Part shown: positions 1-64,000 of the stretch, piece after piece | Position numbering within the stretch: the first letter of the stretch is position 1 | Layout: the number at the start of each line of letters is the position of its first letter | From: Chthoniobacterales bacterium | GTDB lineage: Bacteria; Verrucomicrobiota; Verrucomicrobiia; Chthoniobacterales; Chthoniobacteraceae | Direction of reading: 5' to 3' | Length of the DNA: 64,000 nucleotides | Assembly: GCA_038207335.1 (NCBI GenBank) | Contig: JBBQZX010000009.1 | Location: forward strand, 1-64,000 | The notes under the pieces: generated by a model | What the model saw: only the letters and a program-made list of their open reading frames with translations | Databases searched by the model: none | What the model was told of the DNA's origin: nothing | Made by a program: the position numbers and the translations under genes

Positions 1-1270
1 GTTTTTGGGCGGGCGGCTCGGGAGAAATTTTGGGAGCAAGGGCGGCGGGCTTTTCCGCGGTCGGGCTGGGAAGGGGCTTGGCAGCAGGCTTCGGAGGCGA
101 TGGGCGCGTGGCGGGCTGCGCGATCTCCTTGCCGTCGCGCATCGCCGCGAGGGCATCGATCACGTCGGTCAGACTGGCCTGGCTGAGCGTCTGAATCGCG
201 CGGATGACGGCGATCTCGAAGTGCATCCGCTTGTTCGTCGCCCATTTCATCTGCGATTCGGCACCCGCGAATTGCTCGATCAGTTCGAGCAATTTGCTCA
301 TCGGCAGCCGCTCGGCCTGCGCGGCCAAGGCGGCGAGCGCGTCGTCGCCGAGCTCGTCTTTCACCCCGCCGGGATCGGCTTTGGAGACGAGCAGATTGCG
401 AAGATGCGTGATCAGGTCGCCGAGCAGACGGCTGAGTTCTTTGCCGGCTTCGGCTTGTTCGTGGATAAGGCCGAGCGCCTGCGGGACGTCGCCGGAGATC
501 AGGAATTCGCTGAGATTCGCGACGGTCTGCTTCGCGGTGAAGCCGAAGATTTTCAGCACGTCGGACTCCTCGATTTTGTCGCCGCAGAACGCGACGAGTT
601 GATCGAGCATCGACTCGGCATCGCGCATGCCGCCTTCCGCGCCGCGCCCAAGCGTTTCGGCGGCGGCGGAGGACAGGGTGATGTTTTCTTTCTTCGCGAT
701 TTCGAGCAGGTGTCCGGAGATGAGCGGGACGGAAATCCGCTTCAAATCGAAGCGCTGACAACGGCTCAGGATGGTCGTCGGGACCTTCTCGATGTTCGTC
801 GTCGCGAACAAAAACATGACGTGCGGCGGCGGCTCCTCGAGCGTTTTGAGCAGCACGTTGAACGACGACGCGGAGAGCATGTGGACCTCGTCCACGATGT
901 AGATTTTGTATTTCCCGCGCGTCGGCTGGTACTTGACGTTTTCGATGATGATCTCGCGGATTTTATCGACCTGCGTGTTCGATGCGGCGTCGAACTCCAT
1001 GACGTCCATCCCTGTGCCACGCTCGATCTCGCGGCAGGCGTCGCACTCGCCGCACGGCTGGGTCGTCGGCCCTTTTTCGCAGTTGAGCGCCTTTGCCATG
1101 ATGCGCGCGGTGGAGGTTTTTCCTGTGCCGCGCGGCCCGACAAAAATGTAGGCGTGCGCGAGTCGCTGCTGCTCGATCGCGTTCTTGAGCGTGGTGGTGA
1201 TGTGCTCCTGCCCGATGACGTCGTCAAACGTCTGCGGGCGATATTTGCGTGCGAAAACCGTGTAGCTCAC
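1..1270 (-). CDS. dnaX: DNA polymerase III subunit gamma/tau (3' end runs off the window)
   Basis: Manual minus-strand translation from GTG at 1270: SYTVFARKYRPQTFDDVIGQEH, Walker A GPRGTGKT, Zn module CGECDAC, DEVHML, SRCQRF, then a Pro/Ala linker. Not in the ORF track because there is no stop within the window. Confidence 0.95.
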   Translation of the reverse strand, partial: MSYTVFARKYRPQTFDDVIGQEHITTTLKNAIEQQRLAHAYIFVGPRGTGKTSTARIMAKALNCEKGPTTQPCGECDACREIERGTGMDVMEFDAASNTQVDKIREIIIENVKYQPTRGKYKIYIVDEVHMLSASSFNVLLKTLEEPPPHVMFLFATTNIEKVPTTILSRCQRFDLKRISVPLISGHLLEIAKKENITLSSAAAETLGRGAEGGMRDAESMLDQLVAFCGDKIEESDVLKIFGFTAKQTVANLSEFLISGDVPQALGLIHEQAEAGKELSRLLGDLITHLRNLLVSKADPGGVKDELGDDALAALAAQAERLPMSKLLELIEQFAGAESQMKWATNKRMHFEIAVIRAIQTLSQASLTDVIDALAAMRDGKEIAQPATRPSPPKPAAKPLPSPTAEKPAALAPKISPEPPAQK

Positions 1271-1375
1271 GCGCAAACGCTAATGACCTCGCGTGAGGCG
1301 GCCAATCAAAAGTGCGGCGCGGAAATGCACGCTTTTCCTCGACGCTTCTCCGCCTCGCGCCGAAATACTCCGACC

Positions 1376-2755
1376 ATGCTCGGCAACCTCATCGGCCCCG
1401 AAATCAAGCAGCTCATCGAGGCGCGCAATTTCGTGGGCTTGCACAAAGTCCTCGTGGATTTTTCGCCGGCGGATGTGGCCGAGCTGATCACCGATTTGGC
1501 CGATGAAGATCAGGCGGTCGTCTTCCGTCTGCTGCCTCATGGCGAGGCGACAGAGGTGCTTGAATATCTCGACCCCGAGGCGCAGCACGATGTCCTGCGC
1601 TCGATGGGACGCGAGGAGGCCGCGCGCATCCTGAATGACATGTCGCCGGACGACCGCACCGCGCTGCTGGAGGAACTGCCGGGCGCGGCGGTGGCGCAGC
1701 TTTTGACCCTGCTCTCGCCCACGGAGCGCGCGGTCGCGCAGCAGCTTTTAAATTACCCGGAGGAAAGCGTGGGCCGGCTGATGACGCCTGATTTCATCAG
1801 CGTTCGCGGCGACTGGACCATCCGACAAACGCTCGATCACATTCGGGAAAATGGGAACGATTCCGAGACGCTGAATGTGCTCTACGTGACCGATGAGCGT
1901 GGACGTTTGATCGACGATATTCGCATCCGCGAAATCCTGCTGCGGCCTGTGGAAACGAAAGTCTCCGAGCTGCACGACAGCTCATTCGTGTCGCTGCGCG
2001 CGACGGACGATGCGGAGGTGGCGCTCGCGCTTTTCAAAAAATACGACCGTAACACGCTGCCGGTGATCGACTCGGAGGAGAAGCTGCTCGGGATCGTAAC
2101 GGTCGATGACATGCTCGACGTGCAGGAGGAGGAGGCGACCGAGGACATCCAGAAAATGGGCGGCGTCGTGGCGCTCGACGAGCCCTACATGGATGCGTCG
2201 CTGCTCGAGATGGTGAAGCGGCGCGCGCCGTGGCTCGCGATTCTTTTTGTCGGCGAAATGTTCACGGCGGTGGCAATGGGATATTTTCAGCACGAGATCG
2301 AGAGGGCGTTTGTACTGACGCTTTTCGTGCCGCTGATTTTGTCGAGCGGCGGCAACTCGGGGTCGCAGGCTTCGACTCTCATCATCCGCGCAATGGCGCT
2401 CGGCGAAGTACGACTGCCGCAGTGGTGGGCGGTGATGAAAAAGGAGATCAAATCGGGCGTGCTGCTCGGCGGAATCCTCGGCGTGATCGGCTTCGTGCGA
2501 ATCGAGTTGTGGGCGCTCTTTTCCACGACTTACGGGCCGCATCATTTTCTCGTGGCGCTCACGGTTTCGTTCGCGGTCATGGGCGTAGTGCTGTGGGGCG
2601 CGCTGACGGGCTCGATGCTGCCGATGATCTTGCGCCGCTGCGGGCTCGACCCGGCGACCTCGTCCGCGCCGTTCGTGGCGACGCTCGTGGATGTTACGGG
2701 GCTGGTGATTTACTTCAGCGTCGCACTGCTGCTGCTGCGCGGGTCGGTGCTTTGA
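1376..2755 (+). CDS. mgtE: Magnesium transporter MgtE
   Basis: True start MLGNLIGPEI (ATG 1376) inside track ORF 5..2755; MgtE_N helical domain, CBS pair, TM motifs SSGGNSGSQ and PFVATLVDVTG. Confidence 0.93.
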   Translation: MLGNLIGPEIKQLIEARNFVGLHKVLVDFSPADVAELITDLADEDQAVVFRLLPHGEATEVLEYLDPEAQHDVLRSMGREEAARILNDMSPDDRTALLEELPGAAVAQLLTLLSPTERAVAQQLLNYPEESVGRLMTPDFISVRGDWTIRQTLDHIRENGNDSETLNVLYVTDERGRLIDDIRIREILLRPVETKVSELHDSSFVSLRATDDAEVALALFKKYDRNTLPVIDSEEKLLGIVTVDDMLDVQEEEATEDIQKMGGVVALDEPYMDASLLEMVKRRAPWLAILFVGEMFTAVAMGYFQHEIERAFVLTLFVPLILSSGGNSGSQASTLIIRAMALGEVRLPQWWAVMKKEIKSGVLLGGILGVIGFVRIELWALFSTTYGPHHFLVALTVSFAVMGVVLWGALTGSMLPMILRRCGLDPATSSAPFVATLVDVTGLVIYFSVALLLLRGSVL

Positions 2756-2838
2756 AAATCGCGGCTGCCGGACGGGATTCTCCCTTTTCCTCGGGGGAAA
2801 AATTTGCTCATCTGCGTCGCACTACGGCACGCCGCGCG

Positions 2839-4176
2839 ATGAATCCTCCCAAATCCAAAGGCAAAATCCTGGTCGGTGAAGAGGTCCGCGTGACCGCTTT
2901 CAAAATGAGCGAGGCGCTGCGGAATCGCGGCTACGAGGTCGAGGTCGCGACCGATGGCGAGGAGTGCCTGCGAAAGGCGCGCGAGATCGCCCCGGACCTC
3001 GCGATCCTCGACATGACGATGCCGCGCGTCCACGGGTTCGGCATTTTGAAAACGATGCACGCCGACCCGTGCTGCTCAAAAACCGGCGTGATCGTCTGCA
3101 TGACGCGCGACTTGAAAATCGACAAGGCGACGCTCGGCGATCTCGGGCGCTTCGACATGCTGCTGAAGCCCTTCGACATGGATGATCTCGTGGCGAAAGT
3201 GGACGCGTTTTTCACGCGTCGGCAGCGAATGAGTGCCGGGAGCGCTGCGGACGAAACGCCGGTCGTGGAGCCGGAGCATTTCAAGCCGCGGCTCGCGTCA
3301 TCGCGCGGGCGTTTCAGCCTGTGGGGAACGCGCGGCTCGACGCCGACGCCCGGCGGGCGGTTTCTGCGTCACGGCGGAAATACGTCGTGCCTCTCGGTCA
3401 CGCACGGCGAAGAGAAATTCATCTTCGACGCGGGCTCCGGCATTCGTGATCTCGGGCTTGCGCTGATGACGCAGACGGCGAGGAAGCTGCACCTATTCAT
3501 CACGCACACGCACTGGGATCACATCCAGGGCTTCCCGTTTTTCGCGCCCGCGTATCAGCCCGGATTCGAGATCGAAATTTACGGTGCGGAGAGCTTCGGG
3601 AAAAATCTCGAGTCGATCTTCCGCGGGCAGCTTGACCGCGAATATTTCCCTGTCCAGATGGACGACATGAACTCGGCGATTTGCTTCAAGCATCTCGACT
3701 CGAATCCGCATGTTTTCGGAGGCGTGAAAATCTCGTGGGAATTCATGCAGCACCCCGGCGCCACTGTCGGGTACAAGATCGAACTCGACGGCTTCAAAAT
3801 AGCGTGGGTGCCCGACAATGAGTTTTTGCAGGGCTACACGGGCTCGCCGGAGGGGATCACGATCGATCATCCGCTCGTCGCGCCGTATCGGAAACAGATC
3901 GCGTTTTTCTCCGACGTGGACGTGCTCATCCACGAGGCGCAATACACGAATGACGAATACGTGGACAAAATCGGCTGGGGTCACAGCTCGGTGTCAAACG
4001 TCTGCATGCTTGCGAAATTCGCCCGCGTGAAGCGGTGGATCATCACGCATCACGACCCGATGCACGATGACAACTTCCTTGAGAACAAGCTGAACATGAC
4101 ACGCCAAATCCTCGATAGCATCGGTCACGAGTGCCAAGTGAGTCATGGCTACGATGGGCAGACGGAGTATATCTGA
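2839..4176 (+). CDS. Response-regulator receiver domain fused to metallo-beta-lactamase-fold hydrolase (phosphodiesterase-like)
   Basis: ATG 2839; REC motifs AILDMTMP and LLKPF; MBL motifs WGTRGS, GGNTSC, FDAGSG, THTHWDH, WGHS, THHDP. Confidence 0.85.
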   Translation: MNPPKSKGKILVGEEVRVTAFKMSEALRNRGYEVEVATDGEECLRKAREIAPDLAILDMTMPRVHGFGILKTMHADPCCSKTGVIVCMTRDLKIDKATLGDLGRFDMLLKPFDMDDLVAKVDAFFTRRQRMSAGSAADETPVVEPEHFKPRLASSRGRFSLWGTRGSTPTPGGRFLRHGGNTSCLSVTHGEEKFIFDAGSGIRDLGLALMTQTARKLHLFITHTHWDHIQGFPFFAPAYQPGFEIEIYGAESFGKNLESIFRGQLDREYFPVQMDDMNSAICFKHLDSNPHVFGGVKISWEFMQHPGATVGYKIELDGFKIAWVPDNEFLQGYTGSPEGITIDHPLVAPYRKQIAFFSDVDVLIHEAQYTNDEYVDKIGWGHSSVSNVCMLAKFARVKRWIITHHDPMHDDNFLENKLNMTRQILDSIGHECQVSHGYDGQTEYI

Positions 4177-4179
4177 GCG

Positions 4180-5124
4180 ATGAACGAACCCGAGACGCCC
4201 GAGGAAAAGCCGCGCGTAGTTTTGCGAAAAGAGACGCCGGAGACGCGTGAGAGAAGGGCTGAGGAATTCGTGCCGCAATATGTGCATCTGCCTGAGCGTC
4301 CTCGGTCGGCGGGCACGCGGAATCTGCAGCTTGGCGTCCTGTGCATCGGCTTCGCGCTCGTGCTGCTCGTCATTGCAAACGTGCTCTCCGGCTCGCGTAC
4401 GCTGCTTCCGCTGGCGTCGTGCCTGCTGGCGTTCACGCTGCTCTGGGTGCTCGCCAGAATGCATCTTTTTCATCAGCGAAATGGAGTGTTCCTCGCCGTC
4501 GGGCTGGTCTTTCTGCTCGGTGGGGCGCTCGCGTTTTTCGAGCGAGGATATTCGGCTGCAAGCCGCTTCGCGCACATGCCGACGATGGCCGACCTACCCG
4601 CGACGCTTGCGCCCGCAGCGACGCCTGCGCCGGAGATCGCCGTGGAGCCCCGGTCGCTGACGCAGGTGTTCGGAAAAGTGGACGCCGTGACGACGGGGCG
4701 GCGCGTCGAGGTGCTGAAAGACTCACGGGTTTCCGTGAAGGGAGAGCCGTATCTCATCAAGCAAGGCGAGATGCTCGCGCTCGATGAGATGAAAGGCGAC
4801 AGGGCGATCGTGAGCGTCGGCGACATGCGCATTTCGCTCGCCAGCAGCGACGTTCAAATCGTGAGCGGGGCCAACGATGAGAAACCCGCGCCCGCGACGG
4901 AAGCTCCCACGACGCCTGCCGAAATCACCAAGCGCGCGCAACTCGAAGCCGTCCGTCGCTACCCGGCGCTCGGGAAAAAAGATTCGCCTGAAAACGAGAT
5001 CTATATCGAGACATTCCGCGAACTTCGAAACACCGGCAGCGACCTCCTCAAAGACCCCGAATGGCCCATCCACCTCGCCGACTCAATCGCGAGAAAAGAA
5101 GGTTGGGAGCGGCAAGGGGAGTAG
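4180..5124 (+). CDS. Hypothetical membrane protein (3 N-terminal TM helices, Pro/Ala linker, soluble C-terminal domain)
   Basis: 314-aa ORF starting 3 bp after the upstream stop; hydrophobic segments visible. Confidence 0.7.
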   Translation: MNEPETPEEKPRVVLRKETPETRERRAEEFVPQYVHLPERPRSAGTRNLQLGVLCIGFALVLLVIANVLSGSRTLLPLASCLLAFTLLWVLARMHLFHQRNGVFLAVGLVFLLGGALAFFERGYSAASRFAHMPTMADLPATLAPAATPAPEIAVEPRSLTQVFGKVDAVTTGRRVEVLKDSRVSVKGEPYLIKQGEMLALDEMKGDRAIVSVGDMRISLASSDVQIVSGANDEKPAPATEAPTTPAEITKRAQLEAVRRYPALGKKDSPENEIYIETFRELRNTGSDLLKDPEWPIHLADSIARKEGWERQGE

Positions 5125-5212
5125 GAGGGTTCCCCCTGCGGCTACGTGGCCTCTCCCCGGAGAAACAAGGCCGGCTCGTCGCGACTCCTAGCCACCGCCA
5201 CCAACTAAGGCG

Positions 5213-6064
5213 CTACTTGAGCGAGTTGAGGTATTTGATGCTCTTTGGGATTTGCTCTTCGGAGATGGGGGATTCGTCTTCGATGAAGTAGTGCTTCACA
5301 CCGACTTTTGCGGCTTCGGCGAGGACGGCGGGCCAGTCGATTTGGCCCTCGCCGATGACGACGTTGTCTTTGACATCGGTGTGGCCGGTTTGGCTGCCGG
5401 TGGGCGCGCCTTTTCGCAGGTCTTTGAGGTGCATGAGGGAGAAGCGTGCGGGATATTTCTCCATGAGTTTCACCGGGTTTTGGCCTGGGAAGAAAATCCA
5501 GAAGACGTCCATTTCGATCGTCAGGAACTCCGGCTTCGTTTCGTGCATGAGGAGGTCAAAGAGCGTGCTGCCATCGGCTTGCGGCACGAATTCGTAGCCA
5601 TGCGGGTGGTAGGCAAATTTGATCCCGGCTTTCGAAAATGCCTCGCCCCATTTGTTGAAGTCCGCGACTGCTTTCTTCGCATTGGCTTCGGTGAATTCCT
5701 TGTCGTGCGGAATCCATGGGCAGGCGGCGTATTGCAGGCCGAGCGCCTTTGCCTCGGCAACTGTGGCGTCGATGTCTTTCTCCATCGCGGCGTATTGGAA
5801 GTGGCCGCTGATGGGCTTCAGGCCACGTTCTTCGAGCATCGCGCGGAATTTCTCCGGCGGCATTCCGTAGGCGCTAGCGGTTTCGACTTCGGTGATTCCG
5901 AAGGCTTTGACTTTGTCGAGGGTGCCGGGGACGTCGGCCTTGAATGAATCGCGGAGGCTGTAGAGCTGAAGGCCGACGACGCCTTTGAAGCTGCCGGCCG
6001 GGTCGGCGGCTTGGACGAAGAGCGGAACGAGGAGTGCGGTGAGGGCGAGGAGACGGAGTTTCAT
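5213..6064 (-). CDS. Secreted sugar phosphate isomerase/epimerase (xylose-isomerase-like TIM barrel)
   Basis: Signal peptide; GLQLYSLR, YHPHGYEF, EMDVFW, HLKD, FIEDE motifs. Confidence 0.85.
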   Translation of the reverse strand: MKLRLLALTALLVPLFVQAADPAGSFKGVVGLQLYSLRDSFKADVPGTLDKVKAFGITEVETASAYGMPPEKFRAMLEERGLKPISGHFQYAAMEKDIDATVAEAKALGLQYAACPWIPHDKEFTEANAKKAVADFNKWGEAFSKAGIKFAYHPHGYEFVPQADGSTLFDLLMHETKPEFLTIEMDVFWIFFPGQNPVKLMEKYPARFSLMHLKDLRKGAPTGSQTGHTDVKDNVVIGEGQIDWPAVLAEAAKVGVKHYFIEDESPISEEQIPKSIKYLNSLK

Positions 6065-6162
6065 GGGAGTGATTTAGATGTGCAGATTGGGGGGAAGATG
6101 GCGTGGGAGACGAGGATGATATTTTCGGAGCGAGGACGAGTAGGAGTAGGAGGACGATGGGG

Positions 6163-7530
6163 TCAGACGACCACATTCACCGCCATGATGATGACGATGG
6201 CGACGACGGCGATGCCGGTTTCCACGACCGTCCACGTCTTGAATGTCTGCTCGATCGTGAGGCCGAGGTATTCTTTCACGAACCAAAAGCCGGAGTCGTT
6301 GACGTGCGAAAAGATGAGCGAGCCGGAGCCCATCGCTAGGATGAGCAGCTCTTTGTTCACGTGCGGATTTCCGGCGATGACGGGTGCCATGAGGCCGGCG
6401 GTGGTGGTGACGGCCACGGTCGCGCTGCCGATCGCGATGCGGAGCAGGCCGGCCATGCACCAGCCGAGCAGGAGAGGGGAGATGGGCAGCGATTTTCCGA
6501 TCGTGGCGATGGCGCCGCCGACGCCGGAGTTGTCGAGCACTTTGCTAAATCCACCCCCCGCGCCGATGAGCAGCAGCAGGCCGGCGACGGGAGCGAGGCA
6601 GACCTCGCTGAATTTCAAAATCTGCGCGGCGGTGAGGCCGCAGCGCGTGCCGAATGTGTAAAACGAGACGAGCACGGCGATGAGCATGGCGACGGTCGGG
6701 GCGCCGAGGAACTCGATCCACTGGCGCGCGACGCTGGCGTCGGGGAGGGTGATTTTCGCGACGGTCGCGAGGATCATGAGGAGCACCGGGAGCAGCATGG
6801 TGAAGATGCTGACTGCGAAGCCCGGCGCGACGGGCGCGGCGGGGCGGCCGCTCATTTCGGCGAGCAGGCCGCCGAGTTCGACGGGCACGCGCGGCGAGAC
6901 CCAGCGAGCGAGGAGCGGGCCAGTGATGAGCGCGGTCGGCGCGCCGACGATGAGGGAGTAGAGGATGGTCTTGCCGGTGTCGGCGTGGATGAGCGTGATC
7001 GCGGCCATCGGGCCGGGATGTGGCGGGATGAGGCCGTGGGCGGTGGAAAGCCCGGCGCACATTGGCAGCGCGAGGCGCAGGAGCGGCGTGCCGGTTTCGC
7101 GCGCGAGCATGAATGCAATCGGTCCGAGCAGGATGACGCCGACATTGAAAAAGATGGAGATGCCGATGATGAACGCAACGATCATGACGGCGTAGTCGAG
7201 GCGCTTCGGGCCGAGCCAGCGGACCATGGTGTCGGCGATGACGTGCGCGGCGCCGGACTCGGAGAGGAGTTTCCCGAGGACCGTGCCGAGGCCGATAATC
7301 ATCGCTAGGCCGCCGAGCGTTTTGGCCACGCCGAGCTCGAAACTTTCCACGATGCCGGGCTGCGTGCCGATCGCGACGAGCGGCATGCCGGAGCCGAGGC
7401 CAACCGCGAGGGAGGCGAGGATGAGCGCGACGAAGGCGTTGCACTTGAATTTCGCGATGAGCAGGACGAGGCCGACGATGGTGCCGAATGCGAGGATGAG
7501 AAGGCCGGAGGAGGGGAGGGTGGCGAGCAT
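6163..7530 (-). CDS. gntP: GntP family gluconate:H+ symporter
   Basis: HGLIPPHPGP, RIAIGSATVA and SHVNDSGFW signatures; polytopic membrane protein. Confidence 0.9.
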   Translation of the reverse strand: MLATLPSSGLLILAFGTIVGLVLLIAKFKCNAFVALILASLAVGLGSGMPLVAIGTQPGIVESFELGVAKTLGGLAMIIGLGTVLGKLLSESGAAHVIADTMVRWLGPKRLDYAVMIVAFIIGISIFFNVGVILLGPIAFMLARETGTPLLRLALPMCAGLSTAHGLIPPHPGPMAAITLIHADTGKTILYSLIVGAPTALITGPLLARWVSPRVPVELGGLLAEMSGRPAAPVAPGFAVSIFTMLLPVLLMILATVAKITLPDASVARQWIEFLGAPTVAMLIAVLVSFYTFGTRCGLTAAQILKFSEVCLAPVAGLLLLIGAGGGFSKVLDNSGVGGAIATIGKSLPISPLLLGWCMAGLLRIAIGSATVAVTTTAGLMAPVIAGNPHVNKELLILAMGSGSLIFSHVNDSGFWFVKEYLGLTIEQTFKTWTVVETGIAVVAIVIIMAVNVVV

Positions 7531-7550
7531 GGGAGGAAGAGGGTTCTGAA

Positions 7551-7946
7551 TTAGCGGGTGAAGGAGTACCAGAAAATGCCTTCGGACATTGGGATGAATT
7601 TTGCGTGATCTGTGGGCGTGGGGATGTGGTCCATGCCGAGGGGAACGATGTAGATGCCGGCTTCAGCTTCGCCGCTGTCCTCGAGGGCGACGGCGATTCC
7701 GTCGGCGAACGCACCGACGTGGAGCGGTTTGAATTGCACGATGGACTTCGGCCAAAGCGATTGTTTGAGCGCGGTGTATTCGGGGGCGCGGGAGGCGAAG
7801 AGGTCTTTGTACATTCGGGCGCAATCGGCGCGAAGCCGCTCAGGGCCTGCATCGCGGAGCCCTGCCTCGGCGGCGGACCGGCGGGTGTCGCAGCCGGCGA
7901 GGGTCAGGATCGCGAGGAAAATGAGGAGCGCCTGGCGGATGGTCAT
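7551..7946 (-). CDS. Hypothetical lipoprotein
   Basis: MTIRQALLIFLAILTLAG-C lipobox; ATG at 7946. Confidence 0.65.
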   Translation of the reverse strand: MTIRQALLIFLAILTLAGCDTRRSAAEAGLRDAGPERLRADCARMYKDLFASRAPEYTALKQSLWPKSIVQFKPLHVGAFADGIAVALEDSGEAEAGIYIVPLGMDHIPTPTDHAKFIPMSEGIFWYSFTR

Positions 7947-8049
7947 CGGGTCGGCGGAGATTGGCGGTCGATCAGGTGCGGCGTCGAATCGAATCGAGGA
8001 GCCGCCACACGCAGGCGAGAAGTTGGAAACCATTCTTGCGGCTGCGCGG

Positions 8050-10314
8050 GTGTTGTCATGTTGTGACAATCTTCTGAGCACGCGAAAATCATCGTCTCCC
8101 GAACATGCGCCGTTTCCCGCTAATGCGCTGCGGACGCGGTGGATTGGTTTGCGGCGCGGCGATGCGGGCGATGCGCCGCCTGCGGTTTATTTACGGCGCG
8201 CGTTTGAGGTGGGGGAGGCTCCGGCGGTGGCGCGGTTGCGGATCACGGCACGCGGGATTTTCGTTACGGAGATCAATGGCGTGCGTGTCGGCGCGGATGT
8301 GCTCACGCCGGGGTGGACGGACTACCGCAAGCGCCTCGATTTCCTCACGTATGACGTCACCGCGCTTCTCCGCGCGGGGCGCAATGTGTGGCGCGTGGCG
8401 CTCGGGGATGGCTGGTGGAGCGGCATCTTGAGCGAGCCGCAATTCAATCTCCGCTACGGCCTCGACCCGTCGCTGTGCGCGGAATTGCAGCTTACGGATT
8501 CTGCCGGCCGCGAGACTTTCATTCGGACGGACGCACAGTGGGAGGCCACGGCGAACGGGCCGGTGCGCGCGAATTCCCTCTACCACGGCGAGACTCACGA
8601 CGCGCGCATTTGGTTGCGCGGTTGGCGTCCCGCCGAGCTCTTCGACACTCCCGCGATCCTGCTCGAGCCGAAGCCCGCGCCCCCCGTCCGTATCATGGAA
8701 GAGCGCGCGCCTGTCGCCATGACGGAGCCCGCTCCCGGCGTCTTCATCTTCGACCTCGCCGAGAACATCACCGGCTGGGCGCGCCTGCAAGTATCAGCCT
8801 CCGCGGGCGATGCGGTGCGGATGCGCTTCGGCGAGATGCTCCAGGCGGACGGCACGCTTTACGTCGCGAATCTCCGCACCGCCCGGGCCACCGACTGCTA
8901 CATCTGTCGCGGCGGCGGTGTGGAAACATGGGAGCCCAGCTTCACCTTCCACGGCTTCCGATACGTCGAAGTCACGGGCCTCGACGCGCCGCCGGCGATC
9001 ACCGGCATCGTCGTCTATTCGGACCTCGCGGACGTTGGCGAATTCGAGTGCTCCGACCCGCTCATCAACCAACTCCAGCGCTGCATTGTGCGCGGCCAGA
9101 AGGGCAACTTCGTGGACATCCCCACCGACTGCCCGCAGCGCGACGAGCGCCTCGGCTGGAGTGGCGACGCGCAGGTCTTCGCCCCCACCGCGCTCTACAA
9201 CATGGCGTGCGGCCCGCTTTTCGCCTCCTGGATGCGCGCCATGCGCGACGCTCAGCGGCCCGACGGCGCATTCCCCGACCTCGCCCCGCACATCATCCTC
9301 GAGCACGGCAACGCCGGCTGGGGCGACGCCGGGGTCATCGTCCCGTGGACCGTCTGGCAGCACACCGGCGACACCGCCATTCTCGTGGAAAACTACGCCG
9401 CCATGTCGCGCTGGATCGACTTCCAACTCGCCACCAGCCGCGACCTCATTCGCCCAGACACGCTCTTCGGCGACTGGCTCGCCGTCGATGCCGCGCAGCC
9501 GCAGCACGGCCCCACGCCAAAGGACCTCATCGGCACCGCCTACTTCGCCCGCACTGCGCGCATGATGGGCGAGATCGCCGTCGAACTCGGACACAAGCGC
9601 GACGCCACCCGCTTCGCCCGCCTCGCGGCGAAAGTGCGCGCCGCATTCCAGCGCGAGTTCATCACACAAACCGGACGCATCCTCGGCGACACGCAGACCG
9701 CCTACCTCATGGCCCTCGGCTTCGACCTCATCCCCGCGCGCCTCCGCCCCCGCGCCATCGCCCGCCTCGTCGAGCTCATCCGTTCGCGCGACTGGCACCT
9801 CACCACCGGCTTCCTCGGCACCCCGCTCCTCGGCCCCGTCCTCACCGCCTGCGGCCGCACCGACGTCGCCTACCGCCTCCTCATGCAGCAGGCCTACCCG
9901 AGCTGGCTCTACCCTGTCCTGAACGGCGCCACCACCATGTGGGAGCGCTGGAATTCCTACACCCGCGAGACCGGCTTCGGCGACGTGGGCATGAACTCCT
10001 TCAACCACTACGCCTACGGAGCCATCGGCGAATGGCTCTACGCCACTGTTGCCGGCATCGCCCCAGCCGCCCCCGGCTTCCACCGCATCCGCATCGCGCC
10101 TGAGCCGGGCGGGGGACTCACCTCTGCGCGGGCGAAAATCACCACGCCACGCGGCGTCGTCAGCGTTCAGTGGAAAGTGCGCGCCCGCAAATTCCACCTC
10201 AGCGTCACCCTGCCGCCCAGCGCCATCGGCGAACTCCACCTCCCCGGCGCTCCACGCAAAAAGCCCATCCCCCTCCCGCCCGGCACCCACACCTTCCACA
10301 GCACCCTCCCATGA
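8050..10314 (+). CDS. Alpha-L-rhamnosidase (GH78); start codon uncertain (GTG 8050, TTG 8053 or CTG 8074)
   Basis: PGWTDY, FHGFRYVEV, PTDCPQRDERLGWSGD, GATTMWERWN and SFNHYAYG GH78 motifs. Confidence 0.9.
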   Translation: MLSCCDNLLSTRKSSSPEHAPFPANALRTRWIGLRRGDAGDAPPAVYLRRAFEVGEAPAVARLRITARGIFVTEINGVRVGADVLTPGWTDYRKRLDFLTYDVTALLRAGRNVWRVALGDGWWSGILSEPQFNLRYGLDPSLCAELQLTDSAGRETFIRTDAQWEATANGPVRANSLYHGETHDARIWLRGWRPAELFDTPAILLEPKPAPPVRIMEERAPVAMTEPAPGVFIFDLAENITGWARLQVSASAGDAVRMRFGEMLQADGTLYVANLRTARATDCYICRGGGVETWEPSFTFHGFRYVEVTGLDAPPAITGIVVYSDLADVGEFECSDPLINQLQRCIVRGQKGNFVDIPTDCPQRDERLGWSGDAQVFAPTALYNMACGPLFASWMRAMRDAQRPDGAFPDLAPHIILEHGNAGWGDAGVIVPWTVWQHTGDTAILVENYAAMSRWIDFQLATSRDLIRPDTLFGDWLAVDAAQPQHGPTPKDLIGTAYFARTARMMGEIAVELGHKRDATRFARLAAKVRAAFQREFITQTGRILGDTQTAYLMALGFDLIPARLRPRAIARLVELIRSRDWHLTTGFLGTPLLGPVLTACGRTDVAYRLLMQQAYPSWLYPVLNGATTMWERWNSYTRETGFGDVGMNSFNHYAYGAIGEWLYATVAGIAPAAPGFHRIRIAPEPGGGLTSARAKITTPRGVVSVQWKVRARKFHLSVTLPPSAIGELHLPGAPRKKPIPLPPGTHTFHSTLP
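8053..8069. promoter_or_regulatory. Palindromic operator-like site TTGTCA-N5-TGACAA
   Basis: Perfect 6-bp inverted repeat in the divergent intergenic region, at the GH78 start. Confidence 0.45.
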
Positions 10315-11738
10315 CCCCCGAAACCCCCGTCCCCACCCCCGTCCCAGTCCCCGAACGCGTCCCCATGCGCGCCAAACTCGCCTGGGCCCTCGGCTCCCTC
10401 GGCGACAACTACGCCTCCCAGGGCCTCGTCCAGCTCAAAGACCCCGTTTACAACATCGCCCTCGGCGTCCCCGCCAATCTCCTCGGCCTCGCCTTCTCCG
10501 TCCCCCGCATCATCGACGCCTTCGTCGATCCCACCATCGGCTACCTCTCCGACAACTCCAAAAGCCCCTGGGGTCGCCGCCGTCCCTTCATCCTCGCAGG
10601 AGCCATCCCCCTCGCCATCCTCTCCTGCCTCCTCTGGCTCCCCGGCGCAGGGTGGAGCCAGCAGGCCCTCCTCATCTACTTCACCGTCGCCACCGCCCTC
10701 TACTTCCTCGCCTACTCCCTCTTCATCGTCCCGTATCGCGCCCTCGGCTTCGAGCTCACCACCGACTACCACGAGCGCACCCGCGTCCAGGGTTGGGGCA
10801 TGATCCTCGGCCTCCTCGGCGGCCTCGGCATCCCCTGGCTCTACAAGCTCGCCCTCCTCTTCGGCGGCGCCGATCCCCACGCCCTCACCGTCGCGCCGGA
10901 GGTCATGATGCGCGGCGTCCGCTGGGTCGGCCTCATCGTCGGCGGCATCATCCTCGTCGCCTGCTCCGCGCCCGCCCTCCTCTGTCGTGAAAAGCCCATC
11001 GAGCAGGCAGGCGAAAAGATCAGCGTGAAGGCCGCAGTCCTCGAGACCCTGCGCAACCGCCCCTTCTTCATCATGCTCTTCGCCCGCAGCGTCGTCCTCA
11101 TCGGCACCTTCGCCGTCGCCGCCCTCTTCACCCCCCTCGGCATCTACTACCTCTTCGGCGGGAACCAATCCGCCTTCTCCACCCTCGCCGGCTTCGCTGG
11201 CAATGTCCTCTTCGCGGGCGCCCTCATCGGCATCCCCTTCAACACCTGGATGTCCGGCAGGATCGGCAAACGCCACGCCTTCATCGCCTGCCTCTGCACC
11301 GCCATCGTCGGCGTCCTCTCCCAGCTCCTCACCCTTCGCCCCGAGCACCCCTACTGGCTCCTCCCCTCGAATTTCATCCTCGGCTTCGGCCTCCAGGGCG
11401 TCTGGCTCATGTGCCAGACCATGAACGCCGACGTCTGCGACGAAGACGAACTCCGCACCGGCCGCCGCCGCGAAGGCATCTACGGCGCCACCTACGCCCT
11501 CATGGAGAAGATCGGCATCGGCCTCGGCTTCGCGGCTGGTGGATACCTCGCCGCCGCCTGCGGATACCTCACCGGCGTCCCTGCGCCCGTTGTTCTGGAA
11601 AAATTGCGCCTCGCTCTCATCTGGACCCCCGCCATCGGCATGGCGCTCGGCATCCTCCTCATCTGGCGCTACCCGCTGACCCACGCCCGCATGAATGCCA
11701 TCCGTGCCTCCCTCGACGCCCGGAAAGCCCGGCCATAA
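10311..11738 (+). CDS. MFS glycoside-pentoside-hexuronide (MelB-like) sugar transporter
   Basis: ATGA overlap with the GH78 stop; DAFVDPTIGYLSD, WGRRRPF, ELTTDYHER, ADVCDEDELRTGRRREG. Confidence 0.9.
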   Translation: MTPETPVPTPVPVPERVPMRAKLAWALGSLGDNYASQGLVQLKDPVYNIALGVPANLLGLAFSVPRIIDAFVDPTIGYLSDNSKSPWGRRRPFILAGAIPLAILSCLLWLPGAGWSQQALLIYFTVATALYFLAYSLFIVPYRALGFELTTDYHERTRVQGWGMILGLLGGLGIPWLYKLALLFGGADPHALTVAPEVMMRGVRWVGLIVGGIILVACSAPALLCREKPIEQAGEKISVKAAVLETLRNRPFFIMLFARSVVLIGTFAVAALFTPLGIYYLFGGNQSAFSTLAGFAGNVLFAGALIGIPFNTWMSGRIGKRHAFIACLCTAIVGVLSQLLTLRPEHPYWLLPSNFILGFGLQGVWLMCQTMNADVCDEDELRTGRRREGIYGATYALMEKIGIGLGFAAGGYLAAACGYLTGVPAPVVLEKLRLALIWTPAIGMALGILLIWRYPLTHARMNAIRASLDARKARP

Positions 11739-11837
11739 AGTGGTCCCGGCAAAAAACAGAGATGGCAGGGCGGCGCAACGCAGTTGCCGGCTTTAGCAGG
11801 TCTCGGATGGGCGATTGGATTGAGTGGGGTTGGCGGG

Positions 11838-12048
11838 GAACGCCAGCGGCGTTGAATCCGACAGGCGAGGATTGCGCGCCGCGCGCAACCCTGGGGATAG
11901 GGACAAAGAAAGGGGCCAACCCTGAAGGGGTTGTATCGGTTTACAGCAGTATGCAACCCTTTCAGGGTAGGGCGCTCGCTTGAACGAAATCCCAGGGTAG
12001 CGCGGCACGCGCAACCCTGGGCTGTATGATTTAACGCCGTTGGCGTTC
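11838..12048. repeat. Composite nested REP-like palindromic element
   Basis: Outer IR gaacgccagcggcgttgaatc/gatttaacgccgttggcgttc; inner IRs gcgcaaccctggg/cccagggtagcgc and aaccctgaaggggttg/caaccctttcagggt. Confidence 0.75.
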
Positions 12049-12239
12049 GGAGCGGCACTTGAGGGGGGGATTCGATGCGGTTGGCTTTGGGAGGTTGGAT
12101 TGGGGTTTCGGATTCGGCTCTGACGCCCTGGGGAGCGATTGGGCGGGGTGACGAAAAAAATGGATTACTCTGGAGTGGGCAAAAAGCCACAACGGAGAAG
12201 GTTTTATGGCTCAGAGGAAGTGTAGAATCCTTTCCATAT

Positions 12240-12365
12240 TCTCCGAATGACGTTTCCGGTCGCCGGAAGGCCATTCGGATTTCTCCGAACGAGGTTTCCG
12301 GTCTCCCGAAGTGCACTCCGAGTTTTCGGGGTGAGTTTCCGGAACGCCGGATGGACGTTCGGTTT
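12240..12365. repeat. Degenerate 21-bp-period tandem array (6 units, ABAB 42-bp higher order)
   Basis: Units: tctccgaatgacgtttccggt / cgccggaaggccattcggatt / tctccgaacgaggtttccggt / ctcccgaagtgcactccgagt / tttcggggtgagtttccggaa / cgccggatggacgttcggttt. Confidence 0.7.
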
Positions 12366-12478
12366 TTTCGATGGTCGGCGTTTGAGCGTGGAAGGAGCGG
12401 TGCCCCGCAGAGAGGTCCACTTTTGCGCGATTGCGCGCTCCTCCGCCTGAATGGAGCCGACCTGCCGACCGACCGCTC

Positions 12479-15400
12479 CTAAGAACGGCGGCGGCGGAGG
12501 CCGAGGAGGATGCCGGCGCCGCCCAGGATGCTGAGGAGGGTGCTGGGCTCGGGGACGGCGGTGAGGGTGACGTCGTTGCCGTTGCCGCCGATGTAGGAGA
12601 TGACGAACTCGGTGCCGCTCGCGAAGAGGTGGTCGGCTTCGTTGAGCGTGCCCTGGCCGACGTAGGTGAAGAGGCCGCTCGTGGCGCCGGCGCTCGTGTT
12701 ATTCACGACGAGGAAGCTGGTGCTCGGGGCGGGGGTGTAGCCGAGGGCGAGCGTGAGATTTACGGTGCCGGTGAGGGAGACGCCGTTGGCGGCAAGATTG
12801 TCGAAGGCGGCTGCACCGTTGATCTCGAGGGCGAGCGTGGAGCCGGTGTTGAAGGCGGTCGCGCCGGTGACGGTGAGGGTGCCGGTCGTGTCGCCGGGGG
12901 CGACGGTGCCGCTGACCGCGAGGCTGCCGGTGACGCTGCCGCTGCCCTTCAAGGTCTGCGCCTGCGCGAGCGGGAAGCCGCCGCCAATCGCACTGGTATC
13001 GAAGGTCGCCCCATTCTGGACGGCGATGTTTTTCGACCCGCTGATCGCGCCGCCGACGAGGACGGCAAGGCTGCCCTGCGCGACGTTGGTGTCGCCGAGG
13101 TATCCGTTGGCGGCGCCGAGTTCGAGGCGTCCGACGCCGGTTTTCACGATGGCGATGGCGCGGTCGATGGTGCCGTTGTAGGTGAAGTCGGCGGTGTTGG
13201 CGACGGTGAGGGTGTTGTCGGTGACGCCGCTATTGATGATGCGACCGCTGCTGCCGACGCTGACGCCGGTAATGCCGGGAGCACCGGTGAGGGTGCCGAG
13301 GCCGGCGACGGTCTGGTTGCTGCCGTAGAGGTCGAAGGTGCCGCCGAGCCGGGTGGTGAGGACTTTTCCGATCGGAAGGGCGTTATCGGCGGCGATGCGG
13401 AGGACGCCCATGTCCACGGAAGTGTTGCCGTAGTCATTCGCGATGCCTGCCGCCGGGGCGAGCGTCACGGTGTCGAGACCGGTCTTGGTCAGGTTGCCCG
13501 CGCCGGTGATTTTACCCTCGATCCGAAGATACGCGCCGGTGTAGGTGTCGCCAAAAGGCTGCGCCACTGTCGGCGAGCGGCCCGCTTCGTAGGTGAGGCC
13601 GTTGAGGATATTTTGCCCGACGAGCGAGTCGGTGGCGAGATTCAGCGTGACCGCCGAGCCGACGGTGCGTTGGTCGGCCTGCGCGACGTGGTCGGTGTAA
13701 AGAAAGCCTTCCAGTGAGCCGCCCTGCAGCGTGATGGTGCGGGCCGCCGCGCCGACGAGGTTGGTGTTGAGCTGGAGGTTCACGCCGGTGGGGACGGTGT
13801 AGTTGCCCGAGCCGCGCGCGTTTTCGATGTTCCAGCGCTCGATGGAGCCGGCCTGCTGCGTGAGCGTCCCGGCGGGGGCGAAATTCGCCGAGCCGATTTC
13901 CAGCGCTGCGTTGCGCTCGATGTTGGTCGTCGTCGTCGCGCTGCCGAGCGAGCCGGAATCGAGCACGCGCAAGGTGCCAGCGGCGACATTGATCGAGCCG
14001 CCGGTAAAGGTCGCCGAGTTGTTGCCCGTGAGTTCCAGCGTGCGGTTGCCGATTTTGTTGAGCCGCACGCCCGTGCCGACGAGAGAGCCGACCGCGGCGT
14101 TGGTCGAGTAGCCGGTGCTCAAGGTATTGGTGGCGTCATACACGCGGGCCGTCGTGTCAGAGTTGAGCGTCAGCGTCGGGATGATTGCGCGGAAGCGATT
14201 CGAGCGGATGTCGAGCGTGAGCGCGACACTCGAGCCGGCACCGGTGCTTTCCGCGGTGACGTTCGGGATCTGCGTCTGGCGATCATTGTTGGCGATGATG
14301 GAGATGTCGCCTTCGTTGACCACCTTGACCGGGCCGCCGCTAAAGGTGAGGAGCTCGGCCGTGCCGTTGTCGCGCTGGAAGACGACGCGCGAACGGGTGA
14401 GAGCTTGCGAGATCAGGCCGGTAGTGGTCGGCGTGGCGTTGACGGTGATCCCGTTGCCCGCGACTGACTGTCCCGCCGCGCCGGCATCGTTGAAGATGAG
14501 GTCGCCCGAGTTTAACACCCATCCGCCCGCGAAGTTCGCCTGCGGAACGTTGACGATGAGCTGCCCGTTTCCGCTCTTTACCACGCCGTTCGCGGTGATC
14601 GAGCCATTCACGGTGAGGTTCGCCGTCGTGTAGATTTTTGCCTCCACGTTGTTCGTCCCGTCGTTGAAGACGAGGTTTGGCGCGATGGTCACGGTCCCGG
14701 TGTTGATCAAGCCGCCGCTGAGGATCGTCAGTTGCCCGCCGGCCCCGCTGGCGTTGATGTTCTGGCTGGTGCGCAGGGCATAGACCGTCGGGTTATCCGT
14801 CAGCGTGAGCGCCGCGGCGACGACGTCCACTTTATCCGTCTTGAGGAGGCTGCCCGCCGTGTAGGTGGCGTTCAGCGTCTTGTCGTAGCCGGAGATGTTG
14901 GCAAAGCCGTTCGCGCCGTAGGTCAGGAAAGTGTTGTCGGTGATGTTGACGATTTTCGGATCCACCATGCCATTCGTGACGGCGGGGCCGGCTGCGGTGA
15001 CGAGGATCTTGTCCGTCCCGCCGAAGGTGCCCGTCGCGGAACTCTGGAGCAGAAGCTGGCTGCCTTTCGCCGTGCCCGCCGTGAGTGAGGCCAGCGTGAG
15101 CGTCGCGCTGCCGGTGCCGTTCTTGATGACCCGGAGGCGACCACCCGCGCCGTAGGTGACGTCGCCCAGCGTCTCCGTCGTGGCGTTGTTGCTATTGCCC
15201 ACGAGTTCGATGGCCGCGCCGTTCAGGCTGATCGCCTGCCCATCCGCGATGCGGTTTGTCACGTTCAACGTACCCATGGTTACAGACGCACCGGCGTTGT
15301 TGTCGAGGTGCAGATACGAGCCCGGGTGAAGGGTGAGGACGTTTGTCGCCGTGCCACCATTTTGCAGCGTCGCGCCGGACGCCAGTGAGAGCAGGCCGAA

Positions 15401-18400
15401 GACATCCACAGCGCCGGAAGAGAAGGCTGACTTGCCGGTGCCGGCGTTGGGGGCGGTGCCCGCGCGGGCGATCATGCCGCGATGGATCACGGTATCGCCG
15501 GTGAAGTCCTGCGTGCCGCCGATCACGTATTGGTAGTTCGTGCCGTTCGTGCCGAGGATGTTGCCAGAGTCGAAACCGAGCCGGACGCTGTTATTGCCGG
15601 TCAGCACGTTGCTGCGCGGGGTGCCGTTTACGTCCGAGATGGAGATATACATGGACGTGCCGCCGCCGCCGAGGCGGTAGAGATTGTCCGCGCCCGCGCC
15701 CAGCGTCGCTGCCGTGTAACGCGGATCATAGACGCCCTGCGGGATGCCGCCGAGCGACCAGTGCCCGCCGTAGAGCGCGCCCAGATCGATGGGGTTGTTG
15801 TAAACCGTGGCGCCGTTGCTCAGGCCTACGATGCCAGTTTCGTTCGCGCTAAACTCCACGTCAGCGCCGACCGGATGCGTGACGCCGTTCACGTTCACGC
15901 TCACCATCGCGAGGTAGGAGGAATTGGAATGAAGGACGAGCTTTTGTCCAGCGTTGAGATTGTTGTTCGCGTTGAAGTCGATCGTCGCCCCGGGATTCAA
16001 CGTCACCGTGCCGGTGCCTGCCGTCCCCGCCGCACGCAAGCGCACGTAGCCTTGGTTCACGAAGAGGCCGCCGTCGAAAGTGTTGTTCGCATTGACGAGA
16101 TGCAGATGGCCGCCGCCGGTTTTGATGAGCGAGCCGCCTGAAACATTGCTGCCCGACAAAAAGCGCAGGGATTGCTCGACGTTGCTGCCGTTGCCGAGAT
16201 TCGCGTTGATGAAGCCGTTGCCGTTGATCTGCGCGCCTGCGAAATCCAGCCCGAACGTGTTGCCGTTGCTTACGGTCAGCGTCGCGTCGTTGTTCAGCGT
16301 CAGCTTGCCGAGGCCGAGTTGGAGCGTGGCGTTGGCACCCACTCGATCGACGGAAATCGTCGAGTTGCCGTTCACCGTCGTCGGGTAAGGCGTGCCCGCC
16401 ACGCCGAAGACGCCCGCCGTGTCGCGCCGGAGGTTGAGCGTGCCGGCGTTGAGCACCAGCGAAGTCGTCGCCCCGGTGCCCACGGCACCGAGAGAGCGAA
16501 GGTCGAGCGTGCCGGCATTCAACGTCACCTGCGTCCCTGCCGCCGCCGTGCCGTTCACCGCCGTGTTGTCGTTGCCGATCAGCAGTGTGCCGCCGCCCGC
16601 TTTCGTGAAGACCGGATTCGTGCCGGAGATCGTCGGCGCGTTGTTCAGCCGCACGGTCACCGCATTGTTGATCGTCGTATTCCCGACGAGCGTGTTCACC
16701 GCATTATCGCCAAACTGCACGCCGTAGTTGGCGCCGGAGAGGGAGAGCGTCTGCCCTTGCGCGCCCGCCGAGCCGGGTAGTTGCAGACCGGTGCTGCCGG
16801 CGGTCGCGGGGTTGAAAATGTAAGTGCCGCTGCTGGCGATATCCGCGCCGGAGCGATTCACGTCGAGCGTGGCGATCGGGACGTTTTGCGCGACCGACAG
16901 GCCGTTTTCCAAGGTCTGGTTAATCGTCCCGGTCACCGCCGTGTTATTCGAGCGCAGGTTGAGCTGCCCGCCCGCCAGCGTGATCAGCCCTTTGCCGAGC
17001 GTGTCATACGTGCTCGTCGTCGTCGGGCCGAAGGACTGCACCGTGCCTTGGTTGAGATAGACATTGCCCGAGAGCCCCGCGGCGCTGTTGGCGAAAAGGT
17101 TCAGGGTGCCGGCACCGAACTTCGTCAATCCGTCCGCCGTAACCGTGCCGGTTAGGTTTGCCGTGTAGGCGTTGCGGGTGTTGATAACTGCTTCGATGTT
17201 AGTAGTGCCATCGTTGGCGACGAGGTTTGGCGCGAAGTTCACCGTGCGAGTGCCGTCCGTGGAGTAGCGTCCCGTGAGGTTGTCGCCTGAGAAGATCAGG
17301 CCGCCGCTGCGCAGTGTGATCGTCGTGTTCGCGCCGGCAGTGGTGAGACCGCTCGTGCCGACGCCGCCGCCGACCTTGAGAGCGTAGATGATCGGGTTGT
17401 CGTTGAGCGCCAGCGTCGTGTTCGTGGCTGCGAAATCCACTTGATAGATGCCCGTAGCGGACAAGCCCGCGGTGAAAGCCGTAGTCAGCACGCCGGTGTA
17501 GGCTGCGTTGTTGATCCCGTTGGCGTCGAAGGTCGCGAAGTTCGTCAACGTCGTCACGTCGAGCGTGTTGATACTCGGCGTCACCATCCCGTTCGTCACC
17601 GTCGGAGCCGTCCCGGCCAGCAGTTTGACCGTCGAGCCGAAGCCTGACGAGCCGGCGCGGGTCACTTCGAGCGTCCCTCCGTTCACCCGCGTGATACTCG
17701 GAGTCTGGAGCTGAACGATCTGCGCCACGCCGATGTTGTTGCGCTGGAGCGAGATGGTGTTGCCGCCCGTATAGGAAATCGCGCCGACGGTTTCGTTCGT
17801 CGTTGAGTTGTTGTTGCGGGCGTCGAGCTGCAGCGTCGAGTTGTTCAGACCGATCGCCGCATTGTCGTCCCAGCGATCCGTGTCGGTCGCCGTGGTCAGC
17901 GCCGACGAGTCGAAGCGCAGCGTGGAGCCGCCAAATAAGGCCACCGCGAGCTGCGTCCCGCCACTGATGAGCGTGCCGCTCGCACCTTCCGCCGTGAGAT
18001 TACCGAAAACGCTGATCGCCCCGCTGCCGAGCGAGGCGTTTTGGATGCGCAGCGTCGCCCCACGGTTCACGGCGGTGCCGCCGGTGTAGTCATTCGCCCC
18101 GGTCAGGATCGTGATGCCGGTTTCCGCAGTGTTGCTTTGCGTCTGGCGGAAGCCGCCGTTGATCAAGTCGGAGCCGACCTCCAGCCCGGCGCCACCCGTC
18201 ACGCGGTTCGTGCCGGAAAGCGTCAGGGTAGCCGTACCGAGGGTGCCTACGCGCACGAGGCCGCCCGCTCCCGGCGAGACCACGCCGATGATGGTGCCGT
18301 TGCCCGCGCCGGCGACGCCAGTGAGGATCCGAAATGTACCGTCGCCGATGCGGTTGAGGTCGATATTGCCGAAGGCCGACGCGCCGCCGACGCCGATCGC

Positions 18401-20536
18401 GCCACTGCCCGCCGCGCGCAAATTTGCCGGGATGGCGGTGAATTGCTCGAAATTCGCCGCCGCTTGCGTCGCCCGCTGAGAGACGAGATCAATCGTCTGC
18501 CCCGTCGCGATATTTGTCGCCGTGCGGAAGGTCACCGAGTTGTTCGGCCCGTTGAAAATCGCCCCCGTGCCGGCTGTCACCGTATTGCTCGTCACGCCAG
18601 TTCCATACATCGCGCCGATGCGCAGTTGAGCAGTGCCGACGTTGAAGAGCGCATTGAAGTCGTGAGTGCCGCCGATGAAGCCCCACGAGTTGCCGCCGGT
18701 GTGAAGCAGCGAGTTCTTGTTTGCCGAGGTGGTATCGCCCGAGAAAGTGAAATCGCCGACGTTCAGAACCGTGTCGTTGTTCAGCGTCGTCCCGGCGAGC
18801 ATCAGCCGGTAGGCGTTCGTCTGCGTCACCGTCAGTTGATTCTGACCGATGCTCCAGCCGTTTGCCGCCGAGGAAGGCTGGAAGAGGATCGACGCGGAAA
18901 GGTTCTTGTCCGTGTTGGCTGATATGCGGTCGAGATTGATGCCGCTCGGTGCGCGGTCCACGCTGATTGTTTTACCGATTGAAAAGACCTCGTTGGTCGT
19001 CGCCGAGCCGTCCACGCGGATATTCAGCGTGCCGCCCATCAGATTCACCGTCGCACCCGTGCCGAGCGGCGTGCCCGTGAGCGGGGTGGGCGCGCTCGGG
19101 GTGCCGCCGGAAAACGCAGTCGTGTAGGTTCCCTGCAAGTTGCCGGCGTAGATCGCGACCGGCGCGCTGAAGGAGTTTGCCTGGTTGGAGAAGACCACCG
19201 TGTTGCCGCCGCGCTTGGCGATCTCGGTGCCGGTAAAGGCCGCCTGCGTGATGCCTGCCGTCGGGGCCGTGAGTAAGCTGGTCGAGATGAGCCCCGAAAA
19301 GGTCATCGCCTGGGCAGTCGAGACGAAATTCGGGTTTTGCGCGCCCTGAATGCTGACCGGCGAGGCGACCGTCTCCGCCGCAGAGGAGCTGTAAATATCG
19401 CCCAACGCACCGCCATTAACGATGATCGGCCGCGTGATGTTCGCCGCGCCGACCGAATAGAACGAAAGCTTCCCGCTGGGATTGACTTGGATCGCGCCGC
19501 CCGACCCATCCGCCGCGCCGGCCAAGAGCGTCCCGCCTTCTATCCCGAGTTGTCCCTCATTCACGACGATGTTGCCGGCGGAAATATCGGCGTTGACGAT
19601 CGGCATGACGCCTCCACCGATCTTCGTCAAAGTGAATCCAGCGAGATCGAGGTGCTTCTGCCCAGCCGTCGGCGCCGCGCTCAGACGGATGTCCAGCCGA
19701 TTTGCAATGGCTGTGACGATTGAGCCCGCCGCATTGTAGGAAACCGGACCGGCCCCCACGCCAATCGTCGCGTCGGCGGTAAGCACCACTTTGCCGAGCG
19801 AGTTGGTGCCGGTGCTGAAGGTATTCACCAACGCGCCGATTCCGCCGACGCCGGTGCCCGCGATGCGGATTTCTTCGCCCGGGGTCGCCGGAGCGGGAGC
19901 ATTGGCGATCTGAAAACCGGCAATGTTTAGCGTGCCGCCGGAAAGGACCTGAGTGTAGTTGCCCGCCGCGTTCGAGCCGAGCGCGAGGGCGTTGTTTACC
20001 TGCACATACGAGCCGCTACCCACCGTGAGCACGCCAGTAAAGGTATTCGCGCCCCCGAGTACCAATTGACCCGAGCCAGCCGTAGTAAAACCTGTCGTCC
20101 CGGTGAGGACGCTATTCACCCGCGCCACGTCGCCCGCGTTCGTCACCGTGATCGTTGGCGTCGTGCCCCCGAGGGTGAGCGTGTCGCCGGCGGCATTGGA
20201 GTTAAGGGTATACCCGGAAGTGTTGAAAGTGAGGCCGTTCGCAGTGGTGGTGGCAGCGCCACGATTGAGGGTGACTGTGCCCGCCGTGCCGCCGAAGACC
20301 GCGACCGACGAGGTGTTGTTCGGCCACACGACATTATCCGTGAGAAGATCGAATCCGGTCCCATCCCAGAATGCGTTCGTGGCATTCCAGATGCCCGAGC
20401 CGCCGAGCTGCCCGTCGCCATCGGGCGTTGTGTCCCAGTAATACGATTGCGCCACGCTGGAGCTGGCGGAGGCGAGGAGGGCGGCGACACTAGTCGCCAA
20501 GATTGCACGACGGACACGGACGGCGGGGGGATTCAT
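12479..20536 (-). CDS. Giant secreted beta-strand-repeat (autotransporter-associated repeat) protein with PEP-CTERM sorting signal
   Basis: 2685 aa; signal peptide; repeated LTKxGxGxLxL...NxFTG motifs; C-terminus VPEPSTLLSILGGAGILLGLRRRRS. Confidence 0.92.
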   Translation of the reverse strand: MNPPAVRVRRAILATSVAALLASASSSVAQSYYWDTTPDGDGQLGGSGIWNATNAFWDGTGFDLLTDNVVWPNNTSSVAVFGGTAGTVTLNRGAATTTANGLTFNTSGYTLNSNAAGDTLTLGGTTPTITVTNAGDVARVNSVLTGTTGFTTAGSGQLVLGGANTFTGVLTVGSGSYVQVNNALALGSNAAGNYTQVLSGGTLNIAGFQIANAPAPATPGEEIRIAGTGVGGIGALVNTFSTGTNSLGKVVLTADATIGVGAGPVSYNAAGSIVTAIANRLDIRLSAAPTAGQKHLDLAGFTLTKIGGGVMPIVNADISAGNIVVNEGQLGIEGGTLLAGAADGSGGAIQVNPSGKLSFYSVGAANITRPIIVNGGALGDIYSSSAAETVASPVSIQGAQNPNFVSTAQAMTFSGLISTSLLTAPTAGITQAAFTGTEIAKRGGNTVVFSNQANSFSAPVAIYAGNLQGTYTTAFSGGTPSAPTPLTGTPLGTGATVNLMGGTLNIRVDGSATTNEVFSIGKTISVDRAPSGINLDRISANTDKNLSASILFQPSSAANGWSIGQNQLTVTQTNAYRLMLAGTTLNNDTVLNVGDFTFSGDTTSANKNSLLHTGGNSWGFIGGTHDFNALFNVGTAQLRIGAMYGTGVTSNTVTAGTGAIFNGPNNSVTFRTATNIATGQTIDLVSQRATQAAANFEQFTAIPANLRAAGSGAIGVGGASAFGNIDLNRIGDGTFRILTGVAGAGNGTIIGVVSPGAGGLVRVGTLGTATLTLSGTNRVTGGAGLEVGSDLINGGFRQTQSNTAETGITILTGANDYTGGTAVNRGATLRIQNASLGSGAISVFGNLTAEGASGTLISGGTQLAVALFGGSTLRFDSSALTTATDTDRWDDNAAIGLNNSTLQLDARNNNSTTNETVGAISYTGGNTISLQRNNIGVAQIVQLQTPSITRVNGGTLEVTRAGSSGFGSTVKLLAGTAPTVTNGMVTPSINTLDVTTLTNFATFDANGINNAAYTGVLTTAFTAGLSATGIYQVDFAATNTTLALNDNPIIYALKVGGGVGTSGLTTAGANTTITLRSGGLIFSGDNLTGRYSTDGTRTVNFAPNLVANDGTTNIEAVINTRNAYTANLTGTVTADGLTKFGAGTLNLFANSAAGLSGNVYLNQGTVQSFGPTTTSTYDTLGKGLITLAGGQLNLRSNNTAVTGTINQTLENGLSVAQNVPIATLDVNRSGADIASSGTYIFNPATAGSTGLQLPGSAGAQGQTLSLSGANYGVQFGDNAVNTLVGNTTINNAVTVRLNNAPTISGTNPVFTKAGGGTLLIGNDNTAVNGTAAAGTQVTLNAGTLDLRSLGAVGTGATTSLVLNAGTLNLRRDTAGVFGVAGTPYPTTVNGNSTISVDRVGANATLQLGLGKLTLNNDATLTVSNGNTFGLDFAGAQINGNGFINANLGNGSNVEQSLRFLSGSNVSGGSLIKTGGGHLHLVNANNTFDGGLFVNQGYVRLRAAGTAGTGTVTLNPGATIDFNANNNLNAGQKLVLHSNSSYLAMVSVNVNGVTHPVGADVEFSANETGIVGLSNGATVYNNPIDLGALYGGHWSLGGIPQGVYDPRYTAATLGAGADNLYRLGGGGTSMYISISDVNGTPRSNVLTGNNSVRLGFDSGNILGTNGTNYQYVIGGTQDFTGDTVIHRGMIARAGTAPNAGTGKSAFSSGAVDVFGLLSLASGATLQNGGTATNVLTLHPGSYLHLDNNAGASVTMGTLNVTNRIADGQAISLNGAAIELVGNSNNATTETLGDVTYGAGGRLRVIKNGTGSATLTLASLTAGTAKGSQLLLQSSATGTFGGTDKILVTAAGPAVTNGMVDPKIVNITDNTFLTYGANGFANISGYDKTLNATYTAGSLLKTDKVDVVAAALTLTDNPTVYALRTSQNINASGAGGQLTILSGGLINTGTVTIAPNLVFNDGTNNVEAKIYTTANLTVNGSITANGVVKSGNGQLIVNVPQANFAGGWVLNSGDLIFNDAGAAGQSVAGNGITVNATPTTTGLISQALTRSRVVFQRDNGTAELLTFSGGPVKVVNEGDISIIANNDRQTQIPNVTAESTGAGSSVALTLDIRSNRFRAIIPTLTLNSDTTARVYDATNTLSTGYSTNAAVGSLVGTGVRLNKIGNRTLELTGNNSATFTGGSINVAAGTLRVLDSGSLGSATTTTNIERNAALEIGSANFAPAGTLTQQAGSIERWNIENARGSGNYTVPTGVNLQLNTNLVGAAARTITLQGGSLEGFLYTDHVAQADQRTVGSAVTLNLATDSLVGQNILNGLTYEAGRSPTVAQPFGDTYTGAYLRIEGKITGAGNLTKTGLDTVTLAPAAGIANDYGNTSVDMGVLRIAADNALPIGKVLTTRLGGTFDLYGSNQTVAGLGTLTGAPGITGVSVGSSGRIINSGVTDNTLTVANTADFTYNGTIDRAIAIVKTGVGRLELGAANGYLGDTNVAQGSLAVLVGGAISGSKNIAVQNGATFDTSAIGGGFPLAQAQTLKGSGSVTGSLAVSGTVAPGDTTGTLTVTGATAFNTGSTLALEINGAAAFDNLAANGVSLTGTVNLTLALGYTPAPSTSFLVVNNTSAGATSGLFTYVGQGTLNEADHLFASGTEFVISYIGGNGNDVTLTAVPEPSTLLSILGGAGILLGLRRRRS

Positions 20537-20769
20537 AGAGATGTGGGCGGGTTAAGGGGGGCCACTCTGGATCCCGTTCCTTTCGCGTCAAATGAACTTT
20601 GCAAAACGGTAAGAGATAATTCGGGTGATCCGTAAACCCCACAATTTTCAGCCAAGACGGCGGGCAGCGTGCGGACGCCCGTTTCCTCGCCTCTGCCGTC
20701 TCACCCGTCCCTTCCGTGGACACTTCCGCCTTTACAGCGCGCGCGGCTTCCCGAAAGTCCCCGCCCCGC

Positions 20770-21621
20770 ATGGATTTCATTGAAGCTCTAGCACCCCTCG
20801 CGCTGCTCGCCGATGGCGCGATGGGAACCCGGCTCATGGAAAGGGGCGCGGCGCCGGGCGCGTGTCTGGAGGAGCTGTGCGTGTGCGCGCCGGATGCGGT
20901 GCGCGCGGTGCATGAGGAATATCTCGTCGCGGGTGCGAGGCTCATCCGCACGGACAGCTTCGGCGCCAATGCGGTGCGGCTCGCAGCGCACGGGCTGGGG
21001 CATCGCGTGAGTGAGATCAATTGGTCCGCGGCGCAGCTCGCGCGGGATGTGGCGCGCGGCTCGGGGGCATTCGTGGCGGCGAGTATGGGGCCGCTCGGGA
21101 TCACCGCTGAGCAGGCGGCGGAGCAGCGGATCGACCGCGCCGCCGTATTCGCCGAGCAAATGGGCGCGCTGCTCGATGGGGGTGTGCGCATTGTGATGCT
21201 GGAGACATTTCTCGATGTGGAGGAGCTGCTCATCGCCCTGGAGGTGAAGCATTCGCTCCATCACTGCCCGGTCATCTGCTCGCTGGCGCTCACCGACGCG
21301 CAACTCGCCGTCAGCGATGTGGGTGCGGCGTTCGTCACGCTCCGTGCGGCGGGGGCGGATGTGGTGGGCATTAACTGCGTGAACGGCCCCCTCGCCCTCG
21401 CCGATCTTTTTGAAAAGGCTCGTCCCGACGACCTCTGCTCGGCTTTCCCGAATGCCGGACTCCCCGGCGCGCTCGCCACGCCGGAGCAGTTCGCGCACGC
21501 CGCCGTAAGGCTCGCGGAGCAGGGCGTGAGGCTCATCGGCGGCTGCTGCGGGACCGGCCCCGCCCACATCGCCGCGGCATCCGCCGCACTCGCAGCGCGC
21601 GATCTTTCCGAAGCCCCATGA
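20770..21621 (+). CDS. Homocysteine S-methyltransferase family protein
   Basis: LADGAMGT, GINC and IGGCCGT Zn-binding motifs; ATG 20770. Confidence 0.88.
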   Translation: MDFIEALAPLALLADGAMGTRLMERGAAPGACLEELCVCAPDAVRAVHEEYLVAGARLIRTDSFGANAVRLAAHGLGHRVSEINWSAAQLARDVARGSGAFVAASMGPLGITAEQAAEQRIDRAAVFAEQMGALLDGGVRIVMLETFLDVEELLIALEVKHSLHHCPVICSLALTDAQLAVSDVGAAFVTLRAAGADVVGINCVNGPLALADLFEKARPDDLCSAFPNAGLPGALATPEQFAHAAVRLAEQGVRLIGGCCGTGPAHIAAASAALAARDLSEAP

Positions 21622-22376
21622 ATAGCGTCCGGCGCGCCTTTTACCTCCAGATGATCGGCCTCGTGCTGGCGGCGATCTTCGTGGCGTGGCTGGTGCGGAC
21701 GTATCCGGTGCTCGATTACGTGCAGCGGGCGCAGGAGCGGCTCGGGCGGATGGAGTTCTGGGGGGCTGTGCTTTACCCGCTGCTCTACGGCGCGTGCAAT
21801 GTGCTGCTCCTCCCGGCAGGCGTGCTCGCGATCGGCAGCGGGCTTTTCTTTGGCCTCTGGTGGGGATTCTTTTTGAATATCGTCGGCAATGTCGGCGGCG
21901 CGGCGGTCGCGTTTATCATCAGCCGCAGGCTCGGCCGGCAGTGGATCGAGCGGCGCTTTTTTCATCGGCGGAAATGGGCCGCGCTGGACGAGGCGATCGC
22001 TCGCGACGGGTGGAAGATCATCTTCCTCAGCCAGGTGCATCCGCTCTTCCCCACGAGCCTCCTCAATTACCTCTACGGCATCACGCGCATCCGCTTCGGC
22101 ACCTGTCTGCTGTGGATCGCGATCGGGCAGGCGCCGGGGCTTTTCCTCTACGCCTACCTCGGCACGCTCGCGCAGCTCGGCCTCCGGCTCTGGCGCGGCG
22201 AGACGCACCCGCGCGCGGCTGAATACACGCTTTGGATCGGCGGGCTCGTCGTCACGCTGGTCGTCACGACCGCGCTCGCCCGGCTTGCGCTGCGACTGCT
22301 CGCGGAGGCTGAGGATGAGGCAATCCGAGCTGAGGCAATGCCCGCGGAACCGCCTCTGGAGAAGGTCTCTGGCTAG
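21618..22376 (+). CDS. TVP38/TMEM64 (VTT/DedA-like) membrane protein
   Basis: GLFFGLWWG and PLFPTSLLNYLYG motifs; ATGA overlap with the upstream gene. Confidence 0.85.
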   Translation: MNSVRRAFYLQMIGLVLAAIFVAWLVRTYPVLDYVQRAQERLGRMEFWGAVLYPLLYGACNVLLLPAGVLAIGSGLFFGLWWGFFLNIVGNVGGAAVAFIISRRLGRQWIERRFFHRRKWAALDEAIARDGWKIIFLSQVHPLFPTSLLNYLYGITRIRFGTCLLWIAIGQAPGLFLYAYLGTLAQLGLRLWRGETHPRAAEYTLWIGGLVVTLVVTTALARLALRLLAEAEDEAIRAEAMPAEPPLEKVSG

Positions 22377-22382
22377 CGCGCT

Positions 22383-23525
22383 CTACCGCGTGAGTCGTCG
22401 CACGAGCGTCGCCACGGCGTCGTCGCAGGCTTTCGCGGCTGCGGCACCGGCCACATTGGTCGCGGCGACGAATGCCATGTCCTTTTCCGGGGCGAGCCAG
22501 ATGACCGCTAAAAACATGGTGTTCGAGCCGGTGTGCGTGAGCGCGGTGCCGCCCGCCCATGGCCGTGAAGTTACGCCCCAGCCCATCGCGTAATCGCCGC
22601 CGCCAGCAGGCGTGTGCAGTTTCTGAAAGCCGGCGGTGCTCAGCAGCGTCTTGCCTGCGCGCCCGCCGCGCGCCTGCCAGCCCGCGTAACGCGCGAGGTC
22701 GCGGATGGAGCAATGAACGGTGCCCGCCGGGCCGATCGCGGGCGGGTTGTCGGCATTCGGTCCGGGAGGCACGGGCGCGAGCGCGGTGCCGTTCACGCGA
22801 TGCCCCCACGGCGCGTCGATTTTCCCCACAGACCCGGGCGCTCCAAAGCCCGCGGTAGTCATCCCGAGCGGAACGAATAGCCGCTGGCGAATCAGCTCCT
22901 CCCACGGCTTCCCGGCGATCTTCTCCAGCATCGAGCCTGCGATTGCGTAGCCTTGATTCGAGTAGGTGAAAGTGCTCCCCGGTTCGCTCGCGGGCGGCTC
23001 CGCGAGGATCGCGCGCACAAATTCCCGCCGCTGCTCGACCGCGCTTCCGTGCCTCTCAAAAGCCCGCTTCCACGCCGCTGGCGGCGGAGCCCCCGGCACT
23101 CCGCCGCGATGAGTGAGCAGTTGCTCAAGCGTCACCGCGCGCCATGCCGGCAACATCTTCTCGCCCGTCAAAATCTCCCCGATCGTCGTCGTCCACTTCA
23201 CCTTTCCCTCCTCGACCATCATCGCCGCCAGCGACGCCGTCATCGACTTCGTGAGCGATCCGATGTGCCACGCATCTTCCAGCCCGACTGCCGTCGGATC
23301 GCCAAATTTTCGCACGCCGCACGTCGCGATTTCCACGATCTCCCCCTCCCGCACCGCCGCTGCCGCGAGCCCCGGCACGGCATTCTGCTGCCGGATCGTC
23401 TCCAGCGCCTCGGCAAAAGGCGCGGCATCCAGCGCGCTCTCATCAGCAGCCGCGGCCTGCATCCCCATAGCGCAGAGCGCACTAAAGCAGACCGCAGTGA
23501 AAGGAGGGAAGGGGAGGAGTTTCAT
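22383..23525 (-). CDS. Secreted serine hydrolase, beta-lactamase (AmpC-like) family
   Basis: SxxK (IGSLTKS), LLTHRGG, YSN and HTGS motifs; signal peptide. Confidence 0.88.
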   Translation of the reverse strand: MKLLPFPPFTAVCFSALCAMGMQAAAADESALDAAPFAEALETIRQQNAVPGLAAAAVREGEIVEIATCGVRKFGDPTAVGLEDAWHIGSLTKSMTASLAAMMVEEGKVKWTTTIGEILTGEKMLPAWRAVTLEQLLTHRGGVPGAPPPAAWKRAFERHGSAVEQRREFVRAILAEPPASEPGSTFTYSNQGYAIAGSMLEKIAGKPWEELIRQRLFVPLGMTTAGFGAPGSVGKIDAPWGHRVNGTALAPVPPGPNADNPPAIGPAGTVHCSIRDLARYAGWQARGGRAGKTLLSTAGFQKLHTPAGGGDYAMGWGVTSRPWAGGTALTHTGSNTMFLAVIWLAPEKDMAFVAATNVAGAAAAKACDDAVATLVRRLTR

Positions 23526-23603
23526 GGGGGGAGAGCAGTGCCGATGACGCTAACCCCGCCGAACTCGTGAATTCAACATCCGTGCGACGCGCGGTCACGC
23601 GCT

Positions 23604-23915
23604 TTACGGCTTCGCATCCGGCACGCCGTACGTCGCGGTTAGGTAATCCGCCAACGCAGCCATCGCCTCCTCCGGCGCGGGCGCTCCGAATTTCTCCTTC
23701 ATCTTCTTCACCTCCGCCTCCCAAAATTTCCGCGGCATCGGCGGCTGCGTGGAGATGTATTCAGCGGAGTGGCACATCACGCAGTTCGCCTGCGCGAGCT
23801 CCACGCCTCTGCCCGTTTTGAAAGTCGCGGTTTCGCCCGGCAGCACGATGCTCGTCTCGCCCGCGCGCGCCGCGACCGTCGCGGCCAGGATCAGCAGAAT
23901 CGGTGTGATTTTCAT
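23604..23915 (-). CDS. sorB: Monoheme cytochrome c, sulfite dehydrogenase subunit B-like
   Basis: Signal peptide; CVMCHSAEYISTQPP...WEAEVKKM..FGAP; immediately downstream of the Mo subunit. Confidence 0.8.
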   Translation of the reverse strand: MKITPILLILAATVAARAGETSIVLPGETATFKTGRGVELAQANCVMCHSAEYISTQPPMPRKFWEAEVKKMKEKFGAPAPEEAMAALADYLTATYGVPDAKP

Positions 23916-23918
23916 GGC

Positions 23919-25133
23919 TCAGGAAATGGTGACTTTCACGCTCTCGACGACATTCCTCAGATACCCCGACGGATTCCAAAGCGCCTCCAGCGGCTGCGTC
24001 TCGCCGATGCGATTGAAGGCGCGAGACTTCAGCTCCACCGCGCCCGCCTGCTTCGGCGTCCACGCGATCGTCCACTCGCGGAACGAATATTTTCCCAACT
24101 CCTTGCCGAGCTCCGCGGGCTGCCACGTCTTCCCGCCATCGTCGGAAAAATGCACCTCCGTGATTCCCTGGCCGCTGTCGAAAGCGATGCCGCGCACCGC
24201 AACCGGCTTGCCCGGCGCGAGCGGCGCAGCCTCGGCCAGCGACGTGATGAACGACCGAATCTTGAACCGCGAAATCGGCACCGTGCTCGCCGGTTTCGTG
24301 CCGGGCTCAATGCAGCCGCTCGCGTTGTCCGGCACGCGATACGCCGGGTTCATGTAGAAGCCATCGAACGTCTCGCCGACGACCGTCAGCTCGTTGATGT
24401 GCTTCACCCAATACGTCCCGAAATAGCCCGGCACGACGAGCCGCAGCGGGTATCCATTCAGCATCGGCAGCTCCGCGCCGTTCATTTCAAAAGCGAGCAG
24501 CATCTCGCCATCGAGCGCGTGGTCGAGGTCGAGTGCTTTGATGAAATCCGGCGTCTGCGGCGTGACCGCATTGTCGAGCCCGTTGCAGACCACCTGCTTC
24601 GCGCCCGCCTGAATGCCCGCCTTTTCGAGCACATCCTTCAGCCGCACGCCGCGCCACCGCGCATTCCCCATCGCGCCATGCCCGAGCTGCCCGCCGCCGA
24701 CACGCGGCTGCGAAAATCCGCGGCTGTTGCCTGAGCACTGATTCACCGCGACAACCTCGACCGGCTCGAACTGCTTTTTGAGGTCCGCGACGGAAAGGCT
24801 CAGCGGCGTCTTGACCGCACCTTTCACCTCGATGCGGAAAGCATCGCCGTCGATCGAGGTCGGCACGTTCGCATTGTGGTAGCGGACAAAAAACGCGTCG
24901 TTCGGCGTGATGAGGCCGTCATTGAAAACGGCGAACGGCGTCTCGAGCTGCGGCGGCCGCGTGGTCAGCACGATGAGCGGCCGCTTTTGCGGGAAAGCCA
25001 CGACCTGCCGCTCTCCGTGCGCAAAAGGAAGCGTGACAGTTTCCTGCGCAAACACGCGTCCGGCGATGAGCGAGCCTGCGCCCGCGAGCGCGGCGCTGCG
25101 AAGGAATTGGCGTCGGGAGGGATGTTGAAGCAT
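23919..25133 (-). CDS. sorA: Tat-exported molybdopterin sulfite dehydrogenase subunit A-like
   Basis: Tat motif SRRQFL; RPPQLETP, FFVRYH, QCSGN (Mo-ligand Cys), NGYPLRLVVPGYFGTYWVK, WNPSGY. Confidence 0.85.
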   Translation of the reverse strand: MLQHPSRRQFLRSAALAGAGSLIAGRVFAQETVTLPFAHGERQVVAFPQKRPLIVLTTRPPQLETPFAVFNDGLITPNDAFFVRYHNANVPTSIDGDAFRIEVKGAVKTPLSLSVADLKKQFEPVEVVAVNQCSGNSRGFSQPRVGGGQLGHGAMGNARWRGVRLKDVLEKAGIQAGAKQVVCNGLDNAVTPQTPDFIKALDLDHALDGEMLLAFEMNGAELPMLNGYPLRLVVPGYFGTYWVKHINELTVVGETFDGFYMNPAYRVPDNASGCIEPGTKPASTVPISRFKIRSFITSLAEAAPLAPGKPVAVRGIAFDSGQGITEVHFSDDGGKTWQPAELGKELGKYSFREWTIAWTPKQAGAVELKSRAFNRIGETQPLEALWNPSGYLRNVVESVKVTIS

Positions 25134-25262
25134 GAGCGTCAATTGAATGCCCGGCATCGAAAGAAGCGACCACTTTTCTAAGATCGCGCGGCGCTTGGGC
25201 CCTACTTTTTGCTTCTATCTCGAGACACCGGGGTTCCAGCTTTCCTCTGGCTTTCCCTTCCA

Positions 25263-27107
25263 ATGAAACTTCTCGCATTTCTCACCGCCCTCGCATTTTC
25301 CACCGCGCTCACCGAGGCCGCGCAGCCAAATATTTTGTGGCTCGTGAATGAAGACCACGGCCCGCATGTCGGCGCTTACGGCGACAGCTACGCGACGACA
25401 CCGACCTTCGACGGGCTCGCTTCGGAGGGCCTCCGCTACACGCACTGTTGGTCCAACGCGCCCGTTTGCGCCCCGGCTCGCACCACGCTGATTTGCGGAA
25501 TGTATGCGACCTCGACCGGAGGCCTGCACATGCGCTCGATGGTGCCTTTTCCCCGCGGCAAACAGATGTATCCGCAGCTCCTCCGGCAGGCCGGATACTA
25601 CTGCACGAACAACGCGAAGGAGGACTACAACGTCGCGAAGCCGGGCGAGGTTTGGAACGAGTCGTCGAAAAAGGCGCACTGGAAAAATCGCGCCGAGGGC
25701 CAGCCATTCATGGCGGTTTTCAACTTCGAAAAAAGCCACGAGAGCCAAATTCGAAAAGTGCCGCACACGCTCGTGCATGATCCGGCGAAAGCGCCTGTCC
25801 CGGCATACCATCCCGACACGCCGGAGGTGCGTCACGACTGGGCGCAATACTACGATCAAGTCACCGCCGCCGATGCCGATGCGGGCGCGCGACTCGACGA
25901 ACTCGAGAAGGCCGGCCTGCTCGAAGACACCGTGATCTTCTACTACGCCGACCACGGCTCCGGCATGCCCGGCAGCAAGCGATGGCCGCTCAATCGCGGT
26001 CTGCAGGTGCCGCTCATCGTCTATATCCCCGAGAAATTCGCCGCGCTCCGTCCGCCCGAATACAAGGCGGGCGGAATGTCCGACCGGCTCGTGAGCTTCG
26101 TGGATTTCGCGCCGACGCTCTGCTCGCTCGCGGGCGTGAAGCCGCCGGAATGGATGCAGGGGCACGCGTTTCTCGGCGAGTTTTGCGCCGAGCGGCAGCC
26201 GTATCTCTACGGCTTCCGCGGCCGCATGGACGAGCGCGTGGACATGGTGCGTAGCGTCACCGATGGGCGATACGTCTATGCGCGGAATTACCGCCCCGAC
26301 CTCATCTACGGACAGCACCTCGCCTATATGTGGCTGACGCCCACCACCCCCGTCTGGAAAGCCGTCTTCGACGCCGGAAAGCTCAACGAAGCGCAGTCGT
26401 ATTTCTGGAAAACGAAGCCGCCCGAAGAACTCTACGATTTGCAGACCGATCCCGATGAAGTGAACAATCTAGCCACGCTCCCGGAGCAATCCGCGACGCT
26501 GACAAAGCTCCGGGCCGCGCAGGAAGCGCACGCGCTTCAAATTCAGGACGTCGGCTTCTTGCCCGAGGGCGAAATGCACCGCCGCAGCGCTGGCGCATCG
26601 CCCTACGACATGGCTCGCACCGAGGGGAAATATCCGCTCACTCGAATCCTAAAAGCCGCGGGATTGGCCTCCAGCCTTGATCCGAAGGCCGCGTCCGAGC
26701 TGATCGCCGGGTGCGCCGACCCCGACGCCGCCGTGCGTTACTGGTCGGTGCTCGGCCTTCTCATGCGTGCGCCTTCGGGAGAAAAGGTGCCCACCGATCT
26801 GCTCGCAAAGCTGTCTGAAGACCCCTCGCCCGACGTGCAAATCGCCGCCGCTGAAACGCTCCTCCGCTTCGGCCCGCCCGACTCACGGCCCGCTACGCTC
26901 GCCCTCCTGTTGAAACTCGCCGACTGGAAAAAAAATAACATCTTCTCCGTCCTCCCCGCCCTCGCCGCGCTCGACGCCGCCGGGGACGCTGCCACTCCCG
27001 CCGCCGCCGAAATCCTCGCTCTCCCACGCCAAGGCCCCTCCCCCGATATCCGGTTCAAAGAATACCCACCCCGCCTTCTCGAAGATCTCTCAGCCCGCCT
27101 AAAGTAG
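25263..27107 (+). CDS. Secreted Cys-type sulfatase with C-terminal HEAT-like repeats
   Basis: PNILW, CAPAR (CxPxR), YADHG and EELYDL..DP.E..NLA motifs; ATG 25263. Confidence 0.9.
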   Translation: MKLLAFLTALAFSTALTEAAQPNILWLVNEDHGPHVGAYGDSYATTPTFDGLASEGLRYTHCWSNAPVCAPARTTLICGMYATSTGGLHMRSMVPFPRGKQMYPQLLRQAGYYCTNNAKEDYNVAKPGEVWNESSKKAHWKNRAEGQPFMAVFNFEKSHESQIRKVPHTLVHDPAKAPVPAYHPDTPEVRHDWAQYYDQVTAADADAGARLDELEKAGLLEDTVIFYYADHGSGMPGSKRWPLNRGLQVPLIVYIPEKFAALRPPEYKAGGMSDRLVSFVDFAPTLCSLAGVKPPEWMQGHAFLGEFCAERQPYLYGFRGRMDERVDMVRSVTDGRYVYARNYRPDLIYGQHLAYMWLTPTTPVWKAVFDAGKLNEAQSYFWKTKPPEELYDLQTDPDEVNNLATLPEQSATLTKLRAAQEAHALQIQDVGFLPEGEMHRRSAGASPYDMARTEGKYPLTRILKAAGLASSLDPKAASELIAGCADPDAAVRYWSVLGLLMRAPSGEKVPTDLLAKLSEDPSPDVQIAAAETLLRFGPPDSRPATLALLLKLADWKKNNIFSVLPALAALDAAGDAATPAAAEILALPRQGPSPDIRFKEYPPRLLEDLSARLK

Positions 27108-27156
27108 CCGTCTATCCTCTGCCTCGCTCTTGAGAACCCCGCAGTGGACAAACCGC

Positions 27157-27188
27157 CCGGTGCGCGCCATAAACGCGTCCGGTTTTTT
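27157..27188 (+). terminator. Putative intrinsic terminator after the sulfatase
   Basis: Imperfect GC stem ccggtgcgcg/cgcgtccgg followed by TTTTTT. Confidence 0.45.
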
Positions 27189-27256
27189 GCCCATCCGCCG
27201 CGCCGTCCATTTGGCGCGGCCTCCTCGGAGTCGCAGCGCGCCGCAGTTTTTTGAAG

Positions 27257-27835
27257 ATGACGACTACTCGAGAAAATCCCTTCGCACCCGAATCCGTGGA
27301 GCGCCTCCCATTCCGCTTCCCCGAGGGCATCTCGTGGGAAAACCTCCTCTTTCGCCTCGAAGCCAGTCAATACTGCGCCGCCATCGTCGGCCAGGCTGGC
27401 TCCGGCAAAACGACCATTCTCCGCGAACTCTCCGAGCGCCTGAGGGAGCGTGGCTTCACGCCCCACCACTTCGAACTCACGCAGCAAAGCAACATGTCTG
27501 ACCGCGAGCGCCTCGTCGAAGCCGCGCGCGCGCTGCGCGCCCCAGACGTCATCTTCCTCGACGGCGCCGAGCGCCTCACCACCCGCCAATGGCTGCCCCT
27601 GCGCGCGGCTGCGAGCCAGGCCGGCGGTTTCATCGTCACCCTCTACCGCGTCGGTCGCCTGCCGACCCTCCTCGAATGCGAAACCAGCGCCAGCCTGCTG
27701 GAGCAGCTCGTCCACGACCTCACCCAATCCGACCTTCCGAAAGGCGAAGCCGCCACCCTTATCGCCCGCCACCGCGGCAACCTCAGCGACTGCCTCCGCG
27801 AACTGCACACCCGCTGGGCCGGCGAAGAGCCCTAA
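27257..27835 (+). CDS. Small P-loop (AAA-like) ATPase
   Basis: NPF N-terminal motif, Walker A GQAGSGKT, Walker B IFLDGAE. Confidence 0.75.
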   Translation: MTTTRENPFAPESVERLPFRFPEGISWENLLFRLEASQYCAAIVGQAGSGKTTILRELSERLRERGFTPHHFELTQQSNMSDRERLVEAARALRAPDVIFLDGAERLTTRQWLPLRAAASQAGGFIVTLYRVGRLPTLLECETSASLLEQLVHDLTQSDLPKGEAATLIARHRGNLSDCLRELHTRWAGEEP

Positions 27836-27868
27836 CGCCGGGGAGCGCCGCGCCGCTCACGTCTGCCT

Positions 27869-27891
27869 TTATTTAGAATAATTCTTGATAA
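27869..27891. promoter_or_regulatory. Fur-family (ICE/Per-box-like) operator TTATTTAGAATAATTCTTGATAA
   Basis: AT-rich imperfect palindrome 33 bp upstream of the Fur-family gene. Confidence 0.6.
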
Positions 27892-27924
27892 GCTCACGAT
27901 TTTCGTGTTCCCTCAAAACCTGCG

Positions 27925-28383
27925 ATGAGTCCAAAAATCGAACCGAAATCCTACGATGAGACCATCTCGCAAAATGGTTTCCGGTTCACCCCGCAGCGCC
28001 GCGGAGTTTATGATGCGCTGATGGAAAAGCGGGACCACCCGACTGCCGTCGAGGTGTTCATGCGGGCGAAAATGAAGATGCCGTCCATCTCGCTCGCGAC
28101 GGTCTATAATTGCCTCGAAACGCTGACGGAATGCGGACTCGTGAAGCATGTTCATCATCACCGCGAGTCTTCCCGGTACTGCGCAAATCTCGAGGAACAC
28201 GCGCACCTTTTTTGTGACGGCTGCGGCTCCGTCAGCGACCTGCCGCTCAAGTCCACGCGTCGCACCGTCGATGTCTGGGCGATGCCCGCGGACGCCATTA
28301 TCTCCGAGCGCGAAGTCTCTTTCCGCGGCCTCTGCCCGGCCTGCGCTTCGGGCAAAATACTCGAATCAAAATCTTCAAAATGA
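27925..28383 (+). CDS. Fur family transcriptional regulator
   Basis: [25 protein letters not shown] and GLCPAC motifs. Confidence 0.92.
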
Positions 28384-29150
28384 GTTCACTCGAAATCAAA
28401 AACCTGCACGTCAGCATCGGCGAAAAAGAGATCATCCGCGGTCTCTCGCTCGTCGTGCCCAAAGGCGAAGTCCACGCGATCATGGGGCCGAACGGCTCCG
28501 GCAAAAGCACGCTCAGCAAAGCCATCGGCGGCCATCCCGACTACACGATCACCAGCGGCGAGGTGCTGCTCGACGGCGTCAGCATTCTCGATCAAGCGCC
28601 CGACGAGCGCGCCCGCACCGGCCTGTTTCTCGCCTTTCAATATCCGATGGAAATCCCCGGCGTCTCGAATGCCAACTTCCTCCGCGCGGCCTTGCAGGCT
28701 CGTTTGCCGGACGGCGAGGAACTTGAGGCCGTCGATTTTTACGAGCAGCTCTACGCGAAAATGGACGAGCTCGAAATGCCGCGCGCATTCACCGCGCGGT
28801 CGGTCAATGAAGGCTTCTCCGGCGGCGAAAAAAAGCGCAACGAAATCCTGCAAATGGCGATGCTTCAGCCAAAATACGCGATCCTCGACGAGACCGATTC
28901 CGGCCTCGACATCGACGCGCTGCGAATCGTCTCGAACGGCGTCAACGCCTTGCGCGGGCCGAATCTCGGCGTGCTGCTCATCACGCATTACCAGCGGCTG
29001 CTTGACTACATCGTGCCTGACTACGTGCACGTGATGGTCGCCGGGCGCATCGTGCAGAGCGGCGGAAAAGAGCTCGCGCTGGAACTCGAGGAGCGCGGTT
29101 ACGAGTTCATCCGCGAAGGAATCGAGGAGCGCGAGACCGCGACGGTCTGA
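28380..29150 (+). CDS. sufC: Fe-S cluster assembly ATPase SufC
   Basis: [37 protein letters not shown]. Confidence 0.96.
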
Positions 29151-29171
29151 ATTTTAAAAAAAGGAGCACAC

Positions 29172-30578
29172 ATGAACGACACGACCACTCTCGATATCGA
29201 CCGCAGCGTCGGCGATTTCTCCTACCCCGAAGTCCATCAATTTGACGCTGGAATCGGGCTCAGCGCGGACACCGTGAATTACATCGCCGACGTGAAAGGC
29301 GAGCCGGATTGGATTCGCGAATTCCGTCTCAAGGCGCTTGACGTGTTCGAGAAAAAGCCGATGCCGACCAACTGGGCGTCGAAAGATTTGGAGGCGATCA
29401 ACTTCGACAAAATCCGCTACTATCTCGCGCACGGGCAGAAGGCGACGCGCTCGTGGGACGAAGTGCCGGAGGACGTGAAGCGCACATTCGAGCGGCTTGG
29501 AATCCCCGAGCAGGAGCGCAAATTTCTCGCCGGGGTCGAGGCGCAGTTCGACAGCGAGGCGGTCTATTCGAACATCAAGAAAGCGGTCGGCGATCAAGGC
29601 GTGATCTTCATGGGCTCGACCGACGCGCTCATCGAGCGCCCGGATATTTTTCGCAAGTGGTTCGGGAAAGTGATCCCGACCGGCGACAATAAATTCAGCG
29701 CGCTGAACTCCGCGGTTTTCAGCGGCGGATCGTTCATCTACGTGCCGCCGGGAGTGAAAGTCAAGCATCCGTTGCAGGCGTATTTCCGCATCAACGCGGA
29801 GAACTTCGGGCAGTTCGAGCGCACGCTGATCATCGCCGACGAAGGCTCGGAAGTTGTCTATATGGAGGGCTGCACCGCGCCGAAATTCGAGACGGCGACG
29901 CTGCATTCCGCTGTCGTCGAACTCGTCGCGATGAAGGGCGCGAAGATTCAATATATCACAGTACAGAACTGGTCGGCGAACGTCTTCAATCTCGTGACCA
30001 AGCGCGGCCTCGCGCACGAAGACGCCGAGATCAAATGGATCGACTGCAACATCGGTTCGCGGCTTACAATGAAATATCCGGGCGTCGTGATGAAAGGGAA
30101 ACGCGCGCGCGGCGAAGTGATTTCCATCGCTCTCGCGAGCGACGGACAGCATCAGGACACCGGCGCAAAAATGGTCCACGCAGCGGACGACACGACCTCG
30201 AACGTCGTCTCGAAATCCATCTCCGTCGGCACCGGGCGCGCGACGTATCGCGGGCTCGTGCATGTGCCGAAGCACCTGAAAGGCTGCAAGAACAACACCG
30301 AGTGCGACGCACTCATGATCAACTCTACCGCGCGCACTGACACGTATCCCGCGATCACCGTGCGCGGCACGGGCAACGCCGTGCAGCACGAGGCGAGCGT
30401 CTCGCAGATTTCCGCCGAGCAGATTTTCTACATGCAGCAGCGCGGGCTCACTGAAGCGCAGGCGATGAGCCTCTCGGTGAATGGATTCGTCAACGATCTC
30501 GTGCGGCAATTTCCGATGGAATACAGCGTCGAGTTGAAACGGCTGATCGACATGGAAATGGAAGGCTCGGTCGGGTGA
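29172..30578 (+). CDS. sufB: Fe-S cluster assembly protein SufB
   Basis: [34 protein letters not shown]. Confidence 0.96.
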
Positions 30579-31921
30579 GCGCGGCAGTTCTGGAAGCAGA
30601 CGTGATGGATCAAAACAACGCCGGGACGACCGGCAATCTCCTGAGTTCCGGCGCGCGCGCGGACGGTGCGCGCGACTGGTCGAGCGAACTTCGCGAGCAG
30701 GCGTGGGAACGTTTCGAGCAACTGCCCGCTCCCGTTCGGACTCAGGAGGAATGGCGTTTCGCGAATCTCAAAGACCTCGGCCTCGCGCAATATTCGCAGC
30801 CACTGCCGCTTGGCGATGCCGATGAACACAGCCTTCGCGAGCGTTCACACGGATTGGACAAAATCGCAGGGCGCATGATTTTCGCCAATGATCGGCTCAT
30901 CGCGCGCGACTGCATCGGTGAGTCGCTGCGGCAAAAAGGCGTGCTCTGGCTAACGATCGAGGAAGCCGCGAGCGCGCATCCCGACTTGTTTCGCAAACAC
31001 TTCATGCGCGAGGAAGCGGTGCTCGGCTCGCAGAAATTCGCGGCGCTTCATCAGTCGCAAGCGCGTGCCGGGACGTTCCTCCACGTGCCGCGCGGCGTCG
31101 AAATCGACTTACCCATTGAGGCGTTTCATTGGCTGCACGGCAGCGGTGGTTCGTGTTTCCCGCACACGCTCATCATCGCCGAGGAGATGAGCAAAGTGAC
31201 GTTCGTCGATTACTTCGAATCCGACGACGCGACTGCGACCGGACTCGCCTGCGGCGTGAACGATCTCTGGCTCGGTGCCGGTGCAAAAGTGACCTACGTC
31301 TGCGCGCAAAACTGGAGCCGCGAGGCGCTCGCATTTCAGATCAACTCGACTGTCGTCGGACGCGACGCGCACGCCATCGCGCTGAATGTGAACCTCGGCG
31401 GTTCGCACGCGCGCACCGAAAGCGTGAGCCATCTGCGCGGCCCCGGCGGACGCAGCGACATGCTCTCCGTCTCCGTTGCCGACCGGCGGCAGGAACTCGA
31501 TCAGCGCACGTTTCAAATCCACGAGGTGCCGAACACCGCGAGCGATTTGCTCTACAAAAACTCCCTCGACGACGAGTCGCGCACGATCTTCTCCGGCCTC
31601 ATCCGCGTGAACCCCGGCGCGCACAAAACCGACGCATACCAGAAAGTCCGCAACCTCCTCCTGAGCGACGAAGCCGAAGCCAATAGCGCACCCGGACTCG
31701 AGATCGAAGCTGACGACGTCCGCTGCACGCACGGCGCCACGAGCGGGCAGGTCGAGGAGGAAGAGCTGTTCTACCTCATGTCCCGCGGCATCTCGAAAAA
31801 GCAGGCGCAAAAACTCATCGTCCACGGCTTCCTGCAAGAAGCCATCGACCGCGTTGCCCACCCCGCCATCGCCGAAAAACTCGGCGAACTCGTCCACCAA
31901 AAATTCGACGCTGCACGCTGA
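30575..31921 (+). CDS. sufD: Fe-S cluster assembly protein SufD
   Basis: [32 protein letters not shown] overlap with sufB. Confidence 0.93.
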
Positions 31922-31987
31922 CCCTGTAACTCGCGAACGTAGCGAGAGCCGCAAAGCCAAAAGTCCGCGAAGTCGGGACGATTCCGT

Positions 31988-34900
31988 TTATGGCGCGAGA
32001 GTGGCGCGGAGGCGGATGAATTGGCGCGGGGCGCCAGGTGTGATAGGGGCGGCGGCGCGCCATTTTAAGGTGGCCAAGTCACCGGAGACACTGGTTTCAC
32101 CGAGGTAGAGGATGGCGGCGGGCGTGGCGTCCCAAGCGGTGAGATTTGTGGAAAGCTCGGCGGTGAGCGTTGCGTCGTCGGCGGCGAGTGCGACGGTGGC
32201 GCTGAAGGTGAGGAAGGGCTGCGGGCCCGCGCCGATGTCGAACATCTCCACCGCCGGAACGGGCAGGGAGCCGACGGCCGGGTCGGTGTCGCTGGCGCCG
32301 AAGACGTGCTCGAGCAGCGCGGGGATGCCGTCGCTGTCGATGTCGGCGAGCGGTGCGCCGGTGAAGGAGACGCGGTCGCTGATGCCGGGATTTCCGCCGA
32401 CGGTGGAGCTGCTGCGCCAGTTTGCGGCGCTGGCGGGGTCGGCCCCCGGCTCGCGAAGGACGAGGCTGCGGCCGGCGGTGTCGGGCGCGGTGGGCCACGG
32501 CGCTTTGTCGGCGTAGGTGAAGCGGAAGATGTCGCTGCCGTCGGCGGCGGTGAGCGCGATTTGCTCGCCGTAGTTGTCGAGCCCGCCGGTGTAGGCGCCG
32601 GCGACCGGGAGGCCGGAGCCGTATTTCGCAGTGAAGGCCTCGACATTTCTCACGACGAGGATGCGCGCGCCGGCGGCGAGCAGCGTGCCTTGCGGGAAGG
32701 TGAACGCGATGCCCGCGGTGAAATGGACGCCGGTGAGGTCGATGGTTCCGGCGGAGCGGTTCATCAACTCGATGAATTCATGATCCTCGGTGAGCAGCGG
32801 GTGGTAGTGCAGCTCGGAGATCGCGAGATTCAGCGCGCTCGCGGCGGTGCCGACGATGAAGGTCGCCTCGGTGAGCGCGCTCCACTCGGTGCCGTTTTTG
32901 GCGCGCGCTTTCACGGTGGCGGTCTGCGGAAGGGTGAAAGGCGCGGTGTATGGCGTGCCACGGGGGGTGCCGGTGTAGGCGGTGCGCGGGTCGGAGCCGT
33001 CGAGCGTGTAGTATATCGCCCCCGTCGGCGCGGACATCTCGAGCGCGTAGCTGGCGGGCACATTTCCCCCAAACTGCCCGAACTCCGGGGGCTCGGTGGC
33101 CGGGTAGAGGCTCTGCGCGCGCAGTTTCGCGATGGTCGAGATGCCGAGCGACGGGTTGTGCAGATTCGGGATGTGCGAGTTTTTCACCACGGCGACGCTC
33201 GGCAGCCAGTCGGCCTCGCGAGTGTAGGTACGGCCTGCGGGGACGGCGTTGCCGTACGCCGTTGAGTCCGGGACATCGCCCCAGCGCGCGCTCTCGGCCA
33301 CGATCGGGAGGTCGAGGATGTCGGCGAATGCCTGCCAGCGCGCCTGCTCGGCGGCGGTGCTGAGCGCGCCGCCATTGTCGAGATGCCGGTGCGCGCGGTC
33401 GGCGAAGAGGAGGCGGAATTCGGGGTTCACGCGGAGCTTTTGGTAGAGCCGCCCGGCGGTCTTGTCGGTCGTGGTGTTCGGCGCGCTGGGGGAGAGACGG
33501 TCGAGGTTCAGCGTCGGATCGAGGACGATCTCTTGGTCCCACACGAGGAATTGCCACTTGCTGCCCGCGACGTTGCGGTTGCGGATGGCGTATCCGTTGT
33601 GCTGCGGCCAATCCTCGGCGTCGCAGTGCGCGTGGAGCAGGTAGTAATCGACGAAATTCACGATATCGATCTGCGCGAGTGCGGACTCGTAGCCAGCCTG
33701 CGCGGTGAGGTCGGCGCTGTTGATGAATGTGAAGAGCGAATTCCACGCGGTGATCGTGCCGTCGGCGGCGTTCGTGAAATCGGCGATCACGTCCCAGTCC
33801 GCGGGCGCGCCGCCGAGATGATCGGCGCAGAAATTGTCATCGATGCGCTCGCTGACTTCGTACATGCCCCAGTAGAGGCCATTGATGTAGACGTGAATGT
33901 AGCGCCCGGCGGTCGCCAGCCAGCCCATCGCGGCGAAGCTTTTCCGCATCCACGGATCGCGAAAATAGACGCTGTCATCGGGCTTGTATCGCCCCGTGGC
34001 CCAGCTCGCCATGCCCCAGCCATCGGTGAAGAAATCGTGGAGGATGAGCTTGTCGAACGCGCTGAGGTTCGTGTCGCTGAAGAGCTTTTCGTTCAGCTTG
34101 CCGTCGCCATATTCGCTGCGAAAGGCCAGCGTGAAACTGTGCTTTTGCATGCGGAAGGGCGTGCGGCTTGAGTTGCCGTGGATTTTCAACCCGACGCCGG
34201 TGTGAAAGCCGCCGCCGCCCGGATTCAGCCACTCCATCGCGGTCGCGCGCTCCCATGCAGCGCCGCGGCTCAGCGGATTCGTGTAAATGCCGGTGCCGAT
34301 GCTGTGGAAATCCGCTGGATTCAGCGTGAGCGAGAGCGCGGGCAGTGCGTCGAGCGCCTCGACGATGCCGTGGCCGGCGACCGTGTTGTTCACGACGTTC
34401 GGGTCCATCTCATAATCGGCGGGCACCGTGCCGTTGCCGCCGTTGTTCGCGGCGACTTGGCTGTCCGTGCCCCATGTCGCGGGCCAGCCGGGCGGGTTCG
34501 CGGGCTGCGAGCCGACTTGAACATTGAAGATGTAGGTCTGCGTGTCGGTGTTCGTCGGAGCCAGCGGAGACGCGAAGGCTTTTGCGCGCAGCGCCGTCGT
34601 CGTTGCGATCGGGATGCCGGCGGGGCCTGGATAGGGCGTGCTGACGGTCGTCGGTTCGGAGCCGTCGGTGGTGTAGAAAATCGTTGCTCCGGGAGTCGTG
34701 GTCGTGATGTGGACGGCGAATGGCGCGTTGTAAAAGCCGCGTTTGAGATCGAACTGCGTGTCGGCGACAAAGCCCGGCGCCTGCGGGCCATTCGCGGCGC
34801 GCGGCGTCGGCGTCAGGTAAAAGCCGGGCGTCAGGGGCTCCACCGTGCCGGACAGGCCGTAGCTCACGTTTTTGCGCTGCGACGGCAGATTGCTGAAGCT

Positions 34901-36466
34901 CGTCACTGCCGTTGCGCCGCCCGGCTGATAGAGGCCGAGAAAAGCCCCCGCGCTGCTGCTCAGCGCGAAATTCGTGTGGAGCGCCGCCGGGTTTGACGTG
35001 CGGTTTTTCCCCGAGGCCCAGACGAGGAGCCGCGCCTGCGCGGCGAGCGTGATACCCGCGGGAAAGGTCCACTTCGTGTGTTTCGTGGCGTTGTCCGTGA
35101 GATGCCAACCCGAGAGGTCCAGCGTGGACGTCGTCGTGTTCCAAATCTCGATCCAGTCGTTCGTCTCGCCGTCCTCGTCCGCGACGCCGCCCGAATTGTC
35201 CGCGAGGAATTCGCTCAGGATTGGATGCCCGAGATCCACCACCGGCTCGGCCGCAAGCGTCGAGAGCCGGAGCGCGTCGATGAAAACCGCCGGCGCATTC
35301 GCCACAACGCGGCCGCTGATGACCATCTGCCCGCTGGCGCTCGCGGTGAAGGCGCCCGCCATTTTGTAGTCGTCATTCGTCGCCGGGAGATTTGCGCCGT
35401 TGAAGCCGTAGTCATCCCACAAAAACGCTCCATTCACCGTCCAGTCGCTCGTGCGCACGCTGCCGCTGCTGCTCGGATCGTAGCTCCACAGCTCCACGAG
35501 ATACGTGGCATTTGGCGTCAGCCCGCTCACCGTCACGTCGAGCCCCGTGCCCGCCGCGGCGCCATTGGCAAAGATGAAATCGCGGAGCAGTTGCGACTCC
35601 GTGAACGCGCCATTGCTCCCCGGCACGCCGAGCCGCTCCCGGTCGTCCACGGTCCCGCCGCTGCCCGCGAGCGTCACCGAGAGCGGGCCAAAAGCGCGCG
35701 TCGCGGTCGTCTGCGTGGCCGTAGTGCCATCGAGGAGGAATTCGCTGAACCCTGCCGCCGTGTAACTCGCGCCGGGGAAACTGCGGTCGTTGAAATCCAG
35801 CGCAAGCACCGGCGTCGCCTGCACCACCGGAGCCGCGAGCTCATCCATGGTGAAGCCATTCAAAAAAACCTGCGCCGTCGTCCCTGCCGCCGCCGGTCGC
35901 CCGCGCAGCGTGAGCCGGCCCGCGGCATCGGCGAGCGCGTTCACGGTGAAGCGGTTCGCCGTGTCCGAGGCCGGCAGCGTCGCGCCGTCGAACGTGTAAT
36001 TATTCGCGGCGAATCGCGGCCCGCCGAGGCCGAGCACCGACCAGTCGCTCGTCCGCGCGCCCGTGCTTCCGCTGTCAAAACTCCACACCGTGAGCGCGTA
36101 TTGCCGCCCCGGCGTCAGCCCCGCGATCACTGCGTCGAGGCCCACGCGATAGAAGTTCGTCGTGCTGTCCCCCGCCGCGAAGATGCAGTCGCGAAACAGC
36201 GGTGCCAGCGTGAGCGCGCCCCCATCCGCGGGCGTCGCTCGGCGCACATCGTCGAGCGCCGCGCCCGAGGCCGGATTCACATCCACGGTGAAAGGCGGCA
36301 CCGCCAGCGTGTCATCCGTGAGCAGATAGCGCGATTGCCCCGCCGCCGTGTCGTCGGGAAAATCCACCGCGTCATTCACATCCACGCGCAGCACGACGGC
36401 GGCATGCGCCATCGAGGCAGCGAGCAGAAGCGCAAGCGCGGGAGCAAGTGGGGAGCGGGCGGGCAT
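31988..36466 (-). CDS. Secreted CotH-kinase / lamin-tail-domain / Fn3-associated multidomain protein (about 1492 aa)
   Basis: Start MPARSPLAPALALLLAASMAHA at 36466; LTD (ILSEFLADN..DWIEIWN; ISELHYHP..EFIEL), IFYTTDGSEP, CotH motifs YINGLYWGMY, EDWPQHN, WDQE. Confidence 0.88.
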   Translation of the reverse strand: MPARSPLAPALALLLAASMAHAAVVLRVDVNDAVDFPDDTAAGQSRYLLTDDTLAVPPFTVDVNPASGAALDDVRRATPADGGALTLAPLFRDCIFAAGDSTTNFYRVGLDAVIAGLTPGRQYALTVWSFDSGSTGARTSDWSVLGLGGPRFAANNYTFDGATLPASDTANRFTVNALADAAGRLTLRGRPAAAGTTAQVFLNGFTMDELAAPVVQATPVLALDFNDRSFPGASYTAAGFSEFLLDGTTATQTTATRAFGPLSVTLAGSGGTVDDRERLGVPGSNGAFTESQLLRDFIFANGAAAGTGLDVTVSGLTPNATYLVELWSYDPSSSGSVRTSDWTVNGAFLWDDYGFNGANLPATNDDYKMAGAFTASASGQMVISGRVVANAPAVFIDALRLSTLAAEPVVDLGHPILSEFLADNSGGVADEDGETNDWIEIWNTTTSTLDLSGWHLTDNATKHTKWTFPAGITLAAQARLLVWASGKNRTSNPAALHTNFALSSSAGAFLGLYQPGGATAVTSFSNLPSQRKNVSYGLSGTVEPLTPGFYLTPTPRAANGPQAPGFVADTQFDLKRGFYNAPFAVHITTTTPGATIFYTTDGSEPTTVSTPYPGPAGIPIATTTALRAKAFASPLAPTNTDTQTYIFNVQVGSQPANPPGWPATWGTDSQVAANNGGNGTVPADYEMDPNVVNNTVAGHGIVEALDALPALSLTLNPADFHSIGTGIYTNPLSRGAAWERATAMEWLNPGGGGFHTGVGLKIHGNSSRTPFRMQKHSFTLAFRSEYGDGKLNEKLFSDTNLSAFDKLILHDFFTDGWGMASWATGRYKPDDSVYFRDPWMRKSFAAMGWLATAGRYIHVYINGLYWGMYEVSERIDDNFCADHLGGAPADWDVIADFTNAADGTITAWNSLFTFINSADLTAQAGYESALAQIDIVNFVDYYLLHAHCDAEDWPQHNGYAIRNRNVAGSKWQFLVWDQEIVLDPTLNLDRLSPSAPNTTTDKTAGRLYQKLRVNPEFRLLFADRAHRHLDNGGALSTAAEQARWQAFADILDLPIVAESARWGDVPDSTAYGNAVPAGRTYTREADWLPSVAVVKNSHIPNLHNPSLGISTIAKLRAQSLYPATEPPEFGQFGGNVPASYALEMSAPTGAIYYTLDGSDPRTAYTGTPRGTPYTAPFTLPQTATVKARAKNGTEWSALTEATFIVGTAASALNLAISELHYHPLLTEDHEFIELMNRSAGTIDLTGVHFTAGIAFTFPQGTLLAAGARILVVRNVEAFTAKYGSGLPVAGAYTGGLDNYGEQIALTAADGSDIFRFTYADKAPWPTAPDTAGRSLVLREPGADPASAANWRSSSTVGGNPGISDRVSFTGAPLADIDSDGIPALLEHVFGASDTDPAVGSLPVPAVEMFDIGAGPQPFLTFSATVALAADDATLTAELSTNLTAWDATPAAILYLGETSVSGDLATLKWRAAAPITPGAPRQFIRLRATLAP

Positions 36467-36904
36467 CGGGAGGGGGCTCGGATAATGTCTCGCCCCAGAC
36501 CGCCCCTCGCGCCACGCAAAAGAATAAGACCTTTCTGGAAAACGCGCCGTTGAAATTTGCCTCTTGGAATGACGTTCCTTCCAAACGCCTCTGGCAACCC
36601 AACTGGGGGGAAATACTTCTTGCCCGCGGCTCACCGGGAGAGTCTGCTCCCGCCCGTGCGCGGAGGAAAACGAATCGCGGAGATACCCGGCGCGCCTTCC
36701 GAAGGATTTTTTCCCGTTTGCGTCGGCATATCCCTCGTCCGCAGCTCCCGAGGACGCTCTTTTGACGAAATTTGCCCACTTTTCGCCTCCGGCAAACCCT
36801 CCCTCTCTGTAACCCACCACTGCAAAAACAAAACCACACTCTGTCGCAAGCTCGCGCCGGGATTGCGGCCTGTGGCTGAACTGCCGCCGCACGCCGCATT
36901 TTTC

Positions 36905-37774
36905 ATGACTCCGCTCTCCAAAAGATCCACGACGCCGGGCGATCCGTTTTTTCGCGGGTGGGCGAAGCCGGGGGTGGTACCGCCGGGAGTGGATTGGGCG
37001 GCGGAGCGACTCGCGGGGGAGGGGGAGACGTTGGATGCGATCAGCGGGCACTTTCGGCTGTTTCAGCTCCGCGACGGGCACCGGTTTTCGACGGACGATG
37101 TGCTGACGGCTTGGTATGGGACGGCTTGGTGCCCGAGTGCGCGGACGGTGCTCGATCTCGGGAGCGGGATCGGGTCGGTCGGGATGGTGGCGGCGTGGCG
37201 GTTGCCGGGGGCGCGTTTCGTCACGATCGAAGCGCAGCCGGAAAGTGTGCGGCTGGCGCGGAAGTCCCGCGCGTACAATGGTCTGGAGGATCGGTATGAA
37301 ATCCGAGAGGGGGATTTTCGCGATCCGGCGCTGCTCGGGGTTGATGAGAAGTTCGATCTCGTGCTCGGCAGCCCGCCCTACTTTCCGCTCGGCAGCGGCG
37401 TCGAAAGCGAGCACCCGCAAAAGCTCGCGTGCCGCTTCGAACTGCGCGGCGACATAGCGGACTACTGCGCCACGGCATCCGCGCATCTTGCGCTCGGCGG
37501 TTGGTTCTCGTGCGTCTTCCCCACCGAGCAACTCGACCGCGTCGCGACCTCTGCACGCGCGACTGGACTCGCCATTGTCCGTCGGCGTCCCGTCGTCCTG
37601 CGCGAAGACGAGTCGCCGCTGCTAACGCTTTTCGCGATGGTGCGCGCGGATCATCTGCCAGAGCCGATCCGCAGCCAGACGCGGGTCGAGCCCGCGCTCA
37701 CGATCCGCCAGCGCGACGGGCAAGTGCACCCCGAGTATTCCGCCGTGAAACTCTCCTTTGGCTTTCCCCCCTGA
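36905..37774 (+). CDS. SAM-dependent methyltransferase, TrmN6/YfiC-like
   Basis: GHRFSTDD, VLDLGSGIG and GSPPYF motifs. Confidence 0.8.
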   Translation: MTPLSKRSTTPGDPFFRGWAKPGVVPPGVDWAAERLAGEGETLDAISGHFRLFQLRDGHRFSTDDVLTAWYGTAWCPSARTVLDLGSGIGSVGMVAAWRLPGARFVTIEAQPESVRLARKSRAYNGLEDRYEIREGDFRDPALLGVDEKFDLVLGSPPYFPLGSGVESEHPQKLACRFELRGDIADYCATASAHLALGGWFSCVFPTEQLDRVATSARATGLAIVRRRPVVLREDESPLLTLFAMVRADHLPEPIRSQTRVEPALTIRQRDGQVHPEYSAVKLSFGFPP

Positions 37775-37798
37775 GAGATCCGGTCAACGGCCCAAGAG

Positions 37799-37821
37799 TG
37801 GCGGAGTCTGCGGGACTCGAA
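37799..37821 (-). repeat. Duplicated tRNA-Asp 3' end (att-like direct repeat)
   Basis: tggcggagtctgcgggactcgaa versus tggcggagtctacgggactcgaa at 40251-40273 (22/23 identical). Confidence 0.88.
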
Positions 37822-38079
37822 TTCGCCGTAAGGTTACCACGGCGTTGCGCACGCCCCTTCCATTAGGCAGCGGTCGGCGAGGGCTTTGAGAAAAGGTGAC
37901 GTTGCCCAAGTCGAGGAAGAGCCGTTGCAGAGCAGCGCCAGCGTGCCATCACGCACCGCTTTCACTACACGGACTTCGAGCAAGGCTTTGCGGCCATGAA
38001 ATCCGGCGCCTGCGACAATATGATCTCGGAATGGGCGTGACATTCCGCCGCGCTGCTCGCTCGAATCCATCTCCTTTTT

Positions 38080-39333
38080 ATGAATCCCACTCGGTTCCTA
38101 CTTCTATCCATGGCTGCAGCCTTGACCGCCCGCGCCGATTTACGAGTGCCGGCGTTCACCGCCTATCTCGAACCAAATCCGAATGGTGCGTCCGTTTCGG
38201 AAAAGGCGGGTATTACGGAATGGCACGATCCGGCTTTGAAAGTCTGTTGGTTTGGAGAAGTCAAAACTCCGGGCCAACTTGACTGCGCCCTCACCCTGCG
38301 CCTGCCGGCGAACGGAGTTTCCAAGTTGCGACTGACCCTCGCCGGTCAGTCGCACGAAGCGACTGCGAAAGGCGAGGGCGACAGCGCAGTCACCGTGAAG
38401 TTCGGCTCGTTCGACATTGCAAAGCCCGGTTATCAAAAGTTCGCGCTGGAGTCGCTCAATCCAGCGGGTAAGGCCGCTGGCGATCTCGAGGCACTCATTT
38501 TGGACGGCCCGGCGATCAAGGACGCGGAGTTCAATCTCAAACCGCGCCGCAACGCCGCGTCCGTGCATCTGAATTACCCGAAGCCGAAAGACGCTAATAT
38601 TGCCGCCTTCTCCTGCGAGGTCACCGCCGTCGAAGATCCCGTTGCGACTTACTACATGGCGACCGGCTGGGATCGCGGCTACTTCGGCATGCAGGTGAAT
38701 AGCGCTACGGAGCGACGAATCATCTTCAGCGTGTGGGACGCCGGCGGAGAGGCCAAGGATCGCGGTAAAGTCGCCGCTGAAGATCGCACGACGCTGCTCG
38801 GGAAGGGCGAAGGGGTGGTCACGGGTGATTTTGGCAACGAAGGCACCGGCGGACACAGTCATCTCGTCTATCCGTGGAAGACTGGTGAACCGCAGCGTTT
38901 CATCACCACCGCGCAACCCGTGGACGCGACACATACGATGTACTCGGGATACTATTTTCACCCGGAGAAAAAGCGGTGGATGCTCATCTCGAGTTGGAAG
39001 GCTCCGCAGACCGGGACTTGGTTGCGCGGCTTATATTCCTTCAGCGAGAATTTCAACGGCAGCAACGGGCACCTTCAGCGCAAGGCGCTCTACGGCAATC
39101 AATGGCTGCGCACCGATGGCGGGAAGTGGATCGAGCAGACGACCGCCAGCTTCAGTCACGATTCCACCGGCAAGGCGGATCGTCTCGATCGCTTCATGGG
39201 CGTGGAGCGCGGAGCATTCTTTCTTTCGAATGGCGGGTTCATTGCCGGTTCGAGCAAATTTGGCGAGACGTTCGCCCGACCCGCGACGGGCCATCCACCG
39301 GAGATCGAGTTGCCTGCTCCGCCCACGCCCTGA
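38080..39333 (+). CDS. Secreted DUF5077/DUF3472 domain protein
   Basis: Signal peptide; RRNAASVHL, GYFGMQVNS, RRIIFSVWD, FGNEGTGGHS and YSFSENF motifs. Confidence 0.8.
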   Translation: MNPTRFLLLSMAAALTARADLRVPAFTAYLEPNPNGASVSEKAGITEWHDPALKVCWFGEVKTPGQLDCALTLRLPANGVSKLRLTLAGQSHEATAKGEGDSAVTVKFGSFDIAKPGYQKFALESLNPAGKAAGDLEALILDGPAIKDAEFNLKPRRNAASVHLNYPKPKDANIAAFSCEVTAVEDPVATYYMATGWDRGYFGMQVNSATERRIIFSVWDAGGEAKDRGKVAAEDRTTLLGKGEGVVTGDFGNEGTGGHSHLVYPWKTGEPQRFITTAQPVDATHTMYSGYYFHPEKKRWMLISSWKAPQTGTWLRGLYSFSENFNGSNGHLQRKALYGNQWLRTDGGKWIEQTTASFSHDSTGKADRLDRFMGVERGAFFLSNGGFIAGSSKFGETFARPATGHPPEIELPAPPTP

Positions 39334-39343
39334 ACGCGCGCCC

Positions 39344-39979
39344 GTGAATCTCCCGTCACCGCTCTTCCTCGACCACCTCGGTATTGCAGTGGGTGCGATG
39401 TCGGGCGTCCTCGCCGCGCGCGGCAAGCAAATCGATCTATTCGGCGTGCTCGTTCTCGCCGTCGTCACCGCGTTTGGCGGCGCGACCGTGCGCGATGTAC
39501 TCGTCGGCGATCTGCCGGTGGTCTGGCTGCGCGGTCCGTGGTTGCTCACGAATGCCGTAATTGTCGGCCTGCTCACGTTCGTCATCGCCCGCCGGCTGGA
39601 ACCGCCACGTCGTGTCTTCCTCGTCGTCGATGCCTTGGTGCTCGCCGCCTTCGCCATGATCGGCACTCGCAAAGGTTTGCAACACGGCTTCTCCGCGCCG
39701 GTCTGCATGCTGCTCGGTGTCATCACCGGCATCGCCGGTGGCATCCTGCGCGACGTGCTCATGCGTGAAGTGCCGACGGTTTTTCGCAAAGAGATTCATC
39801 TCTACGCCACCGCCGCACTGATCGGCTCCGCCCTGTGCGTCGCCCTACGTCTCTTCGGCGTGTCGGAGATAATCGCCCTTCTCGCGGGCGGAGCAGCAGT
39901 GCTGCTGCTTCGGCTTGCCGGCATCTGCTGGAAACTCTCCCTGCCACTTTTCGAAACGCGCCAGCATTCCCCGCCATGA
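39344..39979 (+). CDS. Trimeric intracellular cation channel / UPF0126 (YadS-like) membrane protein
   Basis: DLFGVLVLAVVTAFGGATVRD and GIAGGILRDVL duplicated motifs; GTG 39344. Confidence 0.88.
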   Translation: MNLPSPLFLDHLGIAVGAMSGVLAARGKQIDLFGVLVLAVVTAFGGATVRDVLVGDLPVVWLRGPWLLTNAVIVGLLTFVIARRLEPPRRVFLVVDALVLAAFAMIGTRKGLQHGFSAPVCMLLGVITGIAGGILRDVLMREVPTVFRKEIHLYATAALIGSALCVALRLFGVSEIIALLAGGAAVLLLRLAGICWKLSLPLFETRQHSPP

Positions 39980-40140
39980 CCGCCACTTTCGGAGACCAGC
40001 TTACTCAACAGCTCGTCGAGATCCGCGCTGCCGGTCGCTACAAAGCAAGCGTATCATCTGCATGCCGCAGAATACCTTCGTCCGCCTCGCCGACGGACCA
40101 ATGGTGTTGAACTTGTGCGCGAACAATTACCTCGGCATCG
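39976..40140 (+). pseudogene. kbl: Frameshifted 5' remnant of glycine C-acetyltransferase (2-amino-3-ketobutyrate CoA ligase)
   Basis: MTATFGDQLTQQLVEIRAAGRYK, a frameshift, then KRIICMPQNTFVRLADGPMVLNLCANNYLG, matching the Kbl N-terminus; similarity then stops. Confidence 0.8.
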
Positions 40141-40250
40141 AAGAGACCAATCTCGAGCTCGACGCAGTGGCAGCGGAATCAAACCTTAAGTCATCCCACC
40201 ACCGGTGTCGGTCACGCCGTTTTAACCTGCTGTTTATCGGCAGTTTAGAA

Positions 40251-40327
40251 TGGCGGAGTCTACGGGACTCGAACCCGCAACCTCTGCCGTGACAGGGCAG
40301 CGCTCTAACCAATTGAGCTAAGACTCC
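40251..40327 (-). tRNA. tRNA-Asp (GTC)
   Basis: Reverse complement GGAGTCTTAGCTCAATTGGTTAGAGCGCTGCCCTGTCACGGCAGAGGTTGCGGGTTCGAGTCCCGTAGACTCCGCCA; cloverleaf with encoded CCA. Confidence 0.97.
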
Positions 40328-40496
40328 TCGAAAGGAGCGGGGACGGTAGATTCGCGCCGGATGCGGAGCAAGATTTTTTCTCGGAAAATCCGCGACGGCG
40401 TCCCGAGTTGAGAACCGAGGATTTCCCGGATGCGAATGCTGAAAACCGCGTCATCGGCGAAATCCGCGGTTTAATTCCGAGAGTCGCGATGTGCGC

Positions 40497-41453
40497 TCAG
40501 GCGCGGGGATGGAATTTGTGATGCACCGCTTTGAGCCGCCGCTGATCGACATGCGTGTAAATCTGCGTAGTCGAAATGTCGGCGTGGCCGAGCAGTTCCT
40601 GAATGATGCGGAGGTCGGCACCGTTGCCGAGCAGATGGGTGGCGAATGAATGCCGGAGGAGATGTGGATAGACGTTGATATCGATGCCGGCGTTTTTCGC
40701 GCACGCCTTCACGATTTGCCAGATGCGGACGGTCGTGAGCTTTGTGCCGCGCGAGGAGAGGAAGACTTCGCTGCCCGTTTTTTTGCGGACGAAATCGGGG
40801 CGTTCGTTCGCGAGGTAGAGCGCGATCGCGGCGCACGCTTTTGCCCCGACGGGCACGAGCCGCGTCTTGTTGCCTTTGCCGGTGACGCGGATGATTCGCG
40901 AGTCGAGGTCGAGATTTTCGAGCCTCGCATTCACGAGTTCGGAGACGCGCAGACCGCTTGCATACAGGAGTTCGAGGATGGCGCGGTCACGCAGGGCACG
41001 CGGGACATTCTCCGGCACGCCGTCGAGGAGATGCTCGACTTGGAGTTCGTTCATCGTTTCCGGCAGGTATCGCTCGGTGCGCGGGAGCGGCAGCAGTTCC
41101 GCGGGATCGCGTTCGATCCGGCGACGCGCCTGGAGCCAGCGGAAGAAGATTTTGATCGCGACGACGATGAGCTTGATCGAGGCCGCCGCGAGGCCGCTGC
41201 GTTTTCGATGCGCGAGGTAGTCGGTGATTTGCGCGTGCGTGATTTCGCGGGGCGCGACGCTCGTTTCCGGCATCTCCGCGCCGCTGCTCGTGAGCTGCGC
41301 GACGGCTGCCTCGCCGAGCGCTTTCACGATTTGCTTTCGCTCGAGCCACGCGGTGAAGCCCTCGAGAGAGAGGCGCGTGGAGATTTGATAATTGTCCGAG
41401 AGCCCGCGCTCGGTCGCGAGGTAGAGGATGAAGTCGTCGATCGACTCGCGCAT
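40497..41453 (-). CDS. xerD: Site-specific tyrosine recombinase XerD-like
   Basis: MRESIDDFILYLATERGLS; SGLRVSEL, GKGNKTR, PHLLRHSFATHLL, LGHADISTTQIY; TGATG coupling to purC. Confidence 0.88.
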   Translation of the reverse strand: MRESIDDFILYLATERGLSDNYQISTRLSLEGFTAWLERKQIVKALGEAAVAQLTSSGAEMPETSVAPREITHAQITDYLAHRKRSGLAAASIKLIVVAIKIFFRWLQARRRIERDPAELLPLPRTERYLPETMNELQVEHLLDGVPENVPRALRDRAILELLYASGLRVSELVNARLENLDLDSRIIRVTGKGNKTRLVPVGAKACAAIALYLANERPDFVRKKTGSEVFLSSRGTKLTTVRIWQIVKACAKNAGIDINVYPHLLRHSFATHLLGNGADLRIIQELLGHADISTTQIYTHVDQRRLKAVHHKFHPRA

Positions 41454-42316
41454 CAGCGGGTGAGCCGGTCGAGCGCTTCGAGATACTTTTCGCTCGTCCT
41501 GCAGATGACCTCGTCGGGCAGCGGCGGCGCGGGCGGCGTCTTGTCCCAATCGAGTGTTTCGAGGTAGTCGCGGACGAATTGCTTGTCGTAGCTCGGCGGG
41601 CTGATGCCGAGCCGATGTTGATCCGCGGGCCAGAAGCGCGAGGAGTCGGGCGTGAGGCATTCGTCAATCAGGATCACGCGCCCATCGAGCAGTCCGAATT
41701 CAAACTTCGTGTCCGCCACGATGATCCCGCGCTCGGAGGCAAATGCGCGTCCTTCCTCATAAATCCGCAGGCTCAGCGCGCGGACTTGTGTCGCGACATC
41801 GTCCCCGATGAGACGGCGGCATTCGTCCCAGGCGATGTTCTGATCGTGCCCGCTCTCCGCTTTAGTTGAGGGCGTGAAAATGGTTTCCGGCAGCCGCTCC
41901 GCCTGCTGCAAACCCGCCGGAAGTGCGACGCCGCAGATGCTCTGCGATGCCTGATATTCCTTCCATCCAGAGCCCGCGAGGTAGCCGCGGACGACGCACT
42001 CGACGGGCAGCGGCTTCGCTTTTTTTACGATCATCGATCGTTGCGAAAGCTCTTCCCATCGGCCTTGGACGGCATCGGGGAGATTTGCGAGATCCGCGTC
42101 GAGGAAGTGATTCTCCACGAAATCGAAGCGCGAAAACCAGAAACGCGAGAGGCTGGTGAGCACCTCGCCTTTTCGCGGAATGCCATTGGGCAGGATGCAG
42201 TCGAAGGCCGAGATGCGGTCCGTCGCGACGAGCAGCAGGCGGTCGCCGAGGTCGAAAATCTCGCGCACTTTTCCACTCGCGATTTTTGTGATGCCGGGCA
42301 GGTCGAGGGTGAGCAT
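41453..42316 (-). CDS. purC: SAICAR synthetase
   Basis: SGKVRE, TDRISAFD, ECVVRGY, ADTKFEFG, TPDSSRFW, SYDKQ. Confidence 0.96.
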   Translation of the reverse strand: MLTLDLPGITKIASGKVREIFDLGDRLLLVATDRISAFDCILPNGIPRKGEVLTSLSRFWFSRFDFVENHFLDADLANLPDAVQGRWEELSQRSMIVKKAKPLPVECVVRGYLAGSGWKEYQASQSICGVALPAGLQQAERLPETIFTPSTKAESGHDQNIAWDECRRLIGDDVATQVRALSLRIYEEGRAFASERGIIVADTKFEFGLLDGRVILIDECLTPDSSRFWPADQHRLGISPPSYDKQFVRDYLETLDWDKTPPAPPLPDEVICRTSEKYLEALDRLTR

Positions 42317-42434
42317 TGGGGAAGTTGAAAGCTGGAAGTTGTGAGTTGAGAGAGGCGGATGCGGGACGTCGAGTTTTGAGCGGTTTCAGCCGTGCTCGCG
42401 GGGCGGTTGTCTTGGTAGGTTTGCCGCATACGTC

Positions 42435-43598
42435 ATGACCGAACCTTTCACTTTTAACGCTCCCGCTCGTCTCATCGACTTCATGCGGCAGGCCGATGAG
42501 CCGGGTCTCATCAATCTCGCCGCGGGCATCCCGGGGCTCGATGCGCTGCCGGCGGAAGCTCTGCGCGAAGCATTCGAACGGGCGCTCGCAGGCGGCGGCG
42601 CGGGGTTGTTTGCGTATCATCACCCGGATGGGGATCACGGCTTGCGCGAGTTGCTCGCGGAGCGGCTGCGCGCCCGCGGCGCGGATGTGAGCGGGCCGCG
42701 GCTATTCACGACGACGGGCTGCACGCAGGGGCTCTCAGTGATGCTCTCCGTGATCGTGAAGCCCGGCGATGTCGTGGCGGTCGAGGCTCCCGCCTATTAC
42801 GGGATGCTGGAAATCCTGAGCACTCTCGGCGCGCGAGCGCTGCCGCTGCCGCTCGCGGGCGGAGAAGGGATCGATCTGGAAATCGCCGCCGAGTTTATCG
42901 CGCGCTGGAAGCCGCGCTGCCTCGTGGTCTGCTCATCGCTCTCGAATCCATCGGGCGCAACCATCCCAGAGAGCCATCGGGAGCGCCTCGTGGAGCTGTG
43001 CCGCGGGCTAGGCGTGCGGATCTTGGAAGACGACATTTATGCGGAACTCGTCGATGGCGGTGCGCCGAAACCGATGCTCGCATTCGACGACGGCTCGACG
43101 GTTTCCTACGTGTCGAGTTTTTCAAAATCGATTTCGCCGGGGCTGCGCGTCGGCGTCTGCGCGCCGGGGTCGCTCTTCGATGAGGCGACGGCGCGGAAGT
43201 GCCAGCAGGACTTGCACAGCGCGGTGCCGACGGAGGTTGCGCTTCGCGAATTTCTCGCCAGCGGCGCGATGGAGCCGCACTTGAAACTGCTGCGCGCGAG
43301 GAACTCCCGGCGACGCGAAATCGCGCTCGCGACGCTCGCGAAGAGCTTCCCGCAAGGCACGCGCGTGACCTCCCCGGCGGGCGGCTACATGCTTTGGGCC
43401 GAGCTTCCGCACGCGGTCGATTTTGCGAAAGCGCGAGCCGCCGCTCGCGAGCAGCACGTCGCTTTCGCAGCGGGCGACGTGTTTTTCGCGGCGCGCCCTG
43501 CGACGAGCAGCGTGAGGCTGAACTGCGCGCGTGCCAGCGAGGAGGAATTAGTGCGCGGCCTCGAAATCCTCGGCCCGCTCCTCTCGCCCGACCGCTAA
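42435..43598 (+). CDS. PLP-dependent class I/II aminotransferase (MocR-like core, no HTH)
   Basis: SNPSG, EDDIY, SSFSKSISPGLRVG. Confidence 0.88.
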   Translation: MTEPFTFNAPARLIDFMRQADEPGLINLAAGIPGLDALPAEALREAFERALAGGGAGLFAYHHPDGDHGLRELLAERLRARGADVSGPRLFTTTGCTQGLSVMLSVIVKPGDVVAVEAPAYYGMLEILSTLGARALPLPLAGGEGIDLEIAAEFIARWKPRCLVVCSSLSNPSGATIPESHRERLVELCRGLGVRILEDDIYAELVDGGAPKPMLAFDDGSTVSYVSSFSKSISPGLRVGVCAPGSLFDEATARKCQQDLHSAVPTEVALREFLASGAMEPHLKLLRARNSRRREIALATLAKSFPQGTRVTSPAGGYMLWAELPHAVDFAKARAAAREQHVAFAAGDVFFAARPATSSVRLNCARASEEELVRGLEILGPLLSPDR

Positions 43599-43610
43599 GG
43601 AATCCGTGCC

Positions 43611-43725
43611 GGGTAGCGCACGCGCCCTCGCGTGTTGTCATCGGCGCCCTCGCCGATGATCCGCGCCTGCGAAGAGTGTCCGGCGAAGGCACCAGCCACC
43701 ACACGCGAGGGCGCGTGCGCTACCC
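43611..43725. repeat. GTAG-type REP doublet (REPIN-like)
   Basis: Perfect 25-bp IR gggtagcgcacgcgccctcgcgtgt/acacgcgagggcgcgtgcgctaccc with an internal hairpin atcggcg...cgccgat. Confidence 0.8.
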
Positions 43726-43751
43726 ATCGAGCCGTGCGCGCGCCCCTAAAC

Positions 43752-43787
43752 GAAAAACGCGCGTCCGTTGCCGGGCGCGCGTTCTTC
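43752..43787 (-). terminator. Intrinsic terminator between convergent genes
   Basis: aaaaa-cgcgcgtccg-ttgc-cgggcgcgcg-ttcttc stem-loop. Confidence 0.65.
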
Positions 43788-43808
43788 GGAATTCGAGATG
43801 GCTCGCGG

Positions 43809-44327
43809 CTACTGCTTCGCGAGGTTTTCGTAGGCTTCCAGCACGTCTTTCGCGTGCGTGTCTGTCGAGGCTTTCGGCATCGTCCAGACGACTTTCCCGT
43901 CCTTGATCAGAAACGACTGCCGCTTCGCGATCGCCCCGTTGTGCGCGACTCCAAACGCGTCGGCGACCTTGCTGTCGCTATCGGCGATGAGCGTGAAGGG
44001 CAGCTTGTATTTCTCCTGGAATTTCTTCTGCCCCTCCGGCTTGTCGCCGCTCACGCCGAGCACCTGGATTCCTTTGCCCGTCAGCGCCGACCAGTCATCG
44101 CGGATGCTGCAAGCCTGCTTCGTGCAGCCGGGTGTGTCGGCCTTCGGGTAGAAATAAACGAGCGTCGGCCCCTTGGCGTAAACGTCCTTGAAATCGACGG
44201 CCTTCCCGTCCTGATCGACCGCGCTGACCTGCGGCGCCGCAGCGCCTACGTCGAGCGATTCGGCCCGTGCAAAAAGCGCGAGACCGAGGAGGGAAAACAA
44301 TGTGGTGAGTGTGGTGGTGAGTTTCAT
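43809..44327 (-). CDS. bcp: Secreted peroxiredoxin, BCP/PrxQ family
   Basis: Signal peptide; YFYPKADTPGCTKQAC. Confidence 0.9.
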   Translation of the reverse strand: MKLTTTLTTLFSLLGLALFARAESLDVGAAAPQVSAVDQDGKAVDFKDVYAKGPTLVYFYPKADTPGCTKQACSIRDDWSALTGKGIQVLGVSGDKPEGQKKFQEKYKLPFTLIADSDSKVADAFGVAHNGAIAKRQSFLIKDGKVVWTMPKASTDTHAKDVLEAYENLAKQ

Positions 44328-44518
44328 GAGTGAGGAAAAACTCTAACGGCTCGAAGCACCGTAAGTCGCGCGGATTCTCGGATCGCCCCGCTCGCTGCAC
44401 CGAACCGGTTGATTCGACTGACTTCAAAAGAGTGGGAAGATTAGCTTGGCGGCACCTCCGTTGGGCCCCTGTCGGCTGATCGTTTGTTCGGGGCGGCTGG
44501 CGCGCCGGGTGCGCGCTA

Positions 44519-44645
44519 CAGCATACAACCCGCGGTAATGTAAAGCGGCGGGGCGCCGGGAGGCCTCCTTTGGAGAGCCGGTGCGGTGCGCGGAGAAGTG
44601 GCCGGCTGGTCCGCCGCCGCTTTGCATTACCGCTGTTGTATGCTG
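44519..44645. repeat. attC-like long imperfect palindrome
   Basis: cagcatacAAC-ccgcggtaatgtaaagcggcgg ... ccgccgctttgcattaccgct-GTTgtatgctg. Confidence 0.55.
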
Positions 44646-44945
44646 AGCGGAGCGCGGGCCTGGCGCGGCGGCTGCCTCCTTGCGCGTTTCGTGGGGGGAC
44701 GAACGCGAGCAGCCGCCGTGACAGGCCCGCGCGCAGCGGTTCGCGCAAGCTCCCGGCGTGACAGCCGCGCGGCGGGAACGGGGCGGGCGGGGGTTAGGGT
44801 CCGCTGCGCGGCCAGCAGGCACCGTGACGCGCGAGGGAGCGGCGCGGTTAAGCGGGGCCGCTCGCTCGCGTGGCGCGATGCCTGCACGGTTGGGGCACGC
44901 AACCCACCCGCGGCGGGACGCCGCCACACTTCAACGGCAAGGCGG

Positions 44946-45755
44946 TTAAGCGCGGCGTTTCGAAGCAATCGCGACGATGGCAAGCAAGGTGAGGATTCCC
45001 ACCACCCACGGCCACACCGGCGCTCCGCGCTCAACGGTCGGCGCGGGACTTTCAGCAACCTTTGGTGCCGACGGAGCAACCGGCATGGCAGTTGGAGTCG
45101 CCATCGGCCGTGCAAACGTAGTCGGGGGCGACTGATCTGGAATAGGACTCGGTGCCTTTGGCAGTTCGGGTTTGGACGCTTCGGCCTCGCGTTGCAACGT
45201 TGCCTGCCAAAACTCAGATTCGTCTGTCCCCATATCCGCAAGCCATGCATCCCGCTTCTTCCGCTCCAAAGTTAGACTCGCATTCGAAGAACGTCGGTGA
45301 ATGGAAAGCAATAACACCTCGTCAGCGACATGCCACCGCAGGACACGGGTAACACTTGTGGACGCATCTTCAAAGTTCGGGACATCTGATAATCTGGCGG
45401 AACCATGCTGCTCTTGGAGTTTGGCTGCCATCCCTTTAAACGCTTCCTCGGCAACAGCAGCTGGAAGTAATGGATCATCAGTCCAGTAGCTGAGAGCATT
45501 GAATTTACCTCCGTCTAACTTGGCACGCCCCGCAAAAGTCAGTCCGAACGCGGAGAGTTTCTTAAGTTTTTGCTCGGTCGCTTTTGAATCTAAAGCGACG
45601 GGCGCATCCAGGTATCGAGCTGCTTTTGCGTTTGTTGGACTGCCTAAGTTCTGCGCGACAATACCGAGGAGTTCCTCGTCGCTAGCCAGCGCGGGGCCAT
45701 ACGCTAGCAACCCGCAGATAAACAGCCCGCTGGTTCGTAGCAAACAAAGATTCAT
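44946..45755 (-). CDS. Exported, C-terminally membrane-anchored hypothetical protein (candidate immunity protein)
   Basis: Signal peptide, Pro-rich linker, terminal TM VWPWVVGILTLLAIVAIASKRRA; ATGA overlap with the amidase gene; visibly lower GC than backbone genes. Confidence 0.7.
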   Translation of the reverse strand: MNLCLLRTSGLFICGLLAYGPALASDEELLGIVAQNLGSPTNAKAARYLDAPVALDSKATEQKLKKLSAFGLTFAGRAKLDGGKFNALSYWTDDPLLPAAVAEEAFKGMAAKLQEQHGSARLSDVPNFEDASTSVTRVLRWHVADEVLLLSIHRRSSNASLTLERKKRDAWLADMGTDESEFWQATLQREAEASKPELPKAPSPIPDQSPPTTFARPMATPTAMPVAPSAPKVAESPAPTVERGAPVWPWVVGILTLLAIVAIASKRRA

Positions 45756-48700
45756 TGGGCGGGTTGTGCGCGAAGGTCATCAATGCTCGCATTCCCCAAT
45801 GCTTTAGCAGCTTCCTCACGCATCCTGTTAGCCGTGGCTGACAAGGTTGCATTTCCCTCGTTGAAAAGGAGATCAGCGTTTGTGTTAGACATCCATTCCA
45901 TCTCGATCAGCGCCGCTCTGCATGGTGTGTGGCCGGCGATGTTGCCGTTATAGTTAGGGGTTGCTGGGTCGGTGCTGTCGGAAAGAGTATCCAGTCCCTT
46001 TTGCAGATTAGCTTCATGCTGCTCCGAAGTAATCCCGTCAGTTGGAGCGTTGCGGCTCGCTTGCGGCTCAACAGCCGCGATTGCCGTCTGCACCCCTTGG
46101 CGTAGTCGAATCGCAAGAGCTTGATCTTCTGCAAGATTAAGGTTGCCAGTTGCGTCCCACATTCCAAATGGATGTCGCCTCAAGGGAACTCCATCTACGG
46201 AGTTGAAGTGGATGCTGACATAAACATCACAACCATTCTCCCTTGCCACTTTCGTCCGGTCAGGGAACGAGACGTTCGCCGTTCCGGTGCGTGTGAGAAA
46301 GACTTTGAGTTGAAGATGTTCAGTGTCTCGACGTCTCCGCAAGTCCGCTGCCATACGCTGCGCAACATCGAGGGCAAAGGCGTGCTCTTGGGCTCCGGTT
46401 GTTACTCCCGTGCCGCCGAGCGCATTCGATCCTCCAGCCGCACCAATTCCGTGACCGGGATCAATTACGATAACGCCAGGCACTTCCAAATCGATGAGTT
46501 CAAGCGGTGAAGTAGTTCCTTCGATCTGAATCTTGATGCGGGCTTTGTTCAGGCCTATTGGCGGAACATTCACTCGAATCGCAGTAAACCCGTCGGCATC
46601 AATGGTCGTTTCCCCTTGTTCTTGAGAGACCCGACGATAGCTGTGAGCAGTAAAAGTTGTTGATGCTTCAAACCGATCCCGGTGAGCTGCTACCGCGCGA
46701 TCCCAGCTACCCCGGAAGACCGGTGGAAGATTCAGACCATTCGGATCAAAGGACCGGGTAAAGAGAGGATCCATCGACCAAGTAACTTTCTTGTCCTTGA
46801 GGGCCGAACCGATCTTCACTTTCAATTCACGCCACGCGATTCGGATGGCAGCCGCGTCGTTTTGGTTGGCAGCGGGATCCCTCTCAACCATCGCATTGGA
46901 TTGAGGGTTTGGTTTCGGTTTCTCAGAGCCTGCAATCTCGTTGCCATCGTCATCCCTGAGCTTGGGCGCTAACTCGACTACTTCCACTGGGAGGAGGAGG
47001 GCGGGGTTGGAAAGCCAAGCAATGTTTTCTGGATCCGACACGGTGCCTTCGGGTGTCCAGAATGTGCCGACGCAATTTCCAGCAGAGTTTATTGCGTTTG
47101 GATAGATGGGAGTCGGCGGTTCGAGGGTCGGGTCTCGAGATTCCGGTAGCGGGAAGGCTTGGAGGGCGACATGGAAATATGGGTCGCTGGGAGTCCATTC
47201 GGCTATGCAATGTTGATTGAGAAGCCACTGCCCTTGGCCGGTGGCATCGGAACCATATACGTCGGCGTAAAAGATGATGCTCGTCCGGTGGGTGATCGGA
47301 TTCGGGTTCGTGATCATTACCGGGTTCGCGTTCTGAAACTGCGATCTCAGTTGTGGGGGAAAGTTATTCATGAAAACTCTCTCTCGTACGGAATCCGATA
47401 ACTCGGATGTTTGGATGAAGCCGAGATACCCCCATCCTTTGCGCGTATGCGATGGGTTGTCTGGGAGTGGGTCCGGAAAGTCCTCGGTCGGATTCTCCCA
47501 CTGGTAACTAATCCCATCATTGAGAAGTCCGATGACCTCCCTTCGGTCATTGATCGCAGTCGGAGTGCAGCGGCCGAGTGAAGTGTAGGTTCCGGCGAGG
47601 TTCCAAATGAGGTTGTCGGTCACCACGATGTTTCCAGTTACAATATCTCTGCCTGTGATGTTTATAATCTCCAAGCCATTCTCGCTTATCGCGACGAAGT
47701 TCGCGCCTTCTATTGCTGTGATCGGAGTGCCAACGAGAAATTGGCGAAATGGCGCTCTTACGAGACCTTCATAGTCATCAAATTCGCCGTGGATAGTCCC
47801 AGGATAGGCAAGCTCCCCCCCTTTCACTCCTGTGCCCGTCACTTTGTAAATGACGCAGCCCATCTCTGGCGTAGTGTCAGCCCATACTCCGTTCCGCAGG
47901 TCTGGTGGAGCTGGCGGATTGTCGTGTGGCAAAGGAATGAGGTATGCAGGTACTGGAACATCGTCAGGTATGCCTCGCTCGTAATTCCACTCGTAATCGC
48001 CTTCCTTTTTTTCCCAAGTATTGCATGAGCCAACAAGTTCTCCCCATGTGGAGACGGAATTGCCAATGTATAACTTTTCTTTAGATACGTCACCATCCCA
48101 AGTTGTTTCTTTCTTGAATTCTTTCACACTGGTGATCGCGCCATCTGCCCACGCACTCGCGATATATCTGTTTGACTGAAAAAATGCGGCTACCCACGCC
48201 ACATGAGTCTGTTCGTCGATCGCCAAAAACTCGTTCTGTCCAGGTTGAACCGGCTCGCCATTAAAGGTGAACTTGCTCAAATCGATCAGCGCATACGCTT
48301 TTACGGGGATGTCTTGACTCCGCAAGGGGTCAGTGGGGTATTGGTCGAGGTAGTCTGGGACGCCATCCCCGTCGCTATCTTGGGCGCTAGTCGGGATATT
48401 TGGATCGGTGCCGTTGGCGATTTCGTCGCCATCGCTGATGCCGTCGCCGTCGGTGTCGGAGTTGTGGGGGTCGGTGTGGATGCCTCCACCGTTGTCACCG
48501 CCGATTTCGTCGATGTCGCGGATGCCGTCACCGTCACTGTCGCGGTTGAAATCGAATGCGAAGAGGTTCTTGACTTGGCCGATGTTGACAAGGGTGAAGT
48601 CGTTGGTGCCTGGGGGGGTGAGATTCCACGGGTAGATGCTGCCGAGGCCAACCTCTGCGAGGCGGTCGTAAAAGGGCTTTGCAATGGTTTTGAGTTGAAA

Positions 48701-49075
48701 GAGAGTGACGGCTGCATACTCGTCGTGGGTGACGCCTGACGTGGGAGCCCATGCGGCGACGAGGTTTTCGATTGTTGAGCCGGCACCACCGGGGAGCCTG
48801 CTGAATTCCACGGCGGCTTGGGTGACGATTTGTTTGACTTGGCCGGTATTGGGGGCCGTAAAGTTGTCCACGCTCGGGTAGCTGCCGGGCCATTGGGGCG
48901 TGGAGTCGATGGAATTGGTGCGCTTGATCACGTCGCGAGTGAACCACCAATCGGGGTATTCGGGCGGTTTGTCGAGGGGTATGGGACCCGCGATGCTGAC
49001 GGTGGCGCTCCAGACGAGGAGGAGCAGCCAGGCGGTGACGCGGGTGGCCATGGGAGGGGAGGTGCGATGTTGCAT
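45752..49075 (-). CDS. Secreted modular protein: N-terminal triple-repeat domain, TSP3-like DxDxDG repeats, unknown middle, C-terminal N-acetylmuramoyl-L-alanine amidase (Amidase_3)
   Basis: Signal peptide; DSDGDGIRD, DTDGDGISD, DSDGDGVPD; amidase motifs VIVIDPGHG, QEHAFAL, FLTRT, YVSIHFNS, ALIEMEWMSN. Confidence 0.85.
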   Translation of the reverse strand: MQHRTSPPMATRVTAWLLLLVWSATVSIAGPIPLDKPPEYPDWWFTRDVIKRTNSIDSTPQWPGSYPSVDNFTAPNTGQVKQIVTQAAVEFSRLPGGAGSTIENLVAAWAPTSGVTHDEYAAVTLFQLKTIAKPFYDRLAEVGLGSIYPWNLTPPGTNDFTLVNIGQVKNLFAFDFNRDSDGDGIRDIDEIGGDNGGGIHTDPHNSDTDGDGISDGDEIANGTDPNIPTSAQDSDGDGVPDYLDQYPTDPLRSQDIPVKAYALIDLSKFTFNGEPVQPGQNEFLAIDEQTHVAWVAAFFQSNRYIASAWADGAITSVKEFKKETTWDGDVSKEKLYIGNSVSTWGELVGSCNTWEKKEGDYEWNYERGIPDDVPVPAYLIPLPHDNPPAPPDLRNGVWADTTPEMGCVIYKVTGTGVKGGELAYPGTIHGEFDDYEGLVRAPFRQFLVGTPITAIEGANFVAISENGLEIINITGRDIVTGNIVVTDNLIWNLAGTYTSLGRCTPTAINDRREVIGLLNDGISYQWENPTEDFPDPLPDNPSHTRKGWGYLGFIQTSELSDSVRERVFMNNFPPQLRSQFQNANPVMITNPNPITHRTSIIFYADVYGSDATGQGQWLLNQHCIAEWTPSDPYFHVALQAFPLPESRDPTLEPPTPIYPNAINSAGNCVGTFWTPEGTVSDPENIAWLSNPALLLPVEVVELAPKLRDDDGNEIAGSEKPKPNPQSNAMVERDPAANQNDAAAIRIAWRELKVKIGSALKDKKVTWSMDPLFTRSFDPNGLNLPPVFRGSWDRAVAAHRDRFEASTTFTAHSYRRVSQEQGETTIDADGFTAIRVNVPPIGLNKARIKIQIEGTTSPLELIDLEVPGVIVIDPGHGIGAAGGSNALGGTGVTTGAQEHAFALDVAQRMAADLRRRRDTEHLQLKVFLTRTGTANVSFPDRTKVARENGCDVYVSIHFNSVDGVPLRRHPFGMWDATGNLNLAEDQALAIRLRQGVQTAIAAVEPQASRNAPTDGITSEQHEANLQKGLDTLSDSTDPATPNYNGNIAGHTPCRAALIEMEWMSNTNADLLFNEGNATLSATANRMREEAAKALGNASIDDLRAQPAQ

Positions 49076-49093
49076 TGGGCGATGGCCTCGAGT

Positions 49094-50785
49094 CTAGGGC
49101 ACTGGGTTGGGACCGAATGCCCCCATGGAGAGGTCGCCTTGGGGCTCGATGTGGACGGGGCCGTCGAAGCGGGCGGTGCCGGCGACGTGGAGCTGGGCTA
49201 GCGGCTGCGCGATGCCGATACCGACGTCGCCGGCGGGGGTGATTCGCACTCTTTCGACGGATGGGACTGGGTTGGCTCCGTTCCCGGTGCCGGCGGTTTT
49301 GATGAGGACGGCACCGCCTTGTCCGTTGCCGAAGCCGTCGCCGCCGGCGATGGAGAGGTCGGCCCCGGCGACGGTTTCGGCAGATGCGCCGGTGGCGTGG
49401 AGGGTGAAGCCGATCGGGTTTGCCGATGCTTTGCCGTTGCCGAAGTAGCCGTTGGCGATGAAGCCGTTCCCGGCGAGGTTGTCTCCTCCGACAATCAATT
49501 GATTGCTGCTGGATGCGGTGATTGAATCGTCTGAGTAAGCTCCGAGGAATATGTTGAATGAACCGAGTAAATTATGCAGGCCTGCAGTATACCCAATGGC
49601 TGTGTTGAAATTCCCGGTCGTATTGCCGATTCCGGCTGCGCTACCAATGAAAATGTTATGAGAGCCCTCCGTGTTCTCGGCTCCTGTCACGGCTCCAATG
49701 AATACGTTCGAGTAGCCCGACGTGTTTCGATAGCCGGTGCTGTCGCCAATAAACTGATTCTCACTGCCGACCGTGTTACCTCTGCCAGCGAAAACCCCCA
49801 TGAAGGTGTTGGCTATCCCAGATGTGTTATTCTCCCCAGCTTGTCGGCCAATGAAATTATTGTAAGTCCCGGTCGTATTATAGTATCCGGACCCAGCACC
49901 CATGAAGTTGTTAAAGGCTCCGGTGGTGTTGAATACACCGCTGTTGACAGAGATGAAATTGTTGCAGTAACCTGTGGTGTTGCTATACCCGGCGTTTCCT
50001 CCCACGAAATTGTTGCAGCTTCCTAAATCGTTGTTGCGACCGGCATTTGCTCCAAGGAAGTTGTTGCCGCCACCTTGCGAGTTTGACAATCCAGCGCCGG
50101 TGCCGGCGAAAAAGTTACCCGCTCCTTGAGAGCCGGGATTTCCCGCGCCCGCGAGGGCAATTCCGTCGGGGCTGCTGCGAGATAAGATTTCGACGCCGTT
50201 GATTTTTAAGGCACCGCCTTGGATGTTGAGGGCAGGAATGGTGAGTGGCGAACCAGCGGTGATGTTGCAGATGCCGTTGTAGCCATTGGCGCTGCTGGCG
50301 AATCTGCTCTCTGTGAGTACATTGGAGCCGTTGATCGTGATGCTTCCGTTGCTGTTTGGATTGAGAGCGATGGTCGGCGTATTCGAATTCGACGGATACA
50401 AGAGTAAATCGTTCGACACATCGAGGGTCATCTGCGGGAAAGAAGTGCCATTGAGATCGGCTTTTTCCCACTGCAGCGCGATCGTCGGCTTGGCTAGGAA
50501 AAATCTTAGAACGGAAGTGGGGAGAGCCGGGTCTTCACCGTAGCTCAGAGTCAGCGCCTGCGATTCTCCAATCTGAGTCGTTGCCCTGCCAAAGTAAAAC
50601 TCGCTGCCTGCAACATCGAGGACATTGTGAAGGGTGGTGGCACCGTTGACATCTAGCGAACCGCCGATGGTAGCATTGCCGTTGACATCGAGCTCGGTGA
50701 AGGATTCAGGGAAGGCAGGAATCTGGGAGGAAAGGAGGAGGGCGATGCAGGTGGTGAGGATGCGGTGGGAGGCTTGTTTTTTCAT
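49094..50785 (-). CDS. Secreted trimeric adhesin/tail-fibre-like protein with 17-aa beta-roll repeats
   Basis: Signal-like N-terminus; about 12 NNFxGxxAGxxNTTGxx repeats; C-terminal ERVRITPAGDVGIGIAQPLAQLHVAG and PQGDLSMGAF. Confidence 0.8.
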   Translation of the reverse strand: MKKQASHRILTTCIALLLSSQIPAFPESFTELDVNGNATIGGSLDVNGATTLHNVLDVAGSEFYFGRATTQIGESQALTLSYGEDPALPTSVLRFFLAKPTIALQWEKADLNGTSFPQMTLDVSNDLLLYPSNSNTPTIALNPNSNGSITINGSNVLTESRFASSANGYNGICNITAGSPLTIPALNIQGGALKINGVEILSRSSPDGIALAGAGNPGSQGAGNFFAGTGAGLSNSQGGGNNFLGANAGRNNDLGSCNNFVGGNAGYSNTTGYCNNFISVNSGVFNTTGAFNNFMGAGSGYYNTTGTYNNFIGRQAGENNTSGIANTFMGVFAGRGNTVGSENQFIGDSTGYRNTSGYSNVFIGAVTGAENTEGSHNIFIGSAAGIGNTTGNFNTAIGYTAGLHNLLGSFNIFLGAYSDDSITASSSNQLIVGGDNLAGNGFIANGYFGNGKASANPIGFTLHATGASAETVAGADLSIAGGDGFGNGQGGAVLIKTAGTGNGANPVPSVERVRITPAGDVGIGIAQPLAQLHVAGTARFDGPVHIEPQGDLSMGAFGPNPVP

Positions 50786-50819
50786 AGGTCGAGAGGTTGG
50801 GCGGTGTGAGTTGCGTTTC

Positions 50820-50849
50820 GGGTCGCCAAGAGGGTCGCCAAGAGGGTCG
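50820..50849. repeat. 12-bp tandem duplication (gggtcgccaaga x2.5)
   Basis: Directly visible in the intergenic region. Confidence 0.7.
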
Positions 50850-50862
50850 ATGTTTCCGTCGC

Positions 50863-51477
50863 CTAGCCGGCGAAGGGGCAGGTGACGATGTCGCTGTCTT
50901 GGCCGACTTCGGTGTCGCCGATGATGCCGCGGGCCATGTATTCACGGTCTTCGGGGGCGCCGGGGACGAGGAGGGGGGTCTGGTCGTCGTAGGGGAAAGT
51001 TTTGCGGGCGGGGGCGACGAGGAGCCACGCGGCGTTGTTGCGGCGCAGGTAGATATTGACGCGTTCGGCGTAGTTTTTGGTGCCGGTGATGCGGACGTGG
51101 CCGCGCATGGGCTCGACTTTGATGACGGGCTTGATGGTGTTTGGCGGGGGCGTGTAGGCGCTGGTGAAGATGCGCATGGCATTGCCCAAGCCGGTGGTGA
51201 AGGCCGGGTTGGCCTTGATCTGGTGGATGAAGTCGCGCAGCGGGGTGTTGCTGTCGTGGAAGAGCTGGTGGGCGTCGCCGCTGGCGGTATCGAGGACGGT
51301 CTGGGCGTCGATGACGGCCTGGTAGGCGGCGATGAGCGGGTCGATGAGGGCGTTGAACGCGGTGACGGCGGCGGCGTTCAGGCTGAGGGTGGTGGCGTTG
51401 TCGGCGACCTCTTGCTTGAGGTCTTTGAGCCACTGGAGGCGGTTTGCGAAGGAGTCGGGGATGAAGTCGTTGGCCAT
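50863..51477 (-). CDS. Hypothetical 204-aa protein (amphipathic helical N-half, beta-sandwich-like C-half)
   Basis: Clean ORF with strong codon bias; MANDFIP.. start; C-terminal REYMARGIIGDTEVGQDSD. Confidence 0.8.
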   Translation of the reverse strand: MANDFIPDSFANRLQWLKDLKQEVADNATTLSLNAAAVTAFNALIDPLIAAYQAVIDAQTVLDTASGDAHQLFHDSNTPLRDFIHQIKANPAFTTGLGNAMRIFTSAYTPPPNTIKPVIKVEPMRGHVRITGTKNYAERVNIYLRRNNAAWLLVAPARKTFPYDDQTPLLVPGAPEDREYMARGIIGDTEVGQDSDIVTCPFAG

Positions 51478-51597
51478 GGTTCGGGGTAGGTTGGTGGTTC
51501 TTGGTTTCGCTGTTTAGAGGTGAAAACGGGCGGTTTCTCTGCGGCGCGGGCGAGGTTAGGGGTGCCGGAGGGTGAATGTGAGGGCGTCGCCTCTGTA

Positions 51598-51891
51598 GAG
51601 GAGGTTTCCAAGCGAGCTGGCGGGGTTTCCAGCGGGATTGGCGGGTACGCCAATGCGATTGGCATACTGGCGGATTGGATTGGCGGGGTTTCCAATCGAA
51701 TTGGCGTACTCGCCAAGTCGAATGGCGGGGTTTCCAATGTGATTGGTGGGTACGCCAATCCGATTGGAGTAGTTCCCAGCGCAATTGGCGTACTTGCCAA
51801 TCGGGCTGGCGGCGCTGTGGATCGAGATGGCAGGGTAGCGGACCGGGCTGGATAGGATGCCGGACGACGCGGCGACGGTGCGGGGGTTCGC
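51598..51891. repeat. Degenerate 21-bp-period tandem array (about 14 units)
   Basis: Units such as ggcggggtttccagcgggatt, ggcgggtacgccaatgcgatt, ggcggggtttccaatcgaatt, ggcgtactcgccaagtcgaat, in exact 21-nt register. Confidence 0.85.
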
Positions 51892-52252
51892 GGGGAGGGG
51901 GTTTTCGCGCGTGGGGGACACGGGAGCACAGTTGAGCGGGTGGCCAATGCGGTGTCTGTCCGGGATGAGCCCCCATTTTGAGGTGGAGACGCTGGAGGGG
52001 AGGAGGCGTGGGCATTTGCTTACGCTGAGGAGGGGATTGGTGCGATTTTCCCCGGACACTGCTCCCCTACAAATGGGGCGGTTCAGTGTTCAAATCGCGG
52101 CATTTTGAGTGTTGTTTGGTGGAGGTGAGGGCGCTGATTTGGTTGCGTTTCTCTGCCATGCGTCGGGGGTGAAAAGCGGGGGATGGTGGTCCTTCGTTGC
52201 ACTCAGGATGACAGGGTGGGGAGGGGTGCGATCGTCGTTGCGGTGAGCAAGT

Positions 52253-52305
52253 TTGTAGGGCGACCGCTTCGGTTGCCCAAGGCAGGCGGAGTGCCTGCCC
52301 TACAA
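52253..52305. repeat. GTAG-type REP doublet
   Basis: ttgtagggcgaccgcttcggttgccc-aa-ggcaggcggagtgcctgccctacaa. Confidence 0.7.
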
Positions 52306-52396
52306 TTTTCCGGCAAGCTGAATCGCTTTGGGGAAATTCTTGAGGCAGGGTGTGGGTGAAGGTGCTCTACTCGGGCTGTGTCACGTTGCTCCCTCG

Positions 52397-53242
52397 ATGA
52401 TTGATCCTTTTAAGAAGCCACGCGTGCTGGTGGTGATGGCTGTGCCGGGGCTGCGGACGGGGATGTCGATGTTTCTCGAAAAGGAGGGGTCGCTGGAGGT
52501 GTGCGGGGAGACGTGCAAGGCGGCGGAGGCGCGGGCAATGTGCGGGGAGTTGCTCCCGGATGCGATCGTGCTGGACCCAGAGGTGGCGGGGCTGGGGCTG
52601 GCGCTGGTGCGCGATTTCAAAAAACTGCACCGGGCGGCTTCGACGGCGCTGTATGCGAGGCGGATCGATGCGGAGCAGGTGCGCCGGGCTTTCAAGGCGG
52701 GGGCGCAAGGTTATTTCTCGCAATCGGAGGAGTTGCCGACGGTGGTGGCGGAGCTGGTGCGGGTCTGCTGGGGGGAGCGGGTGATGAGCCCGGCGGTATC
52801 GCGGCAGATGACGCGCGATTTTACAAAGGGGAATGACAGGACGGCCGGGCTGGAGCGGATTTCGGCGCGGGAGCAGGATGTCCTATGGCTGCTGGGCCAT
52901 GGGAAGGGGGAGTCGGCGATCGCGCTGGAGCTGGGGGTGGGTGTGAAGACGGTGGAGACGTATTTCGAGCGGCTGAAGCAGAAGCTCTCGCTGAAGGATG
53001 CCGCGCAACTGCTGGCGGTGGCACGGGAATATGCGCGGCAGCACTCGGAGGTGAGCGGCCGCGCCATGGAGGCGGGGCGAGAGGGATCGGCAGGCGCGGA
53101 TGTGGGGGAGAAGGCGGTGGCGATGCTGTCGGAGGTGGGTGCGCCGCCGCTGATGCGGGGGTTCTTCGCGACTGATTTTCTCGCGCCCCCATCGGGTGCG
53201 CGGGGGACTCGCAGCTTCCGCTACTCGCGGAGGCGGGTGTAG
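52397..53242 (+). CDS. NarL/LuxR family response regulator with atypical receiver
   Basis: REC-like N-terminus; LuxR HTH ISAREQDVLWLLGHGKGESAIALELGVGVKTVETY. Confidence 0.82.
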   Translation: MIDPFKKPRVLVVMAVPGLRTGMSMFLEKEGSLEVCGETCKAAEARAMCGELLPDAIVLDPEVAGLGLALVRDFKKLHRAASTALYARRIDAEQVRRAFKAGAQGYFSQSEELPTVVAELVRVCWGERVMSPAVSRQMTRDFTKGNDRTAGLERISAREQDVLWLLGHGKGESAIALELGVGVKTVETYFERLKQKLSLKDAAQLLAVAREYARQHSEVSGRAMEAGREGSAGADVGEKAVAMLSEVGAPPLMRGFFATDFLAPPSGARGTRSFRYSRRRV

Positions 53243-54621
53243 CCGAAGAACCCGCGCTTTTTAATGAGCTCGGCGACGCGCTCGGGAACCATTTGCTCCC
53301 ATGAGTCGTCGTTGCTGGCGATGCGGTTGAGGACGTCGCGCGAGAAGACGCCGAGGGCGCCGGGGTCGAAATTGTCGAGGGCGACGAAGCTGCCGCGGCC
53401 GGAGAGGTATTGGTAGAGGGGGCGGAGTTCGGGCGCGACCTGGAGGTTGTCGATCGTGGTGAGCTCTTTGGTCTTCGGGTCTTGCAGGGGATAGACGTAG
53501 AGCTTGAGGTCGTTTTTGAAGAGCCGACCGAAGGACTCGAGGATGCCGCCTGGGAGCTGGGGGTAATACTTTTCATCAAAGATCTCGATGAGGCTGGGGA
53601 CGCCCATGACGATGCCGATGCGCTCTTTAGTGCGCCATGCGAGGTAGGCGGCGAGGCGGAAATACTCGAAGTAATTCGAGATCATGACGGTGGAGCCGCA
53701 GGCGGCGAGGAGGTCGGCGCGGGCGAGGAAGTCGCGGCGATCGACGACTTTGCCGCCGGCGAGCAGATTGCTCATGGTGATCTCGGCGATGGGGAGCACG
53801 TCTTTGCCGGCGACGGCGGGGTCGTTGCTGAATTTTTCCAACGCGCATCGCTCCATGTCGCGGTTCACATTCGACACGGGGCGGAAGCTGCCGCGCGAGA
53901 CGAGCACGGCTTTTTTATGGAGGACTTCGCTCGGCTGAAGGACTTCGCGATTCGGGCCGAACATGGCGACGCCGCTGAGGCCGAGCTCGACGAGTTTCAG
54001 TGCGACGAGGCGGTTATCGACGGCGCGAAATTCGATGCCGCTGAAGTCGATGACGTCGATCTCGATGCGCGCGGGCGTGAGGGAATCGAGCAGGCGCTCG
54101 ACGAGGACCTCGGGCTCGTGGTGGTGGAAAAATGCGCCGTAGAGGAGGTTCACGCCGACGATGCCGAGCGCCTCCTGCTGGAGCGAGGCCTCCACATCGA
54201 CCATGCGAAGATGGATGATGATCTGGCTCGGCTGATCGCCTGGATGCGCCTGGAATTTCACCCCCATCCAGCCGTGGCACTCATTGCCGCCGGTGAAGCT
54301 GCGCGTGGTGACGGTGTCGGCGAATGCGAAGAAGGAGGTGGTCTCGCCGCGTTTATCTTGGAGACGTTCGAGGTCGAGATTGTATTCGCAGTCGAGCATT
54401 GACTGGAGCCGCGTACGCGAGACGTAGCGATCGGCGGTTCCGTAAATCGCGTCGCTCACGGTCATGTCGTAAGCCGAAATGCTTTTCGCGATCGTGCCCG
54501 CAGCACCGCCGACGCGGAAGAACCAGCGGACGACTTCCTGCCCTGCGCCGATCTCGGCGAGCGTGCCGTACCAGCGCGGGTCGAGGTTGATTTTAAGTGC
54601 CTTTGTGTGCGTGTCTTCCAT
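53221..54621 (-). CDS. Conserved protein with C-terminal nucleotidyltransferase-like (NadD-like) fold
   Basis: ATG 54621; YGTLAEIGAGQEV, SAYDM, HGWMG, RGSFRPV, FGRLFKNDLKLYVYP, WEQMVP..VAELIK. Confidence 0.7.
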   Translation of the reverse strand: MEDTHTKALKINLDPRWYGTLAEIGAGQEVVRWFFRVGGAAGTIAKSISAYDMTVSDAIYGTADRYVSRTRLQSMLDCEYNLDLERLQDKRGETTSFFAFADTVTTRSFTGGNECHGWMGVKFQAHPGDQPSQIIIHLRMVDVEASLQQEALGIVGVNLLYGAFFHHHEPEVLVERLLDSLTPARIEIDVIDFSGIEFRAVDNRLVALKLVELGLSGVAMFGPNREVLQPSEVLHKKAVLVSRGSFRPVSNVNRDMERCALEKFSNDPAVAGKDVLPIAEITMSNLLAGGKVVDRRDFLARADLLAACGSTVMISNYFEYFRLAAYLAWRTKERIGIVMGVPSLIEIFDEKYYPQLPGGILESFGRLFKNDLKLYVYPLQDPKTKELTTIDNLQVAPELRPLYQYLSGRGSFVALDNFDPGALGVFSRDVLNRIASNDDSWEQMVPERVAELIKKRGFFGYTRLRE

Positions 54622-54706
54622 TGGGCAGTTGAGAGTGAGTGGTTGAGAGTTGAGGGCGGGATCCGCGCTTCGGCGCTTGATGCGAAGAGGATTGAGGGAG
54701 GTGCTC

Positions 54707-55162
54707 TCAAGTCTCAACTCTCAACTCGACCTCATGATACTCGAGCGCCCATTCGCGCATGAATCGCACGCGGGTCGGGCGGATGCGGTAGATGATCAAA
54801 TCGGGGTTGTCAGGCGTGCGGAGGTATTGGCGGAGCAGGGGATTGCTCTCCCAGATTTCGGCTAAAAGCGCGGCGTCGGTGAGGACCTCGGCGACGCCGG
54901 TGATGCGGAGCTGGTCGTGCGAATCGTCGAGGTAGCACAGCTCGACGTTTGGGTTCGCGGCGATCTCAGCGGTCTTGTGGTAGGCGCGGAGATTCGCCAC
55001 GAAAATGGTGAAGCCATCGACGCACACGGGGGACACGGGCCGCACGCGCGGTTGGTCGCCGTCGATGGTGGCGAGTTGTGGGAAGCGCGCGTTTTTGATG
55101 ACGGCTTGCGCGAGGGAGACGAGTTCGGCGGGGGAGAAAGTTTTCGGAGTCGGAGGAGGCAT
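54707..55162 (-). CDS. Pyridoxamine 5'-phosphate oxidase-like FMN-binding protein
   Basis: LATIDGDQPRVRP, K..EIAANPNVEL, QLRITG. Confidence 0.82.
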   Translation of the reverse strand: MPPPTPKTFSPAELVSLAQAVIKNARFPQLATIDGDQPRVRPVSPVCVDGFTIFVANLRAYHKTAEIAANPNVELCYLDDSHDQLRITGVAEVLTDAALLAEIWESNPLLRQYLRTPDNPDLIIYRIRPTRVRFMREWALEYHEVELRVET

Positions 55163-55242
55163 GGGCGGATGAAAGCATGGTTTGAGGCGTGGCGGCAAAG
55201 CTGCGCTGGGCGGTGGCGGCGGGCGCTGGTAAATGCAGCGGC

Positions 55243-55881
55243 GTGCGCTTGCTTACGTTGTTTCTCGTCGTGGGAATCGTCCTGCTTTTGCCGTTTTTGT
55301 TTTGGGGCGAAACGTTCACTCGCTGGCTCGATGACGATGCGGGCATCGAGTGGCTCCGCGGCTTTGGCGCGTGGGGTTGGATGGTGGTGATCGCGTTGCT
55401 GGTCGCCGATTTGTTTCTGCCGATCCCTGCGACGCCGGTGATGTCGGCGGCGGGCTTTTTGTATGGAGGTTGGATCGGCGGGCTGGCCAGCGCGGCGGGT
55501 TCGTTCCTCGCGGGCCAGCTCGGATACTGGCTTTGCAGGCGATTCGGTCGCGGCTTTGCGGTGCGGCTGGCTGGCGAAAATGACCTGCTTCGCGCGGAGA
55601 ATATTTTCGATCGCAGCGGTGCGTGGCTGGTCGCGCTTTCGCGCTCGCTGCCGCTGCTGCCGGAAGTCGTTTCGTGCCTCGCCGGGCTCGCCCGGATGCC
55701 GCCGATGAAATTCACGCTAGCTCTCGCGTGCGGGTGTCTGCCGATGGGCTTCGCCTACGCGGCGATCGGCGCGGCGGGCCAGTCGCGCCCCGGCCTCGCG
55801 CTCGCCCTCAGCGCGCTGGTGCCCGCGCTGCTGTGGGTCTTCGTGCAGTGGCGGATGCGCGGTGCCTGGCGGGAAAACTAG
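55243..55881 (+). CDS. VTT/DedA-like membrane protein
   Basis: ADLFLPIP, GFLYGGWIGG, SRSLPLLPE; GTG 55243. Confidence 0.82.
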   Translation: MRLLTLFLVVGIVLLLPFLFWGETFTRWLDDDAGIEWLRGFGAWGWMVVIALLVADLFLPIPATPVMSAAGFLYGGWIGGLASAAGSFLAGQLGYWLCRRFGRGFAVRLAGENDLLRAENIFDRSGAWLVALSRSLPLLPEVVSCLAGLARMPPMKFTLALACGCLPMGFAYAAIGAAGQSRPGLALALSALVPALLWVFVQWRMRGAWREN

Positions 55882-55884
55882 AGG

Positions 55885-57645
55885 CTACTTCGCGGGGGCG
55901 ATGAAGAGTTTGCGGCCTTTGAATTTGATGCCGTTCAGCTTCTCCACGACACTCGCTGCCTCTTCTTTCGCAACATCGACGAGCGTCTGTTTGGGAAGCA
56001 GGTGGATCGCGCCGATGGACTCTTTCGGAATGCGCGCGACGCCCGCAATGACGCCGACCACATCGCCCGGTTGGATGTCGTGTTCGCGTCCGAGATTCAT
56101 CGCGAGTCGCACCATTCCTGCCTCGTGCGATTTCGCGCCGGGCTCGGCGACGTTGCGTTTTCCGGCGGGTGATGGGCGCGCATTTTCACGCGGCAGGCGG
56201 TCGCGAAACTCGCGCTTTTCGGTGCGCGGCTCGCGAGATTCGCGTGGCGGGCGCGATTCGTATTTCGGGTAATCCCGCGACTCGTCGCGAGGTTCGCGTG
56301 GCTCGCGAAACGTGTGTTGTGGCGGTTCTTCGCGCGCCGGTTCGGGATTGCGCGGCTTGTCGTTGCCCGAGAGATGGATGAGCGCGGAGGCGATGTCGGT
56401 CGGCGAGTGACCGGCTTCGAGCAGGCGGTCGATGAGAGCTTCGTGGCGCTTGAATTCGCCTTTCTCGAGCGTCTCTTTCAATGAGTCGAAAAAAGCGTTG
56501 CTGCGCTTTTCCTCGACCTCATCGGCGGAGGGCACGCGCTCGCGCCGGATGCGGCTTTTCGTGAAACGCTGGATGTTCTCCAGCTTATAAATCTCGCGCC
56601 CGGCGACGAATGTGATCGCCCGCCCGGCGCGACCCGCGCGACCGGTGCGGCCAATACGGTGGACGTAGTCTTCGCCATCGTGCGGGAGGTCGTAGTTGAA
56701 GACGACTTCGATGTCGTCCACGTCGAGCCCGCGCGCGGCGACGTCGGTCGCGACGAGGAACTCGAACCCGCGTTTTCGGAATTTCGCCATGACGCGCTCG
56801 CGCGCGTTTTGCGTGATGTCGCCGTGCAGTTTGTCGGCGGAATAGCCGCGCGCGATGAGGTGCTCGACGAGTTCATCGACCATCATTTTCGTGGCGCAAA
56901 AGATGATGCCAAATTTGATGTCGTTGAGGTCAATGAGGCGGCAGAGCGCCTCGACTTTAAAGCGGCGATCGACTTCGTAATAGACCTGCTCGATCGCGGG
57001 GACGGTGAGCGCCTCGGCGTCGCAGCGCACGTTTTGCGGGTCGCGCGTGAAGCTCTTGATGAGTTGCTTGATCGGCGCGGGGACGGTCGCGGAAAAGAAG
57101 ACCGTCTGCCGCTCGGCAGGCGACTGGCTGAGGATTTTCCGGATGTCTTCGACGAAGCCCATGTCGAGCATCCGGTCGGCCTCGTCGAGGATGACCATGC
57201 GGATTTGATCGAGCTTAAGCGATTTGCGATCAAGGTGATCCATGATGCGTCCCGGCGTGCCGATGACGATCTGCGCGCCCGCGTGAAGCCCGCGAAATTG
57301 GCGCTCGTAAGACGCGCCGCCGTAGATCGGGAGCTCGCGTACGCCGCGCTTGAACATCGCGAGTTTCGCCACCTCCTCCGCCACCTGCACGGCCAGTTCG
57401 CGCGTCGGGCAGAGGATGAGCACCTGGACAGCCTTCAGATCGCCATCCACCCGCTCGATCGCGGGGATGGCAAATGCAGCGGTCTTGCCGGAGCCGGTCT
57501 GCGACTGGCCCACCATGTCGGCGCCGCCCATGATGACGGGGATGGCCGCGGACTGGATGGGCGAGGCTTCCTCGAAGCCTATTTTGGCGATCGCCTTGAG
57601 CAATTCCGGCGACAGGCCGAGCTCACTGAAAAGTTTCTTTTGCAT
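55885..57645 (-). CDS. deaD: DEAD-box RNA helicase DeaD/CsdA type
   Basis: Q motif, QTGSGKT, PTRELA, DEAD, SAT, HRIGRTGR; C-terminal DbpA-like domain. Confidence 0.93.
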   Translation of the reverse strand: MQKKLFSELGLSPELLKAIAKIGFEEASPIQSAAIPVIMGGADMVGQSQTGSGKTAAFAIPAIERVDGDLKAVQVLILCPTRELAVQVAEEVAKLAMFKRGVRELPIYGGASYERQFRGLHAGAQIVIGTPGRIMDHLDRKSLKLDQIRMVILDEADRMLDMGFVEDIRKILSQSPAERQTVFFSATVPAPIKQLIKSFTRDPQNVRCDAEALTVPAIEQVYYEVDRRFKVEALCRLIDLNDIKFGIIFCATKMMVDELVEHLIARGYSADKLHGDITQNARERVMAKFRKRGFEFLVATDVAARGLDVDDIEVVFNYDLPHDGEDYVHRIGRTGRAGRAGRAITFVAGREIYKLENIQRFTKSRIRRERVPSADEVEEKRSNAFFDSLKETLEKGEFKRHEALIDRLLEAGHSPTDIASALIHLSGNDKPRNPEPAREEPPQHTFREPREPRDESRDYPKYESRPPRESREPRTEKREFRDRLPRENARPSPAGKRNVAEPGAKSHEAGMVRLAMNLGREHDIQPGDVVGVIAGVARIPKESIGAIHLLPKQTLVDVAKEEAASVVEKLNGIKFKGRKLFIAPAK

Positions 57646-57708
57646 CGCGGCTTGTAACTTGGCGGGTCGCCTCGCGCGAGGATTATCGAGGACCGGACGC
57701 GGTCGCGC

Positions 57709-57990
57709 TTAAACAGCCGCGGGCTTTTCGCGGTAGAGGACCGCGACGTTTCCCACCCGCATGATGAGCTCGCTGCCGGTCTGCTCCACGATCTGCGGGA
57801 CGATCGACTTCTTCTGCTCTTTGAATGCGATGAACTTCATTTTCACGAGCCCGTGTTGCGTGAGCGCTTCGTCGAGGCTTTTCAAAAACGCTGGGCTCAT
57901 GCCGCCGTGACCGAGCTTTACGATCGGCTCGAGCCGTTGGGCGCGGGCTTTGAGGTCGGACTTTTCTGCGTTGGTTAAAGTGGCGGACAT
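57709..57990 (-). CDS. yhbY: YhbY/CRM RNA-binding protein
   Basis: LKARAQRLEPIVKLGHGG, HGLVKMK, VGNVAVLYR. Confidence 0.88.
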   Translation of the reverse strand: MSATLTNAEKSDLKARAQRLEPIVKLGHGGMSPAFLKSLDEALTQHGLVKMKFIAFKEQKKSIVPQIVEQTGSELIMRVGNVAVLYREKPAAV

Positions 57991-58075
57991 GGCGCGGATT
58001 CTGGCGGCGAGCGGGCGGGGGAGCGAGCGTGTTTCTCGACTCGCGCGGCTCGCCGTGTTAGCTCCCCGCGCGCCG

Positions 58076-58714
58076 ATGACGACTCCGAACAAGATCACGA
58101 TCACGCGGATTTTGATGATCCCGATCTTCGTGATGATGGCGATCTACTACGGCCGCAGTGTGGCGCGCGGCGAGCCGCTGGACTGGCAGCGCTGGCTTGC
58201 TATCGGAATCTTCGTGACCGCTTCCGCGAGCGATGGGCTCGATGGATACATCGCGCGTCGCTACAATCAAAAGAGCCGACTCGGCGTGATCCTCGACCCG
58301 ATCGCGGACAAGGGGTTGCTGCTCGCGGGCATCATCACGCTGAGTTTTACGAACTGGAGCTACCAGTTCCCGCTGTGGTTTCCGGTTCTCGTGATCGCGC
58401 GCGACGTGATCGTGGTCGCGGGCGCGCTGACGCTGAATTTTCTCAACGGAACCGTGCAGGTGCGGACGCGCTGGACTGGGAAAACGGCGACGGTTTTTCA
58501 GATGATCGCGCTCGCGCTGGCGATGCTGCAGATCAATCCATTTTCCAAGACGATCGGCCTCCGCTCGTGGTCGGTGGATGTCGATACGATCGATGTCGCG
58601 GTCGCGCTGGCGGCATTTTTCACAACGGTCTCCGGCATCAGATATGTGATCGATGGGATCGCGCAGATTCACGACAAAGGGCACGGCGATCCGAAGGCGT
58701 GGACGGAAATTTGA
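58076..58714 (+). CDS. pgsA: CDP-alcohol phosphatidyltransferase (PgsA-like)
   Basis: PNKITITR and SDGLDGYIARR..SRLG..LDPIADK. Confidence 0.88.
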   Translation: MTTPNKITITRILMIPIFVMMAIYYGRSVARGEPLDWQRWLAIGIFVTASASDGLDGYIARRYNQKSRLGVILDPIADKGLLLAGIITLSFTNWSYQFPLWFPVLVIARDVIVVAGALTLNFLNGTVQVRTRWTGKTATVFQMIALALAMLQINPFSKTIGLRSWSVDVDTIDVAVALAAFFTTVSGIRYVIDGIAQIHDKGHGDPKAWTEI

Positions 58715-58809
58715 GGGATTCAGTGTTCAGGGAGCGGCGTTCAGTGTTCAATCGCGGTCGGGCGCGCTTCCCGGAAACTGAAACCTGAAAATCGAACACT
58801 GAACACCGC

Positions 58810-60324
58810 ATGCCCGAACGTATTGTCGCAATCGTAGGCCGACCCAATGTCGGCAAGTCCGCGCTCTTTAACCGTCTCGCGGGGCGCAAAATTTCCATCG
58901 TCCACGACATGCCCGGCGTGACTCGCGACCGCATCGCGACGACGTGCAAGATCGGCAATTTCCCGTTTACTATTTTCGATACCGGCGGCATCGGGAGCAA
59001 TGTGGACGCGAGCTTCACGGAGCAAGTCCATGCCGAAGTCGATATTGCGGTGGAGACAGCGGACGTGCTGCTTTTCGTCGTGGATGGGCAGTCGGGATTG
59101 AACCCGATCGATGAGGAACTCGCGCGGCAGCTCCGGCGCGTGCGCAAGCCGGTGCTGCTCGTCATCAATAAAATCGACGTCGATCAGCATGCGCCGAATG
59201 CGGTGGAATTCAGCCGGCTCGGCTTTGAAAATCACATCGCGATCAGCGCTGAGCACAACCGCGCGATCGAGCCGCTGGTGGCGTGGACGGAGCGGCTGCT
59301 GCCGTCGCCGGATCATGCGAGAGCCGAGGCGGAGGCGCTGAAGCAGCCGGTGAAGATCGCGATCGTCGGGCGGCCGAATGTCGGCAAATCGTCGCTCACG
59401 AATATGGTCCTGCAGGACGAGCGGACAATCGTGAGCGAGATTTCGGGGACGACGCGCGACGCGATCGACATCCCGTATGCGCGGCACGGCAGCGACTACA
59501 TTTTGATCGATACGGCGGGCATCCGTCCGCGCGGGAAAGTGTCGAGCTCGGTCGAAGTTTTTAGCGTCATGCGGTCGGAGTCGAGCATCCGGCGCGCGGA
59601 TATTTGCCTGCTCGTGCTCGATGCTTCGATGGGTGTCACGGCGCAGGATAAAAAGATCGCCGGGCTGATCCAGGAGGCGCGAAAGCCGTGCGTGGTGGCG
59701 GTGAATAAATGGGATTTGGTGAAAGAGAAGACGGACGACAAGGCGTCGCTCACGGAGTTTCTCGATGACCTGCGGGCGGAGCTTTTCTTCCTCGATTACG
59801 CGCCGGTGCTGCTCGCATCGGCAAAGACCGGCGCGGAAATGACGCGCATTTTTAAGACGATCGAACGGATCAAAAAAGAGGCGCAGGATCGCATCGGCAC
59901 CGGGCCGCTGAACCGCTTGCTCGCCGCCGCGACGACCGCGCATCCTTCGCCGATGCAGGCCGGGCGGCGGTTCAAAATCTTGTACGGCACGCTCGCGGAC
60001 ACGCGCACGCGCTCGCCGATCCCGATCCCGGAGATCGTTCTTTTCTGCAATGACGAGAAGCTGCTGGTGGAAAGCTACCGGCGTTTTCTGGAGGCGCGCA
60101 TCCGCGAGGCGTGGCCATGCACGGGCTTGCCGCTGCTTTTCCACCTGCGCCCGCGAGAGGTGAAAGGCTCGGCGAAGCAAGCCGCGCGCGGTCGAAAAGG
60201 GGGCGGCGAGCAGAAGCCGAAAACGCCGCGTGCGCAGGAGCACGCATCTCGGAAGCGCGACATGTATCCCGCGGGGAAAAAGCGCCCGGCGCGCGGAGTG
60301 ACGGGGCGGCGGCAGGGAGGTTGA
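58810..60324 (+). CDS. der: Ribosome biogenesis GTPase Der
   Basis: Two GRPNVGKS G-domains (GVTRD/GTTRD, DTGG/DTAG, NKID/NKWD) plus KH-like domain. Confidence 0.96.
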   Translation: MPERIVAIVGRPNVGKSALFNRLAGRKISIVHDMPGVTRDRIATTCKIGNFPFTIFDTGGIGSNVDASFTEQVHAEVDIAVETADVLLFVVDGQSGLNPIDEELARQLRRVRKPVLLVINKIDVDQHAPNAVEFSRLGFENHIAISAEHNRAIEPLVAWTERLLPSPDHARAEAEALKQPVKIAIVGRPNVGKSSLTNMVLQDERTIVSEISGTTRDAIDIPYARHGSDYILIDTAGIRPRGKVSSSVEVFSVMRSESSIRRADICLLVLDASMGVTAQDKKIAGLIQEARKPCVVAVNKWDLVKEKTDDKASLTEFLDDLRAELFFLDYAPVLLASAKTGAEMTRIFKTIERIKKEAQDRIGTGPLNRLLAAATTAHPSPMQAGRRFKILYGTLADTRTRSPIPIPEIVLFCNDEKLLVESYRRFLEARIREAWPCTGLPLLFHLRPREVKGSAKQAARGRKGGGEQKPKTPRAQEHASRKRDMYPAGKKRPARGVTGRRQGG

Positions 60325-60383
60325 GTCGCCCACCTTTGACCTTCCCACTGCGCCTCGTCGGCGCCTAGCCTCGCCGCCCCTTT

Positions 60384-61463
60384 ATGAGCCAAAAAATGAA
60401 TGCTGCTGTCGTCGGTTGCGGGATCGGAAAAAGCCACATGCTCGCTTTTCAGAAAGTCTCCGACCTCTTCAATCTGCGCGCGATCTGTGACCTCGATGCC
60501 AAGAAAACGCAGGAGCTTGCGGACGAGCTGAAAGTCCCGATCACCTACAATTCGCTCGAGGCGCTCTGCGCCGATCCCGAGGTGGATGTCATCGATCTCG
60601 CAACTCCGCCGCATCTCCATTTCGACCAAATTCGCCAAGTCCTCGCGGCAGGGAAGCATGTCATCTGCGAGAAGCCGCTCGTCCCTTCGCTCCAGCATGT
60701 CGATCGGCTCATCGAGATCGAAAAATCGAGCGGCAAGCGCGTCCTCCCGATCTTCCAATATCGGTACGGGCACGGTCTGCAGAAGCTGAAGCTGCTCGTC
60801 GATCGCGGACTGGCGGGCAAGCCGCACACGGTGAATATCGAGACCTCGTGGCGCCGCCGCGACGATTACTACGCGATCGCGTGGCGCGGGAAGTGGAAGA
60901 CGGAACTCGGTGGCTGCTGCCTCACGCACTCCATCCACGCGCACGATATTTTGACTTACATCAACGGCCCGGTGAAGCGCGTCTTCGCCCGCTGCGCGAC
61001 GCGTGTGAATCCGGTTGAGGTGGAGGATTGCGCGGCGATCACTTTTGAAATGGCGGACGGCTCGCTCGCCGGATCGACGACGACGCTCGGGCGCGCCGAC
61101 GAGATTTCGCGACACAGTTTCGTCTTCGAGCGCCTGAGCGCGGACAGCAATCTGCGAGCCTACGATAGCTCAGGTGACCCGTGGGTTTTCAAAGGCGACA
61201 CAAAGGCGATCCAAGAGGAGATCGATGCGGCGCTGAAAGATTTCGAGCCCGAACCGGAGCACTATCAGGGGCAGTTCGCGCGTTTTCATGCTGCGCTGGA
61301 AAATGGCACCGACCTGCCCGCGACGCTCGCCGATGCCCGGCAATCACTCGAACTCATCACTGCAATCTACCACTCTGCGGACACGGGCGAGGCGGTCGAA
61401 TTGCCGCTCACCAGCGAGCACCCGAAATACGCAAACTGGACTCCCTCGAAATTTCGCGAGTAG
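60384..61463 (+). CDS. Gfo/Idh/MocA family oxidoreductase
   Basis: VVGCGIG, AGKHVICEKP, WRGKW..ELGG, HSIH. Confidence 0.9.
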   Translation: MSQKMNAAVVGCGIGKSHMLAFQKVSDLFNLRAICDLDAKKTQELADELKVPITYNSLEALCADPEVDVIDLATPPHLHFDQIRQVLAAGKHVICEKPLVPSLQHVDRLIEIEKSSGKRVLPIFQYRYGHGLQKLKLLVDRGLAGKPHTVNIETSWRRRDDYYAIAWRGKWKTELGGCCLTHSIHAHDILTYINGPVKRVFARCATRVNPVEVEDCAAITFEMADGSLAGSTTTLGRADEISRHSFVFERLSADSNLRAYDSSGDPWVFKGDTKAIQEEIDAALKDFEPEPEHYQGQFARFHAALENGTDLPATLADARQSLELITAIYHSADTGEAVELPLTSEHPKYANWTPSKFRE

Positions 61464-61515
61464 TCCTGAGCGGGCGGTCTGTTTCGAGGTTCGCGCGACG
61501 AATGCCGCAGATCGT

Positions 61516-62871
61516 TCACGTATTCTTCAGCACGCCCGTGCTGTCGCCGATGCGGTCGGCTTTGACTCCAATCTCACCGAGCATCGAGAGGTAGAGATTC
61601 GTCATCGGCGTGTCGGTTTTGAATTTCATGTGCTGGCCGGGCTGAAAGTCGCTCGCGCCTTTGCCGCAAAGTAGTACGGGCAGGTTGTTGTGCGCGTGCG
61701 CGTTGCCATCGGCGATGCCGCTTCCAACGACGATCATTGAGTTATCGAGCACGCTTCCGTTGCTTTCGCGCATCCCTTTGAGCTTCCCGATGAAGTCTGC
61801 GAACTGCTCCATGTGGAAGTGGTTGATCTTCGCGATCTTCGCCTTTTTCTCCGCGTTGTTTCCGTGGTGGGAGAGTTCGTGGTGCCCCTCATTCACTCCG
61901 ATGAAAGGGTAGGAGCGGTTGCTGCCTTCGCGCAGCACCATGTAGCTCGCGATGCGTGTGGAATCGGTCTGCATCGCGAAGGCGAGCAGGTCGTACATGA
62001 TCTTCACATGCTGCGTGAAATCACCGGGGATTCCGTCCGGCCGTGGGATCGTGGGACGCGGCATCGCGGCGCGAAATTTCGTCTCCTGCTCGATGGACAC
62101 CTCGGTCTCGCGGAGCGCGGTCATGTATTCATCCATTTTGCGGCGGTCGGTCGCGCCGAGCTGTTTTTGCAGCGCGCGCGCGTCGTCGCAAACCATGTCG
62201 AGGATGCTCTTGCGCGACGCCTCGCGGACAGCGCGCCCGGCGGCAAGGTCGGGGTCTTCCTGTGAGCCAAAGAGCTTGTCGAAGACGAGCCGCGGATCGG
62301 CGGTGGGTGGCATCGGAGTGTTCTCGTTGCGCCAGGAGATGTTGTTTTGGTACGCGCACGCGTACCCGGAATCGCAAGCGCCCGCCTGCCTCCCGGAGCT
62401 GTCGCAGCTCAGCTCGAGAGACGGGATTCGCGTCTTCGTGCCGACTTGCTGCGCTGCGACCTGATCGACTGAGACGCCGATGTGAATGTCGGAGCCCGCA
62501 GTCTTGCGCGGATGCACGCCGGTCAGGAAGCACGCGTTCGCGCGCGCGTGATCGCCCGGGCCGTCGCCGAGGCCTTTTGCGTTGTTGTGCGCGAGTCCGC
62601 TGAGGACTGAGAAATTTGTGCGATGAGGCGCGAGCGGCTGGAGGATGGAGGGCAGCTCGAATGCGCTCCCGGCGGATTTAGGCGTCCAGTTCTCCATGTC
62701 CATCCCGTTCGGCAGATAGACAAAAATGAGCCGCTTCGGGATGCCGCCGACCGGTCCCACAGCGCGGCTGAGAGGTGCCATGCACTCCAGCAGCGGCAGA
62801 GCGATACAGGCGCCGAGCCCCTTGAGAAATGTGCGGCGCGGGAGGCGGAGAGACGCATTTGTGATATGCAT
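61516..62871 (-). CDS. DUF1552 domain protein (Tat-like signal)
   Basis: RRTFLKG, YLPNG, SVDQ, CDSGYACAY..NISW, HHELSHH. Confidence 0.85.
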   Translation of the reverse strand: MHITNASLRLPRRTFLKGLGACIALPLLECMAPLSRAVGPVGGIPKRLIFVYLPNGMDMENWTPKSAGSAFELPSILQPLAPHRTNFSVLSGLAHNNAKGLGDGPGDHARANACFLTGVHPRKTAGSDIHIGVSVDQVAAQQVGTKTRIPSLELSCDSSGRQAGACDSGYACAYQNNISWRNENTPMPPTADPRLVFDKLFGSQEDPDLAAGRAVREASRKSILDMVCDDARALQKQLGATDRRKMDEYMTALRETEVSIEQETKFRAAMPRPTIPRPDGIPGDFTQHVKIMYDLLAFAMQTDSTRIASYMVLREGSNRSYPFIGVNEGHHELSHHGNNAEKKAKIAKINHFHMEQFADFIGKLKGMRESNGSVLDNSMIVVGSGIADGNAHAHNNLPVLLCGKGASDFQPGQHMKFKTDTPMTNLYLSMLGEIGVKADRIGDSTGVLKNT

Positions 62872-63040
62872 GGCGTAAGACGAAATCTTAGTCCGAAGTA
62901 TCTGGATCGGCAACGCGGCAAATTATTCGAGCCGCAGTCTCGATCCCGCTCTCGAAAAGGCAGGGATATTTCAGTTTGCGGTTCGACCACCGTGGCGGTC
63001 AGTTGCGCGCCTGGTCGCAGGCATCTCAACCCATTCTTTC

Positions 63041-64000
63041 ATGAAGCACTCCACCATCGAACCGCTCGAAGCCCGCATCGCTCCGGCGATGCTCTTGAAT
63101 TCCACGACCGTGATTTTCCACGATCTCGATGGCGACGACGTGACGGTGAAATTTTCCAAGCCGATCCTCAACAGCCCGGTGACGGCGGCGCTTTTGCTGA
63201 AGTTCGACACGGGCTCGGTGCATGACGACGCGACAGATGACGGGCCGCAGCAGCTCCAGCTCATCGACCTCCAATCGCAGGTGGCAACCACCGTGAACGG
63301 TGTGAGCTTTTCAGTCACGGCGAAGCGCAGCGCAACGCGCGGTGGCGATGGGTTCGCGGATGTGGGATTTGTTAATGCTATGGGGCTCGATCTCGGCGTG
63401 GTGCAAATCGCGGGCGATCTCGGGCGCATCATCGCAGGCAACACGACGACCACGAGCGCGCCGGCGGTGAAGTCGTTGACGGTGCAGTCGATGGGAGAAC
63501 TTGGGATTTCCACGCAGCAGGCGGGCGGGTCGTTGGCGAGCAGCCTAGATGGCGGACTATCGACGCTCGTGGTCAAAGGGAGCTTGCGCGATGTGTCGAT
63601 CGCGGTGACCGGCGCGGCGGAGGGGACGATCGGCTCGGCAACAATCGGCGGTACGATTTTCGGCGGAGTCATCACGACGACTGGAGACTTTGGCAGCGTG
63701 AAGATCGGCGGTTCGTTGCTCGGTGGCGCGATGGATCACTCGGGGCGCATCGTGTCGGGTGGGGCGCTCGGGAGTGTGACGATCGGCGGCGCTGTGGAGG
63801 GGACGGGCGCGGACACCGGGATCGTGTCGGCGGCGACGACGATGAATTCGGTGAAGATTGGCGGCGACCTGCGCGGTGGTGCTGGGGCGAGCTCTGGGCG
63901 CGTGAGCACGAACACGGGTGACATTTCAAACATCACGATCGGTGGCTCGATCGCAGGGGGCGCGGGCCAGTCCAGCGGTGCGATCGAGGCGGGGCACGGT
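63041..64000 (+). CDS. Large LEPR-XLL-type Gly-rich beta-repeat surface protein (3' end runs off the window)
   Basis: Manual translation MKHSTIEPLEARIAPA..., then repeats such as SVKIGGSLLGG, SVTIGGAVEG, NITIGGSIAGG; no stop before the window end. Confidence 0.8.
   Translation, partial: MKHSTIEPLEARIAPAMLLNSTTVIFHDLDGDDVTVKFSKPILNSPVTAALLLKFDTGSVHDDATDDGPQQLQLIDLQSQVATTVNGVSFSVTAKRSATRGGDGFADVGFVNAMGLDLGVVQIAGDLGRIIAGNTTTTSAPAVKSLTVQSMGELGISTQQAGGSLASSLDGGLSTLVVKGSLRDVSIAVTGAAEGTIGSATIGGTIFGGVITTTGDFGSVKIGGSLLGGAMDHSGRIVSGGALGSVTIGGAVEGTGADTGIVSAATTMNSVKIGGDLRGGAGASSGRVSTNTGDISNITIGGSIAGGAGQSSGAIEAGHG

Follow-up and report, generated by a model that had tools for sequence, protein, structure and literature searches.

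A Likely Class of Sec-Exported Polymorphic Toxin-Immunity Loci in Verrucomicrobiota, with a Conserved N-Terminal Domain Encoded Next to a Fibre Gene

Introduction

A carrier protein, a C-terminal wall hydrolase, and a coupled periplasmic protein together make up the layout of polymorphic toxin/immunity loci. In type VI secretion (T6SS), the VgrG trimer is capped by a PAAR-effector: a trimeric spike meets a pseudo-symmetric adaptor that carries the variable toxin. Sec/T2SS-exported polymorphic toxin systems, whose immunity proteins are secreted or membrane-bound where the toxin acts at the surface, are described in the portion of Zhang et al. 2012 (PMC3482391) available to us. The closest parallel to the locus reported here, going by the accessible part of PMC7073777, is formed by the TANFOR toxins of Bacteroidetes, which use another domain: a phylum-restricted N-terminal domain of ~147 residues that follows a Sec signal. 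Our literature search, with subscription journals mostly outside its coverage, returned no description of the present system, no paper on how Verrucomicrobiota attack other bacteria, and no pair of an Amidase_3 domain and a cognate protective protein.

Here we analyze a three-gene locus in a 64,000-nucleotide stretch of DNA from a Chthoniobacterales bacterium (the window). We read it as a polymorphic toxin-immunity system in which a swappable amidase sits on an exported carrier, a downstream partner neutralizes the amidase, and a fibre binds the N-terminal domain of the carrier and aims the toxin; we give this reading a probability of roughly 0.7. Its toxin-immunity part, taken alone, is highly probable, and that the fibre physically carries the toxin is close to an even bet. 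The locus likely represents a genuine class of Sec-exported polymorphic toxin-immunity loci that spans the phylum and has apparently escaped description so far.

In the available portion of PMC3482391, the systems likewise combine a signal peptide, a conserved N-terminal part, RHS or other repeats, a variable toxin tip, and a coupled immunity gene, but the export-route table there lists N-terminal domains other than the present one and no dedicated upstream fibre; the terms SLH, collagen, Chthoniobacter, and Opitutus are absent from the main text. Like ours, TANFOR loci, in the accessible part of PMC7073777, have tips that vary (wall hydrolases and TNT among them), immunity genes coupled to the toxin genes, and split forms in which the next gene bears the toxin; TANFOR genes lie near T9SS substrates, whereas the neighbor here is a fibre that has a tail motif of its own, and NCBIfam gave no TANFOR match in our N-terminal domain at E 0.1. 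The likeness to VgrG-PAAR is one of model logic only; the proteins here have Sec-type signals, and no T6SS sheath gene was found in the genome. Finally, fibres of the family share YadA_head or collagen stalks with trimeric autotransporters and tail spikes, but, unlike trimeric autotransporters, the fibre lacks a YadA anchor barrel and ends in a short tail motif.

Results

Locus Layout

The locus and its neighbors comprise the following features, all on the minus strand:

50863-51477, minus strand: upstream gene, 204 residues, no family, 77 bp before the fibre gene
49094-50785, minus strand: fibre gene U, 563 residues; export-type N terminus, Gly/Asn-rich repeats, conserved C-terminal tail; predicted homotrimer
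49484-50152, minus strand: fibre repeat stalk (residues 212-434), similar to phage virion-structural/tail-spike families
49097-49150, minus strand: fibre tail with PQGDLSMG motif; conserved, the sole part common to all fibre types
45752-49075, minus strand: toxin-carrier gene T, 1107 residues; likely start Met9 at 49051
48542-48964, minus strand: conserved N-terminal domain of T (N-domain; residues 38-178); three D-x-A-x-x-N-x-G-Q-x-K repeats, each running into a helix; weakly SLH-like model
48326-48541, minus strand: TSP3-type Asp-rich repeats (about residues 179-250; TSP3_bac match at 207-226)
46997-48313, minus strand: variable middle region (residues 255-693); GC 0.52; no family, almost no match among homologues
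46481-46996, minus strand: LLPVE junction plus pre-amidase domain (residues 694-865); the swappable module begins here
45857-46471, minus strand: Amidase_3 domain (H875, E897, H956, E1058)
44946-45755, minus strand: partner gene D, 269 residues; predicted immunity protein
44400-44945, minus strand: GC-rich hairpin tract right after the D stop; shared (70-86%) with other family loci, several behind other tip/partner pairs

The sequence-only reading had described three tightly packed minus-strand genes with export-type N termini, and both points hold: the ORFs of the window leave an 18-bp gap between U and T and a 4-bp ATGA overlap between T and D, and by hydropathy the N termini of U, T, and D are all hydrophobic. 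The database gene call starts T at Met9 (1,099 residues); if this start is used, the U/T gap becomes 42 bp instead of 18. GC falls to 0.52-0.56 over the variable parts, compared with 0.62-0.64 in the flanks, and one contig of sequencing run X1, a possible source of this DNA, covers 44726-52500 with zero differences. No paralogues of U, D, or the N terminus of T were found elsewhere in the genome.

The 204-residue gene upstream has two distant paralogues elsewhere in the genome; degenerate 21/42-bp tandem repeats (51635-51746) precede it, and a 12-bp direct repeat (50820-50849) lies in the gap between it and the fibre gene. An element of ~60 bp near 52250-52320 (region 51478-52330) has copies on six other contigs of the genome. 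A tRNA gene (40254-40327, minus strand) adjoins a XerD-like tyrosine recombinase gene (40497-41660, minus strand) 4 kb from the locus.

A Conserved N-Terminal Domain with Variable Tips

The N-domain, ~150 residues long, is in no family library. Residues 30-180 of T retrieved 107 proteins of 608-1938 residues including T itself. Those other than T show 33-51% identity, differ widely in their Pfam domains, and hardly align to T past residue 300 except in TSP3 repeats. A 55-sequence profile of the domain identified 2,731 representatives (counted at 50% identity) at E up to 0.001, and 56 of 61 records of relatives bear names from Verrucomicrobiota, with four named only "bacterium" and one on a short contig labeled Sphingobacterium.

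When 128 entries no shorter than 450 residues (a set that takes in some duplicates and partial proteins) were compared by their final 200 residues, they fell into 44 clusters, the second largest of which consists of TSP3 or stub ends. The majority of tips have no family match; the commonest assigned ones are DUF900/alpha-beta hydrolases. Known toxin domains include a Tox-MPTase4 tip (68 bits) in the RHS gene of a tandem locus and a TNT tip in L077, which scores 30.2 bits on the C-terminal piece and 26.5 on the whole protein against a cut-off of 27. Other tips are PAD, a reprolysin-like motif, a lipase-like tip that, like the Tox-MPTase4 one, lies in an RHS gene following a stub N-domain gene, and, below the cut-off, an NTP_transf_2-like tip in the RHS form L055, with DUF6959 downstream. 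The family includes RHS forms although the locus in the window has none: RHS is fused to the N-domain in L055, L059, L036, and L028, and is the next gene after an N-domain stub in L063, L067, L076, and L090.

Stub carriers (L063, L067, L073, L187, and L190; P0006, P0015, P0017, and P0026) end in a PxITLxxPxxAxLLP-like motif that resembles the junction residues of T up to LLP, and RHS is often next where the locus is known. In the tandem arrangement at L020:3314-15718, a fibre, a broken N-domain, and an orphan CarboxypepD-type partner are followed by a second fibre, a full carrier, and a partner, and then by transposase-like ORFs and an RHS-like piece. No orphan toxin/immunity cassettes were found in the genome of the window.

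The N-domain lies far from the N terminus in 12 of 148 entries. A family of ~700-residue proteins (L065:8360-11290; P0092, P0094, P0098, P0100, and P0107-P0109) carries it near the C terminus after Ig domains, and in L065 a DUF1573 gene comes next and the fibre tail is absent upstream. Conserved hydrolase-like tips end the RHS-like N-domain proteins of ~3,200 residues in L199, L214, and L216, where the upstream gene is not a fibre but a large gene ending in a motif that we take to be dockerin/EF-hand-like. A variant of the N-domain at L030:8784-13382, fused to an SpvB-like domain, has TRGE/TRKE-like motifs that bring it nearer to SLH; it is a possible bridge to true SLH domains.

The Amidase Module

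T ends in an Amidase_3 domain (residues 869-1073; 58.6 bits, cut-off 27) whose key residues, claimed to be intact in the sequence-only reading, are conserved: among 87 homologues, H875 is kept in 87, E897 and H956 in 86 each, and E1058 in 85. We take the first three to be the zinc ligands and E1058 the catalytic Glu, by family knowledge. The module as a whole (residues 690-1107) is found in 87 other proteins at 30-75% identity, riding on unrelated carriers: with whole T as the query, the alignment begins at residues 686-703, at LLPVE, in 64 of the 87 and extends over residues 296-606 in none; only 23 of the 87 carry the N-domain; and among amidase loci with a complete 5' end, two of eight have the N-domain and six have other carriers. 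An LLPVE-like motif also occurs at the modal start of other tips (31 of 95 proteins vs. 38 of 2,677 background windows).

Tip and Partner Vary Together

D consists of a signal, a core domain (about residues 25-190), a Pro-rich linker, and a C-terminal membrane anchor, and belongs to no family that we found in Pfam, NCBIfam, or PHROG. Its earlier description as an exported, membrane-anchored protein agrees with the hydrophobic N terminus and with a C-terminal hydrophobic stretch followed by KRRA. The linker and membrane tail are common to many unrelated partners behind other low-GC genes, which points to a tip-specific core on a common anchor; of the 151 genomes in the family, the two that have full-length D are also the two that have the full module, and the D tail alone is matched in nine others. 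We consider D the likely immunity protein, predicted to neutralize the amidase in the periplasm of the producer.

At each of the 14 other amidase loci examined there is a coupled ORF whose product has a hydrophobic stretch at the N terminus (11 called by script and three read by eye from printed frames). Homologues of D at 29, 28, and 21% identity follow amidase modules at 72, 71, and 48%, and the partner of a module at 40% joins the D family through these three; among the remaining partners, six (modules at 36-42%) share another family and one stands alone, with three left unclassified. A short gene follows within 70 bp in 21 of 26 complete long carriers. Combining these 21 loci with the window and six amidase loci (28 in total), we find 30 pairs that share both tip and partner cluster, 15 that share the tip only, and 18 that share the partner only; 30 was reached in 0 of 5,000 shuffles, a contrast inflated by kinship and by the choice of amidase loci. 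By hydropathy, an export-type N terminus is present in all 17 partners of amidase/hydrolase tips and in none of the three partners of TNT, nucleotidyltransferase-like, and Tox-MPTase4 tips, the target compartments being those we presume from family knowledge; the partners of three unassigned tips have it in one case and lack it in two. The possibility of one C terminus everywhere with an invariant downstream gene is contradicted, as both vary, and vary together. The layout first proposed for the locus, that of a polymorphic toxin, is recovered across the family: a conserved N-terminal region, variable tips with known toxin domains, and a coupled, varying downstream gene.

The same parts could instead build a general surface-display scaffold, i.e., an adhesive structure bearing enzymes for feeding (on dead walls or lipids) or adhesion, with D as a chaperone or safety inhibitor. 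Fibres and carriers contain CBM96, LamG, RCC1, FN3, and Ig parts that would fit such a role, as would the stub forms with non-RHS genes next and the N-domain proteins that have non-toxin ends (beta-helix, FN3-like, LamG, or TSP3 parts). We nevertheless judge it improbable, given the TNT and Tox-MPTase4 tips with their unsignalled partners, the RHS forms, the GC of tips (19/21 loci) and partners (18/21) below that of the carrier start, the patchy spread of the N-domain (39 of 400 sampled phylum genomes), and the fast divergence of D (28-29% identity vs. 71-72% for the amidase).

A Fibre Tail Linked to the N-Domain

U has zero matches in Pfam and NCBIfam, but its residues 212-436 match PHROG virion-structural and tail-spike families (E 4e-13 to 2e-9), in line with the fibre-like repeat protein seen in the sequence-only reading. 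What the fibres of different loci have in common is the tail. Defining it as G[DG][LIVM]xMG at most 30 residues from a stop, in the 800 bases before an N-domain, we found the motif at 46 of 60 loci, compared with four of 12,868 control windows drawn from the genome that holds the locus. A second sample of 40 regions, hand-picked from phylum genomes and half of them chosen for short ORFs, held 41 N-domain ORFs, or 36 once five duplicates were dropped; a tail score of at least 10 was obtained for 23 of the 36 (one upstream gene counted twice), compared with two of 11,329 own ORFs, and several of the low scorers end in visible variants of the motif. In both samples, the association of the fibre C terminus with the N-domain exceeds chance by a wide margin.

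The 46 tail-bearing genes comprise 14 with collagen, 11 with YadA_head (one below cut-off), one with LamG, and 20 without a Pfam match, and 12 of the 14 collagen fibres carry a CBM96 head. Collagen, YadA heads, and tail spikes are trimers, and from the stalk types of its relatives we predict that U is a homotrimer.

The N-domain was modeled with a pLDDT of 88, and triple-SLH domains were its best matches in all four structure look-ups, with weak scores; Pfam SLH matched none of the 55 members, and five of the 55 show weak YadA_stalk matches. The triple-SLH domains of Sap (6bt4/3pyw) and SpaA (6cwc), in the part of PMC6081394 available to us, likewise have three repeats with a core helix after a conserved four-residue motif. 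In contrast to them, the N-domain comes from a Gram-negative host and has N-[Q/L/I]-G-Q in place of TRAE, with no Arg, in all three repeats and across the 55 sequences. A three-fold repeated, weakly SLH-like domain that lacks the SLH arginine suggests, on the basis of this model, a dock for three fibre tails; that three tails actually sit in three grooves of the N-domain is a tentative proposal, somewhat likelier to be wrong than right.

Toxin and immunity could also be real without the fibre being the carrier: the N-domain would then anchor T to the envelope of the producer itself or act as an export signal, and the fibre would be a co-transcribed adhesin with its tail as a sorting signal. 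It is in keeping with such an arrangement that the best structural matches are SLH cell-wall anchors, that many amidase carriers have neither N-domain nor fibre, and that the tail gene is absent at some N-domain loci. The TRAE Arg, critical for wall-polymer binding in the available part of PMC6081394, is nevertheless replaced by Q/L/I in all three repeats, and the genome has a single copy of the strict tail motif, in U, immediately ahead of its sole N-domain, as one would not expect of a general sorting signal; we therefore hold this explanation to be unlikely.

The Tract Downstream of D

The GC-rich tract that follows D forms hairpins (44510-44640, z -4.5) and is present in 24 of 151 family genomes, counting the own one. 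At seven of 29 tract loci, the sequence directly upstream matches tip or partner families that also occur at N-domain loci (one of the seven was already in the first sample), and several more follow other coupled, exported genes. The tract may serve as a 3' recombination arm for exchange. Its hairpins are attC-like (AAC...GTT) but different from the own sites of the genome's integron. This integron, which lies on another contig (G000:C3:278554-281018), has a 326-residue intI (TIGR02249, 478.8 bits) and at least two cassettes with canonical-looking attC ends, and is cut by the end of contig C3.

Export Machinery

The absence of T6SS, CdiB, RHS, and autotransporter barrel genes from the locus was corroborated, with no adjacent TpsB/CdiB transporter there either. 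A search of the genome, which is 94.7% complete, did not turn up VipB, a phage sheath, a YadA anchor, or an Rhs core; it found four secretins over the cut-off and two ShlB/TpsB genes, all on other contigs. The term "PVC-type" once applied to the system is apt for the phylum group but not for the Photorhabdus virulence cassette, as no sheath gene was found in the genome.

Discussion

That T is a housekeeping or prophage lysis amidase with incidental neighbors is very improbable: Amidase_3 is common in cell-division and phage enzymes and the fibre resembles phage tail spikes, but the genome has two further amidase-like genes at other places, 2 of 151 family genomes contain the full module, a search of the genome for a phage sheath came up empty, and the same slot carries unrelated tips in relatives; the variation of tip and partner contradicts the idea.

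For the polymorphic toxin-immunity system that we favor, we propose the following sequence of events. Judging from their N termini, U, T, and D would cross the inner membrane by Sec. The fibre would then trimerize, and its three tails would dock on the pseudo-three-fold, SLH-like N-domain, as predicted from gene coupling and symmetry. The delivery route is the weakest step: we infer that, to exit the periplasm, the assembly uses a route encoded outside the locus, for which a type II-type secretin or vesicles are the best candidates. Outside, the fibre head would bind the surface of a neighbor (a glycan in CBM96 forms) and the amidase would cut the wall of that neighbor. Tip and partner would be exchanged together from the LLPVE junction onward, the modularity being seen across loci and its mechanism presumed. 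In its most specific form, which we hold to be somewhat less likely than not, the locus would encode a two-subunit, lectin-guided bacteriocin: a homotrimeric fibre, built of a CBM96 head and a stalk of collagen, YadA, or phage-spike type, with its three PQGDLSMG tails in the three grooves of a repurposed SLH-like domain.

If the bacteriocin model is true, the aiming fibre and the toxin tip evolve as separately swappable parts, and a logic like that of VgrG-PAAR has been built from unrelated parts, free of T6SS, and is used throughout a phylum whose weaponry is little known. Soil, sediment, and guts all harbor Verrucomicrobiota in abundance. A pair of an Amidase_3 and its cognate protector would contribute both an antibacterial aimed at the wall and a family of amidase inhibitors. 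The N-domain, with about 2,700 representatives at 50% identity, is a marker for listing many new toxin tips and partners, and the locus points to a mode of delivery in which a separate fibre does the aiming, and to the possibility that the SLH fold can serve in peptide binding.

What the first reader, a model, noticed from the sequence alone, without database searches (positions are those of the whole stretch)
48560..48960. Three YadA-neck-like motifs in one chain: possible pseudo-trimeric cap for the fibre
Seen: the N-terminal domain repeats DNFTAPNTGQVK, DEYAAVTLFQLK and DFTLVNIGQVK, each followed by a helix-like segment. Established: DAVNxxQL is the neck motif of trimeric autotransporter adhesins, normally contributed once by each of three chains. 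Inference: one polypeptide mimics a trimer and docks 1:3 on the tip of the neighbouring homotrimeric fibre, placing a single effector on it.
Basis: partly seen in the sequence, partly recalled or inferred. Interest (0 to 1): 0.8.

Follow-up and report, generated by a model that had tools for sequence, protein, structure and literature searches.

The report
Single-chain cap for trimeric bacterial fibres
In Verrucomicrobiota, a small three-repeat domain at the front of large secreted proteins is usually encoded next to a fibre-like protein ending in a short conserved tag, and it is predicted to grip three such tags at once, which would fasten one interchangeable cargo (here a likely cell-wall amidase) to one three-stranded fibre.

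Summary
The three motifs are real and far beyond chance. They define an unannotated ~130-residue domain with 2,758 clusters at 50% identity, found almost only in Verrucomicrobiota. It follows a signal peptide and precedes very variable cargo.

In 103 of 132 test loci a same-strand gene ending within 1 kb upstream carries a conserved tail (PQGD[LI]SMGxF), or the tail is fused to the domain. The opposite strand gave 0 of 6,013 ORFs. These upstream proteins carry collagen, YadA-head or phage-fibre repeats and no barrel anchor. Seven loci carry natural tail-plus-domain fusions.

A 3:1 prediction scored 0.82 against a best control of 0.02 (mark reached by 116 of 157 solved and 2 of 215 mismatched pairs; counts only rough here). 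All three tails sat on exactly the three motifs.

Corrections: the motif is an N-capping beta-layer, not strict DAVNxxQL. The nearest solved fold is the SLH pseudo-trimer (Z about 7, weak), without its sugar-binding Arg. 'Tip' and 'effector' are unproven.

Verdict: a likely new PAAR/gp38-like symmetry adaptor for Sec-exported fibres. Binding is predicted, not measured.

The parts
49094..50785 (-). Fibre-like gene, 563 aa: signal peptide, 17-residue NxF[ILMV]G repeats, phage-fibre-type repeat, C-terminal tag; no anchor or transmembrane segment found
   Evidence: PHROGs tail spike/tail fibre matches; no Pfam or NCBIfam match
49112..49159 (-). C-terminal tag of the fibre (residues 543-558, includes PQGDLSMG); the predicted cap-binding segment in all three copies
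45752..49051 (-). Cap-cargo gene, 1099 aa from the probable start (ORF opens at 49075)
   Evidence: P0005
48542..48973 (-). Cap domain: three beta-layer/helix repeats, predicted pseudo-threefold
48833..48868 (-). Repeat motif 1 (residues 70-81)
48689..48724 (-). Repeat motif 2 (residues 118-129; Phe in place of the family Gly)
48569..48604 (-). Repeat motif 3 (residues 158-169)
48311..48535 (-). Acidic TSP3-type repeats following the cap (likely calcium-binding linker)
   Evidence: Pfam TSP3_bac E 1.3e-7, over cut-off
45857..46471 (-). C-terminal Amidase_3 domain (N-acetylmuramoyl-L-alanine amidase), the likely cargo enzyme
   Evidence: Pfam 58.6 bits against cut-off 27; His/Glu motifs located (their catalytic role recalled)
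44946..45755 (-). 269-aa gene overlapping the cargo stop by 4 bases; signal-like N-terminus and C-terminal hydrophobic segment; candidate immunity partner (untested)
   Evidence: 12 unannotated relatives

Best explanation
The domain is a three-repeat module in one chain that is predicted to act as a pseudo-trimeric cap: it would bind the three C-terminal tags of the likely trimeric fibre encoded just upstream, and so load one interchangeable cargo, here a likely peptidoglycan amidase, on one fibre. Shown: the repeats, the tag, their gene linkage, natural fusions and the variable cargo. Predicted: each repeat gives one strand to a beta-layer and one helix to a three-helix core; each tag lies across two neighbouring repeats, with its Ile against the beta-layer and its Leu/Met against the start of a helix. 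Inferred: both proteins are Sec-exported and assemble outside the cytoplasm as a 3:1 complex. The fibre's lectin-like or adhesin domains would give reach or targeting, and the cargo with its downstream gene would behave as a swappable toxin-immunity-like cassette. I put the binding at about 0.85, 1:3 at about 0.75, and the antagonistic role at about 0.55.
For: (1) Linkage: a tag profile trained on loci L001-L030 scored >=15 at the C-terminus of 121 of 542 same-strand ORFs ending within 1 kb upstream, 4 of 2,141 further upstream, 1 of 2,052 downstream and 0 of 6,013 on the opposite strand. Per locus with >=1 kb upstream: 56 of 70 genome loci and 47 of 62 metagenome loci. (2) In the same 301 genomes: cap in 33, tag in 33 (E<=0.01), both in 29; all 26 genomes with a tag at E<=0.001 have a cap. 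(3) Partners are trimer-type: of 70 upstream proteins scanned (70 of 88 full-length ones), 16 have YadA heads, 8 collagen, 13 LamG, 5 Gly_rich_2, and none a YadA anchor; collagen runs into the last 58 residues in 18 of 128 tails. (4) Complex: score 0.82 in three runs, best control 0.02; mark reached by 116 of 157 solved and 2 of 215 mismatched pairs (rough here); contacts agree >=86%, partner pLDDT >=76; interface = fibre 543-558 in all three copies with cap 70-83, 118-131, 158-171. (5) Seven loci encode mini-fibre + tag + cap in one ORF, all keeping the tag Met. The separate upstream fibre there lacks that Met in 5 of 5 and in 2 of 2 more, against 122 of 122 other tags with it. This asymmetry fits a mixed trimer with one cap. 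(6) Motif residues obey the published N-capping beta-layer rule (PMC4786415). (7) Cargo C-termini fall in 46 clusters among 159; RHS in 7 of 10 large genes behind short caps; third-position GC 0.76-0.81 in cap and tag region against 0.52-0.56 in cargo and downstream gene.
Against: No binding or stoichiometry was measured, and only the 3:1 ratio was modelled. 14 of 70 and 15 of 62 loci, and both viral-collection loci, have no tag within 1 kb. 4 of 33 cap genomes have no tag match, and 9 of 250 proteins carry the domain internally or C-terminally. The test loci include duplicates and at least five loci also in the training set, and kin are not independent. The fusions probably come from one lineage (three from genome G245), and the 122 of 122 count excludes divergent Met-less tails that fell below the profile threshold (L023, L025). 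No downstream gene matched a named immunity family (0 of 26), and only 5 of 33 cargo C-termini matched any Pfam family. Many cargoes are non-enzymatic (RCC1, Ig, LamG). Neither partner shows an anchor (0 of 105 complete caps have a TM-like segment after the domain), so where the complex sits is unknown.
Confidence: 0.62

Rival explanations
1. Same 1:3 binding, opposite role: the cap sits at the fibre's base and stands in for the missing autotransporter barrel, tethering an adhesin fibre to a large surface or matrix scaffold. The 'cargo' would be structural or housekeeping.
For: The tag is at the C-terminal end, where trimeric autotransporters have their anchor (PMC7247746). CBM96 is N-terminal in all 8 collagen fibres. 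Many cap proteins carry RCC1, Ig, fn3 or LamG arrays.
Against: No membrane anchor seen in 105 complete caps. Cargo C-termini are hypervariable and include amidase, alpha/beta hydrolase, CHAP-like and RHS. The window fibre's last repeat matches phage tail fibres.
Confidence: 0.2
2. The cap is a transient trimerisation chaperone for the fibre, like an S74 domain or T4-type gp38 supplied in trans, and is released afterwards.
For: The tag follows a repeat of the kind that precedes S74 in Bdellovibrio MAT fibres (PMC10769870); fibre pLDDT was 81-82 with the cap and 67-70 with unrelated partners.
Against: The cap is nearly always joined to long variable cargo and is covalently fused to a tag in seven loci; no S74 match in 70 fibres.
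Confidence: 0.07
3. The domain is a divergent SLH-type cell-wall glycan anchor, and the fibre gene is only an operon neighbour.
For: SLH trimers are the top fold matches for two family members (Z 7.2, rmsd 4.5, 107 aligned; Z 6.7, rmsd 4.2, 105 aligned) and in Foldseek (E 0.4-0.6).
Against: The sugar-binding Arg position holds Arg in 1 of 450 repeats, TRAE-like motifs occur in 0 of 150 and GIIxG-like in 5 of 150; Pfam SLH 0 of 150. It does not explain the tag, the fusions or the predicted interface.
Confidence: 0.05
4. Cap and tag bind, but 1:1 per chain (3:3) or as a branching network.
For: Only 3:1 was modelled. In an AlphaFold2 model of a fusion, one tag alone became moderately ordered (pLDDT about 70 against 55 for the strands before it).
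Against: One cap engaged the same residues of all three tags through its three repeats; the Met asymmetry in fusion loci.
Confidence: 0.06

Closest known systems
Trimeric autotransporter neck (DAVNxxQL; Pfam PF05662) and N-capping beta-layers (PMC4786415, PMC7247746)
   Same: Hydrophobic-x-Asn strand triplet, capping Gln three residues on, helix start; partner fibres often carry YadA heads.
   Different: Three copies in one chain; Asp displaced and Gly fixed before Gln; no long coiled-coil stalk; fibres end in a tag, not a beta-barrel anchor.
SLH domain trimer (Sap, SpaA; PF00395; PMC6081394)
   Same: Single chain with pseudo-threefold beta-layer, three core helices and outer helices; the only monomeric beta-layer case listed in the PMC4786415 passages read; nearest solved fold.
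   Different: 6-8% identity; TRAE Arg and GIIxG absent; predicted ligand is a peptide trimer, not a pyruvylated wall polymer. Common ancestry is not shown.
PAAR on VgrG (T6SS; PMC10715212)
   Same: Pseudo-trimeric monomer closing a homotrimer end; carrying of fused effectors and RHS links (recalled).
   Different: Helical fold, no conserved Cys/His metal site, signal peptides on both partners, no sequence or fold match.
T2/S16-type gp38 adhesin on gp37 (PMC12032242, PMC12892980)
   Same: Monomer fixed by an N-terminal attachment domain to the end of a trimeric fibre, with a variable C-terminal part, encoded next to the fibre.
   Different: Cellular, secreted; no PHROGs match for the cap; three repeated beta-layer motifs; cargo of up to several thousand residues.
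Polymorphic toxin systems (PMC3482391) and Bdellovibrio MAT fibres (PMC10769870)
   Same: Constant N-terminus, variable C-terminus, small downstream gene, RHS; mosaic phage-like secreted trimeric fibres.
   Different: Neither is described, in the passages read, with a fibre tag or a cap; toxicity and immunity are untested here.

Membership tests
Trimeric autotransporter neck / adhesin | DAVNxxQL consensus | tested here: not met
   0 strict matches in 150 caps; register differs
Trimeric autotransporter neck / adhesin | N-capping beta-layer residues (beta3 = D/N/T/S, g = D/E/Q) | tested here: met
   [NTS]xGQ at 420 of 450 repeat positions; rule from PMC4786415; bridges at the motifs in both models
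Trimeric autotransporter neck / adhesin | Pfam PF05662 over curated cut-off | tested here: inconclusive
   27 of 150 at E<=0.5, best 3.4e-7; P0035 25.8 bits against 28.4, profile 14-38 of 43; window copy no match
Trimeric autotransporter neck / adhesin | One motif per chain, C-terminal beta-barrel anchor | tested here: not met
   three motifs per chain; no anchor family in 70 partner fibres or the window fibre
SLH domain | Pseudo-threefold three-pronged fold | tested here: inconclusive
   top hit twice but Z 7.2 and 6.7, under the tool's reliable range
SLH domain | TRAE Arg and GIIxG motif | tested here: not met
   Arg 1 of 450; TRAE-like 0 of 150; GIIxG-like 5 of 150; Pfam SLH 0 of 150
SLH domain | Binds pyruvylated wall polymer | not testable with these tools
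   needs a binding assay
PAAR | PAAR motifs and Cys/His metal site, beta cone | tested here: not met
   no conserved Cys or His column; helical model; no Pfam PAAR match
PAAR | T6SS or contractile-system context | tested here: inconclusive
   neighbour clustering over 162 loci showed no such recurrent cluster, but clusters were not annotated
T-even gp38 adhesin | Phage tail gene, gp38 attachment domain and polyglycine sandwich | tested here: not met
   no PHROGs match for three cap sequences; context cellular
T-even gp38 adhesin | Monomer bound 1:3 at the fibre C-terminus | tested here: inconclusive
   predicted only
Polymorphic toxin system | Constant N-terminus with variable C-terminal domains | tested here: met
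   46 clusters among 159 C-termini
Polymorphic toxin system | Downstream immunity gene | tested here: inconclusive
   abutting small genes are common; 0 of 26 match a named immunity family
Polymorphic toxin system | Toxicity neutralised by the partner | not testable with these tools
   needs expression assays
Amidase_3 (cargo) | Pfam PF01520 over cut-off | tested here: met
   58.6 bits against 27

The most novel reading that the evidence does not exclude
A Verrucomicrobiota-wide plug-in weapon or display system of A1B3 design. Any trimeric fibre (collagen, YadA-head, phage-type or a bare 90-residue mini-trimer) carrying a 16-residue tag is captured by a single-chain beta-layer cap, an SLH-like fold that binds a peptide trimer instead of a sugar. 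The cap arms the fibre with one swappable enzyme or RHS toxin, with no injection machine or membrane anchor. In one lineage the cap chain joins the fibre itself as a 2:1 heterotrimer.
Probability: 0.4. Interest if true: 0.88.

Novelty: new variant of a known kind. Interest (0 to 1): 0.74.

Why it matters
The published beta-layer survey lists one monomeric pseudo-threefold case, SLH. This would be a second, with a different job, and it bridges adhesin necks and SLH in one family. It would add a third independent solution to 3:1 capping beside PAAR and gp38, name a large unannotated family pair (2,758 clusters) in an abundant, poorly understood phylum, and suggest how its anchorless fibres and RHS or hydrolase proteins work together. 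A 16-residue tag with a 130-residue cap would also be a compact tool for putting exactly one cargo on a trimer such as collagen. It is testable with two small constructs.

Tried and rejected
Split-neck idea (fibre tag = first strand of a neck): profile comparison with 16 necks was negative at all 25 offsets. It is not supported by sequence.

Inter-chain covariation on 128 paired rows: 9 of the top 15 pairs fell in the predicted interface against 5.7 expected, including tag Ile with repeat-1 Asn. Too weak and confounded by kinship to count.

ESM Atlas: SLH cluster at 0.88 and 0.85, recognition under the mark; leads only.

No significant hit in PDB sequences (a SadA neck at E 4.3), the viral fold library, NCBIfam, or plasmids. 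Pfam and NCBIfam give no family for the window's cap.

A profile-profile comparison with SLH was not done: no SLH set could be gathered (the single hit was not an SLH protein by its ORFs). The self-comparison showed only the main diagonal.

A mixed alignment of tags and caps misaligned and was dropped. A pilin-like signal motif was seen in only 11 of 215 caps and rejected. An 'LLPVE' hinge occurred in 11 of 212 long caps, so it is not general.

No RNA holder listed. The possible source run covers 44726-52500 without differences; two other runs gave short pieces only. No earlier findings.

Literature searches that found no description of this pair: (open-access library only; listings and selected passages, no supplements).
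Full report
Observation. The region lies in a 1,107-codon minus-strand ORF (probable start 49051) with a signal-like N-terminus, an unannotated domain, TSP3-type repeats and a C-terminal Amidase_3. The three motifs are at residues 70, 118 and 158. They are not chance and are the most conserved part of a large family: 152 relatives by word search and 2,758 clusters at 50% identity by profile. The domain is single-copy in this genome. It starts within the first 110 residues in 241 of 250 proteins. It occurs in 33 of 301 genomes of the phylum and 6 of 11 of the genus. The best 80 of 226 named genome hits are almost all Verrucomicrobiota, including Kiritimatiellae and Lentisphaeria; two short contigs carry other labels and may be mis-binned, and several records are titled only as bacterium.

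What the motif is. Against 16 necks from plasmid autotransporters, each repeat matches the neck core (scores 10.6-13.3 against about -8 +/- 4), but the register is DYAxVN against TDAVN, and strict DAVNxxQL never occurs. Pfam YadA_stalk is the most frequent weak family (27 of 150). AlphaFold2 gives a confident fold with a helix after each motif and bridges at the motifs. Its nearest solved structures are SLH trimers, in Foldseek and in the wide aligner for two members (Z 7.2 and 6.7). These scores are below the reliable range. The two resemblances agree: PMC4786415 (passages) treats necks and SLH as N-capping beta-layers, gives the residue rule that 420 of 450 repeats obey, and names SLH as the only monomeric pseudo-threefold case it found. 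The SLH sugar-binding Arg and GIIxG (PMC6081394, passages) are absent. The domain is therefore built like SLH with neck-like letters, and is a member of neither family.

The partner. The gene 42 bases upstream encodes a 563-aa fibre-like protein. In related loci the upstream gene ends in a tag, PQGD[LI]SMGxF. A profile trained on 15 tags from 30 loci found it within 1 kb upstream, or fused, in 56 of 70 genome loci and 47 of 62 metagenome loci. It was found in 0 of 2 viral-collection loci and 0 of 6,013 opposite-strand ORFs; 28 loci with under 1 kb upstream were left out, and duplicates and some training loci remain in the test set. In 301 genomes the two modules overlap in 29 of 33; the four tag-only hits are weak (E 0.001-0.006), and the four cap-only genomes include one divergent tail and one broken cap. 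The alignments were partly built from these genomes. In an independent protein search 60 of 63 hits carried the tag, 56 at the C-terminus. The tag follows collagen, YadA heads or phage-fibre repeats, and no anchor was found. That the fibres are trimers is inferred from these families.

The complex. Three copies of the last 58 fibre residues and one cap scored 0.82 against a best control of 0.02. The mark was reached by 116 of 157 solved and 2 of 215 mismatched pairs, counts that hold only roughly here. Runs agreed in at least 86% of contacts, with partner pLDDT at least 76. The interface is the tag in all three copies and the three motifs in the cap. Likeness to solved necks may help the score. 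Seven loci fuse a short fibre segment and tag to the cap. There the separate fibre has lost the tag Met (7 of 7) while the fused copy keeps it, against 122 of 122 other scored tags. This fits a mixed trimer with a single cap, but the cases are kin. An AlphaFold2 model of one fusion ordered the tag only moderately.

Role. Cargo is highly variable (36 of 46 long caps scanned). Short caps often precede RHS proteins (7 of 10). Small abutting genes follow most long caps, but none of 26 (of 28) matched a named immunity family, and 28 of 33 (of 44) C-termini had no Pfam match. In the window, the cap and tag region have high third-position GC while cargo and downstream gene are low, as expected for a swapped cassette. 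I therefore favour a cargo-loading adaptor with an antagonistic payload here. Polarity is open: lectin-like domains lie N-terminal in collagen fibres, so the cap could be a base, while the window fibre ends like a phage fibre (PMC10769870 passages).

Comparison and novelty. It works like PAAR on VgrG (PMC10715212, passages) and gp38 on gp37 (PMC12032242, PMC12892980, passages), but shares neither fold nor context with them. The neck definition is from PMC7247746 (passages). PMC3482391 (term search of the first 300,000 characters) has no mention of YadA, collagen or SLH. Five searches of the open library found no description of the pair; subscription papers and supplements were not seen. Verdict: new variant of a known kind, interest 0.74. 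The linkage is shown, the 1:3 binding is predicted, and the biological role is inferred.

Noticed in passing
L019, L034, L058, L060, L068, L091, L119, L135, L066, L077, L159 (cap ORF ends): About half of complete cap proteins are short (46 of 94 with under 250 residues after the domain) and end in one of a few recurrent C-terminal motifs, often right before a large secreted or RHS gene; possibly a second linking module.
   Followed up: partly
L241:1822-2103, L209:1489-1830: Minimal fibres of about 90 residues (signal peptide, a few strands, tag) lying about 6 kb from the cap gene.
   Followed up: partly
L022 upstream ORF (230 aa); L246:1625-5578; P0305: Tag placed internally; in L022 it is followed by a region resembling a phage tail-collar domain (label recalled, not scanned).
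   Followed up: no
P0026, P0102, L235:715-3186: A domain of 140-200 residues is inserted between repeats 1 and 2 of the cap (PA14 in P0026), showing a permissive loop.
   Followed up: partly
L023, L025: Caps with Thr instead of Asn in all three repeats sit behind fibres with a divergent Met-less tail; possible co-variation, two related cases only.
   Followed up: no
L124:3-632 and 35 further loci: A conserved same-strand gene about 1.9 kb upstream of the cap in 36 loci, unannotated; may be a further component in one lineage.
   Followed up: no
L044:2634-3164: A tag-bearing ORF ends 4 bases before the cap frame; looks like a tag-cap fusion interrupted by a frame change.
   Followed up: no
window 50863-51477 (-): 204-aa gene without Pfam, NCBIfam or PHROGs match, upstream of the fibre; two paralogues in the genome and a relative near the module in L036.
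   Followed up: partly
L045, L052, L062, L073, L109, L153 downstream genes: Secreted proteins with a carboxypeptidase-regulatory-like domain follow hydrolase-type cargo (6 of 26); candidate immunity family.
   Followed up: partly
window 40251-41660: tRNA-Asp beside a tyrosine-recombinase-like ORF (label from its sequence, recalled), 4 kb from the low-GC cassette.
   Followed up: no

Follow-up and report, generated by a model that had tools for sequence, protein, structure and literature searches.

Within the window, by which we mean the whole 64,000-nucleotide stretch analyzed here, a degenerate array of 21-bp units stands 5' of a gene for a 204-amino-acid protein. The features of the locus are as follows.

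44330..53220, no strand: island of ~8.9 kb comprising the module plus three genes downstream of it; four same-genus relatives lack it at the syntenic site
50863..51477, minus strand: 204-aa partner gene; predicted helices at residues 10-26, 35-88 and 95-103, Fn3-like domain at residues 107-204
51478..51602, minus strand: spacer of 125 bp from array to start codon, with A/C-rich sequence beside the ATG
51603..51812, no strand: core array of 10 dyad-symmetric 21-bp units with CCAA...TTGG arms and a variable core; leave-one-out profile 0.57-0.68
51813..51875, no strand: three decayed units, in register, at the gene-distal end; profile 0.44-0.46 against ~0.27 off phase
51939..51959, no strand: lone in-phase unit (CCAA at 51944), profile score 0.50
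52397..53242, plus strand: divergent NarL/LuxR-type response regulator with a degenerate receiver

The genes flanking 44330-53220 are adjacent to each other in the four relatives, and the intervening stretch was present at none of the seven loci examined. We place the module in an island because the relatives' flanking genes adjoin without this stretch.

The sequence-only reading of this DNA described about 14 units in strict 21-nt register without indels. The register is borne out: over 51603..51854, identity is 0.57 at lag 21 and 0.58 at lag 42, against 0.27 +/- 0.03 (maximum 0.39) in 5000 base shuffles, and the lag-21 signal is the highest in the whole window. The count needs revision to 10 good and 3 decayed units; positions 51876-51891 are at background in the leave-one-out profile and lie outside the array, and the lone unit beyond them is possibly the remnant of a once longer array. 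The mini-palindromes are confirmed as dyad units (p = 0.002 against column shuffles for the core array). TTGG and CCAA had been said to recur every 10 to 11 bp, and here the reading was mistaken: identity at lags 10 and 11 is 0.22, below the shuffles, and a direct 10.5-bp periodicity is absent from the array. Instead, CCAA is followed by TTGG at 9 bp, and TTGG by the next CCAA at 12 bp. It is the dyad axes that recur every 10.5 bp (51645.5, 51656, 51666.5 and so on to 51792.5), an arithmetic consequence of the symmetry of the 21-bp unit. The distance to the gene, put at about 120 bp, measures 125 bp upstream of the ATG at 51477, and the several overlapping ORFs seen to cross the array are matched by five of six frames being stop-free over the units examined.

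That the array is not CRISPR also stands, with no structure of constant repeat and free spacer. Every column of the window array has a majority base at 0.54 or more, and none of the 37 arrays compared has a run of free columns (majority below 0.5) longer than 4. CRISPR-like polarity was considered and rejected, the units being most alike in the middle of the array and decaying toward both ends (14.7, 15.8, 15.9, 16.4 and 15.2 of 21); the best-matching units agree at ~15-16 of 21 bases. A-specific mutagenesis as in DGRs was not seen, and the leading changes are C>T, T>C and G>A. A scan for sigma-70 promoters and terminators found neither, with no sigma-70 consensus in the spacer, and no common flanking motif was seen by eye around the arrays.

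The partner is predicted to be a helical hairpin joined to a seven-stranded Fn3 sandwich. Its structure model (pLDDT 81, pTM 0.48) has helices followed by a beta-sandwich, and residues 107-204 of the model resemble Fn3 domains (Foldseek E 2.4e-4; VIA Z 11.3, rmsd 2.4, 87 residues aligned to 3mpc_B). By sequence, the protein has no match to Pfam fn3 or to any family in Pfam, NCBIfam or PHROG, no Pfam family recurs among 110 aligned relatives, and a search of the sequences of solved structures returned only coiled-coil-like matches. Inspection revealed no hydrophobic N-terminal signal. No nuclease, recombinase or polymerase fold is among the listed matches, a weak absence since the helical half was barely probed, and searches of plasmids and viral contigs gave no match.

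This family is large, with 1175 representatives of clusters at 50% identity (profile E <=0.001). The nearest Atlas clusters are unnamed and commonest in Verrucomicrobiota, Bacteroidota and Pseudomonadota, and close homologs come from records of Spartobacteria, Chthoniobacterales and Verrucomicrobiota. The gene is patchy and multicopy, found in 14/201 genomes at the level of the class, 4/301 of the phylum and 50/301 of the order, and a single genome can hold as many as 12 matches; one of the 50 positive order genomes is marked unpublished, and its locus was left out of all locus counts. The proteins are mostly acidic or neutral (pI <=6.8 in 42 of 47) and have conserved basic residues at R81, K88 and K134. 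Some members (L013-L017, L026, L034, L040, L051, L058; P0034, P0047, P0084, P0104, P0136) have, N-terminal to the usual start, a short aromatic extension that is conserved (LDEGWRLDEG or RWGDP, for instance) followed by a Pro-rich linker.

The proposal that the array is tied to the adjacent gene is strongly supported. Loci were counted if the gene start was present with at least 450 bp upstream, with duplicates, fragments and contig-edge loci dropped, and an array was called at a period-21 score of at least 0.47 within 800 bp upstream of the gene. By this measure an upstream array stands beside 55 of 60 full-length homologs (37/41 and 18/19 further loci), which are related loci and not independent draws, compared with 60 of 3264 genes in the source genome. 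The prospect that homologs would be found without neighboring arrays fails because 55 of 60 carry one; of the remaining five, L015 has its array downstream and four have none. The gap from array to ATG has a median of 135 bp (range 34-418, n = 55). Autocorrelation near the homologs, a check suggested at the outset, agrees: among periods 8-45 the best is 21 or 42 at 52 of 60 loci and 20 or 22 at none. Upstream of five family genes (L024, L045, L085, L086, L094) there are 8-bp tandem repeats, which give the best-scoring period there; four of the five also show the 21-bp signal.

The NarL-type regulator is an accessory neighbor and no fixed part of the module. It groups weakly (86/86) with regulators beside two other arrays, in a tree with no starred branch. 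Among the two longest upstream ORFs in the 1.5 kb examined, a helix-turn-helix (HTH) gene (LuxR, XRE or other) occurs at 9 of 59 loci, and none at 50. The source genome has 14 LuxR-type matches among ~3800 genes, two of them across an array from a family gene; the 9/59 rate is well above this background, yet it is a minority.

What the array keeps is its period and symmetry, not its sequence. Dyad symmetry is found at p<0.05 in 41 of 47 gene-linked arrays. Array-to-array similarity is 0.37-0.39 where the proteins are less than 50% identical and 0.47 for eight pairs above 70%, and in two pairs with proteins 84-88% identical it is 0.39-0.41, near background. Units are shared in inverted orientation beyond the profile (z>2) in 9 of 44 arrays, with z<-2 in none, and a one-base register shift after which the array continues occurs in 8 of 44. 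We infer that units are renewed via tandem duplication and in-register inversion between palindromic arms. In-register inversion by itself could generate and maintain the dyad symmetry, without any selection.

Our preferred reading, held tentatively, is that the array is a double-stranded DNA platform read by its spacing and symmetry, that it controls the partner gene, and that arrays lacking such a gene are by-products. A double-stranded DNA element is the best fit largely by elimination; among the three functions originally proposed (DNA-level, leader RNA, peptide), the DNA-level one fits best. The row of symmetric 21-bp units 5' of the helical-hairpin and Fn3 gene would be the putative platform, on which protein molecules would assemble cooperatively at intervals of one or two helical turns and thereby control the adjacent gene. 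The reader would sense spacing and symmetry more than a fixed word. The first candidate binder is the partner protein as an oligomer, and the second is a neighboring HTH regulator, present at a minority of loci. Tandem duplication and in-register inversion would renew the units, creating and keeping their symmetry, and orphans would arise where copies moved with flanking DNA or where the gene was lost.

Observations consistent with this platform are the upstream position, the period, the dyad symmetry, the turnover of sequence, the gain and loss of whole units, the inverted inner units and the existence of orphans. The main difficulties are that the partner has no recognized DNA-binding fold and is acidic or neutral. 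There is also no regulator within 1.5 kb at 50 of 59 loci, and arrays 34-60 bp from the ATG leave scant promoter room, so that many may be transcribed. The excess of adjacent-unit pairing, the long-range lean toward G-U and the fold at z=-5.9 count against the platform as well, as do the excess of stop-free frames (85 versus 67), the 5 of 21 genome arrays at p<0.05 in the codon test and the dyad p<=0.01 in only 4 of 25 source-genome arrays. A promoter role also sits poorly with those arrays that lie within coding genes.

Arrays elsewhere in the source genome bear on a second explanation. This genome holds 25 period-21 arrays, and no other period between 10 and 40 is represented by more than 4. 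Of the 25, four stand 5' of a family or family-like gene, four are within long ORFs (one of these being clearly a standard coiled-coil repeat), and the other 17 are intergenic orphans. Three sisters (C32, C44 and C3:265.8k) share several hundred bases of flank at ~92% identity and differ by whole units. The array upstream of the C22 gene has two sisters, one at C20 and one lying in frame within alanyl-tRNA synthetase (AlaRS), and all three end at the same base; between the AlaRS and C22 arrays, end units match directly and inner units match in reverse orientation. The AlaRS array was found in 2 of 25 genomes, which agree in the end units and have the interior replaced. One AlaRS loop has inserts of ~50-220 aa in 5 of the 25 (L124, L125, L126, L127, L130), and two of these hold a 21-bp array.

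Five further genomes were sampled in part, by evenly spaced or contig-start pieces. In the three where the gene was not detected, 1.6 Mb contained 0 period-21 arrays; in the two that have 11 gene matches each, 0.8 Mb contained 6. The label "no gene" depends here on the reach of one profile. None of the six arrays is beside a detected family gene. A truncated gene with, by eye, a similar helical N terminus lies behind the C32 array (G000:C32:30939-31379) and was not hit by the family profile, and at C2:221427-221642 there is a short family remnant with no array detected. An inverted pair at 52253-52305 of the window, starting GTAG and ending CTAC, is presumably REP-like; it has close copies elsewhere in the genome and in G440, and pairs of the GTAG...CTAC type also flank the C20 and C32 arrays.

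A somewhat unlikely alternative to the platform is that the protein acts in trans to create, maintain or spread 21-bp arrays as a selfish element, with array plus gene as the autonomous form and orphans as non-autonomous copies. The prevalence of period 21 among genome arrays, the 17 intergenic arrays without a family gene, and the co-occurrence of arrays and gene in the sampled genomes, at a distance from any detected copy, all point this way. So do the common exact end of the C22, C20 and AlaRS arrays, the ~92% identical flanks with whole-unit differences in the C32 set, the presence of the AlaRS array in just two genomes, the patchy and multicopy gene, and the location of the window copy in an island. 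Against it, no nuclease, recombinase or polymerase fold was found, although the helical half was barely probed, and plasmids and viral contigs gave no match. Inspection by eye of two sister sets, in which only one end is well defined, showed neither terminal inverted repeats nor target duplications, and some orphans stand beside REP-like pairs, which are possible carriers. The co-occurrence involves five sampled genomes and the source genome, and gene loss from old modules predicts it likewise. We give slightly less weight to a version in which a self-spreading element needs no enzyme: the helical-Fn3 protein would polymerize on any symmetric 21-bp-phased DNA and thereby promote in-register duplication, inversion and copying to new sites, housekeeping genes included, until carriers fill with orphans.

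More doubtful is that the array is transcribed and serves as a leader or scaffold RNA with repeated hairpins, which the partner would bind for autoregulation or ribonucleoprotein assembly. The array does stand on the same side of the gene and a short distance from the start codon, and its region folds at z=-5.9. Adjacent units pair slightly more than in shuffles (1289 versus 1256 +/- 11, p=0.006), long-range pairs include 105 G-U against 78 A-C, and the conserved basic residues R81, K88 and K134 of the partner would suit such binding. However, mismatches in the arms show no preference for G-U (273, with 294 A-C), and within units there is no covariation, with 1374 Watson-Crick pairs compared to 1387 +/- 11 shuffled in 32 arrays. 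These counts give no support to the structured leader RNA of the initial reading. Folding shows no strand preference, being better on the sense strand in 26 of 44 arrays (versus 18) and, for the window array, on the antisense. Rfam gave nothing at gathering score (one chance-level match, 20 bits versus a gathering score of 61), the arrays have neither a motif in common nor a free spacer, and good folding is expected of any symmetric repeat.

A peptide reading is unlikely, and we trust it less than the RNA. It holds that the array would be translated into a 7-residue repeat peptide that evolves fast (ORF 51378-51947 on the minus strand is an example) and would pair with the long helix of the partner. 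The period does equal seven codons, and arrays are read in frame within AlaRS and one other long ORF. Stop-free frames exceed those in column shuffles (85 versus 67), with an open frame on the strand of the gene in 26 of 27 arrays (21.4 expected). The codon test compared the synonymous fraction in the best frame with column shuffles, and it is a weak test, in that its positive control failed, the wrong frame being chosen in the true coding heptad repeat C3:54798. With that test, the synonymous fraction of the window array is 0.45-0.46 in one gene-strand frame (p=0.07 in one run, 0.037 in another), and 5 of 21 source-genome arrays, including that of the window, reach p<0.05. Pooled over 27 arrays, the fraction is 0.407 versus 0.405 in the null, with 1 of 27 at p<0.05. 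The per-codon substitution check that the sequence-only reading had suggested thus yields a marginal excess for the window array and no pooled bias, and the one-base register shifts in 8 of 44 arrays speak against a constant frame for the 7-aa repeat peptide it had allowed. No peptide common to the loci was found, none of the six frames of array L041 is free of stops, the inner units of sister arrays are oppositely oriented, and the open frames of the window array have a high content of Pro or Arg/Trp. A fusion joining an array frame to the gene was also considered and is not favored: the stretch from array to ATG is stop-free in 5, 5 and 4 of 32 loci in the three frames, and two stops intervene in the window.

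Least probable is a functionless relic, in which slippage and inversion would perpetuate an inherited 21-bp unit beside the gene with no selection; the AlaRS arrays of two genomes, which keep their ends and replace their interior, are what birth-and-death turnover predicts, inversion can produce symmetry, and 5 of 60 genes lack an upstream array, but the period is still 21 or 42 beside proteins less than 30% identical with unrelated array sequences, and one-base shifts arise, yet a period of 20 or 22 is best at 0 of 60 gene-linked loci.

Comparison with known systems places the array among several partial likenesses. Plasmid and phage iterons and centromere arrays are tandem units of about two helical turns beside a gene for a small protein, and the present arrays share that layout. 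They differ in that their units are degenerate and symmetric and diverge even between proteins 84-88% identical; whereas iterons are near-identical direct repeats matched to a cognate protein, units here agree at ~15-16 of 21 bases. The partner is helical plus Fn3, not Rep or ParB/ParR-like, and the loci occur in multiple copies on chromosomal contigs, the plasmid search having given no match. Neither a Rep initiator nor a partition NTPase with its adaptor was found in 117 upstream ORFs of 59 loci (1.5-kb flanks) or among recurring neighbors. The phased operators of NarL/LuxR, LytTR and XRE regulators have 2-4 symmetric boxes on one helix face in a divergent promoter region. The present array likewise has symmetric boxes on one face and a NarL-type gene across from it, but arrays of this kind differ in having 10-20 boxes, none of them conserved, and in that just 9 of 59 loci have a regulator.

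TIGR-Tas systems have 36-nt units that each contain two variable 8-12-nt spacers, a Nop-domain protein and a UG...CCA box motif (PMC12045711). The likenesses are an array of ~5-15 units beside a small-protein gene, a locus-variable repeat and pseudo-symmetric units; the differences are a unit of 21 or 42 nt rather than 36, no free spacers, and a partner whose fold matches are Fn3 and not Nop, with the helical half barely probed. The window unit has TG and CCA, and the Box C/D-like UG...CCA motif occurs in 7 of 37 consensus units compared to 7.9 expected, which is no enrichment. Rickettsia palindromic elements and prokaryotic MITEs are palindromic repeats dispersed in a genome, and housekeeping genes carry some of them as in-frame inserts (PMC10969869). 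Homologous copies are dispersed here too, some of them read in frame with the host gene, and the AlaRS copy corresponds to the housekeeping inserts. The present elements, however, are tandem arrays of variable unit number, in several unrelated sequence families per genome, tied to one non-transposase family and with no terminal inverted repeat or target duplication seen by eye. By analogy, the array appears most like an iteron or phased operator in its working and most like Rickettsia palindromic elements in its dispersal, but for each of these, and for TIGR-Tas, some defining feature is absent or doubtful. A literature search lying mostly outside subscription journals found no description of such an array-gene layout.

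A large unnamed family thus travels with a DNA element that keeps geometry and discards sequence, in a module of less than 1.2 kb. If the array is read by its spacing, this would be protein-DNA recognition unlike that of operators or iterons; if the protein spreads arrays, it would be a mobile element without a recognizable enzyme. Such arrays would also account for spurious or odd heptad-repeat ORFs, including the in-frame insert of an essential synthetase.

The remainder of the island offers further observations. Three genes lie downstream of the module on the same strand (44946-50785 of the window), encoding a 563-aa protein with a signal-like N terminus and Gly/Asn repeats, a 1107-aa protein that combines a TSP3 repeat with an Amidase_3 domain at its C terminus, and a 269-aa protein with predicted membrane ends. 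Their layout resembles that of a secreted enzyme and its partner, and the GC content falls to 0.52-0.55. Between the 204-aa gene and the next gene is a 12-bp tandem repeat of 2.5 copies (50820-50849). Near the left edge of the island is a long imperfect palindrome (44522-44644), the ends of which we take to be attC-like.
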